Assembly (NCBI GenBank): GCA_937863745.1
Contig: CALMHN010000068.1
Coordinates: forward strand, 1-49,493
Length of the DNA: 49,493 nucleotides
Source: an uncultured bacterium
Lineage (GTDB): Bacteria; Bacillota_I; Bacilli_A; RF39; UBA660
Direction: 5' to 3'
Made by a program: the position numbers and the translations under genes
Notes under the pieces: model-generated
The model's input: the letters and a program-made list of their open reading frames with translations, nothing else
Databases searched by the model: none
What the model was told of the DNA's origin: nothing
Part shown: positions 1-49,493 of the stretch, one piece after another
Position numbering within the stretch: the first letter of the stretch is position 1
How the letters are laid out: each line of letters starts with the position of its first letter

Positions 1-1070
1 AATATATATATTTTATTTAAATAACTAAAGTTCCATTCAAAATAAGTTAATAGTTGTTTCTCACCTAAATTAGCATTATAAGAATATAGAGAATCTCCAA
101 CAATATAATAAATAGTTGAATCTTCTACTTCAACAATATCATTTACTTTTTTATTAGATATTTTTATTTTATTTGACGAATTATAATAATTCATAAATAG
201 TGTATTATCAATTAAACTAAAATTATATAGATTATTATAATTAAATGTTATTGTATTATGTACTAACTTACTTAATAAGATTGTTGTCTCACCTTTATCA
301 TAAAAAGTCGCCATCTCACCTTTATCTACTTTTTCTATCTTCTTTTTACTAATATTTAGCTTATATTCAACTGAATTAGTTTTATCTAATAGATATACAT
401 AATCACCAATTGCCCCAAGGAAATAAGATTCAAAGGAAATATCATAGTTTATTTTCCATTCATTAAACTTATTACTTGTTGAATCATATATATAAAATTT
501 ATTAAACGTTCTAGTTTGATCATAATCAGGAATTATTAAATAATTACCAATTTCGTAAGATAAAGAATTATCATACTTTTCATTACTTAAAACATTTAAA
601 GTATCTCCTGTTAGTAAATTGTTAAAACCAAATCCATTCCAAATTAGATATGTTTTTGTATTATCATAAATACTAACATTGTTTACTTCGTCTACCTTAT
701 TATTTGACTCTTCGGAATTAAATCCAGCTAAATATGGACTTAGATATGAATTACCATCATTACATACGGTATCCGTGGTACTTGAAAAAACATTTAAACT
801 TAAACATGTAGATGAATCAGTTGTGTTATAATTAATAGACTCTACAAGTTTTCTTTTAGTAGTATATTTATGTTTAAAAGCAAAATCATATTGTTTATCA
901 TTAAATTTTACATTGTACGTATAATACAAATTATCTTTATTAAAACTCTCAGTTATTTCATAATTATCAATATTATATTCTAAACTATAAGACTTATCTC
1001 TATAAAGATATATTGTTATAGATAATAAAAATATAAATATAGTAACTAGGAAAATAATTAACTTTTTCAT
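1..1070 (-). CDS. hypothetical membrane-anchored protein, first 356 codons (C-terminus lies beyond the left window edge)
   Basis: Absent from the ORF track because there is no stop in the window. Hand translation from ATG at 1070..1068 (MKKLIIFLVTIFIFLLSITIYLYRDKSYSLEYNIDNYEITESFNKDNLYY...) stays open to base 3. Hydrophobic N-terminal helix. ATGA start/stop overlap with ORF 1067..1519. Confidence 0.6.
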   Translation of the reverse strand, partial: MKKLIIFLVTIFIFLLSITIYLYRDKSYSLEYNIDNYEITESFNKDNLYYTYNVKFNDKQYDFAFKHKYTTKRKLVESINYNTTDSSTCLSLNVFSSTTDTVCNDGNSYLSPYLAGFNSEESNNKVDEVNNVSIYDNTKTYLIWNGFGFNNLLTGDTLNVLSNEKYDNSLSYEIGNYLIIPDYDQTRTFNKFYIYDSTSNKFNEWKINYDISFESYFLGAIGDYVYLLDKTNSVEYKLNISKKKIEKVDKGEMATFYDKGETTILLSKLVHNTITFNYNNLYNFSLIDNTLFMNYYNSSNKIKISNKKVNDIVEVEDSTIYYIVGDSLYSYNANLGEKQLLTYFEWNFSYLNKIYI

Positions 1071-1519
1071 AGACTATTTGGCTTACCTAGTTGAGCATAT
1101 TCCTTTTTCTTTTCAGTCATGAATTCGGTTATTACCGTTTCCACTTCTGGTAAGCTTGCCTTATCTAAATCAGATACATAAACTATTTCTTTTATTGTAT
1201 CAATAGCTATGGTTCCCCAAAAAATACCTGAATATACTGATAAATCATTATAAAGATCTGGAGTTATAGATACAAATTTATATCCTGGAAGAATATATTT
1301 TTGCCCTAATATTAATCTTTCTGAAGTAATAGCTACTACAACTGTATTGCATAAACTCCAGGTTATATTATCATATTGTCCTGCAAATACATACAGTAAT
1401 TCTTCATCTGGATTTAAATGCTTATCAATAATTGAACAATGTCTTTTAACTCTCCATGATACTCCATGAGGATATTTGTCTAAAAATAGTTTTAGCTTTT
1501 TATAAGTAATTCCATGCAT
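1067..1519 (-). CDS. bacterial PH-domain (YokE-like) protein
   Basis: 150 aa. The pattern LNPDEELLYVFAGQY...VVVAITSERLILGQK resembles bacterial PH/YokE-like domains. Translationally coupled to the downstream gene. Confidence 0.45.
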   Translation of the reverse strand: MHGITYKKLKLFLDKYPHGVSWRVKRHCSIIDKHLNPDEELLYVFAGQYDNITWSLCNTVVVAITSERLILGQKYILPGYKFVSITPDLYNDLSVYSGIFWGTIAIDTIKEIVYVSDLDKASLPEVETVITEFMTEKKKEYAQLGKPNSL

Positions 1520-1520
1520 T

Positions 1521-2336
1521 TTAGTCCTCCTTTAAGACTTTCAAATCTTGTAATTTACTAACGTACTCATTATATGAGTAATAGCCTTTGATACAACCTA
1601 CTGTTTTACCATTTTGAATAACTAGGGTCATTGGTGTTGCAAATCCCTTAGTTAATGTTGTCTCTTGATTAGCTTTAGTACACTCAGCTGGTATTTTTAA
1701 ATCTAAATTTATTATTTTAGAATATAGTAGTGAATCCATGGTTGATGAATTAATATAATATATATCAATGTTCTTTTCTTCAACTACCTTATTAATAACA
1801 GGCTCTAATAATTTGCAATATGAACATGTATTTGATCCAAATACAGATACTGTAAGGTTTCCGCTATTAAGGATATCATCAAAGTCATCAAAGTTCGTTG
1901 GTGTTGTATATTTTGCTTCACTAGAAGGTATTTCATTGTAGAAATATTTTTTTACATATTCTTCAAAATTATCGTTAGATATCTCATTAGTAATAATACC
2001 TTTGATTTTTCCTTCAACATATAAAATGTAATATGGTTTTGTTTCTTCTGTAACTGAAGTACTAAGTGTTGCATTCAAATATTCATTTAATTCATCATTG
2101 CTTACATCCATTTTATATACTTTAGCATCAAATTTGGTTCTAAGATTCTTTATATTTGTTTTGGCATTTGAATCCATGTCTCCAACAAATACAACTGAAT
2201 ATTCATTACCTACTAAAGATGCTATATTATCCAAATTAATATTCTTCACTTTAGATGATAGTATTTTATAAGTTGCAAAACTACCAACTAAAATTAGTAT
2301 TATTACAATTAAAATTATTAATTTCTTATTATTCAT
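1521..2336 (-). CDS. membrane-anchored thioredoxin-fold protein
   Basis: N-terminal TM helix (LIILIVIILILVGSF). C-terminal thioredoxin-like CxxC (FGSNTCSYCKLLEP) and a cis-Pro-like TPMTL. Confidence 0.6.
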   Translation of the reverse strand: MNNKKLIILIVIILILVGSFATYKILSSKVKNINLDNIASLVGNEYSVVFVGDMDSNAKTNIKNLRTKFDAKVYKMDVSNDELNEYLNATLSTSVTEETKPYYILYVEGKIKGIITNEISNDNFEEYVKKYFYNEIPSSEAKYTTPTNFDDFDDILNSGNLTVSVFGSNTCSYCKLLEPVINKVVEEKNIDIYYINSSTMDSLLYSKIINLDLKIPAECTKANQETTLTKGFATPMTLVIQNGKTVGCIKGYYSYNEYVSKLQDLKVLKED

Positions 2337-2430
2337 AATATTCCTCGATTAAATATATTATACTTTATCAAGTCTATTTTTACCACCAAATAAATTATTA
2401 TTTACTATAATTTAGAAATAATAACTTTTA

Positions 2431-2458
2431 AAATAAAAAACCAACTATTTCTAGTTAG
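2431..2458 (-). terminator. intrinsic terminator downstream of ssrA
   Basis: On the minus strand: CTAACTAGAAATAGTTGG hairpin followed by TTTTTTATTT. Confidence 0.55.
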
Positions 2459-2473
2459 TTAGTACTTTCTAAA

Positions 2474-2834
2474 TGGTGGAGTCGAGGAGAATTGAACTCC
2501 TGTCCACATTACTCTTTTAAGTAGCGTCTACAGGTTTAGTTAGAACTAAAATTTTCGTTATTTATGAATGTGTCTAACAAACTGATAAATACTTATTCTA
2601 CTAAATTTTCATTTATAATACATAGAAGATATTATAAACATATTTCATATTTATGAACCTTTAATAAAACTATGAAAAATTCTATTATTGGCGCTCAATC
2701 GCTATATTAAGCGAATGCTAGAGCAGTATTAAAATTCTTATTGTCAGTTAAAATTAAACTGTTGGGACATAAGGATTATCCCTACCACCTGCAACTAAAT
2801 CAAGACTGTAACATGTCGAAACCTGGACGACCCC
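2474..2834 (-). ncRNA. ssrA: tmRNA (transfer-messenger RNA)
   Basis: Minus-strand 5' end GGGGTCGTCCAGGTTTCGAC. 3' end GGACAGGAGTTCAATTCTCCTCGACTCCACCA (T-arm plus acceptor plus CCA). Acceptor stem has a G3-U pair. Internal tag frame GAC AAT AAG AAT TTT AAT ACT GCT CTA GCA TTC GCT TAA = (A)DNKNFNTALAFA. Confidence 0.92.
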
Positions 2835-2843
2835 AGTAACAAT

Positions 2844-2872
2844 ATATTATCAAATAATGATTATTTAAGCAA
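2844..2872 (-). promoter_or_regulatory. sigma-A type promoter for ssrA
   Basis: Minus strand TTGCTT-17 bp-TAATAT, ending about 9 nt upstream of the tmRNA 5' GGGG. Confidence 0.55.
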
Positions 2873-2873
2873 A

Positions 2874-3164
2874 TTACTTTGATTGATTATTATTAACATC
2901 AATAATTAATTCACCATCTTTAGTATATAGGAATTTTTCTCTAACATATTTAGCAACATATTCGGGATCCTTTAATTTACTTATTTGATCTTCTAAATTA
3001 TCTTCATTGTCTACTAATTCGGTATATTGAGTCTCTAAATCTTTTTTTGCTTGAATATTTTGAAGAATTTGTTGCCACGTTGAAAAGCAATTATATGTAA
3101 CAAACGATATAATTCCTGCAATTATACATAAATAAACAAATATTCTTAATCTAAATTTGCCCAT
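2874..3164 (-). CDS. divIC: septum formation initiator (FtsB/DivIC family)
   Basis: 96 aa. N-terminal TM helix followed by a coiled coil, then the C-terminal motif DPEYVAKYVREKFLYTKDGE typical of DivIC/FtsB. GGAG RBS. Confidence 0.65.
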   Translation of the reverse strand: MGKFRLRIFVYLCIIAGIISFVTYNCFSTWQQILQNIQAKKDLETQYTELVDNEDNLEDQISKLKDPEYVAKYVREKFLYTKDGELIIDVNNNQSK

Positions 3165-3280
3165 ATAAACTCCTTCATTATTAGTATACTTATAATAAAA
3201 CGATTTTTAGGCAAAAATAATATTAAAATATTATTCTTTACATGTTTTTTTACACAATAAAAGGTATACTTTAGTATACC

Positions 3281-3568
3281 TTATTCTTCTTCATCAGTTT
3301 GAGGTTTATTTTTTTCTTTGTCGTATTCCTTCAAGATTGCTTCTGTGAATAATTCACGTGCTTCTTGATTAATTGGATGGGCAATATCTCTATATTCACC
3401 AGGTGCTATTTGTTTACTTGGCATTGCAAGGAACAAACCATCATTACCTTCCAAGATTCTAATATCATGTACAACAAATTCATCATCTATTGTAACTGAT
3501 GCAAATCCTCTCATTTTTGAATTTTCCTTTTCGATTACTCTAACTCGAACATTAGTTATTTTCATCAT
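3281..3568 (-). CDS. spoVG: septation protein SpoVG
   Basis: MKITNVRVRVIE...GFASVTIDDEFVVHDIRILEGNDGLFLAMPS is the canonical SpoVG sequence. Confidence 0.92.
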   Translation of the reverse strand: MMKITNVRVRVIEKENSKMRGFASVTIDDEFVVHDIRILEGNDGLFLAMPSKQIAPGEYRDIAHPINQEARELFTEAILKEYDKEKNKPQTDEEE

Positions 3569-3628
3569 GTCACCTCTCTATAATTAATTTTATTATATTC
3601 TTAATTATTCTAAAAAGCAATATATGAT

Positions 3629-4405
3629 TTATTTATAAGATTTTACAATATTTATATATGTACTACATGGTAAATCCTCAGCACGATTATTTAGAGAGAA
3701 TCCTTCTTTCTTTAATATCTCTTCTAGTTGTATTAAGTCATAGGATTTTAAATTGTTTCTTAAATTCTTTCTTTTAAATTGAAAAGCATCATGTAATAAA
3801 TTATTAAATTTAATTAAATTTACATCTTCTCTAGGTTTGTTTGTTAAACTGATAACGGCTGAATCCACATTTGGTATAGGCTCAAATAAATTTCTATTTA
3901 CTTTGAATTCTTTAGTTATTTTATAATAATAATTTAATAGTACTGTAATACTTCCATATTCTCTAGTATGAGGTTGTGATGAAAAACGATCGGCAACTTC
4001 TTCTTGAATCATAAATATCATTTTTGTTGTATTTAAATTAGAATTTATGATTTTAAGGATTATTGGAGTTGTAATGTAATAAGGAAGATTTCCAACAATG
4101 TATAGCTTGTCATAAGAATACTTTGATAAATCATCTGTAATATCTCTATTAAGAAAGTCCTCATAAATAACATCTAATTTATCTGGATCTAGTTTATCTA
4201 AATAAGTTTTTGTATCTTTATCTATTTCATAAGCAAGGACTTTACCTTCCTTTTTTACTAATTCTTTTGTTAGTGCACCGGTTCCTGGACCAATTTCTAT
4301 AATTAGATCATTAGGTTTGCTATCAATTAAACGTGCTATATTAACTATAACGTTATTATCCTTTATAAAATTCTGCCCAAATTTCTTCTTAAAATCAAAT
4401 CCCAT
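3629..4405 (-). CDS. rsmA: 16S rRNA (adenine1518/1519-N6)-dimethyltransferase
   Basis: KKFGQNFI start, SAM motif IIEIGPGTGALT, catalytic GNLPYYITTPI. Confidence 0.92.
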   Translation of the reverse strand: MGFDFKKKFGQNFIKDNNVIVNIARLIDSKPNDLIIEIGPGTGALTKELVKKEGKVLAYEIDKDTKTYLDKLDPDKLDVIYEDFLNRDITDDLSKYSYDKLYIVGNLPYYITTPIILKIINSNLNTTKMIFMIQEEVADRFSSQPHTREYGSITVLLNYYYKITKEFKVNRNLFEPIPNVDSAVISLTNKPREDVNLIKFNNLLHDAFQFKRKNLRNNLKSYDLIQLEEILKKEGFSLNNRAEDLPCSTYINIVKSYK

Positions 4406-4452
4406 TTAAATCACCTCCTTTATATTATTAATTAAATAAAAAAAATGCAATG

Positions 4453-5004
4453 TTAATTTGCATTTCTTGTCCATCCATATCTTAAAACATCATACGTTAT
4501 TCGTTTTCTTCCAATGGTTGTTGTTGCAATATCGTTTGAGCTTACTAACATATCAAGACTTGTACCTGTTACTCCGCGATCAAGAACGATTCCATATATA
4601 GGATCGCTTGATATAGAAGATACGTTCATTCTAACAATTGAACCACATGATAAATTTTTTGATGATGCTAGGATATAAACATTTCCATATGTACTATCAT
4701 TGTATGATGTAGTTCCATTACCAACATAAGCACCTGTGCATCCAAGATATCCACTACAAAGAGGACAATTTGCAACATAACCTGTTAAGTCTCCTGTATA
4801 AGTATCCAATGGATAATTTATATCAGCTAATTGCATTTCATTATACTTCATTGCCATAGCCGTAAGATCTAATGTTTTATTTATGTTTTCATTACTAACT
4901 TTATCTTTTTCATTAATAATATTAACTTTTTGCAAAGAAAAAATGAAAACAAAGATTAAAGTAATTTTTATAATACTTGATATATTTTTATATACTTTAT
5001 TCAT
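4453..5004 (-). CDS. secreted 3D-domain (YabE/MltA-like) protein
   Basis: Signal-anchor helix. The C-terminal pattern CGSIVRM...IYGIVLDRGVTGTSLDMLV resembles a 3D domain. Sits in the tatD-yabE-ksgA position seen in Bacillus. Start moved to the ATG at 5004, which is preceded by AAGGTGAG. Confidence 0.5.
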   Translation of the reverse strand: MNKVYKNISSIIKITLIFVFIFSLQKVNIINEKDKVSNENINKTLDLTAMAMKYNEMQLADINYPLDTYTGDLTGYVANCPLCSGYLGCTGAYVGNGTTSYNDSTYGNVYILASSKNLSCGSIVRMNVSSISSDPIYGIVLDRGVTGTSLDMLVSSNDIATTTIGRKRITYDVLRYGWTRNAN

Positions 5005-5042
5005 TGTTCTCACCTTATAAGTAAATTTTAACATTGTAGTGT

Positions 5043-5789
5043 TTAAATGTCAAAGAGATTATGAACGTTTTCCTCAGTAATTTGGCCAATTTCTTCAAGC
5101 GTTTTACCTTTTAAATCTGCTAAAAATTCTGCAATGATTTTTATGTTTTTAGGTTCATTAGTTTGTCCCCTTAAAGGTGTTGGCGCTAGGAATGGAGAAT
5201 CGGTTTCTAAAATAATTCTATCCAAAGGTAATTCTTTGATAACGTTTTTTATCTTAGCATTAGTAAATGTCATTACACCACCTATACCAAAGTAAAATCC
5301 CATATCCGTTAAAATATTAGCTGTTTCAAGTGATCCACTAAAACAATGAATTACTCCTTTTACATTATGCTTCTTTAATGTTTCAATAGTATCTTCCGTT
5401 GCATCTCTCATATGAACTACAACAGGAAACTTATATTGTTCAGCAAGAGACAATTGATAATCAAATAAGGCTAATTGCTTATTCTTATTTGTAGGATTAC
5501 TATAATCTAATCCTATTTCACCAATGGCAATAAACTTATTGTTAGTTATATTGGATTCCACTATTTTTTTAAATTTTGATTTGCTATCTTTATAATTTTC
5601 TGGAAATATACCTAAGCAGGCATAAACATTATCATATTTATTTCCTAATTCAATAACTTCGTCACATGATTTTAAATCATCAGCTGCAACTAATATTTTA
5701 TTTATTCCGTTTTCATTTGCTCGCTTTATTACGGATTCTATATCTTCATAATACTCTTTATATAAATGAGCATGTGTATCTGTAAACAT
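5043..5789 (-). CDS. tatD: TatD-family metal-dependent DNase/hydrolase
   Basis: FTDTHAHL start, GEIGLDY, HMRDA, HCFSG and ETDSPFL motifs. Confidence 0.9.
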   Translation of the reverse strand: MFTDTHAHLYKEYYEDIESVIKRANENGINKILVAADDLKSCDEVIELGNKYDNVYACLGIFPENYKDSKSKFKKIVESNITNNKFIAIGEIGLDYSNPTNKNKQLALFDYQLSLAEQYKFPVVVHMRDATEDTIETLKKHNVKGVIHCFSGSLETANILTDMGFYFGIGGVMTFTNAKIKNVIKELPLDRIILETDSPFLAPTPLRGQTNEPKNIKIIAEFLADLKGKTLEEIGQITEENVHNLFDI

Positions 5790-8700
5790 TATTTCTCCTT
5801 TGTCATATTTATTATTTCGTCTAATAATCGTACTTCATAATAAATAAAATGCTTATCTAAATCAATTAGGGGTAAACTGATTTGGATTCTTTTAAAACTG
5901 TATTTTAATCGATATTTAATATTTATATTATAGGTAATTAAGAAGAGTTTTTCCCCATCTATTTTATTAGATACATCCTCAGGTAATTCAATTGTAATTA
6001 ATGTATCAGTTTTTGTTACATGAGTAATATTTAATTTATTAGCAAGTTTTTCAAACCATTCTTCATACATATAAATTTCCATATCTTGACTAATTTTTCC
6101 AAACCTATCTTCTATCTGACTCTTAATGTCTTCAAGAGATTTTTTATCGGTTATTTCATTAATCATTTTATGAATTTCAATCTTTAATGATTCTTCTTCT
6201 ACATAATTGTCTGAAATGTGGTTAGACACTTCTATTAGAGGTGCACTATCTTCTTCATCTTCAACAACTTCACCCTTAATTCTCTTCATTTCATCGTTAA
6301 CCATTTGTGTATATAATTCAATACCAACTGAATCAATAAATCCTGCTTGTTCACTTCCAAGCATATTTCCGGCTCCACGGATACTTAGGTCACGCATAGC
6401 TATTTTATAACCTGATCCAAGCTCTGTAAAATCTTTAATACTCTGTAATCTTTTAACGGCTATATCATTTAAAAGTTTCCCTGGATTATACATTAAATAA
6501 GCATAGGCAATTTTATCGCTTCTACCTACTCTTCCACGTAACTGATATAACTGAGCTAAGCCAAATGTATCAGCATTTATTACTATTAAGGTATTAACAT
6601 TAGGTATATCAATTCCTGTTTCTATAATAGTTGTGCACAATAAAACATCATAACGTCCATTTACGAAGTCTTCAATTACACTTTCAATTTCGCCTTTTTC
6701 CATTTTCCCATGGGCAATGCAAATTTTTGCTTCAGGTACTAATTTTTGAATTTTAACACGATAATCTTCAAGATTAGTTACACGATTATATAAAAGGAAT
6801 ACTTGTCCATTTCGGGACATTTCCTTATATATTGCATCTTTAATAATAACATCATTTTCTTCAAGTACATATGTCTGTACAGGGTAACGGTTTATTGGAG
6901 CTGTATCAATAATAGATAAATCTCTTAAACCGGACATTGCCATCTTTAAAGTCCTTGGTATTGGTGTCGCTGAAAGGGTTAAGACATTGATGTTGTTTTT
7001 AATTTCTTTAATCTTTTCTTTTTGAGAAACACCAAATCTTTGCTCTTCATCGATAATTAATAGGCCTAAATTCTTATATACTAGACTTTTATTAAATAAT
7101 TTGTGTGTTCCAAATACAATATCAATTGTTCCCTTTTCTAAACCATCCATAATCCTATTAAATTCTTTAGTAGTAGTAAATCTATTTAGTAAAGCTATAT
7201 TTATAGGAAATTCTCTAAATCTTTCCAATGATTTTTCATATTGTTGTTTTGATAATAATGTAGTTGGGCATAGATAGCAAACTTGAAAACCGTTGATAAC
7301 CGCTTTAAACATTGCTCTAAAAGCTACTTCAGTTTTACCAAATCCGACATCACCACATAGTAATCTATCCATTGGCACAGGACTTTTTAAATCTTTGTCT
7401 AATTCTTTAATACATTTTGTTTGATCGGATGTTTCATCATATTCAAATTGACTACCAAATACCTCTTCATCAGGATAAGTATTAAATATTGGTCCCTTTG
7501 TATTTGATCTTTCGGCATATAATTTTATTAATTCGTCGGAAATATCATGAATTCTACTATTAACTTTTAATTTTGTCTTTGCCCAATTTGATGAATTTAG
7601 TTTATTTATATGAGGCTTAGTTCCATCTTTATCAGCATATTTATAAATTGTTGTTATTTTTTCAACAGGAATATATACTTTATCATTTCCTAAATAATTA
7701 ATGACAATGTAATCTCTAATTAAGCCATTTTTTTCAATTGCTTTAATGCCTCCATAGACACCTATTCCATGAACAACATGTACCACATAGTCGCCTATTT
7801 TTATATCATTAAAGTCTTTTATCTTAGTTCCCATCCTTAGAGAACTTCGATAATTTGTATATATTCTTTCATCATCTATATTATATTCTGAAATAACTAC
7901 GTGATTATCTATTACAAAGCCATCATTAATTTTTTTATTTATAATATTAATTTTATTAGCTAAATGGGAGTTAACACTCGCTTCAGGTAATAATTCACTT
8001 ATTTTATTTATTTGTTGCTCTTTTGATAAATAAATTTCTACTGTATTGTTCTTAACTTCACTTTTACAATAATCAACAAATTTATCATAGTCACCTTTAA
8101 AATTAATCATTGGCTTAGAATTATAAATTAAAGACCCTTTTATATTATTGATGGTTTCTATATCAATATATTTATCTTGTTTTATTTCATCCAAGGAATA
8201 CATAAATCTAGTATCATCAGGAAATCCTTTTGAATCACGATAATCAATTACATCTTTATATAATTTTTCATATTCATTTAATATTTGATTTCTATTGATA
8301 TTAAATACCATAGGATTATTTAGATAATCTAAAATGTTACTATGAATACTTGTATGTAACTCATCTATTGGTAGAATTTCGCATTTATTTATTTCATTAA
8401 TGGATAATTGGGATGATTCATTAAAAAATCTTATGGAATCTATTTCATCACCAAAAAATTCCATCCTTATTGGATGATCATATTCTATTGGAAATATATC
8501 GATTATATAGCCTCTTAAGGCATACTCTCCTGTGGTTGTAACTGTTGATGTCCTTTTATATCCAAGGTTTTCAAGTTTTTCAATAAGTTCTTCTCTTTTT
8601 ATTTCATCATTCTTATTTAATTTAATATTAGATTTATCATTTTCTTCTTTATTTGGTAAATATCTTAAATAGCCCATTAGATTAGTAACAACAATACTCT

Positions 8701-8995
8701 TTTTGTTTTTCTTTATACTTTGTAGGGTTTCTAATCTTTTAATTTTTAAATCAGGTGATAAAGCTATGGCAACAGATGCTAAAAAATCATCCATTGGAAA
8801 AAGATAAACATCGGAATTGTATGTTCTTAATTTTTGGTATACCATGTTTGAATCATATAAAGAATTAGTTAATATAAGTATATTTTCATCGTGATTAATA
8901 AAATAATGATAATAATATAATATTAATAATTCATCAGTTAGTCCACATACGGTTCCTTCATTTTTGTATTGAAATATGTCATCTAAATAATCCAT
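5789..8995 (-). CDS. mfd: transcription-repair coupling factor
   Basis: 1068 aa. Walker A GDVGFGKTEVA, DEEQRFG, SATPIPRT, QLRGRVGRS and a TRG-like region. Confidence 0.95.
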   Translation of the reverse strand: MDYLDDIFQYKNEGTVCGLTDELLILYYYHYFINHDENILILTNSLYDSNMVYQKLRTYNSDVYLFPMDDFLASVAIALSPDLKIKRLETLQSIKKNKKSIVVTNLMGYLRYLPNKEENDKSNIKLNKNDEIKREELIEKLENLGYKRTSTVTTTGEYALRGYIIDIFPIEYDHPIRMEFFGDEIDSIRFFNESSQLSINEINKCEILPIDELHTSIHSNILDYLNNPMVFNINRNQILNEYEKLYKDVIDYRDSKGFPDDTRFMYSLDEIKQDKYIDIETINNIKGSLIYNSKPMINFKGDYDKFVDYCKSEVKNNTVEIYLSKEQQINKISELLPEASVNSHLANKINIINKKINDGFVIDNHVVISEYNIDDERIYTNYRSSLRMGTKIKDFNDIKIGDYVVHVVHGIGVYGGIKAIEKNGLIRDYIVINYLGNDKVYIPVEKITTIYKYADKDGTKPHINKLNSSNWAKTKLKVNSRIHDISDELIKLYAERSNTKGPIFNTYPDEEVFGSQFEYDETSDQTKCIKELDKDLKSPVPMDRLLCGDVGFGKTEVAFRAMFKAVINGFQVCYLCPTTLLSKQQYEKSLERFREFPINIALLNRFTTTKEFNRIMDGLEKGTIDIVFGTHKLFNKSLVYKNLGLLIIDEEQRFGVSQKEKIKEIKNNINVLTLSATPIPRTLKMAMSGLRDLSIIDTAPINRYPVQTYVLEENDVIIKDAIYKEMSRNGQVFLLYNRVTNLEDYRVKIQKLVPEAKICIAHGKMEKGEIESVIEDFVNGRYDVLLCTTIIETGIDIPNVNTLIVINADTFGLAQLYQLRGRVGRSDKIAYAYLMYNPGKLLNDIAVKRLQSIKDFTELGSGYKIAMRDLSIRGAGNMLGSEQAGFIDSVGIELYTQMVNDEMKRIKGEVVEDEEDSAPLIEVSNHISDNYVEEESLKIEIHKMINEITDKKSLEDIKSQIEDRFGKISQDMEIYMYEEWFEKLANKLNITHVTKTDTLITIELPEDVSNKIDGEKLFLITYNINIKYRLKYSFKRIQISLPLIDLDKHFIYYEVRLLDEIINMTKEK

Positions 8996-9002
8996 TGTTC
9001 TC

Positions 9003-9548
9003 CTAATTATATTTACACATTAATTTATCTATATCATTATAGTTAAAATTTTCAATAATATTGTAAACATCATTTAATCTCTCATTAATTAATGTAATAT
9101 CTGACTTTGATAATTTACCTAATACATAATCTTTTGTATCGATACTTCTATCTTGAGATACGCCTATTTTTAAGCGAATGAAAGCATTTGTACCTAAACA
9201 ATTAATTATATCTTTTATACCATTGTGTCCTCCGGCAGAGGAATTAATCTTAATCCTTATTTTGCCGACACTTAAATCTAAATCATCTTGAATAACAAGA
9301 ATATCTTTTATATCTATTTTATAATAATCAACATATTCTCTTACTACGCCACCAGATAAATTCATATAACTTAATGGTTTTAAAAATATATATTTTTCGC
9401 CATTTATATTTTTCTCATAGTAATAGCCATTGAATTTCTTAGACCATTTTACATCTCCAAGGTAATTATCTAACATATAAAAACCCATGTTATGTCTTGT
9501 TAATTCATATTCTTTTCCTGGATTTCCCAATCCTACAACTAATTTCAT
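9003..9548 (-). CDS. pth: peptidyl-tRNA hydrolase
   Basis: MKLVVGLGNPG...TRHNMGF...GGHNGIKD. Confidence 0.95.
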   Translation of the reverse strand: MKLVVGLGNPGKEYELTRHNMGFYMLDNYLGDVKWSKKFNGYYYEKNINGEKYIFLKPLSYMNLSGGVVREYVDYYKIDIKDILVIQDDLDLSVGKIRIKINSSAGGHNGIKDIINCLGTNAFIRLKIGVSQDRSIDTKDYVLGKLSKSDITLINERLNDVYNIIENFNYNDIDKLMCKYN

Positions 9549-10276
9549 AAATTACCTCCAAATATATTCTTATATGTCTTTAAATTGTGATTTAAAACCA
9601 CTGGCTTATCTATATTAACATAACTTTTCCCATTGTAAATAGCTTCAATTAAAATGAATACACATTTAGATTCATCATCGTTATATATGGGAACCAGTCT
9701 TTTTAAACCAAATTTGTTATTTTCAAGTTCTATTATTATGTCGCTTAAACGTTCAGGTCTATGAACCATGTAAAGATATCCACCATTTTTTAGCATATTA
9801 CTAGATATACTAATAATATTTTCAAGATTAGTTTTTATTTCATGTCTTGCAATAGATTTTATATCATCTTTATTTTTAAAACTATTATCGTATACTTTAA
9901 AGTATGGTGGGTTCACTGTGACAACATCAAAACTATGTAATGGTAATACACTACATAGTTCATTTACATCTTTATTTAACATATTAATGTTTGTTATATT
10001 GTTATACTTAATTGATTCAATGGCCATATCATAAATGGTCTTTTGTAATTCAACACCAGTTATTTCTATTTTGCTTCCATATTTACTAGATAGAATCATT
10101 GGTATTGATCCATTTCCAGAGCATAAATCAAGAACTTTTTTATCATTAGCTCTTAAATTAACGAATTCTCCTAATAATACTGAGTCAACTGAAAATTTGA
10201 AATAATTGGGATTTTGAAATATTTTATAGCCATAGTCAAATAAATCATTTAATTCATTATTTTCCATGTGAATCAT
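9545..10276 (-). CDS. SAM-dependent N6-adenine methyltransferase (YabB/TrmN6-like)
   Basis: SAM motif VLDLCSGNGSIP and NPPY motif VTVNPPYFK. Position downstream of yaaT matches Bacillus yabB. Confidence 0.75.
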   Translation of the reverse strand: MIHMENNELNDLFDYGYKIFQNPNYFKFSVDSVLLGEFVNLRANDKKVLDLCSGNGSIPMILSSKYGSKIEITGVELQKTIYDMAIESIKYNNITNINMLNKDVNELCSVLPLHSFDVVTVNPPYFKVYDNSFKNKDDIKSIARHEIKTNLENIISISSNMLKNGGYLYMVHRPERLSDIIIELENNKFGLKRLVPIYNDDESKCVFILIEAIYNGKSYVNIDKPVVLNHNLKTYKNIFGGNL

Positions 10277-11054
10277 ATTCTTTCACTTCGCCATTAATAT
10301 TTACATGGCACTTCTTACATAGAGCATCTAAACCAACTACAGTTCCTTCTCCATCATAAGTTTTTAACTTTTGTCCTATTTTTGGTAATTCAGACCTGTT
10401 TTCAGTATAAACGTCATCTTCATAAGCAAGACAACATAGTAATCTACCACATAATCCATTAATTTTTGATGGATTTAAAGCTAATCCTTGGTTTTTTGCC
10501 ATATTTATACTTATTGATTCGGAATTATCAAGAAATGATGAACAACATAAAGGTCTTCCACATAATCCTAATCCGCCAACTAATTTTGATTTATCTCTTA
10601 CACCAATTTGTCTTAATTCAATCCTGGTATGATATTTATAGGCCAATTCTTTTACAAGATTTCTAAAGTCTATTCTATTATCTGCTGTAAAATTAAATAC
10701 TAATTGTTTTTTATCAAATGTATAACTTGCATCAAGAAAACGCATAGGTATATTTTCTTTTTCTACAAGTTCTTTAGCATATTCCATAGCTTCTTTTGCA
10801 TCTTTTATATTGTTTAGTAATGTATTGTAGTCTTCCTTTGTTGCTTTTCTTATTACTTTTTTCATTTCTTCTTTATTAATTTCATCATCGTTTATACTGT
10901 CTATTGAACATACTTTAGCATATTGTTCTCCATTTTCTGTATCAACAATTACATAATCATTAATGATTAATTCTAAATTTTCATTAATAAAATTATATAC
11001 TTTACCAAATCTTTTAAACTTAACTCCGATTATATTCATACCTTTTACTCCCAT
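10257..11054 (-). CDS. ricT: PSP1-domain protein (YaaT/RicT)
   Basis: Cys-rich GLGLCGRPLCCSSFL...GLCGRLLCCLAYE typical of YaaT/PSP1. Confidence 0.85.
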   Translation of the reverse strand: MGVKGMNIIGVKFKRFGKVYNFINENLELIINDYVIVDTENGEQYAKVCSIDSINDDEINKEEMKKVIRKATKEDYNTLLNNIKDAKEAMEYAKELVEKENIPMRFLDASYTFDKKQLVFNFTADNRIDFRNLVKELAYKYHTRIELRQIGVRDKSKLVGGLGLCGRPLCCSSFLDNSESISINMAKNQGLALNPSKINGLCGRLLCCLAYEDDVYTENRSELPKIGQKLKTYDGEGTVVGLDALCKKCHVNINGEVKEYDSHGK

Positions 11055-11905
11055 TTAATAAACATTTTGTTTATAGATAAATCTCTGTTAACATTACATC
11101 TAACATCTATTATAGCATCATTTATTATTTTAATTCTATTTGATAATTTATAAATGTTATTTTCGTCAATTAAATTAAAGAGATTAATTGCATATTCAGC
11201 ATTATTATTGCTATTGTTTAATACATTATCAAATTTTAATTCATATATTTTTTTTAATAGCATCAATATACTTTCCATTTGATTGCGATCATATGATGAT
11301 ATTTTTTTGGTATTTATCATTTTTTTATATTTGGTATTATCATTTAATATATTTATTAAATAAGTGGTTATATCATAGTAATTATTATAATATTCTTCGG
11401 TAATATCCAATAAGTCTAAAATATTATTGTTGTTATATTCAAAATTAAATATTTCGCATCTACTTCTAATGGTTGATAGTATTTTATTTGGTACAGCGGT
11501 TAAATAAAAGCCAACAATGTTTTCTTCTGGTTCTTCCAAGAATTTTAACAACTTATTGGAAGATGACTCACTTAATTTATCAGCATCATATATTATATAT
11601 GTTTTATAGCTATTCATAAAAGCCGTTGTTGAGAATCTATCAAGTAAGTCATATATTTCATCAACTAAAATTTCTCTTTTATCAGTTTTAATTGTATAAA
11701 CATCAGGATTTGTATTATCGTCTATTGTGCGATTGAGTTTTTCAATAAACTCTGCACTTTTTCCTTCTGAATTAATTTCTTTTATTATTTCTAATACATC
11801 TTTGTAAGTTTTTTCAACATTATTTGTGTTAAACAAAAAAGCATGAGAATTTTTTTTCTCATGAAATGATTTTATAATTACATTTATCGTGTCCTTATTA
11901 GTCAT
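11045..11905 (-). CDS. holB: DNA polymerase III delta' subunit
   Basis: AAA-like fold with HAFLF, a KLLKFLEEP box and SRC motif TIRSRCEIF. Start moved to the ATG at 11905 (MTNKD), preceded by AAGGAG; the longer ORF would overlap recR by 56 nt. Confidence 0.75.
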   Translation of the reverse strand: MTNKDTINVIIKSFHEKKNSHAFLFNTNNVEKTYKDVLEIIKEINSEGKSAEFIEKLNRTIDDNTNPDVYTIKTDKREILVDEIYDLLDRFSTTAFMNSYKTYIIYDADKLSESSSNKLLKFLEEPEENIVGFYLTAVPNKILSTIRSRCEIFNFEYNNNNILDLLDITEEYYNNYYDITTYLINILNDNTKYKKMINTKKISSYDRNQMESILMLLKKIYELKFDNVLNNSNNNAEYAINLFNLIDENNIYKLSNRIKIINDAIIDVRCNVNRDLSINKMFIKWE

Positions 11906-12518
11906 TTTTCTCCTTGTCTGATATTTCTTTTCTATCAAGTAGTGCTCGATCAAGAGTTATTGAATCTAGATAATCAATATCTACTCCCATTGGTATTCCA
12001 TATGATAATCTTGATATTTTTACGTTTTTATTTTCAAAAATCTTCTTTATATATAAAGTTGTTGTTTCGCCTTCAATGGATGGCTTTAATGCAATAATTA
12101 ATTCTGAATTCTTCGATTCGGGGTCAATTCTGCTTATTAATCCTCCTAGATTTATATCTTCTGGATATATTCCATCAATTGGTGATATCAATCCATTTAA
12201 TACATGATATTTTCCACGGAAGGTTCCTGATTTTTCAAACATGAATACACTTTTATAATCTTCAACTACGCATATCAAATTATTTTGTCTTGTTTCATCA
12301 TTACATATATCACATATTTCTTTATCAGTTAAATGACCACATATTTTGCATCTATGTAGTTTTTTCTTACATTTAACGATGTTTTCAGAAAATGATTCAA
12401 TATCTTCTTCTTCAAGGTCCAACATAGATAATGCTAATCTTTCGGCACTTTTCTCACCAATTCCTGGAAGTTTCTTAAATGAATTAATTGTATCGCTTAA
12501 TATTTCTGGATAAATCAT
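11898..12518 (-). CDS. recR: recombination protein RecR
   Basis: HhH KLPGIGEKSAERLA, zinc finger CKICGHL...CDIC, Toprim domain. Confidence 0.95.
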   Translation of the reverse strand: MIYPEILSDTINSFKKLPGIGEKSAERLALSMLDLEEEDIESFSENIVKCKKKLHRCKICGHLTDKEICDICNDETRQNNLICVVEDYKSVFMFEKSGTFRGKYHVLNGLISPIDGIYPEDINLGGLISRIDPESKNSELIIALKPSIEGETTTLYIKKIFENKNVKISRLSYGIPMGVDIDYLDSITLDRALLDRKEISDKEKND

Positions 12519-12519
12519 T

Positions 12520-12816
12520 TTAAATTAATCCGCCTAATTGTTTACCATATGATCCTAATTTTGTATCAACATCTTTATCTATTTTATTTATTGCATCATC
12601 AAATGCAATTTTAATCATATCTTCTAATATCTCAATATCATCATTTTCTACCTGATTAACTTTTAATTTAATTGATTTTACTTTCTTATTTCCCATCATT
12701 ACAACCGTAACCATTTGTGATTCACCTGTGTATTCCGTATCATAAATTTGTTTTTGTTTGTTTTGAATGTCCTTTTGCATTCTTTGTGCTTGTGCTAGCA
12801 TTGCTTGCATATTCAT
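12520..12816 (-). CDS. ebfC: nucleoid-associated protein YbaB/EbfC
   Basis: 98 aa, MLAQAQRMQKD start. Conserved dnaX-ybaB-recR order. Confidence 0.9.
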   Translation of the reverse strand: MNMQAMLAQAQRMQKDIQNKQKQIYDTEYTGESQMVTVVMMGNKKVKSIKLKVNQVENDDIEILEDMIKIAFDDAINKIDKDVDTKLGSYGKQLGGLI

Positions 12817-12828
12817 ATTTGTATTCTC

Positions 12829-14415
12829 CTATTCTATATTTATATTTTTATCGCCAAACAATTCTTTGGCTTCCGTAACAAACGTATTATCTTTATTAAT
12901 AAATTCTTCTTCCTCCATGATTGTATATTGTTTATTTTTATCAAATGTTTTTAACAATTTCTTCCAATCATTTTCTGAAATAAAAATTAATTCATAATTT
13001 TTATTAAACTTCTTAGAAAATTTATTTTCAATAAAATACAACTTAGCATTTAATATTACTTTGGTACTTTCGCTTTTTACAACAATAATAGCGTTTTTTT
13101 CCGATGCCACCATTGGAATGCTATCACGAGTTACTGCTAAAATATCTCGGATGTCTTCTTCCTTAATGTATTTTATAAAATCATTCCAAGTATTAATAAA
13201 GTCTTGTTTAATGTTTTTAGATGCATTTACAAAGGAATTATTTATTCTAACATTTATAAATTCATCACACATTTTGTAATAATTATCGCTTTTATTGTCC
13301 TTAATCATTTTGTTTACGTCAATTTTAGTGTCAAGTTGAATTATTTCCCGGGAAATAATTTGATTTATTTCTCTATTTGAAATTTTATTTTCATCATCAT
13401 TTATAAATGATATTAACTCTATTTGTAATAATAAATAGCCATTTAAGCCATCATTTAGCTTTTCTTCAATTTCATTTAATGATTTTATTATATTTTTTAA
13501 TTGATTAAATGCGTTATTACTAATGTTTTTTCTTTTAATTTGAATTGCTTTATTTAAGAAGTTATCTATTAGTTTATCAATCAATACTTTTATATTAACT
13601 CCCGATGCCTTTATTTCGCTTATTTTATCAATTAGCGTATCTAAGTCATTATGAAGTATTGCTGTATAAATTATATCAATATCATAATCAGTGACTGTTC
13701 CATAGTTTTGTTTAAGAATATCGACCGTGACAACATCAGCTGCTTTAGATAACTGATCAAGTACGCTTAAAGCATCACGCATACAACCATCTGATATGTT
13801 GCTTATTTCTTTTATTGCATCTTCTTCATATTTAATATTTTCTTTTTCACATATTTTTTCTAGATGTTTAGTTATTTCATCCTTATTTATTCTACAAAAG
13901 TCAAAACGTTGACATCTAGATAATATAGTAAGAGGAACCTTTTGAATCTCAGTTGTTGCTAAAATAAAAATAACATTTTCTGGTGGTTCTTCAAGTGTTT
14001 TAAGAAATGCGTTCCAGGCTGATGATGAAAGCATATGTGCTTCATCAATTATGTATATTTTATATTTGCTCATTGCTGGGGCTACTTGAACGCCATCAAT
14101 TATTAGACGCATATTATCAACACCATTGTTACTGGCTGCATCAAGCTCTATAATATCTGGATTATTATTAAAGTTTTTGCAGTTATCACATTTCTCGCAT
14201 GGAATTCCATTAGTAGAATTGGTACAGTTTAATGCTTTTGCAAAAAGTTTTGCCGTGCTTGTCTTGCCCGTTCCTCTTGGGCCTGTAAATAAATATGCAT
14301 GGGCTATTTTGTTTTCAATAATAGAGTTTTTAAGTATTTTAATAATGTGTTCTTGGCCTATTAATTCGTCAAAATTATTCGGTCTATATTTTCTGTATAA
14401 TACTTTATAATTCAT
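12829..14415 (-). CDS. dnaX: DNA polymerase III tau/gamma subunit
   Basis: Walker A GPRGTGKTS, zinc module CEKCDNC, DEAHML and SRCQRF motifs. Confidence 0.95.
   Translation of the reverse strand: MNYKVLYRKYRPNNFDELIGQEHIIKILKNSIIENKIAHAYLFTGPRGTGKTSTAKLFAKALNCTNSTNGIPCEKCDNCKNFNNNPDIIELDAASNNGVDNMRLIIDGVQVAPAMSKYKIYIIDEAHMLSSSAWNAFLKTLEEPPENVIFILATTEIQKVPLTILSRCQRFDFCRINKDEITKHLEKICEKENIKYEEDAIKEISNISDGCMRDALSVLDQLSKAADVVTVDILKQNYGTVTDYDIDIIYTAILHNDLDTLIDKISEIKASGVNIKVLIDKLIDNFLNKAIQIKRKNISNNAFNQLKNIIKSLNEIEEKLNDGLNGYLLLQIELISFINDDENKISNREINQIISREIIQLDTKIDVNKMIKDNKSDNYYKMCDEFINVRINNSFVNASKNIKQDFINTWNDFIKYIKEEDIRDILAVTRDSIPMVASEKNAIIVVKSESTKVILNAKLYFIENKFSKKFNKNYELIFISENDWKKLLKTFDKNKQYTIMEEEEFINKDNTFVTEAKELFGDKNINIE
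13339..13360. promoter_or_regulatory. perfect 22-bp palindrome containing the Noc-binding-site consensus ATTTCCCGGGAAAT
   Basis: AATTATTTCCCGGGAAATAATT read directly. The core at 13343-13356 equals the NBS consensus described for B. subtilis Noc. It lies inside the dnaX coding sequence. Confidence 0.55.
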
Positions 14416-14452
14416 AGTCCATCACCTGTATTTATTATATCATATAATAGCT

Positions 14453-14875
14453 CTATCTGTTTAAATTATCTTTAAAAAATGCGCTTAGTTTATCGGCATA
14501 AATGGTCTTTTCTTCATTAAAGTTTTCTATCGTACATTTGTTTGTCTTTTTATAAGAATTCATATTGTCTTTTTTCAACAGAAAATAAATATTATCTATT
14601 CTAGCCTCTTTGCAAATTTCCATGCACATGTTACATGGTTCAAGTGTAACATAAAGATCACATCCGTTTAATCGATAATCTCCAAGGGTTTTAATAGCTT
14701 CTTTTATTGCATTTATTTCTGCATGGCCTAGTACGTTATTGTTTAGTATTCTGTCATTATGACCTTTTCCAATTATTACATTATCTTTTACAATTACCGC
14801 TCCAACTGGAATGTCTAATGAATCTAATGACTTATCAGCTTCATTTAATATTTCTTTAATTATATTATTATCCAT
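14453..14875 (-). CDS. tadA: tRNA adenosine(34) deaminase
   Basis: CDA motifs HAEINAI and PCNMC. Confidence 0.9.
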   Translation of the reverse strand: MDNNIIKEILNEADKSLDSLDIPVGAVIVKDNVIIGKGHNDRILNNNVLGHAEINAIKEAIKTLGDYRLNGCDLYVTLEPCNMCMEICKEARIDNIYFLLKKDNMNSYKKTNKCTIENFNEEKTIYADKLSAFFKDNLNR

Positions 14876-14895
14876 TTTATTTCCTCATAAAAAAA

Positions 14896-14966
14896 GCGCA
14901 CACGATCAGGGATTAACGTGGCTGCTACATTCCTGTCCTGACCAGTTTATAATATAATCGTTGCGC
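14896..14966 (-). ncRNA. ffs: small (4.5S-type) signal recognition particle RNA
   Basis: Minus strand GCGCAACGAT...GGTCAGGACAGGAATGTAGCAGCCACG...ATCGTGTGCGC. Closing helix, GGAA tetraloop and the AGCAGCC domain-IV motif. Followed by a T-run and preceded by a strong promoter. Confidence 0.8.
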
Positions 14967-14972
14967 ATTTAA

Positions 14973-15000
14973 ATTATATCACATTTAAACTATGAATCAA
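14973..15000 (-). promoter_or_regulatory. promoter of the SRP RNA gene
   Basis: Minus strand TTGATT-16 bp-TATAAT with TGA immediately upstream (extended -10). -10 ends 6 nt before G14966. Confidence 0.6.
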
Positions 15001-15064
15001 TAATTTTGTTTATTTTTAACTTTTTTAATGTTTAAGTAACGTATTTTCGTAGCAAAATGGTTAA

Positions 15065-15080
15065 TGTTTCACGTGAAACA
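15065..15080. promoter_or_regulatory. parS: parS site 1 (perfect consensus)
   Basis: TGTTTCACGTGAAACA. The palindrome extends to 20 bp (15063-15082). Confidence 0.85.
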
Positions 15081-15194
15081 TTGTTTATAACTATTTATGT
15101 ACAAGTTATAACTATGCAGATATTATTTGATTATAAATAGTTATACTATTTTTTAAATTTTATTCATAATCATTGAAATCATATTTTTTTCTAC

Positions 15195-15216
15195 GCGCAG
15201 CTAATAATAGCTGCGC
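15195..15216 (+). terminator. GC-rich hairpin H1 (terminator-like on the plus strand)
   Basis: GCGCAGCTA-ATAA-TAGCTGCGC followed by TTATTTTATTT. Confidence 0.4.
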
Positions 15217-15286
15217 TTATTTTATTTATGCATTATTTTTTCAGATATTTTGTTAAGTCAACGTATTTACGTGTTAAAATGGTCAA

Positions 15287-15302
15287 TGTTTCACGTGAAA
15301 CA
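15287..15302. promoter_or_regulatory. parS: parS site 2 (perfect consensus)
   Basis: TGTTTCACGTGAAACA. 22-bp palindrome CAATGTTTCACGTGAAACATTG at 15284-15305. Confidence 0.85.
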
Positions 15303-15415
15303 TTGTTCATAACTATTATATTCATGTTTAATCTTATAAAAGATCCAATAATGTTGGATTCATTTTGAAAATTATTAATAAATGCTCCAATCAACTTTTT
15401 TGTCATAATTTCTAC

Positions 15416-15437
15416 GCGCAACTAAAAATAGTTGCGC
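15416..15437 (+). terminator. GC-rich hairpin H2
   Basis: GCGCAACTA-AAAA-TAGTTGCGC followed by TTATATTGTTTATT. Confidence 0.4.
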
Positions 15438-15503
15438 TTATATTGTTTATTCACTTTTTGATATTTCAGTTAATGCAACGCAATTACGTGCTAAAATGGT
15501 CAA

Positions 15504-15519
15504 TGTTTCACGTGAAACA
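15504..15519. promoter_or_regulatory. parS: parS site 3 (perfect consensus)
   Basis: TGTTTCACGTGAAACA. 22-bp palindrome at 15501-15522. Confidence 0.85.
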
Positions 15520-15691
15520 TTGTTTATAACTTCTTTACGAGCATTTGATTTTATAATAGAGATAATAATGTAAGATCTATTATTATTTTTTTAACTATTG
15601 TTTATTAAGCTACTCTATTAATATTATCTTTTCAATTTATATACCGTATATTAATTTAAGTTATATATCATAATCAGAGCAAAATTCTTAC

Positions 15692-15714
15692 GCGCAGCAA
15701 AATAATTGCTGCGC
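15692..15714 (+). terminator. GC-rich hairpin H3
   Basis: GCGCAGCAA-AATAA-TTGCTGCGC followed by TTTATAATCC. Confidence 0.4.
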
Positions 15715-15787
15715 TTTATAATCCAAACGTGTTAATTTTTTCGATTATCTTTAATAAAATAACGTAATTTCGTACCAAAACCACCAA

Positions 15788-15803
15788 TGTTTCACGTGAA
15801 ACA
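15788..15803. promoter_or_regulatory. parS: parS site 4 (perfect consensus)
   Basis: TGTTTCACGTGAAACA. 22-bp palindrome at 15785-15806. Confidence 0.85.
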
Positions 15804-15898
15804 TTGTTCATAACTATATATATAGGTAAATTGCATACTGTCTATATTGTATCTATTTATTATTTAAATCATGTTATATATTTAATCATATTTCTTAC

Positions 15899-15921
15899 GC
15901 GCAGCAAATTAATTGCTGCGC
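15899..15921 (+). terminator. GC-rich hairpin H4
   Basis: GCGCAGCAA-ATTAA-TTGCTGCGC. The downstream tract is less U-rich than for the other hairpins. Confidence 0.35.
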
Positions 15922-15994
15922 TCTACAATATATATTTGTTAATTGTTTGGATTGTTTTTAATAAGATAACGTAATTACGTACTAAAATGGTCAA

Positions 15995-16010
15995 TGTTTC
16001 ACGTGAAACA
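15995..16010. promoter_or_regulatory. parS: parS site 5 (perfect consensus)
   Basis: TGTTTCACGTGAAACA. 22-bp palindrome at 15992-16013. Preceded by the perfect dyad ACGTAATTACGT at 15969-15980. Confidence 0.85.
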
Positions 16011-16134
16011 TTGTTTATAACGTCGTTACGAACGTTTCATTTAATAATAGAGATAATAATATTAGATATTTTATTTAATTTATATATTGTTTATGAATTT
16101 AAGTAATATGTCATAATCAGAGTAAAATTCTTAC

Positions 16135-16157
16135 GCGCAGCAAAACAATTGCTGCGC
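16135..16157 (+). terminator. GC-rich hairpin H5
   Basis: GCGCAGCAA-AACAA-TTGCTGCGC followed by TTTATAATCC. Confidence 0.4.
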
Positions 16158-16230
16158 TTTATAATCCAAATGTGTTAATTTTTTTGATTATTTTTTATAA
16201 GGTAACGTAATTTCATACCAAAACCGCCAA

Positions 16231-16246
16231 TGTTTCACGTGAAACA
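16231..16246. promoter_or_regulatory. parS: parS site 6 (perfect consensus)
   Basis: TGTTTCACGTGAAACA. 22-bp palindrome at 16228-16249. Confidence 0.85.
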
Positions 16247-16395
16247 TTGTTCATAACTATTTACAAACGACTATAAGTTATCATTTGTATTAATAATTAT
16301 CATTGTCTAATTCATTATATTAATAACATAATGCTATTATTAATATAATCAAAGAATCATATACATGTAACGTATTTACGTGTTAAAAAGGTCAA

Positions 16396-16411
16396 TGTTT
16401 CACGTGAAACA
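16396..16411. promoter_or_regulatory. parS: parS site 7 (perfect consensus)
   Basis: TGTTTCACGTGAAACA. 18-bp palindrome at 16395-16412, directly abutting the gyrA terminator. Confidence 0.85.
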
Positions 16412-16412
16412 T

Positions 16413-16436
16413 AAAAAAAGAAGCTTATTAAGCTTC
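16413..16436 (-). terminator. gyrA intrinsic terminator
   Basis: Minus strand GAAGCTTAATAAGCTTC followed by TTTTTTT. The stem overlaps the gyrA stop codon. Confidence 0.7.
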
Positions 16437-19067
16437 TTCAATAACATCTGAATTATTAACTTCATCGTCATTATTTTGTTGATCAATTGAATCATCATTT
16501 TCTAATTCGTCTACTATACTTATTGTAGATACATATTGATCATCTTTTACATTCATTAATTTAACACCTTGAGTTACTCTACTTAATTGAGATATTTGGT
16601 TAACAGGTATTCTTATAATCATTCCTGATTCAGTAATAATTAATAAGTCTTTATCATCTGTAACTATTTTATGACCGATCATCATACCATTTTTCTCAGT
16701 TATTTTAAGGGCTAATACGCCTTTACTTCCACGTTTAGTCTCTCTATATTCACTTACTAGTGTTCTCTTACCATATCCGTTCTTAGATACTATTAATAGG
16801 TTGTCATCGCTTCTACCAACTTCCATACCAGTACAAATTGCACCGTCTAGATTGATTCCTCTGACTCCTGTTGCAGTTCTTCCCATTGGTCTAACTTCTG
16901 ACTCATCAAAAATTGCCATCTTACCTGATGTTGCTCCCATGATTACTTTCATGTTTCCATCAGTTAATTTAACATCTATTAATTCATCATCATCTCTTAA
17001 TGTAATAGCTATCTTACCAGATTTTCTAATATTCATATATTCTTCATTAGCTGTTTTCTTTATTATTCCATTCTTTGTTGCAAATATAGTATATTTCAAA
17101 TCATTATTGGCTGATACATCAAGTATTGCACTAACTTTCTCATCCTTTTCAATTTGAATAAGATTAATAATTGGCAATCCCTTAGCAGTTCTGCTATATT
17201 CAGGAATTTCATATCCTTTTAATCTATATATCTTACCTTTATTTGTAAATATGCAGATATAATCATGTGTTGATGAATTAATCAAGAATTTTACGTAATC
17301 TTCTTCGTTTGTTGACATTCCCTTTACACCAACACCGCCTCTGTTTTGAGTTTTATAAGTATCAGCATTTAATCTCTTAATATACCCTTTATCAGTAAGT
17401 GTTATTATGATATTTTCTTCAGGAATTAATGACTCGTCCTCAATATAATCAATTGCTGTCATATCAATATAAGTTCTTCTTTCATCACCATATTTATTGG
17501 CAATTTCAAGTAATTCGTTTTTAATAATTTCGCATACTTTCGCATCAGAATTTAATATTTCATTGTATTCAGCTATAAGTTTCATTAACATATCTTTTTC
17601 TTCTAGTAATTTATCTAGTTCAAGACCAGTTAACTTTCTTAATCTCATTTGAAGAATATCTGTAGCTTGAATATCATCTAATCCATATTTTTCTTCTAAT
17701 CTTTGTTTTGCTATTATTTCGGTTCTAGATCCTCTTATTATCTTAACAAAATCATCAATATTATTAATGGCTGTTATTTGACCATCAATGATATGTACTC
17801 TTTTTTCAGCTTCAGCTAAGTCGTATCTTGTTCTTCTAATAATTACTTCTTTTTGATAATCAACATATTTAGTTAAAATATCTTTTAATCCTAATGTTTT
17901 AGGTATTCCTTGATCAAGCATTAATAAGTTAATACCATATGTAATTTGTAATGGCGTTTTCTTATATAAATTGTTTAATACAACATTTGGATTTGCTTCT
18001 TTTTTAAGAGTAACAACGATTTTAATACCATTTTCAATGTTTGTTTCTTCATGTAAGTCTGATATTCCATCTAATTGTTTATCTCTTACTAATTCTGCTA
18101 TTTTTTGTTGGAATTCCTTCTTATTTACTCCATAAGGTATTTCAGTAATTACTATTAAATTTTTATTTGCATGTTCTTCAATAGCAACTTTACCTCTTAA
18201 AGTAATTGTACCTTTTCCTGTTTCATAAGCCCTAGTAATACCAGAGTTGCCAAGAATTACGGCACCTGTTGGGAAATCTGGACCTTTAATATATTGCATT
18301 AATTCAGGTAATTCTATATCATGATTATCAATTACAGCAATACATCCATTTACTACTTCTTTTAAATTATGAGGTGGTATGTTTGTTGCCATACCTACTG
18401 CAATTCCCATTGTTCCATTTACTAGAATATTAGGAAATCTACTTGGTAAAACAACTGGTTCTTTAGCTGTAGCATCAAAGTTATCACTAAAATCTACTGT
18501 ATCTTTTTTAATATCTCTTAACATTTCTAGAGAAATTTTTGATAATCTAGCTTCAGTATAACGCATGGCTGCTGCACCATCGCCATCCATTGATCCAAAG
18601 TTACCATGTCCTTCAATTAGTGGTGCACGATAACTAAAGTCTTGGGCCATCCTAACCATTGCATCATATATTGATGAATCGCCATGTGGATGGTATTTAC
18701 CCATTACATTACCAACTGTAGTAGCTGATTTTCTAAAAGGTTTATCTGGTGTAATACCACTTTCATACATTGAATATAATATTCTTCTATGAACTGGTTT
18801 TAAACCATCCCTTAAATCTGGTAAGGCACGAGCAACGATAACACTCATGGAATAATCCAAGAATGAATCTTTTATTTCTTTTACAATATCATTTTGTAAT
18901 ATTTCGCCTTTTGGTAAACTATCATCTTCATTATTTGATTCTGATGAATCATCCTCTATATTTTCAGGATTAACATCTTCAAAGTTTTCAACATCTTCTG
19001 GTGTTTCTTCTTCAATATTATCTAATTCGTCATTATCATCATAACTATCTATATTATTATCTTCCAT
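16428..19067 (-). CDS. gyrA: DNA gyrase subunit A
   Basis: 879 aa. [16 protein letters not shown], active-site region AAMRYTE, GyrA-box/beta-pinwheel C-terminal domain, acidic N- and C-terminal tails. Confidence 0.96.
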
Positions 19068-19077
19068 ACCTTACCTC

Positions 19078-21006
19078 CTATATATCTAGGTTATTAACAT
19101 AACCTGCATTTGAAACTATAAACTCTTTACGTGGATCAACATCATCACTCATTAGTAAGTTAAATGCTGCATCAGCAGCCATTGCATCATCAACAGTGAT
19201 TTGTTTTAATACTCTATGATTTTTGCTCATTGTTGTATCTCTTAATTCAATTGGATCCATTTCTCCTAAACCCTTGAAACGATTAACTATTTTTGAATTT
19301 TGATATTTTTCAGGAATTTCCTTTAATATTTTAGCTAACTCGTCATCGGTTTGAACTAATTTTGTTGTTTTACCATATGTTACCTTATATAAAGGTGGTT
19401 GAGCGGCATAAACAAATCCTCCGTCAACAACTGGTTTAAAGAATCTATAGAATAATGTTAATAATAACGTTCTAATATGAGCACCATCAACATCGGCATC
19501 AGTCATGATAATAATCTTATGATATCTCAATTTAGAAATATCTATATCATTACCTATTCCTGTACCAAAAGCAGTAATCATACTTTTTATTTCTTCGTTA
19601 TTAAGGGCACGATCAAGTCTTGCCTTTTCAACATTTAATATTTTACCTCTTAAAGGTAATACTGCTTGAGTCATATAATCTCTACCCATTTTAGCAGAGC
19701 CACCAGCGGAATCACCCTCGACTATAAATATTTCGCATTCACTTGGATCCTTACTCTTACAATCTGTAAGTTTTCCCATGAAATTAATATTATCTAATCC
19801 TGTTTTTCTTCTAGTTGTTTCTCTAGCCTTTTTAGCAGCAATTCTAGCTTGTGAAGCTAATATACATTTATCAATAATTATTTTAGCTTGGGTAGGATTT
19901 TCCATTAAAAATCTTTCGAATTCAGAGGTAAAAACATCAGATGTTATTTTACGAACTTCACTATTACCTAATTTGGTTTTTGTTTGTCCTTCAAATTGTG
20001 GATCTGGATGTTTACATGAAACGATCATTGTTAATCCTTCAAGTACATCATCTTGTTTTAATGATTCATCTTTATCTTTTAGATAGTTTTTACTCTTAGC
20101 ATAATTATTAATTACCTTAGCCAAAGCAAATTTTGCACCATCTTCGTGTGTTCCACCTTCTATAGTATGGATATTATTAGTAAATGAATAAATATTAGTA
20201 TTGTATCCATCATTGTATTGGAAGGCTACTTCTATTATGATATCGTCTTCTTTACCTTCAAAATATACAATATCATGTAATCCTGTTTTATTTTTATTTA
20301 ATAATTGAATATATTCAGATATACCACCTTCATAGTTATATGCTTCTCTTCTTACTTTTTCTTCTCTTTCATCTACTAAAGTAATTCTTAATCCTTTATT
20401 TAGGAAAGCTAGTTCTCTTAATCTTTGTTGTAATGTATCAAAGTTATAAACAGTAGTTTCTTTAAAAATTTCAGGATCAGCTTTAAATCTTACTTGAGTT
20501 CCATGAACATTTTCATCGCATGAATCAATTATTGTTAAAGCACCAACAGCGTGTCCCCCTTTTTCAAACCTTTGAAAATAAACGTGACCATCTCTATATA
20601 CTTTAACTTCAAGCCATGTTGATAAGGCATTTACAACTGAGGCACCTACTCCATGTAGTCCACCGGATACTTTATATCCTCCACCACCGAATTTTCCTCC
20701 AGCATGTAATATAGTAAAGATTGTTTCGATAGTCGATAAACCTGTTTTGGAATTAATACCTGTTGGCATTCCTCTTCCATCATCTTGAACTGAAATTATA
20801 TTACCATCTTCAATTGTTACTTGAATGTTTTTACAAAATCCAGCTAAAGCTTCATCAACTGAGTTATCAACAATTTCCCAAACTAAATGATGTAATCCTC
20901 TTTCACTAGTTGTACCTATGTACATTCCAGGTCTCTTTCTTACTGCTTCCAAACCTTCAAGAACTTGTATTTCGCTATCGTCATAAGCATCTATTTCATT
21001 TTTCAT
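19078..21006 (-). CDS. gyrB: DNA gyrase subunit B
   Basis: [20 protein letters not shown] ATPase, Toprim [16 protein letters not shown]. Start set at the ATG at 21006 (MKNEID) behind AGGAGG; the track's 21030 start lies inside recF. Confidence 0.95.
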
Positions 21007-22096
21007 ATTTTTCCTCCTTAACAATACCATTCTTTATTTTAAAAATTGTACTACCGTTTTTAATTTTCTTTGATAATTTATTCAATTCAGTCGTAGTTAT
21101 AAATGTTTGTATATCATCATTTATAAACTCAAGAATATTATTTATTTTCTTTTTATCCAATTCACTAAATAGATCATCTAATATTAAGATTGGTGTTACA
21201 TTTTTTTTAGCTTCAAATATGTCTATTTCAGCCATTTTTAGGGATATAATTGCATTTTTTTGTTCACCTTCAGAACTAAAGTCTTTCATTATCTTTCCAT
21301 TTAGTTCAAATATGAAATCATCATGATGAATTCCAATATTGGTTTTTCCTAAAGCCATATCCCTGTCTTTAGTTTTATTATATTCTTTTTGTAATTGTTC
21401 TTTAGTCTTATTATTATAATCTGAATTATATAATAATTTTAGTCCTGGTTTTAAGGCAATACTCTGGTAATTTTTTTCAATAAATGGTTGTAATTCATTA
21501 ATAAAATCCAAACGATATTTATTAATTTCTAAACCCAAATCAATGATTTTATCAGTTAAGATGTCTAAAAAACTAGTAGATATATTACTATTAAAATATA
21601 ACATTTTTAAATATTGATTCCTTTGTTTAAGAATCCTATTATAGGAAGATAATAATTTTAAATAATCATTACTTAATTGTGATAATTCAATATTAATTAA
21701 TCTTCTTCTTGTATTTGGTGTATCTTTTATTAGTTTAAGATCTTCTGATGTAAATAATACAATATTTATATTAGATAAGTAATCACTTACCTTAGCAATT
21801 TTATTGTTATCAATTTTAACTATTTTACCATCTTTAGTTAGAGTTACTTTGTATTTACTTTTATAATGATCTTTTACTGTTCCTTCAATGTTGGTACAGT
21901 CCTCATTATATTTAATAATTACATCTTCTTTTGAACCTCTAAAAGATTTGGTAAAAGCTAAAACGTAGATAGCTTCAATAATATTTGTCTTACCTACTCC
22001 ATTTTCTCCTATTATAATATTTTTAGATTGATTAAAATTTAATTTTAATGACTGATAATTTCTAAAATTGTTAAGTTTCAAATTTAGAATTTTCAT
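20996..22096 (-). CDS. recF: DNA replication/repair protein RecF
   Basis: NFRNY, Walker [11 protein letters not shown], signature [17 protein letters not shown]. Confidence 0.92.
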
Positions 22097-22184
22097 TTTA
22101 ACCCCCTAAAAATAAGTTCTAACAGTATTTTATACTTTTTAGGTACACTGATACATAAATAAATTATATCATAAAAAAAGGTTT

Positions 22185-22213
22185 AAAAACACAAAAACAT
22201 GAGTTTTACTCAT
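22185..22213 (-). terminator. terminator after the ComK-like gene
   Basis: Minus strand ATGAGTAAAACTCAT followed by GTTTTTGTGTTTTT. The stem includes the stop codon. Confidence 0.5.
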
Positions 22214-22655
22214 ATTTTCTTACTATTTTTGATCCTAATCTAGTTGCTCTTAATACTTGGTTATTTAAAATGTTCTTTGATACATCTATTTCAATACTAG
22301 TATTATTAATAAATTTTATAATACTTATATTTTTACTATTGTCAAATGTATAATTATCTATATTATTAAGACTTAACCATGAACATTCTTTCAACCTTGG
22401 ACTAGATGTAGGAAAAAATATTATATTTTCTTTGTCGGCAATACAAATTGGTGCTTTATAAGTATATCCTGTTAATTGCTCAGTTCCCTTTATTCTTCCA
22501 TCAAAACTACTTCCATGATACATACAATTTCTTTTAATTATATTATTTGGTTTCTTATTTACTATAATAACGTTATTATGTTCATATACTAATGAATTAT
22601 GAATACCAAATGGTAAAATTGCTAATGTTTTATCTGTAATTATGTAATCTTTCAT
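22206..22655 (-). CDS. comK: ComK-family protein (short form)
   Basis: Aligns by eye to B. subtilis ComK. TLAILPF matches ATIAVLPE, and RNCMYHGSSFDGRIKGT matches RSCRFFGSSYAGRKAGT. IFFPTSSPRLKECSWLS matches IFLFPTLSSTRPQCGWIS, and NNQVLRATRL matches ENQVYRTAWL. It lacks the C-terminal ~40 aa of ComK. Confidence 0.6.
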   Translation of the reverse strand: MKDYIITDKTLAILPFGIHNSLVYEHNNVIIVNKKPNNIIKRNCMYHGSSFDGRIKGTEQLTGYTYKAPICIADKENIIFFPTSSPRLKECSWLSLNNIDNYTFDNSKNISIIKFINNTSIEIDVSKNILNNQVLRATRLGSKIVRKYE

Positions 22656-22700
22656 TTTCTTCTCCTTTCACAATTTAAAATAGCAAATTTAAATTAGAAA

Positions 22701-22720
22701 AAAAGTCGATAAAAGTCGAT
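22701..22720. repeat. exact tandem 10-bp direct repeat upstream of the ComK-like gene
   Basis: AAAAGTCGAT AAAAGTCGAT, 46 bp upstream of the ComK-like start codon and just downstream of the dnaN terminator. Confidence 0.6.
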
Positions 22721-22731
22721 AATTGGCGAAT

Positions 22732-22754
22732 AAAAAAAGGATTTTTAAAATCCT
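22732..22754 (-). terminator. dnaN intrinsic terminator
   Basis: Minus strand AGGATTTTAAAAATCCT followed by TTTTTTT, immediately after the dnaN stop. Confidence 0.6.
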
Positions 22755-22755
22755 C

Positions 22756-23895
22756 TTAGTATGTTTTAATTGGTAATATTAATTGTATTAATGATTCATC
22801 CTTAATATTTTTAATTACTATAGGTTTAGAATCTGTATTCATAAATAATACTACTTCTTCTTCATTAAATGAATTTAAGGCTTCTAGCATATATTTAGCA
22901 CTGTAGCTTATAGATACTGGTTCAGTTACATTTCTCTTAACTGTAAGCTTATTTTCGGCTTTTCCTGTCTCACTTGAATAAGAACTTACAATTAATTCAT
23001 TGTTAGATAAATCCATTTTTACAATATTTTTTTCTTTTCCTAGAGTTAATAAAGCTGCTCCATCAATTGTATCATATAGATTTTTTAAATTAGCAGTTAC
23101 AATATGAGTAAATTCTGTAGGAATAAAGTTTGAAGTATTAGGATACTCTCCATTTAATAAATTTGATTGAAATGCTAAATTCTTGAATTTAAACATTATT
23201 TTCTTTGGATATATATGTATTTCTACATTGCTATCATCATCTGATAATATTTTTGATAGTTCATTAATATTATTTCCAGGAACAACGATATTTACTGAAT
23301 CATCGTATGTTTCCTCCAAATTAATATTCTTTTTAGCTAATCTATAAGAATCTGTTGCTACACATTCTAGACAATTTCCATTAATTTTTATGTTTAATCC
23401 TGTTAATAAAGGTCTAGATGGTTGATCAGATATTGCAAATATAGTTTGATTAATCATTTCTTTTAACTTACTAGACTTGATATTGATATGATTTTTACTA
23501 TCATCAAAGTCTATTTCAGGGTAATCCATACTATTTAAACAGTTCAAACTATAATTACGATAATTATCACTTTCAGAATTTCCTGAATATATTGCTATTT
23601 TAAAGTCATCTATTACTTCAAAGTTAATAATATTTGTAGGCATTTTTCTTATAATATCTAATAATATTTTACTAGTAATAATTATTATTCCTTCAGATTC
23701 AATGCTTTCTATTTTATCTCTAGGTATTAATGATCTTATAGTTAAGTTAGAATCACTTGCTGTAAGTAATAATCCTTCTTTACCTAGTTCAAATTTAATA
23801 CCATTTAATATAGGTATTATATTCTTAGCAGATATAGCTCTACTAACATTTGTTAATTCTTCTAATATTGTATTTTTATTAATTGAAAATTTCAT
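22756..23895 (-). CDS. dnaN: DNA polymerase III beta sliding clamp
   Basis: 379 aa. MKFSINKNTILE start and three-domain length. The dnaA-dnaN order is conserved. Confidence 0.95.
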   Translation of the reverse strand: MKFSINKNTILEELTNVSRAISAKNIIPILNGIKFELGKEGLLLTASDSNLTIRSLIPRDKIESIESEGIIIITSKILLDIIRKMPTNIINFEVIDDFKIAIYSGNSESDNYRNYSLNCLNSMDYPEIDFDDSKNHINIKSSKLKEMINQTIFAISDQPSRPLLTGLNIKINGNCLECVATDSYRLAKKNINLEETYDDSVNIVVPGNNINELSKILSDDDSNVEIHIYPKKIMFKFKNLAFQSNLLNGEYPNTSNFIPTEFTHIVTANLKNLYDTIDGAALLTLGKEKNIVKMDLSNNELIVSSYSSETGKAENKLTVKRNVTEPVSISYSAKYMLEALNSFNEEEVVLFMNTDSKPIVIKNIKDESLIQLILPIKTY

Positions 23896-24034
23896 TTATA
23901 TTTCCTTCTTTCTTATTATTCTTTATTTATTATTGGCGTTGAAAATGTTTATAACTTAATATTTATGCACATTATCGTTACTTTCTATATGATTTTATTA
24001 ATTTTTTTTGTTAATAAATATCATTTTTTCAACA
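23896..24034. other. oriC: dnaA-dnaN intergenic part of oriC (candidate DUE plus DnaA boxes)
   Basis: TTATGCACA at 23963-23971 (1 mismatch to TTATCCACA) and TTTTCAACA at 24026-24034. Very AT-rich tract GATTTTATTAATTTTTTTTGTTAATAAATATCATTTTTT at 23990-24028. Confidence 0.45.
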
Positions 24035-25417
24035 TTAACTTATTATTTTTTCTTTAATTTCTTTAATTTGTTTTCTTATATCTTCACTTGTTTTATATTC
24101 TTCTTCTATTTTATCACATGAATGAAGTACTGTTGCATGGTCTCGATTGAATTCCAAGCCTATTCTTTGAATTGTTTCATCCGTTGTCATTTTACATATA
24201 TACATGGCTATTTGCCTTGCATTGTTAATATTTGCTGTCCTTTTTTTACTTTTAAGGGCATCTTCCGTTATATCATAGTATTCAGCTACTGCTTTGATAA
24301 TCTTTGCTATATTATTGGTTAAATACATAGTACTTGTTAAGATATCTTTTAAAGCATCTTTAGCAAATTCTAGATTAATTCTAGGTGGTTTATATATTGT
24401 ATAGTAAGCAGTAAGTCTTAAAATTGATGATTCTAGGTGTCTTACATCTGAATCTAAGTTGTTTGCAACGTATTCTAGGACATCATCATCCGTTAGCCTT
24501 GATATTTCTTGACCTGCTATTTTATTTTTTAATATATTTAATCTTAATTCATAGTCAGGAGGCATGATATTTACACTTAGTCCCCAGGCAAATCTCGTTC
24601 TTAAACGTAATTCTAGGACCTTAAGGTCATCTGGAGATCTATCTGATGATATTATTATTTGTTTATTTAAATCATGTAAGAAATTAAATGTTTCAAAGAA
24701 CTCACTTTGAGTTTGATTTGCACCACCTAATTGTTGAATATCATCGATTATTAGGACATCTATATTACGATATTTATCTTTAAAATGTTTAACTAAATCT
24801 AAATTATCTTCGTTGGCTCCTCGCCTACTTATATCCGTAAAATCGGTAATAAATTGTTCACTTCTTATATATAGAACAGATTTATTACTATTATCTACTA
24901 TATAATTACCTATGGCATTCATAAGATGTGTTTTTCCTAATCCACTTCTACCATATATAAATAAAGGATTATAGATAGTTCCTGGGTGTTCCGCAACTTG
25001 TAGAGCTACTGTTTGCGCTAATCTATTTGAATCCCCTACTACAAAATTATCAAAAGTTAGGTCTTTTTTTAGATTACTATTGGCATTTTTATATTCTAAC
25101 TCATCAATATTATCTATAGTATCGTCTATATTGTTGATAATTGGGGACTTTTGAACATTATTGTCTTTAATTTCTGATGGTGTAATCACTTCTATTAAAT
25201 ATTCTTTGTTTGTTATGGCTTTTGCAGCCTCTTCCATTAGATCCATGTAATATTCTTTTACATAATCTTTATAATAAGTGGATTCAACTTCTAAAGTAAT
25301 TGTATCTTCCGTTTTTTCGTGTAATTTGGCGTTTTTAAACCAGGTATTGAATGACATACTGGTCAATTTGTCGCTTATATAACTAATAAATTCGTCCCAA
25401 AAAGAATCGTTACTCAT
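24035..25417 (-). CDS. dnaA: chromosomal replication initiator DnaA
   Basis: 460 aa. Walker A GRSGLGKTHL, IDDIQ, the sensor region, and C-terminal domain IV DHATVLH. Confidence 0.97.
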   Translation of the reverse strand: MSNDSFWDEFISYISDKLTSMSFNTWFKNAKLHEKTEDTITLEVESTYYKDYVKEYYMDLMEEAAKAITNKEYLIEVITPSEIKDNNVQKSPIINNIDDTIDNIDELEYKNANSNLKKDLTFDNFVVGDSNRLAQTVALQVAEHPGTIYNPLFIYGRSGLGKTHLMNAIGNYIVDNSNKSVLYIRSEQFITDFTDISRRGANEDNLDLVKHFKDKYRNIDVLIIDDIQQLGGANQTQSEFFETFNFLHDLNKQIIISSDRSPDDLKVLELRLRTRFAWGLSVNIMPPDYELRLNILKNKIAGQEISRLTDDDVLEYVANNLDSDVRHLESSILRLTAYYTIYKPPRINLEFAKDALKDILTSTMYLTNNIAKIIKAVAEYYDITEDALKSKKRTANINNARQIAMYICKMTTDETIQRIGLEFNRDHATVLHSCDKIEEEYKTSEDIRKQIKEIKEKIIS

Positions 25418-25464
25418 CCAATCACCCCGTCCAAGTTTTAACTAATTAAATAATAAATCATAAA

Positions 25465-25650
25465 TGTTGAAAAATAAAGAAAATTAGTATGTTAAAAAGT
25501 TTTCCATAAGTTATTAACTAATTTATCAACAAGTTATTGCCTATAATAACGCACTTTGTTAGGGTTTTCAACGTTTTCAACAAATTTTTATTAATTGTTA
25601 TAAAATTGTCAACAGTAATTATCAACAATTAACGTTGAAAGTGTTCACAA
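25465..25650. promoter_or_regulatory. oriC: DnaA-box cluster upstream of dnaA (oriC, rpmH-dnaA spacer)
   Basis: TTATCAACA at 25523-25531 and 25619-25627. TTTTCCATA at 25500-25508, TTTTCAACA at 25574-25582, TTGTCAACA at 25606-25614, and TGTTGAAAA (reverse complement TTTTCAACA) at about 25465. All are within 1-2 mismatches of TTATCCACA. Confidence 0.6.
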
Positions 25651-25683
25651 ATATAAATATGTACGTATTTACGTTATTTTTAG

Positions 25684-25712
25684 TTGACTTAAAATGTTCG
25701 TTATTATATAAT
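25684..25712 (+). promoter_or_regulatory. rpmH promoter
   Basis: TTGACT-17 bp-TATAAT. The dyad ACGTATTTACGT lies just upstream at 25663-25674. Confidence 0.65.
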
Positions 25713-25742
25713 ATCGTTACTTGAGATGTGGAGGTGTAACAA

Positions 25743-25865
25743 ATGAAAAGAACTTTTCAACCTAATAATAGAAAAATGGCTAAAAAACATGGTTTCTTTG
25801 CACGTAAAAATTCTAAAATTTTAAAATCAAGAAGAGCAAAAGGACGTAAGGTACTTTGCAAATAA
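25743..25865 (+). CDS. rpmH: 50S ribosomal protein L34
   Basis: Not in the ORF track (40 aa). Hand translation [48 protein letters not shown]. Confidence 0.92.
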
Positions 25866-25870
25866 AATAG

Positions 25871-25889
25871 CCACATATGTGGTTTTTTT
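25871..25889 (+). terminator. hairpin plus T-run after rpmH (partial terminator/attenuator)
   Basis: CCACATATGTGG followed by TTTTTTT. Confidence 0.55.
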
Positions 25890-25911
25890 AATAGATTTTT
25901 ATGGAGGATTC

Positions 25912-26235
25912 ATGAAAAAATATGAAATTGTTAAAGAACATTCTGATTTTGATAATGTAATTAACAAGGGTAAATCATATAAATGTAAGAGCTATTATAT
26001 ATATTATAAGGATAATGGTTTAGATAATTCACGTTTTGGTTTAGCTGTTAGTAAAAAAATAGGGCATGCTTTTCTTAGAAATAGGATTAAGAGACAACTT
26101 AGGATGATTATTGGTAATAATAAAAATGTATTTCAAAAAGGTATGGATTATATTATAATAGTTAGGAAACACGTGTTAGACATTGATTATAACGAAATGC
26201 AAGATGAATTAATAAGTGTTGTTAAGAATGGGTGA
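25912..26235 (+). CDS. rnpA: ribonuclease P protein component
   Basis: The RNR-like motif LRNRIKRQLR. Start moved to the ATG at 25912 behind GGAGG. Confidence 0.85.
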   Translation: MKKYEIVKEHSDFDNVINKGKSYKCKSYYIYYKDNGLDNSRFGLAVSKKIGHAFLRNRIKRQLRMIIGNNKNVFQKGMDYIIIVRKHVLDIDYNEMQDELISVVKNG

Positions 26236-26239
26236 ATTA

Positions 26240-27178
26240 ATGAAAAATAAAATAAAAAAGGTCATCTTATTGTTACTTGTAGTATTTACTTTAACTGGTT
26301 GTACAAAGACTTTAACAGATGATAATAATGTAAAAATTACAAATGATGAAACTGGACAGGCTTTAACAAGTAATATTTTATGCTTACCTGAGGATGATTA
26401 TTTATATTCTTTATACCAACAAAATGAGAGTAGGTTAGATGTTAATTTAGCTGATTTAACTACTTGTGAAAATATGAAGGTATATGATTCTAATAATTAT
26501 AATGATTTATGGGTTCAAATATTTGTAAGACCTCTTGCTTGGTTAATTATTAAATTAGGTTTGTTTGTTGGTAATTATGGTATATCTGTTATGATAATAG
26601 GAATTTTAATAAGATTAATATTATTACCTTTCTCAATTAAGTCTACTAGACAACAAGAGAATATGACTAAAGCTCAACCTAAGTTAGAAAAAATTGAAAA
26701 GAAATATGCAAATATGGCTGATCAAGAAGCTATGATGAAGAAGAGTCAGGAAACATTAGCTGTATATAAGGAATATAATATTAATCCTATGAGTAGTTGT
26801 GTTCTTGCATTTATTCAGTTGCCTTTATTCTTTGCGTTCCTAGAAGCAATTAATAGGGTACCAGCAATATTTGAAAATAACTTATGGAAATTTCAATTAG
26901 GAACAACTCCTTTATTTGGAATTACTCATGGTAATTATTATTATGTTATATTAATTGTCTTAATTGTTTTATTTACAGTTTTAACATTTATGTCTAGCAT
27001 GAATATGCCAACTGCATCTTCAGAACAAGCTAAACAAACTAAGTTTATGATGATATTTATGATGGTGTTCATTGGAATCGCGTCTTTCCAATTACCATCA
27101 GCTATAGCATTATATTGGGTAGTTACTAATGCATTTAGTGTTATCCAAACATATATTGTTAAGAAAGTAGGTAAGTAA
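26240..27178 (+). CDS. yidC: membrane protein insertase YidC/SpoIIIJ (lipoprotein type)
   Basis: Lipobox LTGC and multiple TM segments. The rnpA-yidC-jag order is conserved. Start at 26240 behind GGGTGA. Confidence 0.9.
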   Translation: MKNKIKKVILLLLVVFTLTGCTKTLTDDNNVKITNDETGQALTSNILCLPEDDYLYSLYQQNESRLDVNLADLTTCENMKVYDSNNYNDLWVQIFVRPLAWLIIKLGLFVGNYGISVMIIGILIRLILLPFSIKSTRQQENMTKAQPKLEKIEKKYANMADQEAMMKKSQETLAVYKEYNINPMSSCVLAFIQLPLFFAFLEAINRVPAIFENNLWKFQLGTTPLFGITHGNYYYVILIVLIVLFTVLTFMSSMNMPTASSEQAKQTKFMMIFMMVFIGIASFQLPSAIALYWVVTNAFSVIQTYIVKKVGK

Positions 27179-27179
27179 T

Positions 27180-27791
27180 ATGAAGGAAAATGTATTTGAA
27201 GGAAAAGATAAAGAAGAGGTTTTAACTAATGGATTACAAGAATTAGGAAAAACTAAAGATGATGTTCTTTATTATGTCACTACTGATAAAGTAGGATTGT
27301 TAAAGAGAGAAGTTACAAAGGTTCATATTGTTGAATTAACTGATGTTGTAACTTTTGTAAAAGATTATCTTACTAGTTTAACTAAGGATATGGGATTAGA
27401 GGTTACTTTTGAAACTAAGATTAGAGAAGGTCAAATTACTATTAGAATGTATTCTAATAATAATAATATTCTAATTGGTCATAATGGAAAAACGCTTCAA
27501 GCTTTAACTACAATTGTTAAGCAAGTTGTTTTCAATAAGATACATACATATCCTTATATCTTATTAGATGTTGAAGATTACAAAGAAAAGCAAGAAAAGT
27601 ACCTAATAAGACTTGCTAAGAATATTGCAAGAGAAGTTAGTGAAACTAAGAATCCTGTAAGTATGGAGAATATGAATTCTTATGAAAGAAGAATAGTTCA
27701 TAATACTTTAGGTGAAGATACAAGAGTTTATACATCAAGTGAAGGTGAAGAACCCAATAGACATGTTGTTGTATACCCAAAAGAGAGTTAA
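27180..27791 (+). CDS. khpB: Jag/KhpB RNA-binding protein (KH plus R3H)
   Basis: C-terminal R3H motif ERRIVHNTL...EGEEPNRHVVV. Confidence 0.85.
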   Translation: MKENVFEGKDKEEVLTNGLQELGKTKDDVLYYVTTDKVGLLKREVTKVHIVELTDVVTFVKDYLTSLTKDMGLEVTFETKIREGQITIRMYSNNNNILIGHNGKTLQALTTIVKQVVFNKIHTYPYILLDVEDYKEKQEKYLIRLAKNIAREVSETKNPVSMENMNSYERRIVHNTLGEDTRVYTSSEGEEPNRHVVVYPKES

Positions 27792-27854
27792 TCTCTTTTT
27801 TTATATACTAAAATAATTTTGTGCTATAATACTTGTGCAAAAGGGGTGAATACC

Positions 27855-29210
27855 ATGAATGAAAATATATGTGCAATATCAACAGCTTTAGGAGTAGGGG
27901 CAATATCAATTGTTAGATGTTCTGGTCCGGATGTTATTTCGATAGTAAATAATATCTTTAAAGGAAAAGATTTAAATAAGGTTGATAGTCATACTATTAC
28001 ATATGGACATATTATTGATAATAATGAAGTTATTGATGAGGTTTTAGTTACAGTTATGCGTGCTCCTAAAACATTTACCAAAGAAGATGTTGTGGAAATT
28101 AATTCTCATGGTGGTATCTCAACTACTAATAAGGTACTTGAATTATTAATTGAACATGGTTGTAGACTTGCAGATCCTGGTGAATTTAGTAAGAAAGCAT
28201 TCTTAAATGGAAGAATAGATTTAGTTGAAGCTCAAGGTATAAATGATTTGATATTATCTGAAAGTGAAGAAGCTAGACGTTATGCGATGAATAGGGTAGA
28301 AGGTAATATGTCTAAACTTATAAATCGTGATCGTAAAGAATTAATTAAGTTACAGTCTGAATTAGAGGTTGAGTTTGATTATCCTGATGAAGTAGATTCT
28401 CCAGAAATGACAAATGATCGATTATTGGATTCATTAGATATGATTAAGGATCATTTAGAAGAATTACTTAAGAATTCAAAAGAAGGGTCTATTTTAAAAA
28501 GTGGAATAGATGTTGCCATTATAGGTAAACCTAATGTTGGTAAGAGTAGTATTTTAAATCATTTGTTAAATGAGAATAAAGCTATTGTTACTAATATTGC
28601 AGGTACAACTCGAGATATTGTTGAGGGAAGTATAACTCTTGGTGGTGTTAAGGTTAATTTAATTGATACGGCGGGTATTAGAAATACATCTGATGTTGTT
28701 GAAAAAATTGGTGTAGATAAGAGTAAAGAAGTACTTAATAAATGTAATTTAGCTATTTTTGTATTGGATAATTCAACTAATTTAACTGAGGAAGAAATAA
28801 ATATTATAAATTCGACTAATAATGTTGAAAAAATAGTATTTATCAACAAGATTGATTTAGATTCTAAATTAGATATCAGTAAATTGGATTGTAAGAATAT
28901 AATAAAGGGTACAACTTTAAAAGAAGATGGATTAAGTGATTTAAAGAATAAAATTATTGAATTATTTAATTTAAATAAAATTAATGGAAATAATTATAAC
29001 TTTTTATCTAGTGCTAATGATATAGCTTTAGTAAAGAAATCATTAGATTCGATTATAAGTGCTATAGATGATGTTAATAGTATGATTCCTTATGAAATGG
29101 TTGCTGTTGATATTAAGGATGCCTATGATTATTTAGGTGAAATAATTGGTAGTACATATAAAGAAGACGTAATTGATGAAATGTTTAAGAATTTTTGTGT
29201 AGGAAAGTAG
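27855..29210 (+). CDS. mnmE: tRNA modification GTPase MnmE
   Basis: ICAISTALGVGAISIVRCSG, G1 motif GKPNVGKSS, DTAGIR, C-terminal FCVGK. Confidence 0.95.
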   Translation: MNENICAISTALGVGAISIVRCSGPDVISIVNNIFKGKDLNKVDSHTITYGHIIDNNEVIDEVLVTVMRAPKTFTKEDVVEINSHGGISTTNKVLELLIEHGCRLADPGEFSKKAFLNGRIDLVEAQGINDLILSESEEARRYAMNRVEGNMSKLINRDRKELIKLQSELEVEFDYPDEVDSPEMTNDRLLDSLDMIKDHLEELLKNSKEGSILKSGIDVAIIGKPNVGKSSILNHLLNENKAIVTNIAGTTRDIVEGSITLGGVKVNLIDTAGIRNTSDVVEKIGVDKSKEVLNKCNLAIFVLDNSTNLTEEEINIINSTNNVEKIVFINKIDLDSKLDISKLDCKNIIKGTTLKEDGLSDLKNKIIELFNLNKINGNNYNFLSSANDIALVKKSLDSIISAIDDVNSMIPYEMVAVDIKDAYDYLGEIIGSTYKEDVIDEMFKNFCVGK

Positions 29211-29218
29211 GTGGAAGT

Positions 29219-31081
29219 ATGAAATATGATGTTATTGTTGTTGGTGGAGGACATGCTGGATGTGAAGCTGCAAATGCATCTGCTAAACAGGGTTTAAAGG
29301 TAATGCTTATTACTTCTGATTTGAATAATATAGCAGATATGCCATGTAATCCTTCTATTGGTGGAACAGCTAAGGGTATTGTTGTTCGTGAAATAGATGC
29401 TTTAGGTGGTTTGATGGGACGTGTTGCAGATGTTTCTCATCTTCAAATAAAGATGTTAAATTCTAGTAAGGGTCCTGCAGTTAAATCATTAAGAGCTCAA
29501 GGTGATAAGGTAACTTATCCTAAAAATATGAAGAAAGAATTAATGAGTATAAAGACCTTAGATATTGTTGAAGGTATGGTTGAGGATTTAATTGTTGAAG
29601 ATAAGACTATTAAGGGTATTGTTACTGGAGATGGTAAAACTTATTATTGTACATGTTTAGTACTTACAACTGGTACTTATTTAAAGAGTAAAATTCTTGT
29701 TGGATCTACACATAAGTTTGAAGGGCCTCATGGTCAAACATCATCAAAGTTTTTGTCTGATAAGTTAAGAGACTTAGGTTTTGATATTCTAAGACTTAAA
29801 ACTGGTACTCCTCAAAGAATAGATCCTGATTCAGTTGATTATTCTAAATTAAAACCTGAATATGGAGATAAGACTCCATGGACTTTTTCATTTGATTTAG
29901 AGCCTCAGTATGACGTTGATAAGCAAAGATGTTGTTATTTAGTTTATACTAATGAAACTACACATAAGATTATTAGAGATAATTTAAGTAAGAGTGCAAT
30001 GTATGGTGGATATGCTGAAGGTATAGGACCTAGATATTGTCCTTCTATAGAAGATAAAGTTGTTAGATTTGCTAGCAAAGATAGACATCAATTATTTCTA
30101 GAACCTGAAAGTGATTTTTATCCTGACTTGTATTTACAAGGATTTTCTACATCTATGCCTACCGATGTTCAGGAATTAATGGTTCATTCTTTAGTTGGAT
30201 TGGAACATGCTAAAATATTAAAATATGCTTATGCTATTGAATATGATGCTATAAATCCATTACAAATGATGCCATCTGAAGAGTCAAAGGTTATTCATAA
30301 TTTATTTACTGCTGGTCAAATAAATGGTACTTCTGGATATGAAGAAGCTGCTGGACAAGGTGTTATTGCGGGAATTAATGCCGGTTTAAAGTGTCGTGGC
30401 ATGGAACCATTAATATTAGGACGTAATGAGTCTTACATTGGCGTATTGCTTGATGATTTGGTAACTAAAGGTACTAAAGAACCATATAGATTATTAACTT
30501 CTCGTGCAGAATATAGACTTATATTACGTCATGATAATGCTGATTTAAGACTTAGAGAATATGGCTATAAAGTTGGCATTATCTCAGAAGAACAACATGA
30601 TAGATTACTTAAGAAGGAAGAAGATATTAAATCTTTAATTAATGATTTAAATAATATTAAATTACATCCAAGTGATATTTCTAATGCTATAAAAGATGTA
30701 GTAGGAGAAATAGATAAAGGATATACTTTATATGAATTATTAAAGAGACCTGAAATAACTATTGATATGTTAAAGGAATATATTACGAATTCTTATAGTG
30801 ATGAAGTATATAATGTTGTAGAGATTCAAGTTAAATATGAAGGATATATTGCTAAAACTAATAGAGAAGTAGAAAAAATGATGAAATTAGAAAGCAAGAA
30901 GATTCCATTAGATATTGATTATGATAAGGTTTTAAATATTGCTAGTGAAGCTCGTCAAAAGTTAAAATTAGTTAAACCTTTAACAATTGCTCAAGCAAGT
31001 CGTATATCTGGAGTTAATCCTGCTGATATTGCTGTTTTATCTGTATATTTAAAAAAGGAATATAGTAAGAATAATGAATAA
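29219..31081 (+). CDS. mnmG: tRNA uridine 5-carboxymethylaminomethyl modification enzyme MnmG
   Basis: FAD motif VIVVGGGHAGCEA, then GPRYCPSIEDK. Confidence 0.95.
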   Translation: MKYDVIVVGGGHAGCEAANASAKQGLKVMLITSDLNNIADMPCNPSIGGTAKGIVVREIDALGGLMGRVADVSHLQIKMLNSSKGPAVKSLRAQGDKVTYPKNMKKELMSIKTLDIVEGMVEDLIVEDKTIKGIVTGDGKTYYCTCLVLTTGTYLKSKILVGSTHKFEGPHGQTSSKFLSDKLRDLGFDILRLKTGTPQRIDPDSVDYSKLKPEYGDKTPWTFSFDLEPQYDVDKQRCCYLVYTNETTHKIIRDNLSKSAMYGGYAEGIGPRYCPSIEDKVVRFASKDRHQLFLEPESDFYPDLYLQGFSTSMPTDVQELMVHSLVGLEHAKILKYAYAIEYDAINPLQMMPSEESKVIHNLFTAGQINGTSGYEEAAGQGVIAGINAGLKCRGMEPLILGRNESYIGVLLDDLVTKGTKEPYRLLTSRAEYRLILRHDNADLRLREYGYKVGIISEEQHDRLLKKEEDIKSLINDLNNIKLHPSDISNAIKDVVGEIDKGYTLYELLKRPEITIDMLKEYITNSYSDEVYNVVEIQVKYEGYIAKTNREVEKMMKLESKKIPLDIDYDKVLNIASEARQKLKLVKPLTIAQASRISGVNPADIAVLSVYLKKEYSKNNE

Positions 31082-31796
31082 GGAAGATTTTATAAAAGAG
31101 TTAGCTAAATTAAATATTAAGTTAAGTGATGAGCAACTTAATAAATTAGAAAATTACGCTAATTTCTTAATTGAATATAATAAACATACTAATTTAACAA
31201 CAATTACGGATATTAATGATATATATTTAAAACATTTTTATGATTCTTTAACTATTGTAAAAGCTACTGATTTTACTAGGGTAAATACGTTAATTGATGT
31301 TGGTAGTGGTGCAGGCTTTCCGGGATTAGTTATTAAAATAGTATTTCCAAATATAAATGTAACTTTATTAGATTCTAATAATAAAAAGATTACATTCTTA
31401 AATGAGGTTATTAGTTTATTAAAGTTAGAAAATATTAAGACTGTTAATTCAAGAAGTGAAGATTATGCTTTAAAACACTTAGATGAATTTGATGTTGTTA
31501 CAGCTCGTGCTGTTACGGATTTACAAGGGTTAACTGAAATTTGTTTACCTATGGTTAAAGTTGGTGGTCTATTTATTCCTTTAAAGGGAAATGTTGATGA
31601 GGAATTAAAGTATTCTTATAATATAATTAATAAATTAAATGGTAGTTTGGTTAATAACATTGATTTAACATTACCTGATGATGTTTCTAAGCGTAGTATA
31701 TTGGTTATTAAAAAAAATAGTAAGACACCTAGTGGATATCCAAGATCTTATAGTAAAATCAAAAATGACATTGAAAAAAGGTCTAAAATAAAGTAA
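31074..31796 (+). CDS. rsmG: 16S rRNA (guanine527-N7)-methyltransferase
   Basis: HFYDSL and DVGSGAGFPGL motifs. Overlaps the mnmG stop by 8 nt. Confidence 0.9.
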   Translation: MNKEDFIKELAKLNIKLSDEQLNKLENYANFLIEYNKHTNLTTITDINDIYLKHFYDSLTIVKATDFTRVNTLIDVGSGAGFPGLVIKIVFPNINVTLLDSNNKKITFLNEVISLLKLENIKTVNSRSEDYALKHLDEFDVVTARAVTDLQGLTEICLPMVKVGGLFIPLKGNVDEELKYSYNIINKLNGSLVNNIDLTLPDDVSKRSILVIKKNSKTPSGYPRSYSKIKNDIEKRSKIK

Positions 31797-31829
31797 GATT
31801 AATATAGAATAAGAAGAGGGGATAAAACC

Positions 31830-32939
31830 ATGAAAATGGAAGCTCAAATTAGGTTAGTAAATGTTGAAGATATTATACCTAATAGGTTTCAACCACGTTT
31901 AGAGTTTGATCAAGATGCTTTAAAAGAATTGGCTGAGTCTATTAGAGTTCATGGTATTATTCAACCTTTAGTATTAAGACGTGTAAGTAATAAATTTGAA
32001 ATAATTGCAGGTGAAAGAAGATATAAGGCTTCACAAATGGTGGGACTTACTCAAGTTCCTGCTATTATATGTGCTTTAGATGATAATGAATCAGCTGAAG
32101 TTGCAATTATTGAAAATACTCATAGAAGAGATTTATCAGCTATTGAAGAAGCAACGTCATATAAGAAATTATTAGATAGACATTATTTAACTCAAGAACA
32201 GTTAGCTCAAAGGTTGGGTACATCTCAATCAACAATTGCTAATAAAATTCGTTTATTACAATTGGATGAAAGTGTTCAAGATGCTTTATTAAAAAATAAG
32301 ATAAGTGAAAGACATGCTAGGTCTTTACTTAGAGTTACGGATAAATTCAAACAAGTTGATTTGTTAAATAAAACTATTTCGGAAAAGTGGCCAGTTAAAA
32401 AACTAGATGAAGAAATAGATAAAGTAGTTGGAAGCTATAATAATAGTGCCTCAACTGGTGGTATAAATATTACTGATAATGGTGATATTCAAACAACTGG
32501 CGTTGATATAGGTGCAAATGAAAATACTGAATTATATCAGTATCATAGTAAGATTAATGATGACAATACTAAAAAATCATTATTCTTTAATAACCTTGAA
32601 GATGCTCCAGTTACGATGGATCCTACTTTAAACTTTGGTTTTAATCCATTTCAAACATCAAAACTTAATGAGGAATCAACAGGGATTTTAGATCTTGAAG
32701 ATGAAGAAGAAAGTATTGATGAAATAGATAAGACTGATAATAAAGACGATAAGGATAAAGTTAAAGAAGTCATTAAGGAAAAAGAATATAAAACTACTGA
32801 AGATTTAATTAATGGTATTAAAGATATGATAAATAATGCTCAATTAAATAATGTAGATTTTAAAAGTGAAGAATTTGATTTTGATAAAGTATATCAGTTT
32901 GTTATTAAAGTTAGTAAAGAAGATAAGAAAGAGGAATAG
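31830..32939 (+). CDS. noc: ParB-family protein, Noc-like (nucleoid-occlusion type), with a long low-complexity acidic insertion
   Basis: ParB N-domain IIPNRFQPR...GIIQPLV...IAGERRYKAS. The HTH LTQEQLAQRLGTSQSTIANKIRLLQL...KISERHARSL is nearly identical to B. subtilis Noc ([26 protein letters not shown]...KITERHARAL). The C-terminal EEFDFDKVYQFVIKV resembles the Noc tail EEFEEYIQLTIRI. Confidence 0.8.
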   Translation: MKMEAQIRLVNVEDIIPNRFQPRLEFDQDALKELAESIRVHGIIQPLVLRRVSNKFEIIAGERRYKASQMVGLTQVPAIICALDDNESAEVAIIENTHRRDLSAIEEATSYKKLLDRHYLTQEQLAQRLGTSQSTIANKIRLLQLDESVQDALLKNKISERHARSLLRVTDKFKQVDLLNKTISEKWPVKKLDEEIDKVVGSYNNSASTGGINITDNGDIQTTGVDIGANENTELYQYHSKINDDNTKKSLFFNNLEDAPVTMDPTLNFGFNPFQTSKLNEESTGILDLEDEEESIDEIDKTDNKDDKDKVKEVIKEKEYKTTEDLINGIKDMINNAQLNNVDFKSEEFDFDKVYQFVIKVSKEDKKEE

Positions 32940-32982
32940 TAATTCTCTTTTTTTGTGGTATACTAGCGCAGAAAGAGGTTAT

Positions 32983-33324
32983 ATGGAAAAATTAATGTTT
33001 CAATTATATAGTAATAATAATAAAACAATTGATTTAGAATGTAATTATGTTATTAAGGATAATATATATAAATTTAAGATTGATGAAAATATATATCTAT
33101 TTGATAATAACAAACATATTCTAACTAAGAAAATGGTTGATGGATTGCTTAGAATAAATATGCATGATTCTAATATGATATATACTTTAGGTACTAATGG
33201 AAAAGATTATATATTGTCATTAAACGATTCTAAATTATTATTAAATGATAAAAGTTTAGAATATTATTATTCAATACCTGATAATGGAATTAATAATAAA
33301 ATTATAATAAAATGGGATTATTAA
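32983..33324 (+). CDS. hypothetical small protein (113 aa)
   Basis: Start moved to the ATG at 32983 behind AGAGG; the track's 32866 start overlaps the noc-like gene. No motif I can name with confidence. Confidence 0.4.
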   Translation: MEKLMFQLYSNNNKTIDLECNYVIKDNIYKFKIDENIYLFDNNKHILTKKMVDGLLRINMHDSNMIYTLGTNGKDYILSLNDSKLLLNDKSLEYYYSIPDNGINNKIIIKWDY

Positions 33325-33415
33325 TTTTTTTGTATTGACTTATCAATTTGTTATGCTAAAATTATTGTTGTTTTAAATATATGAAGTACTAATCGTACTT
33401 GGGAGGATAATTTAA

Positions 33416-33862
33416 ATGGCTAAAGAAAAGTTTACTATTAAAGAATTAGAGAGCATGTCCTATACAGATATTGCTAATTATGTTCTTGAACAAGCTGGTA
33501 AAAAAATGACAACTAAGGATTTGTTCTTGAAAGTTATTGAATTACGTGGGGATGATCCTGCTAAAATATTTGAAAGTAGAATCGGAGATTTCTTCGGTTT
33601 AATATCTGCTGATAAAAGATTTATCATGTTAGATAAGGGATTTTGGGATTTAAGAGTTAATCATAAACATCAAGTTGTTAAAATTGAAGAAGACGATGAT
33701 GATGATGAAATAGTTATTGATGAAGAAGAATTAGAAGATAAAGATGATGAATCTAATTTTGATGATGTAGATGAAGTTGATGATGCTGATGACGAAGATG
33801 ATGATCTTAAGGATTTAGTTATTATTGATGATTCAGAGGATGAAGCTAATCAAGATTTATAG
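33416..33862 (+). CDS. rpoE: RNA polymerase delta subunit
   Basis: N-terminal HARE-HTH-like region (SYTDIANYVLE...FFGLISADKRFIMLDKGFWDLR) followed by a poly-Asp/Glu tail. Confidence 0.85.
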   Translation: MAKEKFTIKELESMSYTDIANYVLEQAGKKMTTKDLFLKVIELRGDDPAKIFESRIGDFFGLISADKRFIMLDKGFWDLRVNHKHQVVKIEEDDDDDEIVIDEEELEDKDDESNFDDVDEVDDADDEDDDLKDLVIIDDSEDEANQDL

Positions 33863-33900
33863 CCCAATTTCTAGATAATAGAAAATAATGAGGTATAGAT

Positions 33901-34962
33901 ATGATAGAAAGATTAGATATAATAGAAAATAGATATAATGAATTAGTTAGTGAATTAAGTAAACCTGAAGTGTTGAATGATTACACTAATATGACTAAAT
34001 TAGCTAAAGAAAAAGCTGATTTGGAAAATGTTGTTAATAAATATAAAGAATATAAAAATGTTGAACAAGAAATTACGGATTTAAAGGAATTAGTTAATGA
34101 TCCAGAGATGCATGAATATGCGGAAGAAGAATTATCTAAGAATGAAGATTTATTAGATAAGATTAATAAAGAGCTAGAGATATTATTAATTCCTAAAGAT
34201 GAAAATGATAATAAGAATATTATTGTTGAAATTCGTGGAGCTGCTGGTGGAGATGAAGCTAATATCTTTGCAGGAGATTTATTTAGAATGTATAGTCATT
34301 ATGCTGATAAACAAGGATGGAAAATCGAAATTGATGAAGCTGATGAAGGTACATCTGGTGGATATTCTCAAATAGTTTTTGCAGTTAAAGGTGAGGGTGT
34401 TTATTCTAAGTTAAAATATGAATCTGGAGCTCATAGAGTTCAAAGAGTACCAGTTACAGAATCTAATGGTAGAATTCAAACATCTACTGCTACTGTGGCT
34501 GTTATGCCTGAAGCTGATGAATTGGATGCTAATATTAATATGGATGATGTAAGAATTGATATTACTCGTGCATCAGGTAATGGTGGACAAGGTGTTAATA
34601 CAACGGATTCAGCTGTAAGACTTACACATATACCAACTGGTATTGTTGTTTATGCTCAAACAGAGAGATCTCAAATAAAGAATAAAGAAATAGCATTTAA
34701 GATATTAGCTACAAGACTTTATGATTTGAGATTAAGAGAAAAAGAAGAAAAAGAGGGAGCATTAAGACGTTCTAAGATTGGTACTGGTGATAGAGCTGAA
34801 AAGATTAGAACTTATAATTATCCTCAAAATAGAGTAACAGACCATCGTATTGGTTTTTCGGTAATGAATCTTGATAAAGTTATGAATGGTGATTTAGATC
34901 CAATTATTGATGCATTAATTACTGAGGATACTAAGAGAAAATTAGCTGATGAACAAAATTAA
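33901..34962 (+). CDS. prfA: peptide chain release factor 1
   Basis: GGQ motif SGNGGQGVNTTDSAVR. The codon-recognition tripeptide in the region RVPVTES is PVT rather than the classic PAT. Confidence 0.95.
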   Translation: MIERLDIIENRYNELVSELSKPEVLNDYTNMTKLAKEKADLENVVNKYKEYKNVEQEITDLKELVNDPEMHEYAEEELSKNEDLLDKINKELEILLIPKDENDNKNIIVEIRGAAGGDEANIFAGDLFRMYSHYADKQGWKIEIDEADEGTSGGYSQIVFAVKGEGVYSKLKYESGAHRVQRVPVTESNGRIQTSTATVAVMPEADELDANINMDDVRIDITRASGNGGQGVNTTDSAVRLTHIPTGIVVYAQTERSQIKNKEIAFKILATRLYDLRLREKEEKEGALRRSKIGTGDRAEKIRTYNYPQNRVTDHRIGFSVMNLDKVMNGDLDPIIDALITEDTKRKLADEQN

Positions 34963-35683
34963 TATTAATAATAATGATTTAAAGTTATTAAATGATATGT
35001 ATGGAAATTCTTTAGATGAAGAATTAGCTAAATATGATGATAATTATCCCGTTCAATATATTATTGGATATGTTGATTTTTATGGATATAAAATAAATGT
35101 TAATAAAAATGTTTTAATTCCTAGATTTGAAACTGAAGGGTTAGTAGAGAAAACAGATAAATTGTTAAATAGATATAATTTAACTAATACTAATGCTTTA
35201 GATATTGGAACTGGTTCTGGGTGCATTTCGATTGTTTTAAAACATTTAAATCCTAATTTAGGTATAGATGCTTTAGATATATCAAATGATGCTTTAAAAG
35301 TGGCTAAAAACAATGCTATAGAGAATAATGTGGATATTAATTTCATTAATAAAGATATTAGAGAATTTACTAGTAATAAAAAATATGGATTAGTAATTAG
35401 TAATCCTCCATATGTAGATTATGATGAAGATGTTGATGTTAAAACTAAATATGAACCTCAGAATGCTATATTTGCTGACAATAATGGGTTATATTATTAC
35501 GATTATATTCTTAATAATATTAGTAAGATGTTAGATGATAAGTTCATTCTGGCTTTTGAAATTGGATATAATCAAGGGGATTATTTAAAAGAGTTGGCTA
35601 GTAAGATATTTATTGATTCTAATATAATAGTTGAACAAGATCTTTATGGTAGGCAACGTTATTTATTTATAATAAGAGCTTAG
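34949..35683 (+). CDS. prmC: release factor glutamine N5-methyltransferase
   Basis: SAM motif ALDIGTGSGCI and NPPY motif ISNPPYV. Overlaps the prfA stop. Confidence 0.85.
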   Translation: MNKININNNDLKLLNDMYGNSLDEELAKYDDNYPVQYIIGYVDFYGYKINVNKNVLIPRFETEGLVEKTDKLLNRYNLTNTNALDIGTGSGCISIVLKHLNPNLGIDALDISNDALKVAKNNAIENNVDINFINKDIREFTSNKKYGLVISNPPYVDYDEDVDVKTKYEPQNAIFADNNGLYYYDYILNNISKMLDDKFILAFEIGYNQGDYLKELASKIFIDSNIIVEQDLYGRQRYLFIIRA

Positions 35684-35694
35684 GCTCTTTTTTT
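35674..35694 (+). terminator. prmC terminator
   Basis: AAGAGC-TTAG-GCTCTT followed by TTTTT. Confidence 0.6.
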
Positions 35695-35777
35695 AGTAAA
35701 ATGAAAGTATAGACTAAATTAATTTTGTTGAAACTTCTTGTTGATGTTATATACTTAAGTTACTAGGAGGATGATTT

Positions 35778-37034
35778 ATGAAAAAATTAATCATTCATGG
35801 TGGTCATGAAATATCTGGTCACTTACATATTTCAGGTGCAAAGAATAGTGTAGTATCATTAATTCCAGCTACAATGTTAAATAATGATGTAAATGTTATT
35901 ACTAATGTTCCTGATATTTCAGATGTTAGAATTTTAATTGAAATTATGGAAGCTTTAGGTTCTAAGGTGGAATTTAAGAATGAGGTATTAACTATTGATA
36001 ATACTAATGTAAGACAAGGAGCTATTTCAGATGATTACTCTTCTAAGTTAAGAGCATCCTATTATTTTATGGGTTCTATGTTAGCAAAATATAATAATAT
36101 AGAAATATCTAATCCAGGTGGTTGTATTATTGGTAGTAGACCAATTGATATACATTTGCATGCATTCAAAAGAATGGGAGTAAATATTAATGAGCATGAT
36201 GGTCATTTTAAGATGACTACTAAGGGGCTTAAAGGTATAAGATTATTCTTTGACTTTCCTTCTGTTGGAGCAACAGCCAATATTATGATTGCTTCAACTT
36301 TAGCTGAAGGAACAACAACAATTTTAAATGCTGCCAAAGAACCTGAAATTGCTAATTTAGCAGATTTCTTAATTTCAATGGGTGCAAATATTACGGGTGC
36401 TGGAAGTGATACCATTATTATTAAAGGTGTAAAATCACTTCATGGTGGATCAGTTAAGATTATTCCTGATAGAATTGAAGCTGGTACATATGCTATTATT
36501 GGTGCTTTATTAGGTAAGAACTTTACGATTGATGGTATTGTTGAAAAGCATATTGAGAGTTTACTTTGTAAACTTGAAGAAGCTGGAGTTGAATATAAAA
36601 TCGAAGGTGATTCTTTGCATATAAATAAATGTAAAAAGTTACATCATGTAAATGTAAAAACATGTGTTTATCCTGGATTCCCTACGGATTTGGGACAACC
36701 AATGTCAGCTTTATTAACTCAATGTGAAGGTGAATCAATTTTTGAAGAAACAATATATGAAAATAGACTTAGACATGTTCCTCATTTAAATGCTATGGGT
36801 GCCAATATCACGGCTTTTGAGAAGAAGGCTATAATATTAGGACCAACTCCATTAACTGGCAAAAGTGTTAGAGCTACTGATTTAAGAGCTGGAGCATCAA
36901 TGCTAGTTGCCGGAATGATTGCTTCTGGTGAAACGAATGTGTCAAATGTTGAACATTTATTAAGAGGATATGAGAAAATTGTAGAAAAACTTAATAAAGT
37001 TGGTGCCGATATCGAATTAGTCGATGTTGATTAA
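35778..37034 (+). CDS. murA: UDP-N-acetylglucosamine 1-carboxyvinyltransferase
   Basis: 418 aa. ISGAKNS, the active-site loop GGCIIGSRPID, and LRGYE. Confidence 0.95.
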   Translation: MKKLIIHGGHEISGHLHISGAKNSVVSLIPATMLNNDVNVITNVPDISDVRILIEIMEALGSKVEFKNEVLTIDNTNVRQGAISDDYSSKLRASYYFMGSMLAKYNNIEISNPGGCIIGSRPIDIHLHAFKRMGVNINEHDGHFKMTTKGLKGIRLFFDFPSVGATANIMIASTLAEGTTTILNAAKEPEIANLADFLISMGANITGAGSDTIIIKGVKSLHGGSVKIIPDRIEAGTYAIIGALLGKNFTIDGIVEKHIESLLCKLEEAGVEYKIEGDSLHINKCKKLHHVNVKTCVYPGFPTDLGQPMSALLTQCEGESIFEETIYENRLRHVPHLNAMGANITAFEKKAIILGPTPLTGKSVRATDLRAGASMLVAGMIASGETNVSNVEHLLRGYEKIVEKLNKVGADIELVDVD

Positions 37035-37128
37035 GAAATTACTTGCTTTTTAATGTAAGTTTGTTATATACTAATCAAGTAATTAATTTCTATGACATGA
37101 ATTTGTCATGGCGGAAGGAGAATTTTGA

Positions 37129-37335
37129 ATGAAAAAGAATTTACATCCAGAAACAGTCTTATGTACATTTAAATGTGCATGCGGCGCTACTTTCCAAGCA
37201 TATAGTAATAAGGAGGAACAAGACATTGAAGTTTGTTCTGAATGTCATCCTTTCTATACTGGTGCTCAAGGTAAGAAGAAGAAAACAGGAAGTATTGAAA
37301 AGTTTAATAAAAAATATAATCTTGAAGATAAGTAA
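37129..37335 (+). CDS. rpmE: 50S ribosomal protein L31 (Zn-binding type A)
   Basis: MKKNLHPE...CACG...[10 protein letters not shown]. Confidence 0.9.
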
Positions 37336-37355
37336 CATTAGTTACTTATTTTTTT
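37330..37355 (+). terminator. rpmE terminator
   Basis: AAGTAAC-ATTA-GTTACTT followed by ATTTTTTT. Confidence 0.6.
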
Positions 37356-37427
37356 GTAAACAACTAATTATAAAAAATAGTTAGTATTGTTCATTATGTT
37401 ATAATATCAGTATAAGAGGTAGTATAT

Positions 37428-38429
37428 ATGGGTAAAGTAAAGTATATGATAGCAAGAATTGCTAAAATGGATTATGGTAATATGTTTAAAACCATAGATA
37501 AAGTTGCAAGTATTAATCATAAAAATAAAGTTGGTATTTTTTTTGATGTAGTCTCTTGTGGTTTGAAATATGGTGCTGGTTATATAGATTACTATCAATT
37601 TCAAATGTATAAGATGAATAAAGACGAAAGAAAAACTATTATTACTAGAGGAATAAATAATTCGATAATGAAGAAGTATAATGATCCATCTGCTATTAAT
37701 AAGTTTGAAGACAAAGCTTTATTTAATAAATTGTTTAATAAATACTTAAATAGAGATTGGATATATTTAAACGATGCATCAGTTGAAGAATTTGCTAAGT
37801 TTTTGGAAGGTAAAGAGTTTGTTATTGTTAAACCTTTAGATTTATCATGTGGCAAGGGTGTTGAAAAACTCAGAGTTGTAAACAAAAATCCTGAAGAACT
37901 ATATAAACAATTAAAGGCTTCTTCTCAAACTTTGGTAGAAGAAGTTGCTAAGCAAAATAAAGTTATAAATGATATATATCCTAATTCAGTTAATACTTTA
38001 AGAGTGGTTACTTTAAATTCAATTGTTGTTACTGCTTATTTAAGAATTGGAAATCATGGTAATGTTGTTGATAATTTTAATCATGGTGGTATGGTTACAG
38101 CAATTGATGTTGATACTGGTATGATTAATTATCCTGCAATTGATAAAGAAACTAATGTTTATGAAGTACATCCTATGACTGGGAAAAAGATTGTTGGTGT
38201 TCAAATACCAATGTGGGATGATGTTAAAAAACTTTGTGTAGAAGCTTGTGATGTTGTTCCTGAAGTTGGATATATTGCCTGGGATGTTTGTTTAGGTGAA
38301 AATAAACCATGTTTAATTGAAGGAAATGATTTCCCAGGACACGATTTATATCAATTACCTGTACATAGAACTGGTAACTGTGGATTATTACCAAGATTTG
38401 AAAAAGCAATGAAAGAAGGAAAAATATGA
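37428..38429 (+). CDS. ATP-grasp enzyme (sugar-transfer-associated ATP-grasp-like)
   Basis: 333 aa. The N-terminal pattern DVVSCGLKYGAGYIDYYQFQMY and the ATP-grasp-like core VIVKPLDLSCGKGV...LVEE...NTLRVVT...IEGN. ATGA overlap with rpiB. Confidence 0.55.
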   Translation: MGKVKYMIARIAKMDYGNMFKTIDKVASINHKNKVGIFFDVVSCGLKYGAGYIDYYQFQMYKMNKDERKTIITRGINNSIMKKYNDPSAINKFEDKALFNKLFNKYLNRDWIYLNDASVEEFAKFLEGKEFVIVKPLDLSCGKGVEKLRVVNKNPEELYKQLKASSQTLVEEVAKQNKVINDIYPNSVNTLRVVTLNSIVVTAYLRIGNHGNVVDNFNHGGMVTAIDVDTGMINYPAIDKETNVYEVHPMTGKKIVGVQIPMWDDVKKLCVEACDVVPEVGYIAWDVCLGENKPCLIEGNDFPGHDLYQLPVHRTGNCGLLPRFEKAMKEGKI

Positions 38430-38869
38430 GAATAGCTATTGCTACCGACCATAATGGCGTAGAACAAAAGAAAGAATTAATTAAATATTTAGAGGGATTG
38501 GATTATAAGATTGTGGATTTGAGTCCTAACAATACTCCAGTTGATGATTATCCTGATTATGCAAAAAAGGTTTGTGATTATGTCGTAAATAATGAGGCTG
38601 ATTATGGAATACTTATGTGTGGAACAGGGATTGGTATGTCGATTGCAGCCAATAAAGTTCATGGTATAAGAGCCGCTAAAGTATCTAATACAAATGAAGC
38701 TTTTTTAACTAGAAATGATAATGATGCTAATGTCTTAACCATGAGTTATAGAGAGCCATTAGAAGACATAAAAAATATCTCTAAAGTTTTTTTAGAGACA
38801 CCATATTCTAATGAAGAAAGACATACAAGAAGAATTAAGAAAGTAATGGAGATGGACAATGAATATTAA
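38426..38869 (+). CDS. rpiB: ribose-5-phosphate isomerase B (RpiB/LacA/LacB family)
   Basis: MRIAIATDHNG...GILMCGTGIGMSIAANK. Confidence 0.85.
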   Translation: MRIAIATDHNGVEQKKELIKYLEGLDYKIVDLSPNNTPVDDYPDYAKKVCDYVVNNEADYGILMCGTGIGMSIAANKVHGIRAAKVSNTNEAFLTRNDNDANVLTMSYREPLEDIKNISKVFLETPYSNEERHTRRIKKVMEMDNEY

Positions 38870-39047
38870 TCTTATTGTCTACACAATTACTCTTTTTTGT
38901 TCAGTTTTTGCTGTATCAGGAATTAATTTTGAAAAGATTATAAAATTAGGTAGTATTTGGGAAGTAAGATTTTTAGTTACATTAATAATCTTATCTTTAA
39001 CTTATTTATCTGGAACACTAATTATTAGTGTATTTAATACTTTATAA
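38859..39047 (+). CDS. small two-TM membrane protein (DUF1146/YwzB-like)
   Basis: 62 aa. GINFEKIIK...EVRFLVTLIILSL resembles Bacillus YwzB. Confidence 0.5.
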   Translation: MNINLIVYTITLFCSVFAVSGINFEKIIKLGSIWEVRFLVTLIILSLTYLSGTLIISVFNTL

Positions 39048-39049
39048 AA

Positions 39050-39143
39050 CAAAAGAAGCTGTCCCCCTGAGAACAGCTTCAAAGAATAAAAAGGGGTTGG
39101 CTAGTGTGATACTAGCACCAATTCGCCTGTAAGTGAATTGGTA
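39050..39143 (-). ncRNA. candidate small RNA A (about 95 nt), divergent from recG
   Basis: Minus strand promoter TTGACA(39178..39173)-17 bp-TAGTAT(39155..39150). Then SL1 CCAATTC/GAATTGG and SL2 GCTAGT/ACTAGC, followed by the single-stranded stretch CAACCCCTTTTTATTC. Terminator GAAGCTGT-TCTCAGGGGG-ACAGCTTC followed by TTTTGTTTT. Confidence 0.45.
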
Positions 39144-39216
39144 CTTAATATACTACTCATAAAGGGGTTGATTGTCAACACTTTTTAAATAATTTGAATT
39201 TAAAAATGGAGGGAAT

Positions 39217-41211
39217 ATGGAACTGGTTGATATAAAGGGGATTGGACCTAAATCTAAAGATAGTTTAAATAAATTAAATATATATGATGTAGATTCTTTG
39301 GTTAGATATTATCCTTTTAGATATAATGTTTATCATCCTATAGATATTAGGATTGTAGATACAGAAGATGTTATTGTTGTTAATGCTAAAATAGTTAGTA
39401 AGCCAGCTTTATTTTATTTTAATAGAACGTTTAATTCTATGACATTTAATGCTGAATGTAATGATATTATTGTTAAAGTTAAAATATTTAATCGAGGTTA
39501 TTTGTCTAAATTATTATTTGTTAATAAATATATATGTTTAATTGGTAAATATGATAAAGTTCATAATATATTTAATGCTAGTGATATTAAACTGTATAAT
39601 ATAAATGGGGAAGAAATTGAACCTGTTTATCATGTTGTATCAGGTATTAAGAGATCGTTTTTAAGTAAATGTATAAGCAATGCTTTAACTGTTTATGATG
39701 TTAAAGATATTGTTCCGCAGTTTATTATTAATAAATACCATCTGATGGGTGAAAATGAAGCTGTTAGGTATATTCATATGCCTAAAGATATAAATAGTCT
39801 TAAACAGGCTAAGATAAAGCTTAAATACGAAGAATTATTTTTGTTTATGTTTAAAATTAATTTATTAAAGTTTAAGAATCAAGTATTTTCTAGATTTGAT
39901 ATTAAGAATGTTGATGATAAATATCTTGGTGATATTACATCTAAACTTAAGTTTAAATTAACTGGTGATCAAGAAAAGGCTGTTAATAATATAATTGATG
40001 ATTTTAGAAGTAATAAGAGAATGAATAGATTAATACTTGGTGATGTAGGATCTGGGAAGACAATTGTAAGTTTTATTGCTATTATATTGAATTTTAAATG
40101 TGGATATCAAAGTGCATTACTTGCTCCAACTGAAGTTCTTGCAAGACAACATTATGATAATTTTATTAATGAATTTGGTGGATATGGATTAAAAACTGCT
40201 TTGTTGGTTGGCTCATTATCTAAGAAAGAAAAAGAAGATATTAAACTTAGACTTAAAAATGGTGATATAGATTTACTTGTTGGAACTCATGCTATGTTAG
40301 AAGATGATGTGGAATTTTTAAACATTGGCCTTGTTGTAACAGATGAGCAACACCGATTTGGTGTTAATCAAAGGAAGGCTTTACAAAATAAAGGGAATTC
40401 TGTTGATGTATTATATATGTCTGCTACACCAATTCCTAGAACTTATGCTTTAACAATATATGGAGATATGGATATTTCTATGATTAGAGAAAAGCCAAGT
40501 GGAAGAAAAGATATTAAGACAAATGTTTATAAGTTTAAAGATATGAACATAATTTCTTCCTCTATAGAAGATGAAATAAAAGCAGGACATCAAGTTTATG
40601 TTGTAGCTCCATTAATTGAGTCGGAAGATGAAACTGAATTAAGTGATTTAAAACAGGTTAAGAAGACATTAGAAGATAATTTTAAAGATGATTATAGAAT
40701 AAGTATTCTTCATGGAAAGATGAAGGATGATGCTAAGAATAAGACTTTAAATGATTTTAAAGAAGGTAAAGTAGATATTTTAATTTCTACAACCGTGATT
40801 GAAGTTGGTATTGATGTTAAAAATGCTACGATGATGTGTATATTTAATGCTGAAAGATTTGGACTTGCTACACTTCATCAGTTAAGAGGAAGAGTAGGAA
40901 GAAATGACTTACAGTCTAAATGTATTTTAGTATCTGATAAGGAGACTGATAGATTACATGTGTTGGAAGAATCTAATGATGGATTCTATATTTCTGAGAA
41001 AGATTTTGAACTAAGGGGATCTGGTGATCTATTTGGTATAAAACAATCTGGAGATATGAATTTTAAAATAGCCGACATTAGAAAAGACTTTAAAATACTT
41101 ACTCAATGTAAGATAGATACAGAAGAATTTATTAAAGATAATATCGAAAATGATTTTAGAGATTACCCTTATTATAAAGAATTAGTTGAGAAACTAATGG
41201 ACAATAATTAA
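39217..41211 (+). CDS. recG: ATP-dependent DNA helicase RecG
   Basis: 664 aa. Walker A GDVGSGKT, DEQHRFG, SATPIPRT, QLRGRVGR. Confidence 0.95.
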   Translation: MELVDIKGIGPKSKDSLNKLNIYDVDSLVRYYPFRYNVYHPIDIRIVDTEDVIVVNAKIVSKPALFYFNRTFNSMTFNAECNDIIVKVKIFNRGYLSKLLFVNKYICLIGKYDKVHNIFNASDIKLYNINGEEIEPVYHVVSGIKRSFLSKCISNALTVYDVKDIVPQFIINKYHLMGENEAVRYIHMPKDINSLKQAKIKLKYEELFLFMFKINLLKFKNQVFSRFDIKNVDDKYLGDITSKLKFKLTGDQEKAVNNIIDDFRSNKRMNRLILGDVGSGKTIVSFIAIILNFKCGYQSALLAPTEVLARQHYDNFINEFGGYGLKTALLVGSLSKKEKEDIKLRLKNGDIDLLVGTHAMLEDDVEFLNIGLVVTDEQHRFGVNQRKALQNKGNSVDVLYMSATPIPRTYALTIYGDMDISMIREKPSGRKDIKTNVYKFKDMNIISSSIEDEIKAGHQVYVVAPLIESEDETELSDLKQVKKTLEDNFKDDYRISILHGKMKDDAKNKTLNDFKEGKVDILISTTVIEVGIDVKNATMMCIFNAERFGLATLHQLRGRVGRNDLQSKCILVSDKETDRLHVLEESNDGFYISEKDFELRGSGDLFGIKQSGDMNFKIADIRKDFKILTQCKIDTEEFIKDNIENDFRDYPYYKELVEKLMDNN

Positions 41212-41220
41212 TATTTATAA

Positions 41221-41249
41221 TTGACAAAGAAGTTCATATTTTGTAATAT
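41221..41249 (+). promoter_or_regulatory. near-consensus sigma-A promoter of candidate sRNA B
   Basis: TTGACA-17 bp-TAATAT. Confidence 0.6.
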
Positions 41250-41255
41250 TAATCT

Positions 41256-41359
41256 AGCAAGATAACAAAATATCTTGCCGATAAACTCTAACGATTTTAA
41301 TTTGTTAGGGTATATCAACCAAAACCCCCTGAAGAGAGCCATATGGCTCTCGTTTTTTT
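41256..41359 (+). ncRNA. candidate small RNA B (about 104 nt)
   Basis: SL1 GCAAGATA/TATCTTGC and SL2 CTCTAAC/GTTAGGG, then the single-stranded stretch TATATCAACCAAAACCCCCTGAA. Terminator GAGAGCC-ATAT-GGCTCTC followed by GTTTTTTT. Confidence 0.5.
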
Positions 41360-41480
41360 GTATATAATTCTATTTTTTTATTATGTGAATAAAGTGCTAT
41401 AAGAGTTTTTAAATATTGATGTTTATGAATTTTATAGATACAATATTTAATATACATAAGATTAGATGAGGATAACTATA

Positions 41481-43172
41481 ATGAATTATGAAACAATTTC
41501 AATAAGAGAAGTAATAAAATTAATTAATGAAAAAAGAATGTATTTACCGGAAATACAAAGAGGGTATGTTTGGAAGGAAAAACAAGTTGAAAAATTATTT
41601 GAATCAATATTTGTTGGTTATCCAATAGGTTCATTATTATTTTGGAAAACAAATAAGAGAGATATTAATAGCAATGGTCTTATTTTGTATGATTTTATTA
41701 AGGACTATCACGAGAGAGATGATAAGGATAATAAAAAAGCATCCGCTATTGCATCTGATTTTCCTGATTATTTTATAGTTTTAGATGGCCAACAACGATT
41801 ATCTGCATTATTTATTGGTTTGCAAGGATCTGTTGCTTATAAACTACCATATTTATGGTGGAGTTCCAACGATGCTTTTCCACAAAAAAAGTTATTTTTT
41901 AATCTTGATTCTAAAAGCCTTCAATTAGATGAAGATGATGATGATGAAAAAATTCCTATATTTAAGTTTTTTGAGATTGATAAAACAACTCCAGATAATA
42001 ATTGGTTCTTAGTCTCAGATATTTTAAAGTTTGAGCAACTTAGTGACATAATAGAGTATGCAACTGAGAACAATTTGAGTAAGGATAGAATTAATAACTT
42101 ATCAAAATTTTGGAATAATATAAATTTAAAAAATCCTCCTATAATTCATTATTTAACTATAGAAGGTGCTAACTATGATGATGTTTTAAATATATTTGTA
42201 CGTCTAAATTCAAGTGGTACTCCTTTATCAAAACCTGATTTACTGTTTTCAACTATGTTACTTGATTGGAATGGTGGAAGAGAGGTTATAGAAAAATTTA
42301 TTAAAAAAATAAATAATAAGGGTTCCAAATTTGATTTTACAAAAGACTTTATAATGAGAACTTGTCTTGTTTTATCTGGAGCCTCTGTTAGCATGAAGGT
42401 GGAGTCTTTTAAAAAAGAAAAAATATCATATATAAAGAACAATTTTTTTAGTATTTCTAAAGCTATTGAAGATGCTGTTGATTCACTTGTTGACTTAGGT
42501 TATTCAAATGACAATATGCTATCTTACAATGCTTTGATTCCTTACATTTATTATTTGTATAGGGGTGGATCATCAAAAGGAAACAGTGTTAATGGATTAA
42601 GAACTTATTTGGCAATTTCTTTTTTAAAGAATATTTATGGTGTAGCATCAAATTCTGCTTTATCTAATACAAGAAATGCTATTGATAAATATAATTGCAA
42701 AAAATTTGGATTTGATATTTCGATATTCGATAATGTTCATTTAGTTGGTGATAGAGAATTTAAAGTAACTAAAGATGATATAGATTCTTATATGGATAAA
42801 GAAAAAGGATTGTATACTTTTTACATATTAACTTTATTATATCCAAATTTAAAATTGGGACAAATTAAGTTTCATCAAGACCATGTTCATCCATATATTT
42901 CTTTTGATGAATTAGATAGTAAAAAATTGACTAATGAGCAAATTGAAAAATGGAAAAGAATGAGAAATACTTTGCCTAACTTACAATTACTTGAAGGGTC
43001 AGACAACGAATCTAAAAATAGAGAATCTTTAACAGAATGGGTAAAAGCGGGAAACGTTGTTGAATATAGTGATAATAAAGAATCTACCGATTTATATAAT
43101 TTTGAAAATTATTATAATGCTAGAAAGGAAAAAATTATAAATAAATTATTGAAAATTTTTAGTTTAAAATGA
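41481..43172 (+). CDS. DUF262 plus DUF1524/HNH-like protein (GmrSD-family type IV restriction-like)
   Basis: N-terminal region LPEIQRGYVWKEKQVEKLFESIFVGYPIGSLLFWK and the DGQQRLS motif. C-terminal His-Me finger-like FHQDHVHP...NLQLLEGSDNESKN. Start set at the ATG at 41481 behind GAGGA. Confidence 0.75.
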   Translation: MNYETISIREVIKLINEKRMYLPEIQRGYVWKEKQVEKLFESIFVGYPIGSLLFWKTNKRDINSNGLILYDFIKDYHERDDKDNKKASAIASDFPDYFIVLDGQQRLSALFIGLQGSVAYKLPYLWWSSNDAFPQKKLFFNLDSKSLQLDEDDDDEKIPIFKFFEIDKTTPDNNWFLVSDILKFEQLSDIIEYATENNLSKDRINNLSKFWNNINLKNPPIIHYLTIEGANYDDVLNIFVRLNSSGTPLSKPDLLFSTMLLDWNGGREVIEKFIKKINNKGSKFDFTKDFIMRTCLVLSGASVSMKVESFKKEKISYIKNNFFSISKAIEDAVDSLVDLGYSNDNMLSYNALIPYIYYLYRGGSSKGNSVNGLRTYLAISFLKNIYGVASNSALSNTRNAIDKYNCKKFGFDISIFDNVHLVGDREFKVTKDDIDSYMDKEKGLYTFYILTLLYPNLKLGQIKFHQDHVHPYISFDELDSKKLTNEQIEKWKRMRNTLPNLQLLEGSDNESKNRESLTEWVKAGNVVEYSDNKESTDLYNFENYYNARKEKIINKLLKIFSLK

Positions 43173-43186
43173 TTAGAAAAAATTAA

Positions 43187-43206
43187 AAGAGATCATATGA
43201 TCTCTT
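43187..43206. terminator. bidirectional terminator shared by convergent genes
   Basis: 20-nt perfect palindrome AAGAGATCATATGATCTCTT, flanked by an A-run and a T-run. Confidence 0.6.
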
Positions 43207-44503
43207 ATTTTTTTAATTCATCAAACATTAATGCAACTGTTGGACTGTTTTTAGTTAATTTCTTTATTGATAAATCATCTGCTTTATTATTTGCTAATCT
43301 CAAATTATTATCGGCTTTAGTTAAATCTTCTTTTATTTTATTTAAGTGATCTATTGATTTATCTATTTCTTCTATAGCTTTACTAAAGCTATCACTTGCT
43401 AATTTATAATTTCTTGAGAATCCTTCTTTGAAGGTATTTATATTATCTTCAAAATGACTTATATCAATATTTTGATTCTTTTCAATTAACAATTGCTTCT
43501 TATATTGAATACTATTCTTGGCTGCATTAACTAGTAAGGTAATTATTGGTATAAAGAATTGAGGTCTAATAACAAACATCTTAGGATATTTATATGATAC
43601 ATCTACAATTCCTTGATTGTATAATTCTGAATCAGATTCTAGGGTTGTTACTAGTATTGCATACTCGCATGACTTTTCATTTCTATCTTTATCTAGTTCT
43701 TTGAAGAAATCTTCATTTTTGTGTTTAGTGCTAGTTAAATCAGCTTCATTTTTCATTTCAAACATTATTGAGATATATTCAATACCATCTTCTGTATCTC
43801 TAAATATGAAGTCCCCTTTAGATCCTGTTTTAGCATCATTATCTTTTTCAAAATAAGAATTTGGCCAAATAGGTCTTAATGTCATATTATAAGAATTACT
43901 ACAATGTTGTTCTAGGGTTTCACCAAGCATCTTTGTAGACATTCTTGTTTTTAAATCTTTATAATAATCTATTTGTTCGTCTTTTACTTTTAACTTATTA
44001 TCATAGTCAGTTTTAATACTTTGAACTTTTAGTTCTGATTCTTTACTATCTAAGGCAATAGTATTAGATAGTTCTTGAATCTTAGCATCTTTTTCATTTA
44101 TTTTATCTTTAAATTCATTTATAGAATTTTGAATTGCTAGAGCTTTTTCATTTTCAAAACCTGATATTTTATTTTGTAATTCATTAATAGTTTTAGTTAA
44201 TTCTTTTTCTTTTTCATTTAATGCTTTAGTAACTTCTAATTCGTTTTCTGTTTCTTTAGTTTTAAGTTTTGATTCTAATTCTAAGTTGGCTTTTTCTTTA
44301 ATTTTTATTTGTTCTTCGAATGATTCTTTTTGTTTATCTAATTCTTCTTTTATTTTAATTTCTAATTTTGAATTATATAATTCATCTCTTTTTTTAATTT
44401 CTTCTTCAAATTGATGGTCTCTTACTTGTTTAACGATATTTTCATATTGAGTTTCATCAATTGTGAATGTTTTTCCACAGTGGGGACATTTTATTTCGTT
44501 CAT
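43205..44503 (-). CDS. DUF2130-family protein: zinc ribbon, long coiled coil, PD-(D/E)xK-like C-terminal domain
   Basis: N-terminal MNEIKCPHCGKTFTIDETQY, about 170 aa of heptad-rich K/E sequence, then GSKGDFIFRD...ISIMFEMKNE (D...ExK-like). Confidence 0.65.
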   Translation of the reverse strand: MNEIKCPHCGKTFTIDETQYENIVKQVRDHQFEEEIKKRDELYNSKLEIKIKEELDKQKESFEEQIKIKEKANLELESKLKTKETENELEVTKALNEKEKELTKTINELQNKISGFENEKALAIQNSINEFKDKINEKDAKIQELSNTIALDSKESELKVQSIKTDYDNKLKVKDEQIDYYKDLKTRMSTKMLGETLEQHCSNSYNMTLRPIWPNSYFEKDNDAKTGSKGDFIFRDTEDGIEYISIMFEMKNEADLTSTKHKNEDFFKELDKDRNEKSCEYAILVTTLESDSELYNQGIVDVSYKYPKMFVIRPQFFIPIITLLVNAAKNSIQYKKQLLIEKNQNIDISHFEDNINTFKEGFSRNYKLASDSFSKAIEEIDKSIDHLNKIKEDLTKADNNLRLANNKADDLSIKKLTKNSPTVALMFDELKK

Positions 44504-44724
44504 AGTTTTCTCCTTTTATATATATTATTATAACAAATATACTAAGTTTATTTCTATTAATTAATTATAATGTTTAAGTGTTATAATTTAATTGAGAGGA
44601 GTTGGGAGTTATCAATAGGTTTTAGTAGTTTGGTTTTATTATTATCATTTTTTGAGTTTTGATGATAATTTAACTAGTTTATTTTGAGTTAATTAAAATT
44701 TATTAAATTGAGATAGGAGTTTTT

Positions 44725-45009
44725 ATGAAAAACGTTTATTATTTAAATATTTTTGGTTTATTTTTAGGAATTGTTGTTCTATTATTTGGTTTAATTGGAT
44801 CATTTAATGTACCAACAGTAATTGTTAATGCAACAACTTATGGCGGTGATGCTTATACTGGTATTCAAAATGCTTCTGCTTCTACCGCTAATAATATAAC
44901 TTATATAAGTAGAGATGCTTATGCATTTGTTAGATTTGTTGTTATTATCTCTGGATTTTTAATAATTAATCATTATTGTAAGTGTATTGCTCTTGATAAG
45001 AATAAGTAA
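44725..45009 (+). CDS. hypothetical small membrane protein (two TM segments)
   Basis: 94 aa, hydrophobic N- and C-terminal segments, GGAG RBS. Confidence 0.4.
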   Translation: MKNVYYLNIFGLFLGIVVLLFGLIGSFNVPTVIVNATTYGGDAYTGIQNASASTANNITYISRDAYAFVRFVVIISGFLIINHYCKCIALDKNK

Positions 45010-45013
45010 TAAG

Positions 45014-45036
45014 ATGCATAGAAATATGCATTTTTT
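45014..45036 (+). terminator. intrinsic terminator (copy 1 of a repeated hairpin)
   Basis: ATGCATA-GAAA-TATGCAT followed by TTTTT. Confidence 0.6.
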
Positions 45037-45184
45037 CTTTATATTATAAAAAACATATTGTCTTTTTTTTAACGATGTATTATATTTTATTTGACATTTA
45101 ACAAACAAGTTTGGTTTTATTGTGCACTAAAATTACGGCGTGAGTAAAAATCATGCTTTTTTGTTGTGGAAGGAGTGATAAAAA

Positions 45185-46168
45185 ATGTCGTTTATTGATG
45201 TTAATCATCTATCTAAAACCTTTAAGGTAGCTAAGAGAAATAGTGGACTAAAAGCTGCTTTAAAGTCTTTTGTTAATCGGAAGTACGTCTCTATTGATGC
45301 TGTTAAAGATGTATCTTTTAAGATTAATAAGGGTGAAATTGTCGGTTACATTGGACCTAATGGCGCAGGTAAATCCACGACTATTAAAATGTTGTGTGGA
45401 ATATTAAAACCTGATAGCGGGTCTATCAGTATCAATCATATGTCACCATTTGAAGAACGTAAGAAGTTCGTTAAAGATATTGGTGTTGTATTTGGACAGC
45501 GTAGTCAATTATGGTGGGATATTCCTGCTGAAGATACTTTTGATTTATTAAAAGTAATATATAAAATTGATGATAAAGAATATTTAGAAACTAAAAATAA
45601 ATTAGTTGAAATGCTAGATATTAAAGATGTTATAAAAATGCCGGTTAGACAATTAAGTTTAGGTCAAAGAATGCGTTGTGAAATAGCGGCATCTTTATTA
45701 CATAAACCATCAATATTATTTTTGGATGAGCCTACCATTGGTTTGGATGCAGTGTCTAAGGAAAAAGTCAGGAATTTTATTATTGAAATAAATAAGAAGT
45801 ATAAGACTACTGTTATTCTAACTTCTCATGATATGAATGATATTGAAGCTTTAGCTAATAGAATTATTTTAATTGGACGAGGTTCAAAGCTATTTGATGG
45901 TACTTTGAACGATTTAAAAGCCAAGTTTGGTAATTGTAGGAAGGTAACTATTATTACTAATGATACTTTGAAGAAATTTAATAAAAAGGGAGTATGTAAA
46001 AGAACAAAAACTGACATTGGTTATGAATTTATAATTGATATTAATTTAATATCGATTTCCTCATTTGTTAATTATGTTGGTGAATATGTGGATATTAGTG
46101 ATATAGATATTGATAGTGACAATATTGATAATTTAATTATTAAACTTTATCAGGAATATAACATATGA
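45185..46168 (+). CDS. ABC transporter ATP-binding protein
   Basis: Walker A GPNGAGKST, signature LSLGQRMR, Walker B ILFLDEPT. Confidence 0.9.
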   Translation: MSFIDVNHLSKTFKVAKRNSGLKAALKSFVNRKYVSIDAVKDVSFKINKGEIVGYIGPNGAGKSTTIKMLCGILKPDSGSISINHMSPFEERKKFVKDIGVVFGQRSQLWWDIPAEDTFDLLKVIYKIDDKEYLETKNKLVEMLDIKDVIKMPVRQLSLGQRMRCEIAASLLHKPSILFLDEPTIGLDAVSKEKVRNFIIEINKKYKTTVILTSHDMNDIEALANRIILIGRGSKLFDGTLNDLKAKFGNCRKVTIITNDTLKKFNKKGVCKRTKTDIGYEFIIDINLISISSFVNYVGEYVDISDIDIDSDNIDNLIIKLYQEYNI

Positions 46169-46962
46169 GATTATATTTTAATTTGTTTAAAAATAAATTG
46201 ATCACTAATATAAGTTATAGAATGTCAGCTATTGCTGGAATTCTTACTCAATTCTTTTTTGGATTTGTATTTATATCTGTTTACGTTGCTTTCTTTGAAT
46301 CTGGTAATTCTGATTTAGATTTGCATAAAATAGTTTCATATATATGGTTAAATCAAGCTTTTTATGGATTAACATATATTATGCTTAAAGATAATGATTT
46401 TGTATCAATGATCAAAAATGGAAATATTGCGTATGAGTTATGCAAGCCTATTAACTTTTTTAAGAAATGGTTTTCGACATTTTATGGTATAAGAGTAGCT
46501 AATGTATTATTGAAGTTTTTGCCAATTATATGTATTGCTATGTTGTTACCTTATCCATATAAATTAGAAGCACCTGTTAGTATTATGGGTTTTGCTTTGT
46601 TTGTTGTATCATTGATAATTTCTAGTTTTTTAGTAACAGGTATAGCTTATATTTTTCATATCCTTATATTTTTTACTTTGGATGATCGTGGAATCATTAA
46701 TATATTTCAGGTATTAGGTGAAATATTTTCTGGTGGCTCTATTCCTCTTTATTTGTTCCCTGGTTTTTTACAAACTATAGCTTATGCGTTACCTTTTAGG
46801 TATATAAGTGATTTACCTTATAATTTATATACTGGTTATTTTTCTATTAATGAAGGTATTAGTCTTATTACATGTAGTATTATTTGGTTAGTTGTTATTG
46901 TCATTATAGGAAACATTCTTACTAAGTTAGCGCTTAATAAGTCTGTAATACAAGGAGGGTAG
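46165..46962 (+). CDS. ABC-2-type transporter permease
   Basis: 265 aa polytopic membrane protein, translationally coupled (ATGA) to the ATPase gene. Confidence 0.7.
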   Translation: MRLYFNLFKNKLITNISYRMSAIAGILTQFFFGFVFISVYVAFFESGNSDLDLHKIVSYIWLNQAFYGLTYIMLKDNDFVSMIKNGNIAYELCKPINFFKKWFSTFYGIRVANVLLKFLPIICIAMLLPYPYKLEAPVSIMGFALFVVSLIISSFLVTGIAYIFHILIFFTLDDRGIINIFQVLGEIFSGGSIPLYLFPGFLQTIAYALPFRYISDLPYNLYTGYFSINEGISLITCSIIWLVVIVIIGNILTKLALNKSVIQGG

Positions 46963-46963
46963 G

Positions 46964-47740
46964 ATGGATTTATATTTTAAGGCTTTAGGTATGCATATAA
47001 AGACAAGCTGTGAATATAAGTTATCTAGTATAATTAATTTTATAGCTCAGTTCTTTGTTATGTTTTCTGATTATTTTATTATTATTGCTTTGTTTTCCAA
47101 ATTTGGAAATATTAAAGGATTTACTTTATACGAAATATTACTATGTTATTCTATTATCCAATTGGGATATTCTATTAATGATGTTTTCTTTAAGGGACTT
47201 GATGATTTTTCAGACATAATTATAAATGGAATGTTTGATAGACTTCTTGTTAGACCAAGATCATTACTTATACAAATTCTAGCATCTAAAGTTTCTTTAG
47301 TAAGGACCTCTAGAATAATTCAGTGTATTGGTATAATGATTTATTCAATTATTAATTTAGATTTGGAATTGAATTTAATTAAGGTTATCGTTTTATTATT
47401 AATGATTATTGGTAGTGTTGTTATATTTTTCTCCATATTATTGTTAATGAGTGGTCTTTCATTTTTTACTGTTCAGGGTTTAGAAATTAAGAGTTTATTT
47501 ACTTATGGTGGTAAACAAATTGCTCAATATCCAATTGCTATATTTAAAAAATACATAGTATTATTTTTCACCTTTGTTATTCCATATGGATTAGTTAATT
47601 ATTATCCTTATTTATATTTCTTGGGTAGAAATGATAATGTATTTTATGCTTTTGCCCCTTTGGGGACATTAATTTTTTTAGGAATATCATTAGTTGTATT
47701 TAAGTTAAGTTCGAATAAGTACGTTAGCACAGGTTCATAA
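46964..47740 (+). CDS. ABC-2-type transporter permease (second subunit)
   Basis: 258 aa polytopic membrane protein, immediately downstream of the first permease. Confidence 0.7.
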   Translation: MDLYFKALGMHIKTSCEYKLSSIINFIAQFFVMFSDYFIIIALFSKFGNIKGFTLYEILLCYSIIQLGYSINDVFFKGLDDFSDIIINGMFDRLLVRPRSLLIQILASKVSLVRTSRIIQCIGIMIYSIINLDLELNLIKVIVLLLMIIGSVVIFFSILLLMSGLSFFTVQGLEIKSLFTYGGKQIAQYPIAIFKKYIVLFFTFVIPYGLVNYYPYLYFLGRNDNVFYAFAPLGTLIFLGISLVVFKLSSNKYVSTGS

Positions 47741-47830
47741 AATATTTTAATTCAATAATATTGAAATAGATTATAAGTTCAAATTTTTTGTATCGATTAT
47801 TGGATGTGCTATAATATTTATGGTGATATT

Positions 47831-48277
47831 ATGAATTATCAAATTAGAAAATTAAACATTAATGATGCCGAGAGCGCTATCCAATTATGTTCTAAGGAAT
47901 ATCAATTACATGAAGCAAAAGATTATGCCATGGAGCATAGAAATTGGGTTCCTACCAGTGAATTGTTGCTTGATGAAAATATATCTTATGGGGCATTTAT
48001 TGATAATAGACTTGTTGGATTTATTACTATGGCAGATAATTTTATAAGATTATTATATGTAGATGATGATTTTCATGGTTTGGGTATTGGTACTTCACTT
48101 ATTAATGAAGTTTGCTCTACTATTGATTTAGATTATATATCTACATGTTCTACGTTATATGCTCATGATTTTTATAAGAAATTGGGATTTGTTGATACTC
48201 ATGGATTGGTTAATGATGAACGTGGCTATGTCTATTATCCAATGGAAAAAAATGTGAGAGTTGACGTTAGAAAATAA
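47831..48277 (+). CDS. GNAT-family N-acetyltransferase
   Basis: RLLYVDDDFHGLGIGTSLI (acetyl-CoA binding motif A). Start set at 47831. TGCTATAAT extended -10 upstream. Confidence 0.8.
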   Translation: MNYQIRKLNINDAESAIQLCSKEYQLHEAKDYAMEHRNWVPTSELLLDENISYGAFIDNRLVGFITMADNFIRLLYVDDDFHGLGIGTSLINEVCSTIDLDYISTCSTLYAHDFYKKLGFVDTHGLVNDERGYVYYPMEKNVRVDVRK

Positions 48278-48329
48278 GTGTTAATTTGTAATAATTATTT
48301 TGTTATTAATTATTATTGAAGATGTAACA

Positions 48330-48355
48330 GGTGCATAGAAATATGCATCTTTTTT
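48330..48355 (+). terminator. intrinsic terminator (copy 2 of the repeated hairpin)
   Basis: GGTGCATA-GAAA-TATGCATC followed by TTTTTT. Shares the 17-mer TGCATAGAAATATGCAT with 45015-45031. Confidence 0.6.
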
Positions 48356-48358
48356 ATA

Positions 48359-48387
48359 TTGAAAAAAAGGTTATATAACCTTATACT
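48359..48387 (+). promoter_or_regulatory. promoter of the CDF transporter gene with a 16-bp palindrome in the spacer
   Basis: TTGAAA-17 bp-TATACT. The spacer contains the perfect palindrome AAGGTTATATAACCTT (48367-48382). Confidence 0.5.
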
Positions 48388-48415
48388 TGATATATATTGC
48401 AAGATGGTGAGTTTT

Positions 48416-49297
48416 ATGGAAAGATATGAAAAAATTAAGAAAGCTAGCATTTTAGGCATTGTTGGGAATGTCTTTTTACTTGTTATAAAAGCTATAGTTG
48501 GTTTTATGACGCATAGTCAATCTATGATTGCTGATGCTTCTAATAGTGCTGGTGATATTTTTTCGTCTTTAATGACTTTTATAGGAAATAGAATATCTAG
48601 TAGGCCACGTGATAAGGATCATAATCTAGGTCATGGGAAAGCTGATTATGTTTACTCAATGTTAATAAGTTTAGTAATGATGGTAATGTGCTATGACGTT
48701 TGTAAAGGAGCCATTAAATCTTTAATTGTTAAAGGTGAATACGAGTTTTCCTTTTGGTTAATTGTTGTATGTTTTACCACTATTGCTGTGAAATTCGGTT
48801 TATTTCTTTATACGCATTATCTATCTAAAAAGTACAATAGTATATTAATTGAAGCTAATGCTATGGATCATCGTAATGATTGTATTATTACAACATGTAA
48901 CTTGATAGCTAATATTTGTGCTTTAAATGGTATTTATTTCATTGATGGTATTGTTGGTATAGGAATATCAGTTTGGATATTTATCACGGCTGTAGATATA
49001 TTTAAAAAGAGTTATGATGTATTAATGGATAAGTCTGTTTCTAAAGAAACTAAAGAAAAGGTTTATCGTATTATTAATAGTCATGAAGAGATAAAAAAGG
49101 TTAAACATTTTAATTCAACACCTGTAGGTTATAGATATCAAGTATCTTTTACCATTTATGTAGATGGTTCTATGTCTACTTATGATAGTCATAAGATTGC
49201 TGATGATTTAGAAAAAGAAATAGCAGAGAAAGTTGAAGAAATATATTTAACAGTAATACATGTTAATCCAATTAAATTAGAAAAAGATATAAAATAA
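48416..49297 (+). CDS. cation diffusion facilitator family transporter
   Basis: Six TM segments, TM2 motif HSQSMIADASNSAGD, HRND, and a C-terminal cytoplasmic domain. Start set at the ATG at 48416; the track uses an upstream TTG. Confidence 0.85.
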   Translation: MERYEKIKKASILGIVGNVFLLVIKAIVGFMTHSQSMIADASNSAGDIFSSLMTFIGNRISSRPRDKDHNLGHGKADYVYSMLISLVMMVMCYDVCKGAIKSLIVKGEYEFSFWLIVVCFTTIAVKFGLFLYTHYLSKKYNSILIEANAMDHRNDCIITTCNLIANICALNGIYFIDGIVGIGISVWIFITAVDIFKKSYDVLMDKSVSKETKEKVYRIINSHEEIKKVKHFNSTPVGYRYQVSFTIYVDGSMSTYDSHKIADDLEKEIAEKVEEIYLTVIHVNPIKLEKDIK

Positions 49298-49382
49298 ATG
49301 TTAAGGATAGTAATCAACTATCTTTTAATTTGTTTTAAATACTCAATATTGGTATACTATTAAAAGAATAAAGGGTGATTCT

Positions 49383-49493
49383 ATGATAAAGAATATTATA
49401 TTTGATATGGGAAATGTCTTGTTAAGGTATGATGAGAAAGAAATTAGTAGTTACTATGCTCATACACCTGAGGAGTTTGCTTTTATTCATGAT
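49383..49493 (+). CDS. HAD-superfamily hydrolase, N-terminal 37 codons (runs off the right edge)
   Basis: Hand translation MIKNIIFDMGNVLLRYDEKEISSYYAHTPEEFAFIHD. HAD motif I-like FDMGNVL. GGGTGA RBS. Confidence 0.55.
   Translation, partial: MIKNIIFDMGNVLLRYDEKEISSYYAHTPEEFAFIHD

Follow-up and report, generated by a model that had tools for sequence, protein, structure and literature searches.

Most bacteria carry one or a few closely placed or clustered parS sites, the scattered layout of Bacillus subtilis being an oddity (PMC8357415, PMC7022226 Table 1). Clustered origin-proximal parS load ParB and SMC (PMC8357415, PMC7022226), and the grouped near-oriC sites of the known clusters together make up the zone in which ParB nucleates and SMC is loaded (PMC7022226 Table 1, PMC5815017, PMC8357415). 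The chromosomal clusters of Caulobacter crescentus (5-7 parS), Myxococcus xanthus (22), Corynebacterium glutamicum (10) and Pseudomonas aeruginosa (parS1-4) share their 16-bp consensus with the array described here and, like it, consist of several sites grouped near oriC. The described clusters span ~5-40 kb, often lie in or between genes and usually stand beside parAB. Staphylococcus aureus has ParB, Noc and parS and lacks ParA (bioRxiv 10.64898/2026.03.06.710092). In this species and in Streptococcus pneumoniae, both low-GC Gram-positive bacteria without ParA, the ParB-parS system mainly loads SMC, and S. aureus uses Noc as well (bioRxiv 10.64898/2026.03.06.710092, PMC7022226). Five parS are distributed over ~400 kb in S. 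aureus, and four are found in S. pneumoniae. The noc gene of S. aureus adjoins rsmG, with parB located elsewhere.

Iterated centromeres are also found on plasmids, where the arrays are built from short near-identical units of plasmid-specific sequence and lie beside their own parAB genes (sopAB in the case of F, whose sopC consists of 12 tandem 43-bp repeats). A further point of comparison is provided by Noc and its binding sites (NBS), which in B. subtilis are scattered round the chromosome; Noc of this species depends on an amphipathic helix at its N-terminus (PMC8429893, PMC4331003). According to the specificity-residue rule, parS binders carry R173 and G201 (PMC7383237). All parS-specific variants from a deep mutational scan carried R173; recognition of adenine 1 by Q173 and of cytosine 6 by R201 corresponds to the NBS pattern (PMC7383237). 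Here we describe a compact group of parS sites in a stretch of 49,493 nucleotides from an uncultured bacterium (contig CALMHN010000068.1), referred to below as the window, in whose numbering all positions are given.

An array of parS sites between gyrA and the SRP RNA gene

The 16-mer TGTTTCACGTGAAACA occurs in the window as seven exact copies, all of which match the palindromic parS consensus TGTTNCACGTGAAACA without a mismatch (Table 1). With two mismatches allowed, shuffled sequences contained 0.03 matches to this 16-mer on average, and none of the shuffles reached seven. No further parS was found in the rest of the window at up to two mismatches, nor in the 10 kb past each window end; when three mismatches were allowed, two extra matches appeared in the window (5322 and 14636), neither of them centred on CACGTG. 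G1 and A6, the bases of the parS pattern, are present at all seven sites, none of which matches the NBS consensus TATTTCCCGGGAAATA (A1, C6), and an NBS array was rejected on these grounds.

The seven sites lie in a gap between two genes that they and their spacers occupy entirely. The unit structure given in Table 1 is based on repeat families D1-D4 and unit alignment A1. In 15 pairwise comparisons of units, the palindrome was 100% identical and the spacers were ~53% identical; one two-unit segment (190 nt, 91% identity) was duplicated recently. The units are too degenerate for Tandem Repeats Finder to have called the array. The longest ORF in the array has 62 aa, and an Rfam search of the array at gathering and permissive thresholds returned only chance matches, to mir-363 and SprD. 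The array is 7.6-10.4 kb from dnaA (24035-25417, minus strand) and from the point at ~25-26 kb where the sign of the GC skew changes, and is thus origin-proximal. Matches to DnaA boxes near the presumed oriC were not above chance, and the origin was placed via GC skew and gene order.

These observations largely bear out an earlier sequence-only reading of the window. Its seven exact 16-mers recur at the same starts, each extends to a palindrome of 18-22 bp, with five alike, and the claim of a perfect parS consensus holds for all of them; the asserted lack of any other CACGTG-centred site in the window stands even with three mismatches allowed. The interval is gene-free as had been described, the gyrA terminator and SRP-RNA promoter that were said to bound it are present as terminator-like and promoter-like sequences on either side, and the distance to dnaA agrees with the one proposed. 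The term 'tandem array', used in the same reading, is apt insofar as the sequence aligns as six units and a truncated seventh, but loose for repeats so degenerate.

Table 1. Coordinates of the parS array, its repeated elements and the related loci in the window
Feature	Position	Strand	Description
Whole parS array	15038..16412	none	Six degenerate units of 165-284 bp and a truncated seventh; occupies the whole gyrA-ffs gap
parS 1	15065..15080	none	20-bp palindrome AATGTTTCACGTGAAACATT
parS 2	15287..15302	none	22-bp palindrome CAATGTTTCACGTGAAACATTG, start 15284
parS 3	15504..15519	none	22-bp palindrome CAATGTTTCACGTGAAACATTG, start 15501
parS 4	15788..15803	none	22-bp palindrome CAATGTTTCACGTGAAACATTG, start 15785; upstream linker B-type AAAACCACC
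parS 5	15995..16010	none	22-bp palindrome CAATGTTTCACGTGAAACATTG, start 15992
parS 6	16231..16246	none	22-bp palindrome CAATGTTTCACGTGAAACATTG, start 16228; 16246 is C, not A, in three other assemblies
parS 7	16396..16411	none	18-bp palindrome; gyrA terminator stem 5 nt away
13-mer near-palindrome, copy 1 of 7	15038..15050	+	AACGTAATTACGT; remaining copies start at 15260, 15477, 15761, 15968, 16204 and 16369
GC-rich hairpin 1 of 5	15195..15216	+	GCGCAGC-loop-GCTGCGC followed by T-rich tail; intrinsic-terminator-like
Hairpin 2	15416..15437	+	Stem with compensatory G-C to A-T change
Hairpin 3	15692..15714	+	
Hairpin 4	15899..15921	+	
Hairpin 5	16135..16157	+	
gyrA terminator-like hairpin	16417..16439	-	Right-hand boundary of the array
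gyrA	16428..19067	-	Flanking gene; adjacency to array kept in relatives
SRP-RNA promoter-like site	14973..15000	-	TTGATT-16-TG-TATAAT; left-hand boundary of the array
Small SRP RNA gene (ffs)	14887..14972	-	Directly downstream of promoter-like site; adjoins array in the window and at 14 genome loci of relatives
Noc-binding site core	13343..13356	none	ATTTCCCGGGAAAT, exact; inside dnaX, 1.7 kb from the array
dnaA-rnpA intergenic region, presumed oriC	25418..25878	none	Switch of gene orientation and GC skew
ParB-family gene, 369 aa	31830..32939	+	Noc-type paralogue; adjoins rsmG; no adjacent parA

Conservation of the array in related genomes

Arrays are present at the same locus in relatives. 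In about 15 related genome loci, the gyrA-ffs-dnaX interval contains 3-10 parS separated by unrelated spacers. Among metagenome relatives (Erysipelotrichales-like Bacilli) with enough sequence, 32 of 45 carry at least two parS just after gyrA and 8 of 45 carry at least seven. In the loci of these relatives, the 2 kb that follow gyrA contain 1.30 parS per kb and the remainder 0.001 per kb, and the order gyrA-array-ffs-dnaX is kept across the whole clade. Comparison with relatives, which had been recommended as a check, located arrays of 2-10 sites at the same place. Because the palindrome is invariant, the spacers have diverged and the same-locus array recurs in dozens of relatives, the sequence comparisons indicate that the parS sites are under selection.

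A scan for two parS cores ~220 bp apart recovered at least 120 loci in many phyla; among the 120 loci listed, 14 have at least seven parS cores within 1.4 kb. Dense parS arrays are common, and dedicated intergenic ones with 7-10 sites per ~kilobase occur widely among uncultured Bacilli, Clostridia, candidate phyla radiation (CPR) bacteria and other groups. The contention that the layout is exceptional could not be upheld given these 14 dense loci and a literature in which clusters are the norm. The literature on model organisms, with its clusters of 5-40 kb, does not convey how widespread such arrays are, and the present one is a very compact addition to the known origin-proximal clusters of parS. 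It differs from the described clusters in consisting of 1.4 kb of dedicated non-coding units between gyrA and the SRP-RNA gene with no parAB nearby, and from S. aureus and S. pneumoniae in that the sites are packed in a single array.

The array resembles sopC-type centromeres in having many copies of a ParB-type palindrome as direct repeats in non-coding DNA, and it had been labelled 'plasmid-style' in the sequence-only reading. However, its units are long (165-284 bp) and degenerate, carry the universal chromosomal consensus and have no par operon adjacent to them, so that the label is not supported. A plasmid-type iterated centromere was rejected on account of the missing par operon, the 53% spacer identity, the gyrA and ffs flanks and the chromosomal synteny that extends from dnaA to recR around the array.

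A probable origin-proximal centromere

We consider it likely that the interval is an origin-proximal chromosomal centromere, on whose seven parS sites a canonical (Spo0J-type) ParB nucleates. Because the sites match the consensus exactly, lie close to the origin in dedicated non-coding DNA and appear to be under selection, the multi-site ParB loading hub suggested at the outset is the best reading of the sequence. Across the clade, the centromere would then be located between gyrA and the SRP-RNA gene, away from any par genes.

By analogy with the established ParB mechanism, ParB dimers would bind each palindrome, take CTP, close to clamps and slide to the flanking DNA, and seven sites in 1.4 kb would constitute one high-flux loading point. 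The dense ParB complex expected over gyrA-ffs-dnaX, ~9 kb from oriC, could in turn promote SMC-ScpAB loading. In vitro, ParB-dependent condensation rises with the number of parS copies, such that 7, 13 and 26 copies condense and 1-4 do not in that assay (PMC8299390). Because no parA is present near the origin, the system probably operates like the ParB-only systems of S. aureus and S. pneumoniae, in origin organisation and SMC loading rather than ParA-based transport. Unequal recombination or segmental duplication probably multiplied ~200-bp units as the array grew, and selection would keep the palindrome constant and let the spacers drift.

The cognate ParB was searched for among window ORFs of at least 80 aa in the par and flank regions and in the 10 kb past each end and, in relatives, in two origin regions and by tblastn against 80 metagenome loci. 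Neither a canonical ParB (R173/G201) nor a ParA was detected in the window, in the flanking 10 kb on either side, in the origin regions of the two relatives or at up to 6 kb from gyrA in the 80 relatives. In other phyla, all 56 of the 56 ParB genes that adjoin parS clusters and are readable at both positions encode R173 and G201; therefore, parS clusters and canonical ParB travel together. We infer that a parS-binding ParB is encoded elsewhere in the genome.

A Noc-type paralogue and Noc-binding sites

The gene at 31830-32939 is the sole member of the ParB family in the window and within ~35 kb of oriC. The best PDB and NCBIfam matches of its product are to Noc, although its score against the NCBIfam Noc model (277 bits) is below the cut-off of 315. 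In an alignment with the Noc structures 7NG0, 7NFU and 7OL9, the protein has Q133, K139, Q144 and R161 at the specificity positions, in agreement with the Noc-type residues (Q173, K179/K184, R201), and its closest homologues are Q-K-x-R throughout the best 120. From these residues, the product is predicted to bind NBS rather than parS. The N-terminal membrane-targeting amphipathic helix is absent: the protein starts MKMEAQIRLVNVEDIIPNRFQPR, its residues 5-7 align to Noc residues 26-30, helices alpha1 and alpha2 are missing, and there is no upstream start codon within the ORF. The Noc-type character of this gene was overlooked in the sequence-only reading.

The window contains a single NBS, and relatives also have one at roughly the same position within dnaX. 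Moreover, the relatives' arrays contain perfect NBS intermixed with parS, sometimes in strict alternation (for example, in contigs CANQHY010000108.1 and AUXO012376911.1), and the NBS sites of the clade are concentrated beside the parS arrays near oriC. This intermixing of parS and NBS looks new. The pair of an exact NBS, here and in relatives, and a protein most similar to Noc recalls the Noc-NBS system of B. subtilis, but the protein lacks the helix, the NBS of the clade are gathered by the parS arrays and the sites of the array itself are parS.

We tentatively propose, as a reading that is possible rather than probable, that the post-gyrA interval in the Erysipelotrichales-like clade is a composite centromere on which two CTP-dependent clamp paralogues would load next to each other, canonical ParB on parS and the helix-less Noc paralogue on NBS, of which the seven-site array, the dnaX NBS and the Q-K-Q-R gene of the window would be one instance. 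Noc may in this case have been re-purposed from nucleoid occlusion to origin organisation or to the control of ParB spreading or SMC loading. It is improbable that the Noc-type paralogue is the clade's only ParB-family protein, reads both parS and NBS and uses the array as its loading site, with a canonical ParB absent altogether. Such a single reader would agree with the sole ParB-family gene found within ~35 kb of oriC, and likewise in the origin regions of two relatives, with the side-by-side and at times alternating parS and NBS of relatives, and with the missing membrane helix, which sets the protein apart from classical Noc. However, the protein carries Q-K-Q-R, all of its best 120 homologues are Q-K-x-R, and R173 was always present in parS-specific variants in the mutational scan. 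Furthermore, the clade sites form two cleanly separated classes, 218 parS and 88 NBS, with no parS/NBS chimeras among 312 sites, which fits two separate readers. The context of a clade-wide position between gyrA and the SRP-RNA gene, an anchorless Noc paralogue and perfect NBS among parS is more useful than the array itself. If both canonical ParB and the paralogue load at the array, the locus would offer a natural system for studying how sliding-clamp paralogues share or partition DNA and how Noc function was rewired.

Hairpins, a 13-mer and small reading frames within the units

ParB loading does not account for two other elements of the units, the plus-strand hairpins and the 13-mer. Five plus-strand terminator-like hairpins were observed versus 0.5 in shuffles, and their stems show compensatory changes at 2 of 9 pairs. 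Each copy of the 13-mer AACGTAATTACGT starts 27 nt ahead of a parS 16-mer, and the copies are 86% identical between units. Outside the array, three sites match the 13-mer with 1-2 mismatches, one of them near oriC (25662), which is about the chance level, and the motif was not seen in the relatives' arrays. It bears no resemblance to the S. aureus ricS site GTTTGTCTGAGGTTAGAC and was rejected as such.

The hairpins and their compensatory changes would also be expected if each unit were a small plus-strand gene, for an sRNA or a type I toxin-like hydrophobic peptide, ending at the GC hairpin, with the palindrome as an operator or incidental. Consistent with this, in four units an ATG just ahead of the palindrome opens an ORF with the start MVNVSRETLFIT; the frames are 25-39 aa long from this ATG in three units, the fourth ATG falls within a larger ORF of 46 aa, and all four frames stop ahead of the hairpin. 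However, the ATG is not accompanied by a Shine-Dalgarno sequence, the peptide tails are unrelated among units, the frame is absent from units 4 and 6, and the common peptide start is a mere translation of the palindrome. Promoter-like matches number 23 versus 21.7 in shuffles, no Rfam family matches, and the hairpins and ORFs are absent in relatives, which retain parS. Tandem sRNA or type I toxin genes were rejected for want of promoters above background and of a conserved RNA or peptide, the terminator-like hairpins in five units notwithstanding, and we regard this explanation as very improbable.

Finally, the repetitive, AT-rich, intergenic sequence from a metagenome-assembled genome might suggest that the array is unrelated to segregation and represents a generic dispersed repeat, the remnant of a mobile element or an artefact of assembly. 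This reading is effectively refuted already by the lack of any copy of the palindrome, hairpin or array unit elsewhere in ~70 kb, the presence of the same array in four independent assemblies, spacers distinct enough to assemble, the clade-wide gyrA-array-ffs-dnaX synteny and the lack of a transposase or integrase flanking the array. The three assemblies besides the present one (JGI, NCBI MAG and ENA) contain the identical 1552-bp interval save for one or two SNPs, and one of these SNPs alters the outermost base of parS 6.

Seven perfect parS sites between gyrA and ffs

The window is the origin region: the minus strand carries, in order, dnaA, dnaN, comK, recF, gyrB, gyrA, the parS array, ffs (small SRP RNA), a tadA-like deaminase gene, dnaX, ybaB and recR, the plus strand carries rnpA through mnmE, mnmG and rsmG, and the GC skew switches sign at 25-26 kb. 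The parS 16-mer TGTTTCACGTGAAACA occurs in seven exact copies, against a chance expectation of 0.03 matches (mean of dinucleotide-preserving shuffles), and nowhere else in the 49.5-kb window at up to 2 mismatches; with 3 mismatches allowed, just two extra matches appeared, both unrelated. Five of the seven sites form the 22-bp palindrome CAATGTTTCACGTGAAACATTG, the first site being a 20-bp and the last an 18-bp palindrome. The sequence-only reading was thus borne out in its claims of seven perfect sites, of no further parS-like site in the rest of the window, and of a gene-free interval (longest ORF, 62 aa; no credible Rfam match) bounded by the gyrA terminator and the SRP-RNA promoter.

Features of the window and of comparison loci (L handles denote fetched loci from other genomes)
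Feature	Position	Strand	Remarks
parS 16-mers	starts 15065, 15287, 15504, 15788, 15995, 16231, 16396		
13-mers AACGTAATTACGT	15038-16381		seven copies
GC-rich hairpins	15195-15216, 15416-15437, 15692-15714, 15899-15921, 16135-16157	plus	terminator-like
ORFs beginning MVNVSRETLFIT	15057-15140, 15228-15368, 15496-15573, 15987-16106		
Terminator-like hairpin	16439-16417	minus	overlaps gyrA end; right boundary of array
Promoter TTGATT-16-TG-TATAAT			directly upstream of ffs; left boundary of array
Small SRP RNA (ffs)	14972-14887		
NBS core ATTTCCCGGGAAAT	13343-13356		inside dnaX coding sequence
ComK-family gene	22206-22655		between dnaN and recF
ComK-family gene, relatives	L129:1-298; L130:262-720		same position
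ParB-family gene	31830-32939		sole one of window; directly after rsmG, no parA beside
GmrSD-type endonuclease gene	41466-44503		N-terminal DUF262
Alternating array	L016:21-361		five parS, five NBS; unit ~73 bp
Alternating array	L135, 144-436 nt after gyrA		five parS, five NBS; unit 61 bp
Alternating array	L177, 112-603 nt after gyrA		five parS, four NBS; unit 119 bp
Alternating array	L184, 75-318 nt after gyrA		three NBS, two parS; unit ~114 bp
Third-type palindrome AGTTTCCGTGGAAACT	L065:2961-2976		core CCGTGG
Very dense parS arrays	L018:1015-1352; L039:1474-1841; L041:5385-5893; L120:7233-7955; L094:2680-3275		7-10 perfect cores, 40-110 bp spacing

The array consists of six degenerate units of 165-284 bp and a truncated seventh. 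A unit comprises a 13-mer near-palindrome, a 12-nt linker that reads either AAAATGGTC or AAAACCRCC, the parS palindrome with TTYATAAC after it, and an AT-rich spacer; units 1-5 alone also have a GC-rich plus-strand hairpin (GCGCAGC-loop-GCTGCGC) that carries a T-rich tail. When units are compared in pairs, mean identity is 100% for the palindrome, 88% for the hairpin, 86% for the 13-mer, 67% for the linker and 53% for the spacer; the invariance of the palindrome while the spacers drift points to selection on the parS site itself. Furthermore, a 190-nt stretch over units 3-4 matches units 5-6 at 91% identity, indicating that a recent two-unit duplication contributed to the growth of the array.

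We consider the array likely to be an origin-proximal centromere, a reading supported by the identity of its sites to parS, by its location, by the selection acting on these sites and by its conservation across the clade. By the established ParB mechanism, each palindrome would be a nucleation site for ParB dimers, which would then bind CTP before closing and sliding; the seven neighbouring sites would act as a single high-flux loading point, and the resulting ParB complex would load SMC. In vitro, condensation strengthens with the number of parS copies, seven being sufficient and one to four not (PMC8299390), and closely packed sites avoid the SMC collisions caused by parS sites that lie far apart (PMC8357415).

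Elsewhere in the window, the GmrSD-type restriction endonuclease gene adjoins a convergent DUF2130 gene, and the pair may constitute a small defence island.

Position of the probable centromere is conserved across the clade

A search for pairs of parS cores lying 206-236 bp from each other, with each species represented by one genome, yielded at least 120 loci from many phyla. Fifteen of these listed loci belong to low-GC MAGs labelled 'Bacilli', 'Erysipelotrichaceae' or 'Tenericutes', with gyrA 67-71% identical to that of the window at the DNA level; as in the window, each has parS sites (3-10) between gyrA and ffs/dnaX, at ~35 to 240 bp spacing and with spacers of unrelated sequence. At NCBI, the source of the window itself is labelled 'Bacilli bacterium'; for one of its proteins, an orthologue at 62% identity carries the label 'Erysipelotrichales bacterium'. 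Searching metagenomes with the GyrA protein added 80 relatives (59-68% amino-acid identity); in 45 of them the sequence continued for 1.6 kb or more past gyrA, and these were taken as the informative set: at least two parS sites follow gyrA in 32 of the 45, at least five in 16 and at least seven in 8. In the metagenome loci, perfect parS cores reach a density of 1.30 per kb over the 2 kb that follow gyrA, versus 0.001 per kb over the other 719 kb. Thus, the centromere position is a conserved, clade-wide trait, and it is the position rather than the copy number that is maintained, copy number and spacing turning over rapidly.

The third-type palindrome in one relative lies 17 nt after the last parS of its array. 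The relatives in which the ComK-family gene holds the same position are Erysipelotrichales-like. spoIIR and spoIID were also found nearby in relatives, so that the clade may sporulate.

The sequence-only reading had further held the layout to be rare and plasmid-like, and neither part could be upheld. Seven parS sites in 1.4 kb are at the dense end of the range, but not rare in sequence databases: at least 14 of the listed loci have seven or more cores within 1.4 kb, including Lachnospiraceae, Paceibacterota, Bdellovibrionales, gammaproteobacterial and actinobacterial genomes, and clustered parS sites have been counted in Myxococcus (22), Streptomyces (21) and Corynebacterium (10) (PMC7022226, Table 1). 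No equally dense array was found in the model-organism literature. The array is not a plasmid-type centromere; parS clusters close to the origin are a known class, to which it adds a new and very compact member, and the earlier interpretation is supported in part. The five very dense arrays are spread over unrelated lineages (Lachnospiraceae, Paceibacterota, other Bacilli MAGs and a gammaproteobacterial MAG), and some lie 1-2 kb or less from a canonical ParB gene of the R/G type described below.

A Noc-type paralogue and NBS sites beside parS

Among solved structures, the ParB-family protein of the window is closest to Noc (7NG0/7NFU, 206 bits; 7OL9, 179 bits; versus 158 bits for B. subtilis Spo0J), and the NCBIfam model that matches it best, nucleoid_noc, scores 277 bits, below the cut-off of 315. 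At the four positions that set the choice between parS and the Noc-binding site (NBS), namely 173, 179, 184 and 201, it has Q-K-Q-R, compared with Q-K-K-R in Noc and R-x-x-G in ParB. Q173 reads adenine 1 and R201 cytosine 6 of NBS, a single lysine at 179 or 184 is enough for binding, and R173 is invariable in parS-specific variants (Jalal et al., PMC7383237). By this rule, the protein is predicted to bind NBS and not parS. When the rule was checked on the other fetched loci, R and G were present in all 56 ParB genes adjoining parS clusters in which both positions were readable. Q-K-x-R is shared by 120 of the 120 closest homologues (the best 120 of 7983 proteins at E <= 1e-20), which are full length (359-400 aa) and, save for an identical top match, 55-66% identical. 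Unlike classical Noc, which requires a membrane-targeting amphipathic helix (PMC8429893), the paralogue begins at a position matching Noc residue 26-30 and thus lacks this helix. Its Noc-like C-terminal domain is preceded by an acidic linker of ~110 residues, in which FFNNLED and NFGFNPF motifs are conserved, and its arginine patch, GERRYKA, has K in place of the R of ParB and Noc.

A search of the window and 10 kb past either end, of the origin regions of two relatives, and of the 6 kb on each side of gyrA in 80 relatives found neither a canonical ParB nor a ParA. By analogy with S. aureus, where noc adjoins rsmG and parB lies elsewhere, the gene for the cognate ParB most likely sits at another place on the chromosome. 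S. aureus has Noc and ParB, and no ParA (bioRxiv 10.64898/2026.03.06.710092).

The exact NBS core in dnaX lies ~3.1 kb downstream of gyrA, as does, at about the same distance, an NBS in several relatives (L029, L154, L168 and L169); a subgroup of relatives has a second conserved NBS ~4.4 kb upstream of the gyrA end. Moreover, relatives carry perfect NBS (TATTTCCCGGGAAATA) in or beside their parS arrays, in some strictly alternating with perfect parS (TGTTTCACGTGAAAC[AT]) in units of 61-119 bp. Both site types were present in 25 of the 45 informative loci, parS only in 10, NBS only in 5 and neither in 5. The density of NBS is 0.62 per kb over the 2 kb following gyrA versus 0.032 per kb in the rest of the metagenome loci (~20-fold), and it is zero in a further 104 kb of the clade's origin-region sequence. 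Since the NBS sites of B. subtilis are reported to lie dispersed around its chromosome (PMC8429893, PMC4331003), the co-localisation of parS and NBS appears to be previously undescribed. This context, a clade-wide gyrA-ffs centromere, a helix-less Noc paralogue and NBS interleaved with parS, is the more novel lead.

It is unlikely that the Noc-type paralogue also reads parS, given its Q173 and R201 residues. The sites themselves also contradict a single reader: across the clade, 312 distinct sites of the general form comprise 218 pure parS, 88 pure NBS and 6 partial variants, with no parS/NBS chimera among them. So clean a split argues for two readers, each with its own specificity, and, in turn, for the presence of a canonical ParB in the clade.

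Other elements of the array units

The five hairpins are oriented opposite to every flanking gene, show compensatory changes at 2 of 9 stem pairs and are confined to the array in the window and in all fetched same-species loci, being absent from relatives. We speculate that they halt stray transcription from the AT-rich spacers short of the next parS. The 13-mer starts invariably 27 nt before the parS 16-mer, matches no known binding site and was not seen in the arrays of relatives.

These hairpins, together with an ATG that, just before the palindrome, opens a MVNVSRETLFIT ORF in four units, would fit small plus-strand genes, a reading that we regard as highly improbable. Three of the ORFs encode 25-39 aa from that ATG, and the fourth ATG falls within a larger ORF of 46 aa; their tails are hydrophobic and unrelated to one another, and each ORF stops before a hairpin. 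The ORFs were rejected as genes because they have no ribosome-binding site, their peptides are not conserved and MVNVSRETLFIT is merely the palindrome in translation. In addition, promoter matches in the array are no higher than background, and parS sites alone, of all unit features, are retained in relatives.

Finally, a dispersed repeat or an artefact can practically be dismissed, as parS and the hairpin occur in the window only within the array, and the same 1552-bp intergenic interval, with 1-2 SNPs, is present in three other assemblies of the species (JGI 3300010340, the NCBI MAG GCA_035349195.1 and an ENA assembly). The outermost base of the sixth parS (position 16246) is A in the window and C in the three other same-species assemblies (L121-L123).

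Follow-up and report, generated by a model that had tools for sequence, protein, structure and literature searches.

A derived Noc-branch ParB paralogue without a membrane helix, predicted to load at an NBS near the parS array of an uncultured bacterium

The gene at 31830–32939 (+ strand, 369-aa ORF) of the window, by which we mean the whole stretch of 49,493 nucleotides analysed here, encodes a protein whose sequence places it, as a derived form, within the Noc branch of the ParB family. This Noc-clade ParB paralogue, which we name NocL, begins without the membrane helix of Noc, and the only perfect NBS of its genome lies close to the parS array. Weighing the evidence below, we put at roughly even odds the reading that NocL is a CTP clamp which is loaded at the NBS and takes its place beside Spo0J in a composite centromere, with a peptide in its linker as the likely connection to the envelope.

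Results

Identity and ancestry of NocL

The nocL gene sits directly downstream of rsmG (31074–31796, + strand; Pfam GidB, 6.9e-51), the marker of the canonical noc slot. The right side of oriC carries a yidC-jag-mnmE-mnmG-rsmG string and then nocL, and the GC skew changes sign at ~25–26 kb of the window. Pfam assigned ParB_N to residues 6–97 and HTH_ParB to residues 101–198. The N-terminal, CTP-binding domain (31845–32120, + strand) contains the GERR box (residues 61–64; 32010–32021, + strand) and the ENxxR motif (residues 95–99), and G61, E62, R63, R64, E95, N96 and R99 showed no variation across 87 sequences. The GERR box is intact, as the first-pass annotation had stated, and the ParB_N and HTH_ParB architecture with both motifs is that of a Noc. 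The DNA-binding HTH domain (32130–32423, + strand) was defined by Pfam, by alignments and by comparison of an AlphaFold2 model, built with 87 relatives, with structure 6y93.

The top NCBIfam model for NocL was nucleoid_noc (TIGR04285, 277.4 bits). This score is below the curated cut-off of 315 bits, and not one of the order's 151 genomes exceeded that cut-off. The closest PDB sequences were Geobacillus Noc (5e-60) and B. subtilis Noc, with Spo0J ranking behind, and the fold ranking of the AlphaFold2 model matched the sequence ranking (Noc structures 7nfu, 7ol9 and 6y93 best). The DNA-binding domain of the model superposed on the Noc-NBS co-crystal 6y93 with an rmsd of 1.4–2.0 Å, and identity between NocL and Noc was ~50% across the N-domain and the DNA-binding domain. 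The best family and the best structural relatives bear out the earlier description of this gene as Noc-type.

Two ParB paralogues, a long Noc-like protein (open frame of 323–764 aa) and a Spo0J of ~296 aa, were found in all 25 genomes of a first sample. We observed the same two-paralogue state in ~144 of 150 genomes of an order-wide sample (151 genomes, 86 genera). The 150 best representatives after clustering at 50% were 227–775 aa long. A maximum-likelihood tree of 47 sequences, based on the N-domain and the DNA-binding domain, split Spo0J from Noc (support 100/100) and placed NocL on the Noc side. The long-linker clade was sister to one helix-bearing Noc (96/87), and the Nocs of Bacillus, Geobacillus and others were on the branch opposite this clade. 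Because helix-bearing Nocs branch off to either side of the basal split within Noc, the helix-less clade is derived. The tree, with its small sample of canonical Nocs, rules out a "proto-Noc" or missing link that has no helix yet and still has its sites at parS. Proteins with a long linker and no helix are the norm in the order and are derived from a helix-bearing Noc. The literature searched, in which a survey of the ParB-CTPase fold from 2025 was included, describes neither a helix-less Noc nor mixed parS/NBS arrays.

Absence of the N-terminal membrane helix

The N-terminus of NocL is MKMEAQIRLVNVEDIIPNRFQPR, which is not an amphipathic membrane-targeting helix of the Noc type. An upstream start that could supply the helix was ruled out by an in-frame TAA (31800–31802) nine codons before the ATG. 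None of these nine codons (open frame from 31803) is ATG, GTG or TTG, so there is no room for an N-terminal helix ahead of the ATG at 31830. The same upstream segment (31800–31829, + strand) holds a Shine-Dalgarno-like GAGGGG (31816–31821) that ends 8 nt upstream of the ATG. Conservation of the MKME[AS]QI start extends to 87 relatives. All 150 cluster representatives begin ~15–20 residues before PNRFQPR and therefore do not carry the ~25-aa extension that bears the helix; Nocs from other families of the class start with MASLFNIL, MGLFDFLG or MNIFSG. The missing helix, noticed earlier in this one protein, is thus a feature of the entire clade. In B. subtilis Noc, the membrane helix includes residues K2, S4, F5, R7, F8 and F9, and its removal abolishes function (PMC4331003).

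Predicted DNA specificity

HMMER alignments to Noc and Spo0J placed the equivalents of Caulobacter ParB positions 173, 179, 184 and 201 at Q133 (32226–32228), K139 (32244–32246), Q144 (32259–32261) and R161 (32310–32312; all + strand). These are exactly the four residues that the first-pass annotation had named. Jalal et al. 2020 (PMC7383237) reported that Q173 reads base 1 and R201 reads base 6 of the NBS, and that a single Lys at 179 or 184 suffices for NBS recognition. NocL has the NBS-type set of Q at 173, R at 201 and Lys at 179 and/or 184; as it carries the Q, the R and one Lys, and one Lys is enough, it is predicted to read the standard NBS. The parS-type set (R173 with Gly or another small residue at 201) is replaced in NocL by Q133 and R161, and both the LG[KR]GL ParA-activating N-terminal motif and an adjacent parA are missing. 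The Noc-type residues support the earlier prediction that NocL is unable to read the seven parS sites of the window. The current name of these genes, "ParB/RepB/Spo0J family partition protein", would need correction, as parS reading is not predicted for them.

All 87 of 87 clade members carry Q133, K139 and R161. At position 144 the same members have S, N, T, Q, A or H, with K or R in none, and helix-bearing Nocs of other families carry Asn at its equivalent. Q144 is therefore an ordinary residue, and this variation, together with the Asn of the helix-bearing Nocs, rules it out as a new specificity determinant. The novel or dual specificity that had been proposed for a Q-K-Q-R variant is unnecessary when Q, K and R are fixed and position 144 is free. 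A search for repeated palindromes of 12, 14 and 16 bp in the genome found parS alone over-represented, which rules out another over-represented palindrome as the true Q-K-Q-R site.

The Spo0J-Soj pair on a second contig

We searched the genome (1.54 Mb, 205 contigs, 96% complete) for further partition genes. The window contains no ParA and no second ParB. The second ParB of the genome is encoded on contig C85 with soj immediately upstream. This Soj has 263 aa, a KGGVGKT Walker A motif and an AAA_31 match (3e-66). The ~296-aa Spo0J on C85 starts with RKALGKGLEQLF, carries the ParA-activating motif as ALGKGLEQLF, and has Arg at the 173-equivalent and R...S at the specificity positions; the genes after spo0J encode an MscS-type channel and a DUF951 protein. 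The claim that NocL lacks ParA and Spo0J partners thus holds within the window and fails genome-wide, because soj-spo0J is on C85. The same pair bears out the alternative, raised at the time, that a parS-type ParB is encoded elsewhere. The nocL-soj-spo0J order is retained in many sister genera (for example in G015, G021, G023 and G024), and we conclude from this gene order that the soj-spo0J pair has moved in the genus of NocL. Genes for FtsZ, for SMC and for two DivIVA homologues are present in the genome as well; no match to MinD exceeded the cut-off.

NBS and parS sites in this genome

A genome scan found a single perfect NBS, a 22-bp palindrome (AATTATTTCCCGGGAAATAATT) in dnaX at 13339–13360, which is the presumed loading site of NocL. 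Its perfect 16-bp NBS core (13342–13357) forms the centre of the 22-bp perfect palindrome. The count of perfect NBS expected from base composition is ~4e-4, and near-matches elsewhere in the whole genome were limited to two 2-mismatch sites on other contigs. This single site differs from a pattern of many NBS scattered round the chromosome and sparse near the terminus. Read as codons, the NBS is ATT ATT TCC CGG GAA ATA ATT and includes codons that are rare in the genome (CGG, 0.6% of Arg; TCC, 3.9% of Ser); the sequence CCCGGG occurs six times in the whole genome. The NBS is at the identical spot of dnaX in genera g1 and g12. The DnaX stretch around it is otherwise unconserved, so the DNA dictates the peptide and not the reverse. 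On these data, the dnaX NBS is judged to be under DNA-level selection.

An array of seven perfect parS, the Spo0J loading sites, occupies 15065–16411. We found no parS outside this array in the genome, even with two mismatches allowed. The NBS is 1.7 kb from the array and 12 kb from oriC. This genome represents the mildest form of the arrangement, with one NBS that is separate from the array; tandem modules are known from its relatives.

NBS and parS across the order

With up to 1 mismatch allowed, one or more NBS were present in 138 of 151 genomes (range 0–11, median 2), compared to matches in only ~8 of 151 for a control with the NBS pattern backwards. All NBS that were mapped, among the matches listed, were near oriC; this placement rests on the mapped subset of the 151 genomes. 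In 41 of 151 genomes, which represent 28 of 86 genera, an NBS core and a parS core were separated by 5–35 bp (control, 0), and tandem NBS+parS modules reached ten copies. We compared 20 syntenic loci with the order dnaA-dnaN-recF-gyrB-gyrA-[parS array]-tadA-dnaX, in which NBS are placed within the parS array, at the array edges or at the dnaX spot. NBS and parS alternate five times in G021, and a 66-bp NBS+parS unit is repeated three times in G015. A few NBS lie across oriC or just upstream of nocL. In the stretches retrieved for these 20 loci, every NBS was within 17 kb of a parS, and no fixed helical phase between NBS and parS was found across them. In five assemblies of 4–6 contigs, all NBS were in one locus, 15–24 kb from nocL.

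We also assessed genomes with canonical Noc. The NBS of B. subtilis are reported to be spread over the whole chromosome apart from the terminus region (PMC4331003, PMC7383237). In the complete genome G038, which belongs to another family and encodes a canonical Noc with its helix, near-NBS are dispersed over megabases. The sampled canonical-Noc genomes of other families also have few NBS (0–5 within 1 mismatch), and the contrast is therefore one of clustering versus dispersal and not of count alone.

These distributions bear on whether NocL could be an ordinary nucleoid-occlusion Noc in a rearranged genome, blocking division as in Bacillus with the loss of the helix somehow compensated. The first-pass annotation had held that a soj-spo0J pair elsewhere would make this gene just such an ordinary noc. 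The pair is there, but NocL is helix-less and its NBS are few and confined to the origin, adjacent to parS. Membership of the Noc clade, the rsmG-adjacent slot, the NBS-type residues and the noc-soj-spo0J order kept in many sister genera all agree with ordinary Noc function. So does the presence of FtsZ without a MinD above the cut-off, as some spatial regulator of division would then be needed. The loss of function of B. subtilis Noc upon helix removal argues the other way, as does the score under the curated Noc cut-off. With one NBS per 1.54 Mb here and 0–11 in the order, origin-clustered where mapped, the bulk nucleoid could not be marked. This explanation is already disfavoured and we regard it as very unlikely.

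Sites that flank oriC to the left and right in several relatives, and sites 90–300 bp upstream of nocL in G020, G013 and G012, would suit an origin-proximal regulator that spreads from the NBS to modulate replication initiation or to repress neighbouring genes, including its own. A precedent is S. aureus Noc, which is reported to control replication initiation (PMC5540599). The one NBS of the window is, however, inside dnaX and far from oriC, NBS positions are not promoter-linked, and the interleaving with parS would be left unexplained. Such a regulator is unlikely on this evidence.

Genus g65 (three genomes, 95–96% complete) has only Spo0J, with neither NocL nor NBS. This co-loss, a single independent event, fits NocL and NBS as a cognate pair. 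The missing gene in g65, the lost helix and a degenerate copy in the sister family (G025, with E-K-D-G at the four positions) could also be read as signs of a decaying Noc relic without current function. That reading is contradicted by the intact frame, by catalytic and DNA-reading residues that stay the same throughout at least 150 clusters formed at 50% identity, and by perfect NBS palindromes kept against codon bias. Conservation already disfavours a relic, and we consider it barely credible.

The linker and the C-terminal domain

Between the HTH domain and the C-terminal domain, NocL has a disordered acidic linker of 118 aa (residues 205–322; 32442–32795, + strand) with a net charge of −18, as judged from AlphaFold2 and composition. 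The AlphaFold2 pLDDT was below 50 over most of the linker, and a family search with the linker alone gave no match. Within the clade, the linker is hypervariable in length (~100 to >500 aa) and likewise in sequence. Alignment of 87 sequences identified a conserved linear module within it, KKSLFFNNLEDAPVTMDPTLNFGFNPF (residues 247–274; 32568–32651, + strand), in which L256 and E257 are invariant and F252, N254, M263 and F269–F274 are conserved in at least 90% of sequences. The linker described earlier as ~120 aa of low-complexity acidic sequence is acidic and disordered as stated, but is not of low complexity throughout, given this conserved module of ~28 aa.

The consensus KKxSLFFNNLENExANMDPTLxFGFNPF is nearly invariant inside the subclade of NocL. 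Further afield, the module profile matched [KR]FFN[FN]LE[DN]ExxNM in ~35 of 150 distant clade representatives, at varying places within the linker and in some cases with a downstream FNPF; the complete FGFNPF part is restricted to the subclade of NocL. No other protein of the genome carries the motif, which rules out a motif shared among proteins with a common hub. The motif core, [KR]-F-F-x-x-L and then acidic residues, resembles R7-F8-F9-G-L-G-E of the B. subtilis Noc helix. The region is net acidic, and AlphaFold2 gives no helix there. The invariance of N254, E257 and M263 suggests a specific docking site.

The linker is central to another reading, in which NocL would be a cytoplasmic partition accessory. 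NocL clamps loaded next to parS would then shape Spo0J spreading, condensation or SMC loading as roadblocks or bookends, and the linker would act as an entropic brush or condensate modulator without an envelope link. NBS-parS juxtaposition is tight (5–35 bp) and has evolved repeatedly, NBS are often at the edges of parS arrays (G005, G022 and G023), SMC is encoded in the genome, and the hypervariable linker length and sequence suit a role of bulk properties. The conserved 13–28-aa linker peptide instead points to a specific contact, NBS-parS spacing has no fixed phase, and placement at array edges is inconsistent. We view an accessory of this kind as doubtful, though worth keeping in mind.

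At the C-terminus, a helix and two strands form the presumed dimerisation domain (32796–32912, + strand), defined from AlphaFold2 and a weak TIGR04285 match. AlphaFold2 predicted a helix at 323–339 and strands at 344–350 and 355–361 (pLDDT ~80), and an EEFxF...YQ motif is conserved at the C-terminus of NocL. This piece alone gave a weak match to TIGR04285 positions 210–255 (E 0.07). The fold thus favours the Noc-like C-terminal domain proposed in the first pass, and the sequence supports it weakly.

Discussion

Because its NBS are few and lie beside parS at the origin, NocL is probably centromeric and not a guard of the whole chromosome. We propose that NocL dimers nucleate at the dnaX NBS, close into CTP clamps and slide over origin-proximal kilobases that Spo0J would also occupy. 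As both clamps would slide over the same kilobases, the origin would become a mixed two-clamp partition complex, and Spo0J and Soj from the other contig would stay the parS-reading partition system. Chromosome-wide, membrane-tethered nucleoid occlusion would not be the job of NocL. Its effector would be the long, acidic, flexible linker with the [KR]FFNxLE-ExxNM...FNPF peptide. We conjecture that the most likely task of this peptide is to connect the origin complex with the cell envelope, either by weak membrane binding or by docking on a membrane-associated division or polar protein. The outcome could be that origins are positioned or anchored, or that division is kept off the origins locally.

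A bolder version of this proposal is tentative. It is possible that in these uncultured Bacilli of the gut, a large order, Noc was re-purposed as a second obligate, kinetochore-like clamp, that NBS and parS were co-selected as a composite centromere, and that the membrane peptide moved into the tether, such that origins are anchored or positioned at the envelope, or shielded from the divisome without Min.

Noc is the standard textbook example of how a duplicated ParB can acquire a new DNA site, a membrane helix and a function that spans the chromosome. The order described here (at least 86 genera sampled) keeps the predicted DNA specificity of Noc and has dropped the helix; its sites are few and, where they have been mapped, pulled back to the centromere, in many cases as tandem NBS+parS modules. 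It offers a natural experiment on how a Noc scaffold functions without membrane tethering, on how CTP clamps of two paralogous kinds can coexist on the same DNA, and on how ParB-family proteins are rewired through short motifs in disordered tethers. Although the hosts are uncultured, purified protein and 22-bp duplexes are enough to put the predictions for NocL to an in vitro test.

Among known systems, NocL is closest to Noc of B. subtilis, Geobacillus thermoleovorans and S. aureus (TIGR04285; 7nfu, 7ng0, 7ol9 and 6y93), with which it shares the branch of the ParB family and the rsmG slot. It keeps the GERR box and the Q, K and R residues, and its genome has a perfect 16-bp NBS. Unlike Noc, NocL has no N-terminal amphipathic membrane helix, and its linker is long (118 aa), acidic and peptide-bearing where that of Noc is short and basic. 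Its NBS, one in this genome, are clustered at the origin beside parS where mapped, whereas those of Noc are scattered.

With ParB/Spo0J-parS-Soj, NocL shares the fold, probably the same loading and sliding as a CTP clamp, and clustered, origin-proximal sites. It differs in that it is predicted to read NBS, with Q and R replacing R and G/S, in that it has no LG[KR]GL peptide, and in that a genuine Spo0J-Soj pair is encoded separately on C85. The membrane-targeting peptides of MinD and canonical Noc are terminal; the NocL motif is internal, has net-acidic surroundings and has the additional invariant residues N254, E257 and M263.

The RacA-ram-DivIVA system anchors origins in sporulating B. subtilis, and RacA sites are concentrated at the origin alongside Spo0J-parS. 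NocL resembles RacA, by functional analogy only, as a second site-specific DNA binder near the origin in a genome with two DivIVA homologues; the two proteins belong to unrelated families.

Placement of NBS and possible joint divergence of NocL and its site

In some genera, an NBS (Noc-binding site, the predicted site of NocL) is located upstream of nocL, 90-300 bp from its start, either in the spacer or in the 3' end of rsmG. Among relatives, we observed NBS near the nocL start at G020:C4:56257, G013:C10:27044 and G012:C37:11957 (genome:contig:position). An NBS just upstream of nocL may serve autoregulation or the loading of NocL at its own gene. NBS also often flanked the parS array at its outer edges, as in G005 (locus L037), G022 (L053) and G023 (L054); this bracketing was inconsistent from genus to genus.

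Within the order-wide sample (151 genomes, 86 genera of RF39), the NocL gene was present with zero canonical NBS in G085 and G162 (both genus g66), G089, G091, G148 and G170. Because NocL scores in such genomes tended to be the most divergent, these data suggest that NocL and its site drifted jointly toward a variant motif. A degenerate Noc-like gene follows rsmG in G025, a genome of sister family f2 (locus L063, 986-1729). Its product is short (247 aa), lacks the membrane helix, carries E-K-D-G at the four specificity positions and has NRYKTR in place of NRFQPR. Searches of the G025 genome allowing ≤1 mismatch returned zero NBS and zero parS.

Neighboring and chromosome-organization genes

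Downstream of nocL, the product of window 33416-33862 (plus strand, 148 aa) resembles the delta subunit of RNA polymerase (RpoE), with a weak HARE-HTH match and a long Asp/Glu tail. The sole match of a small overlapping ORF (window 32983-33324) was RexA, below threshold.

The whole genome carrying the window, G000, encodes FtsZ, SMC and two DivIVA-domain genes. A MinD model search of this genome gave no match above the curated cut-off, the top match being Soj.

G000 spo0J lies outside the window on contig C85 (L006 7719-8609, minus strand). Sequence comparison showed that Ser replaces Gly at the G201-equivalent position of Spo0J in G000, G021 and G024. Jalal et al. 2020 (PMC7383237) describe this position as an invariant Gly in extant ParBs, and in their mutational scan Ser or Thr at 201 was tied to dual parS/NBS binding. 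The Ser in Spo0J merits attention in a clade with interleaved parS and NBS.
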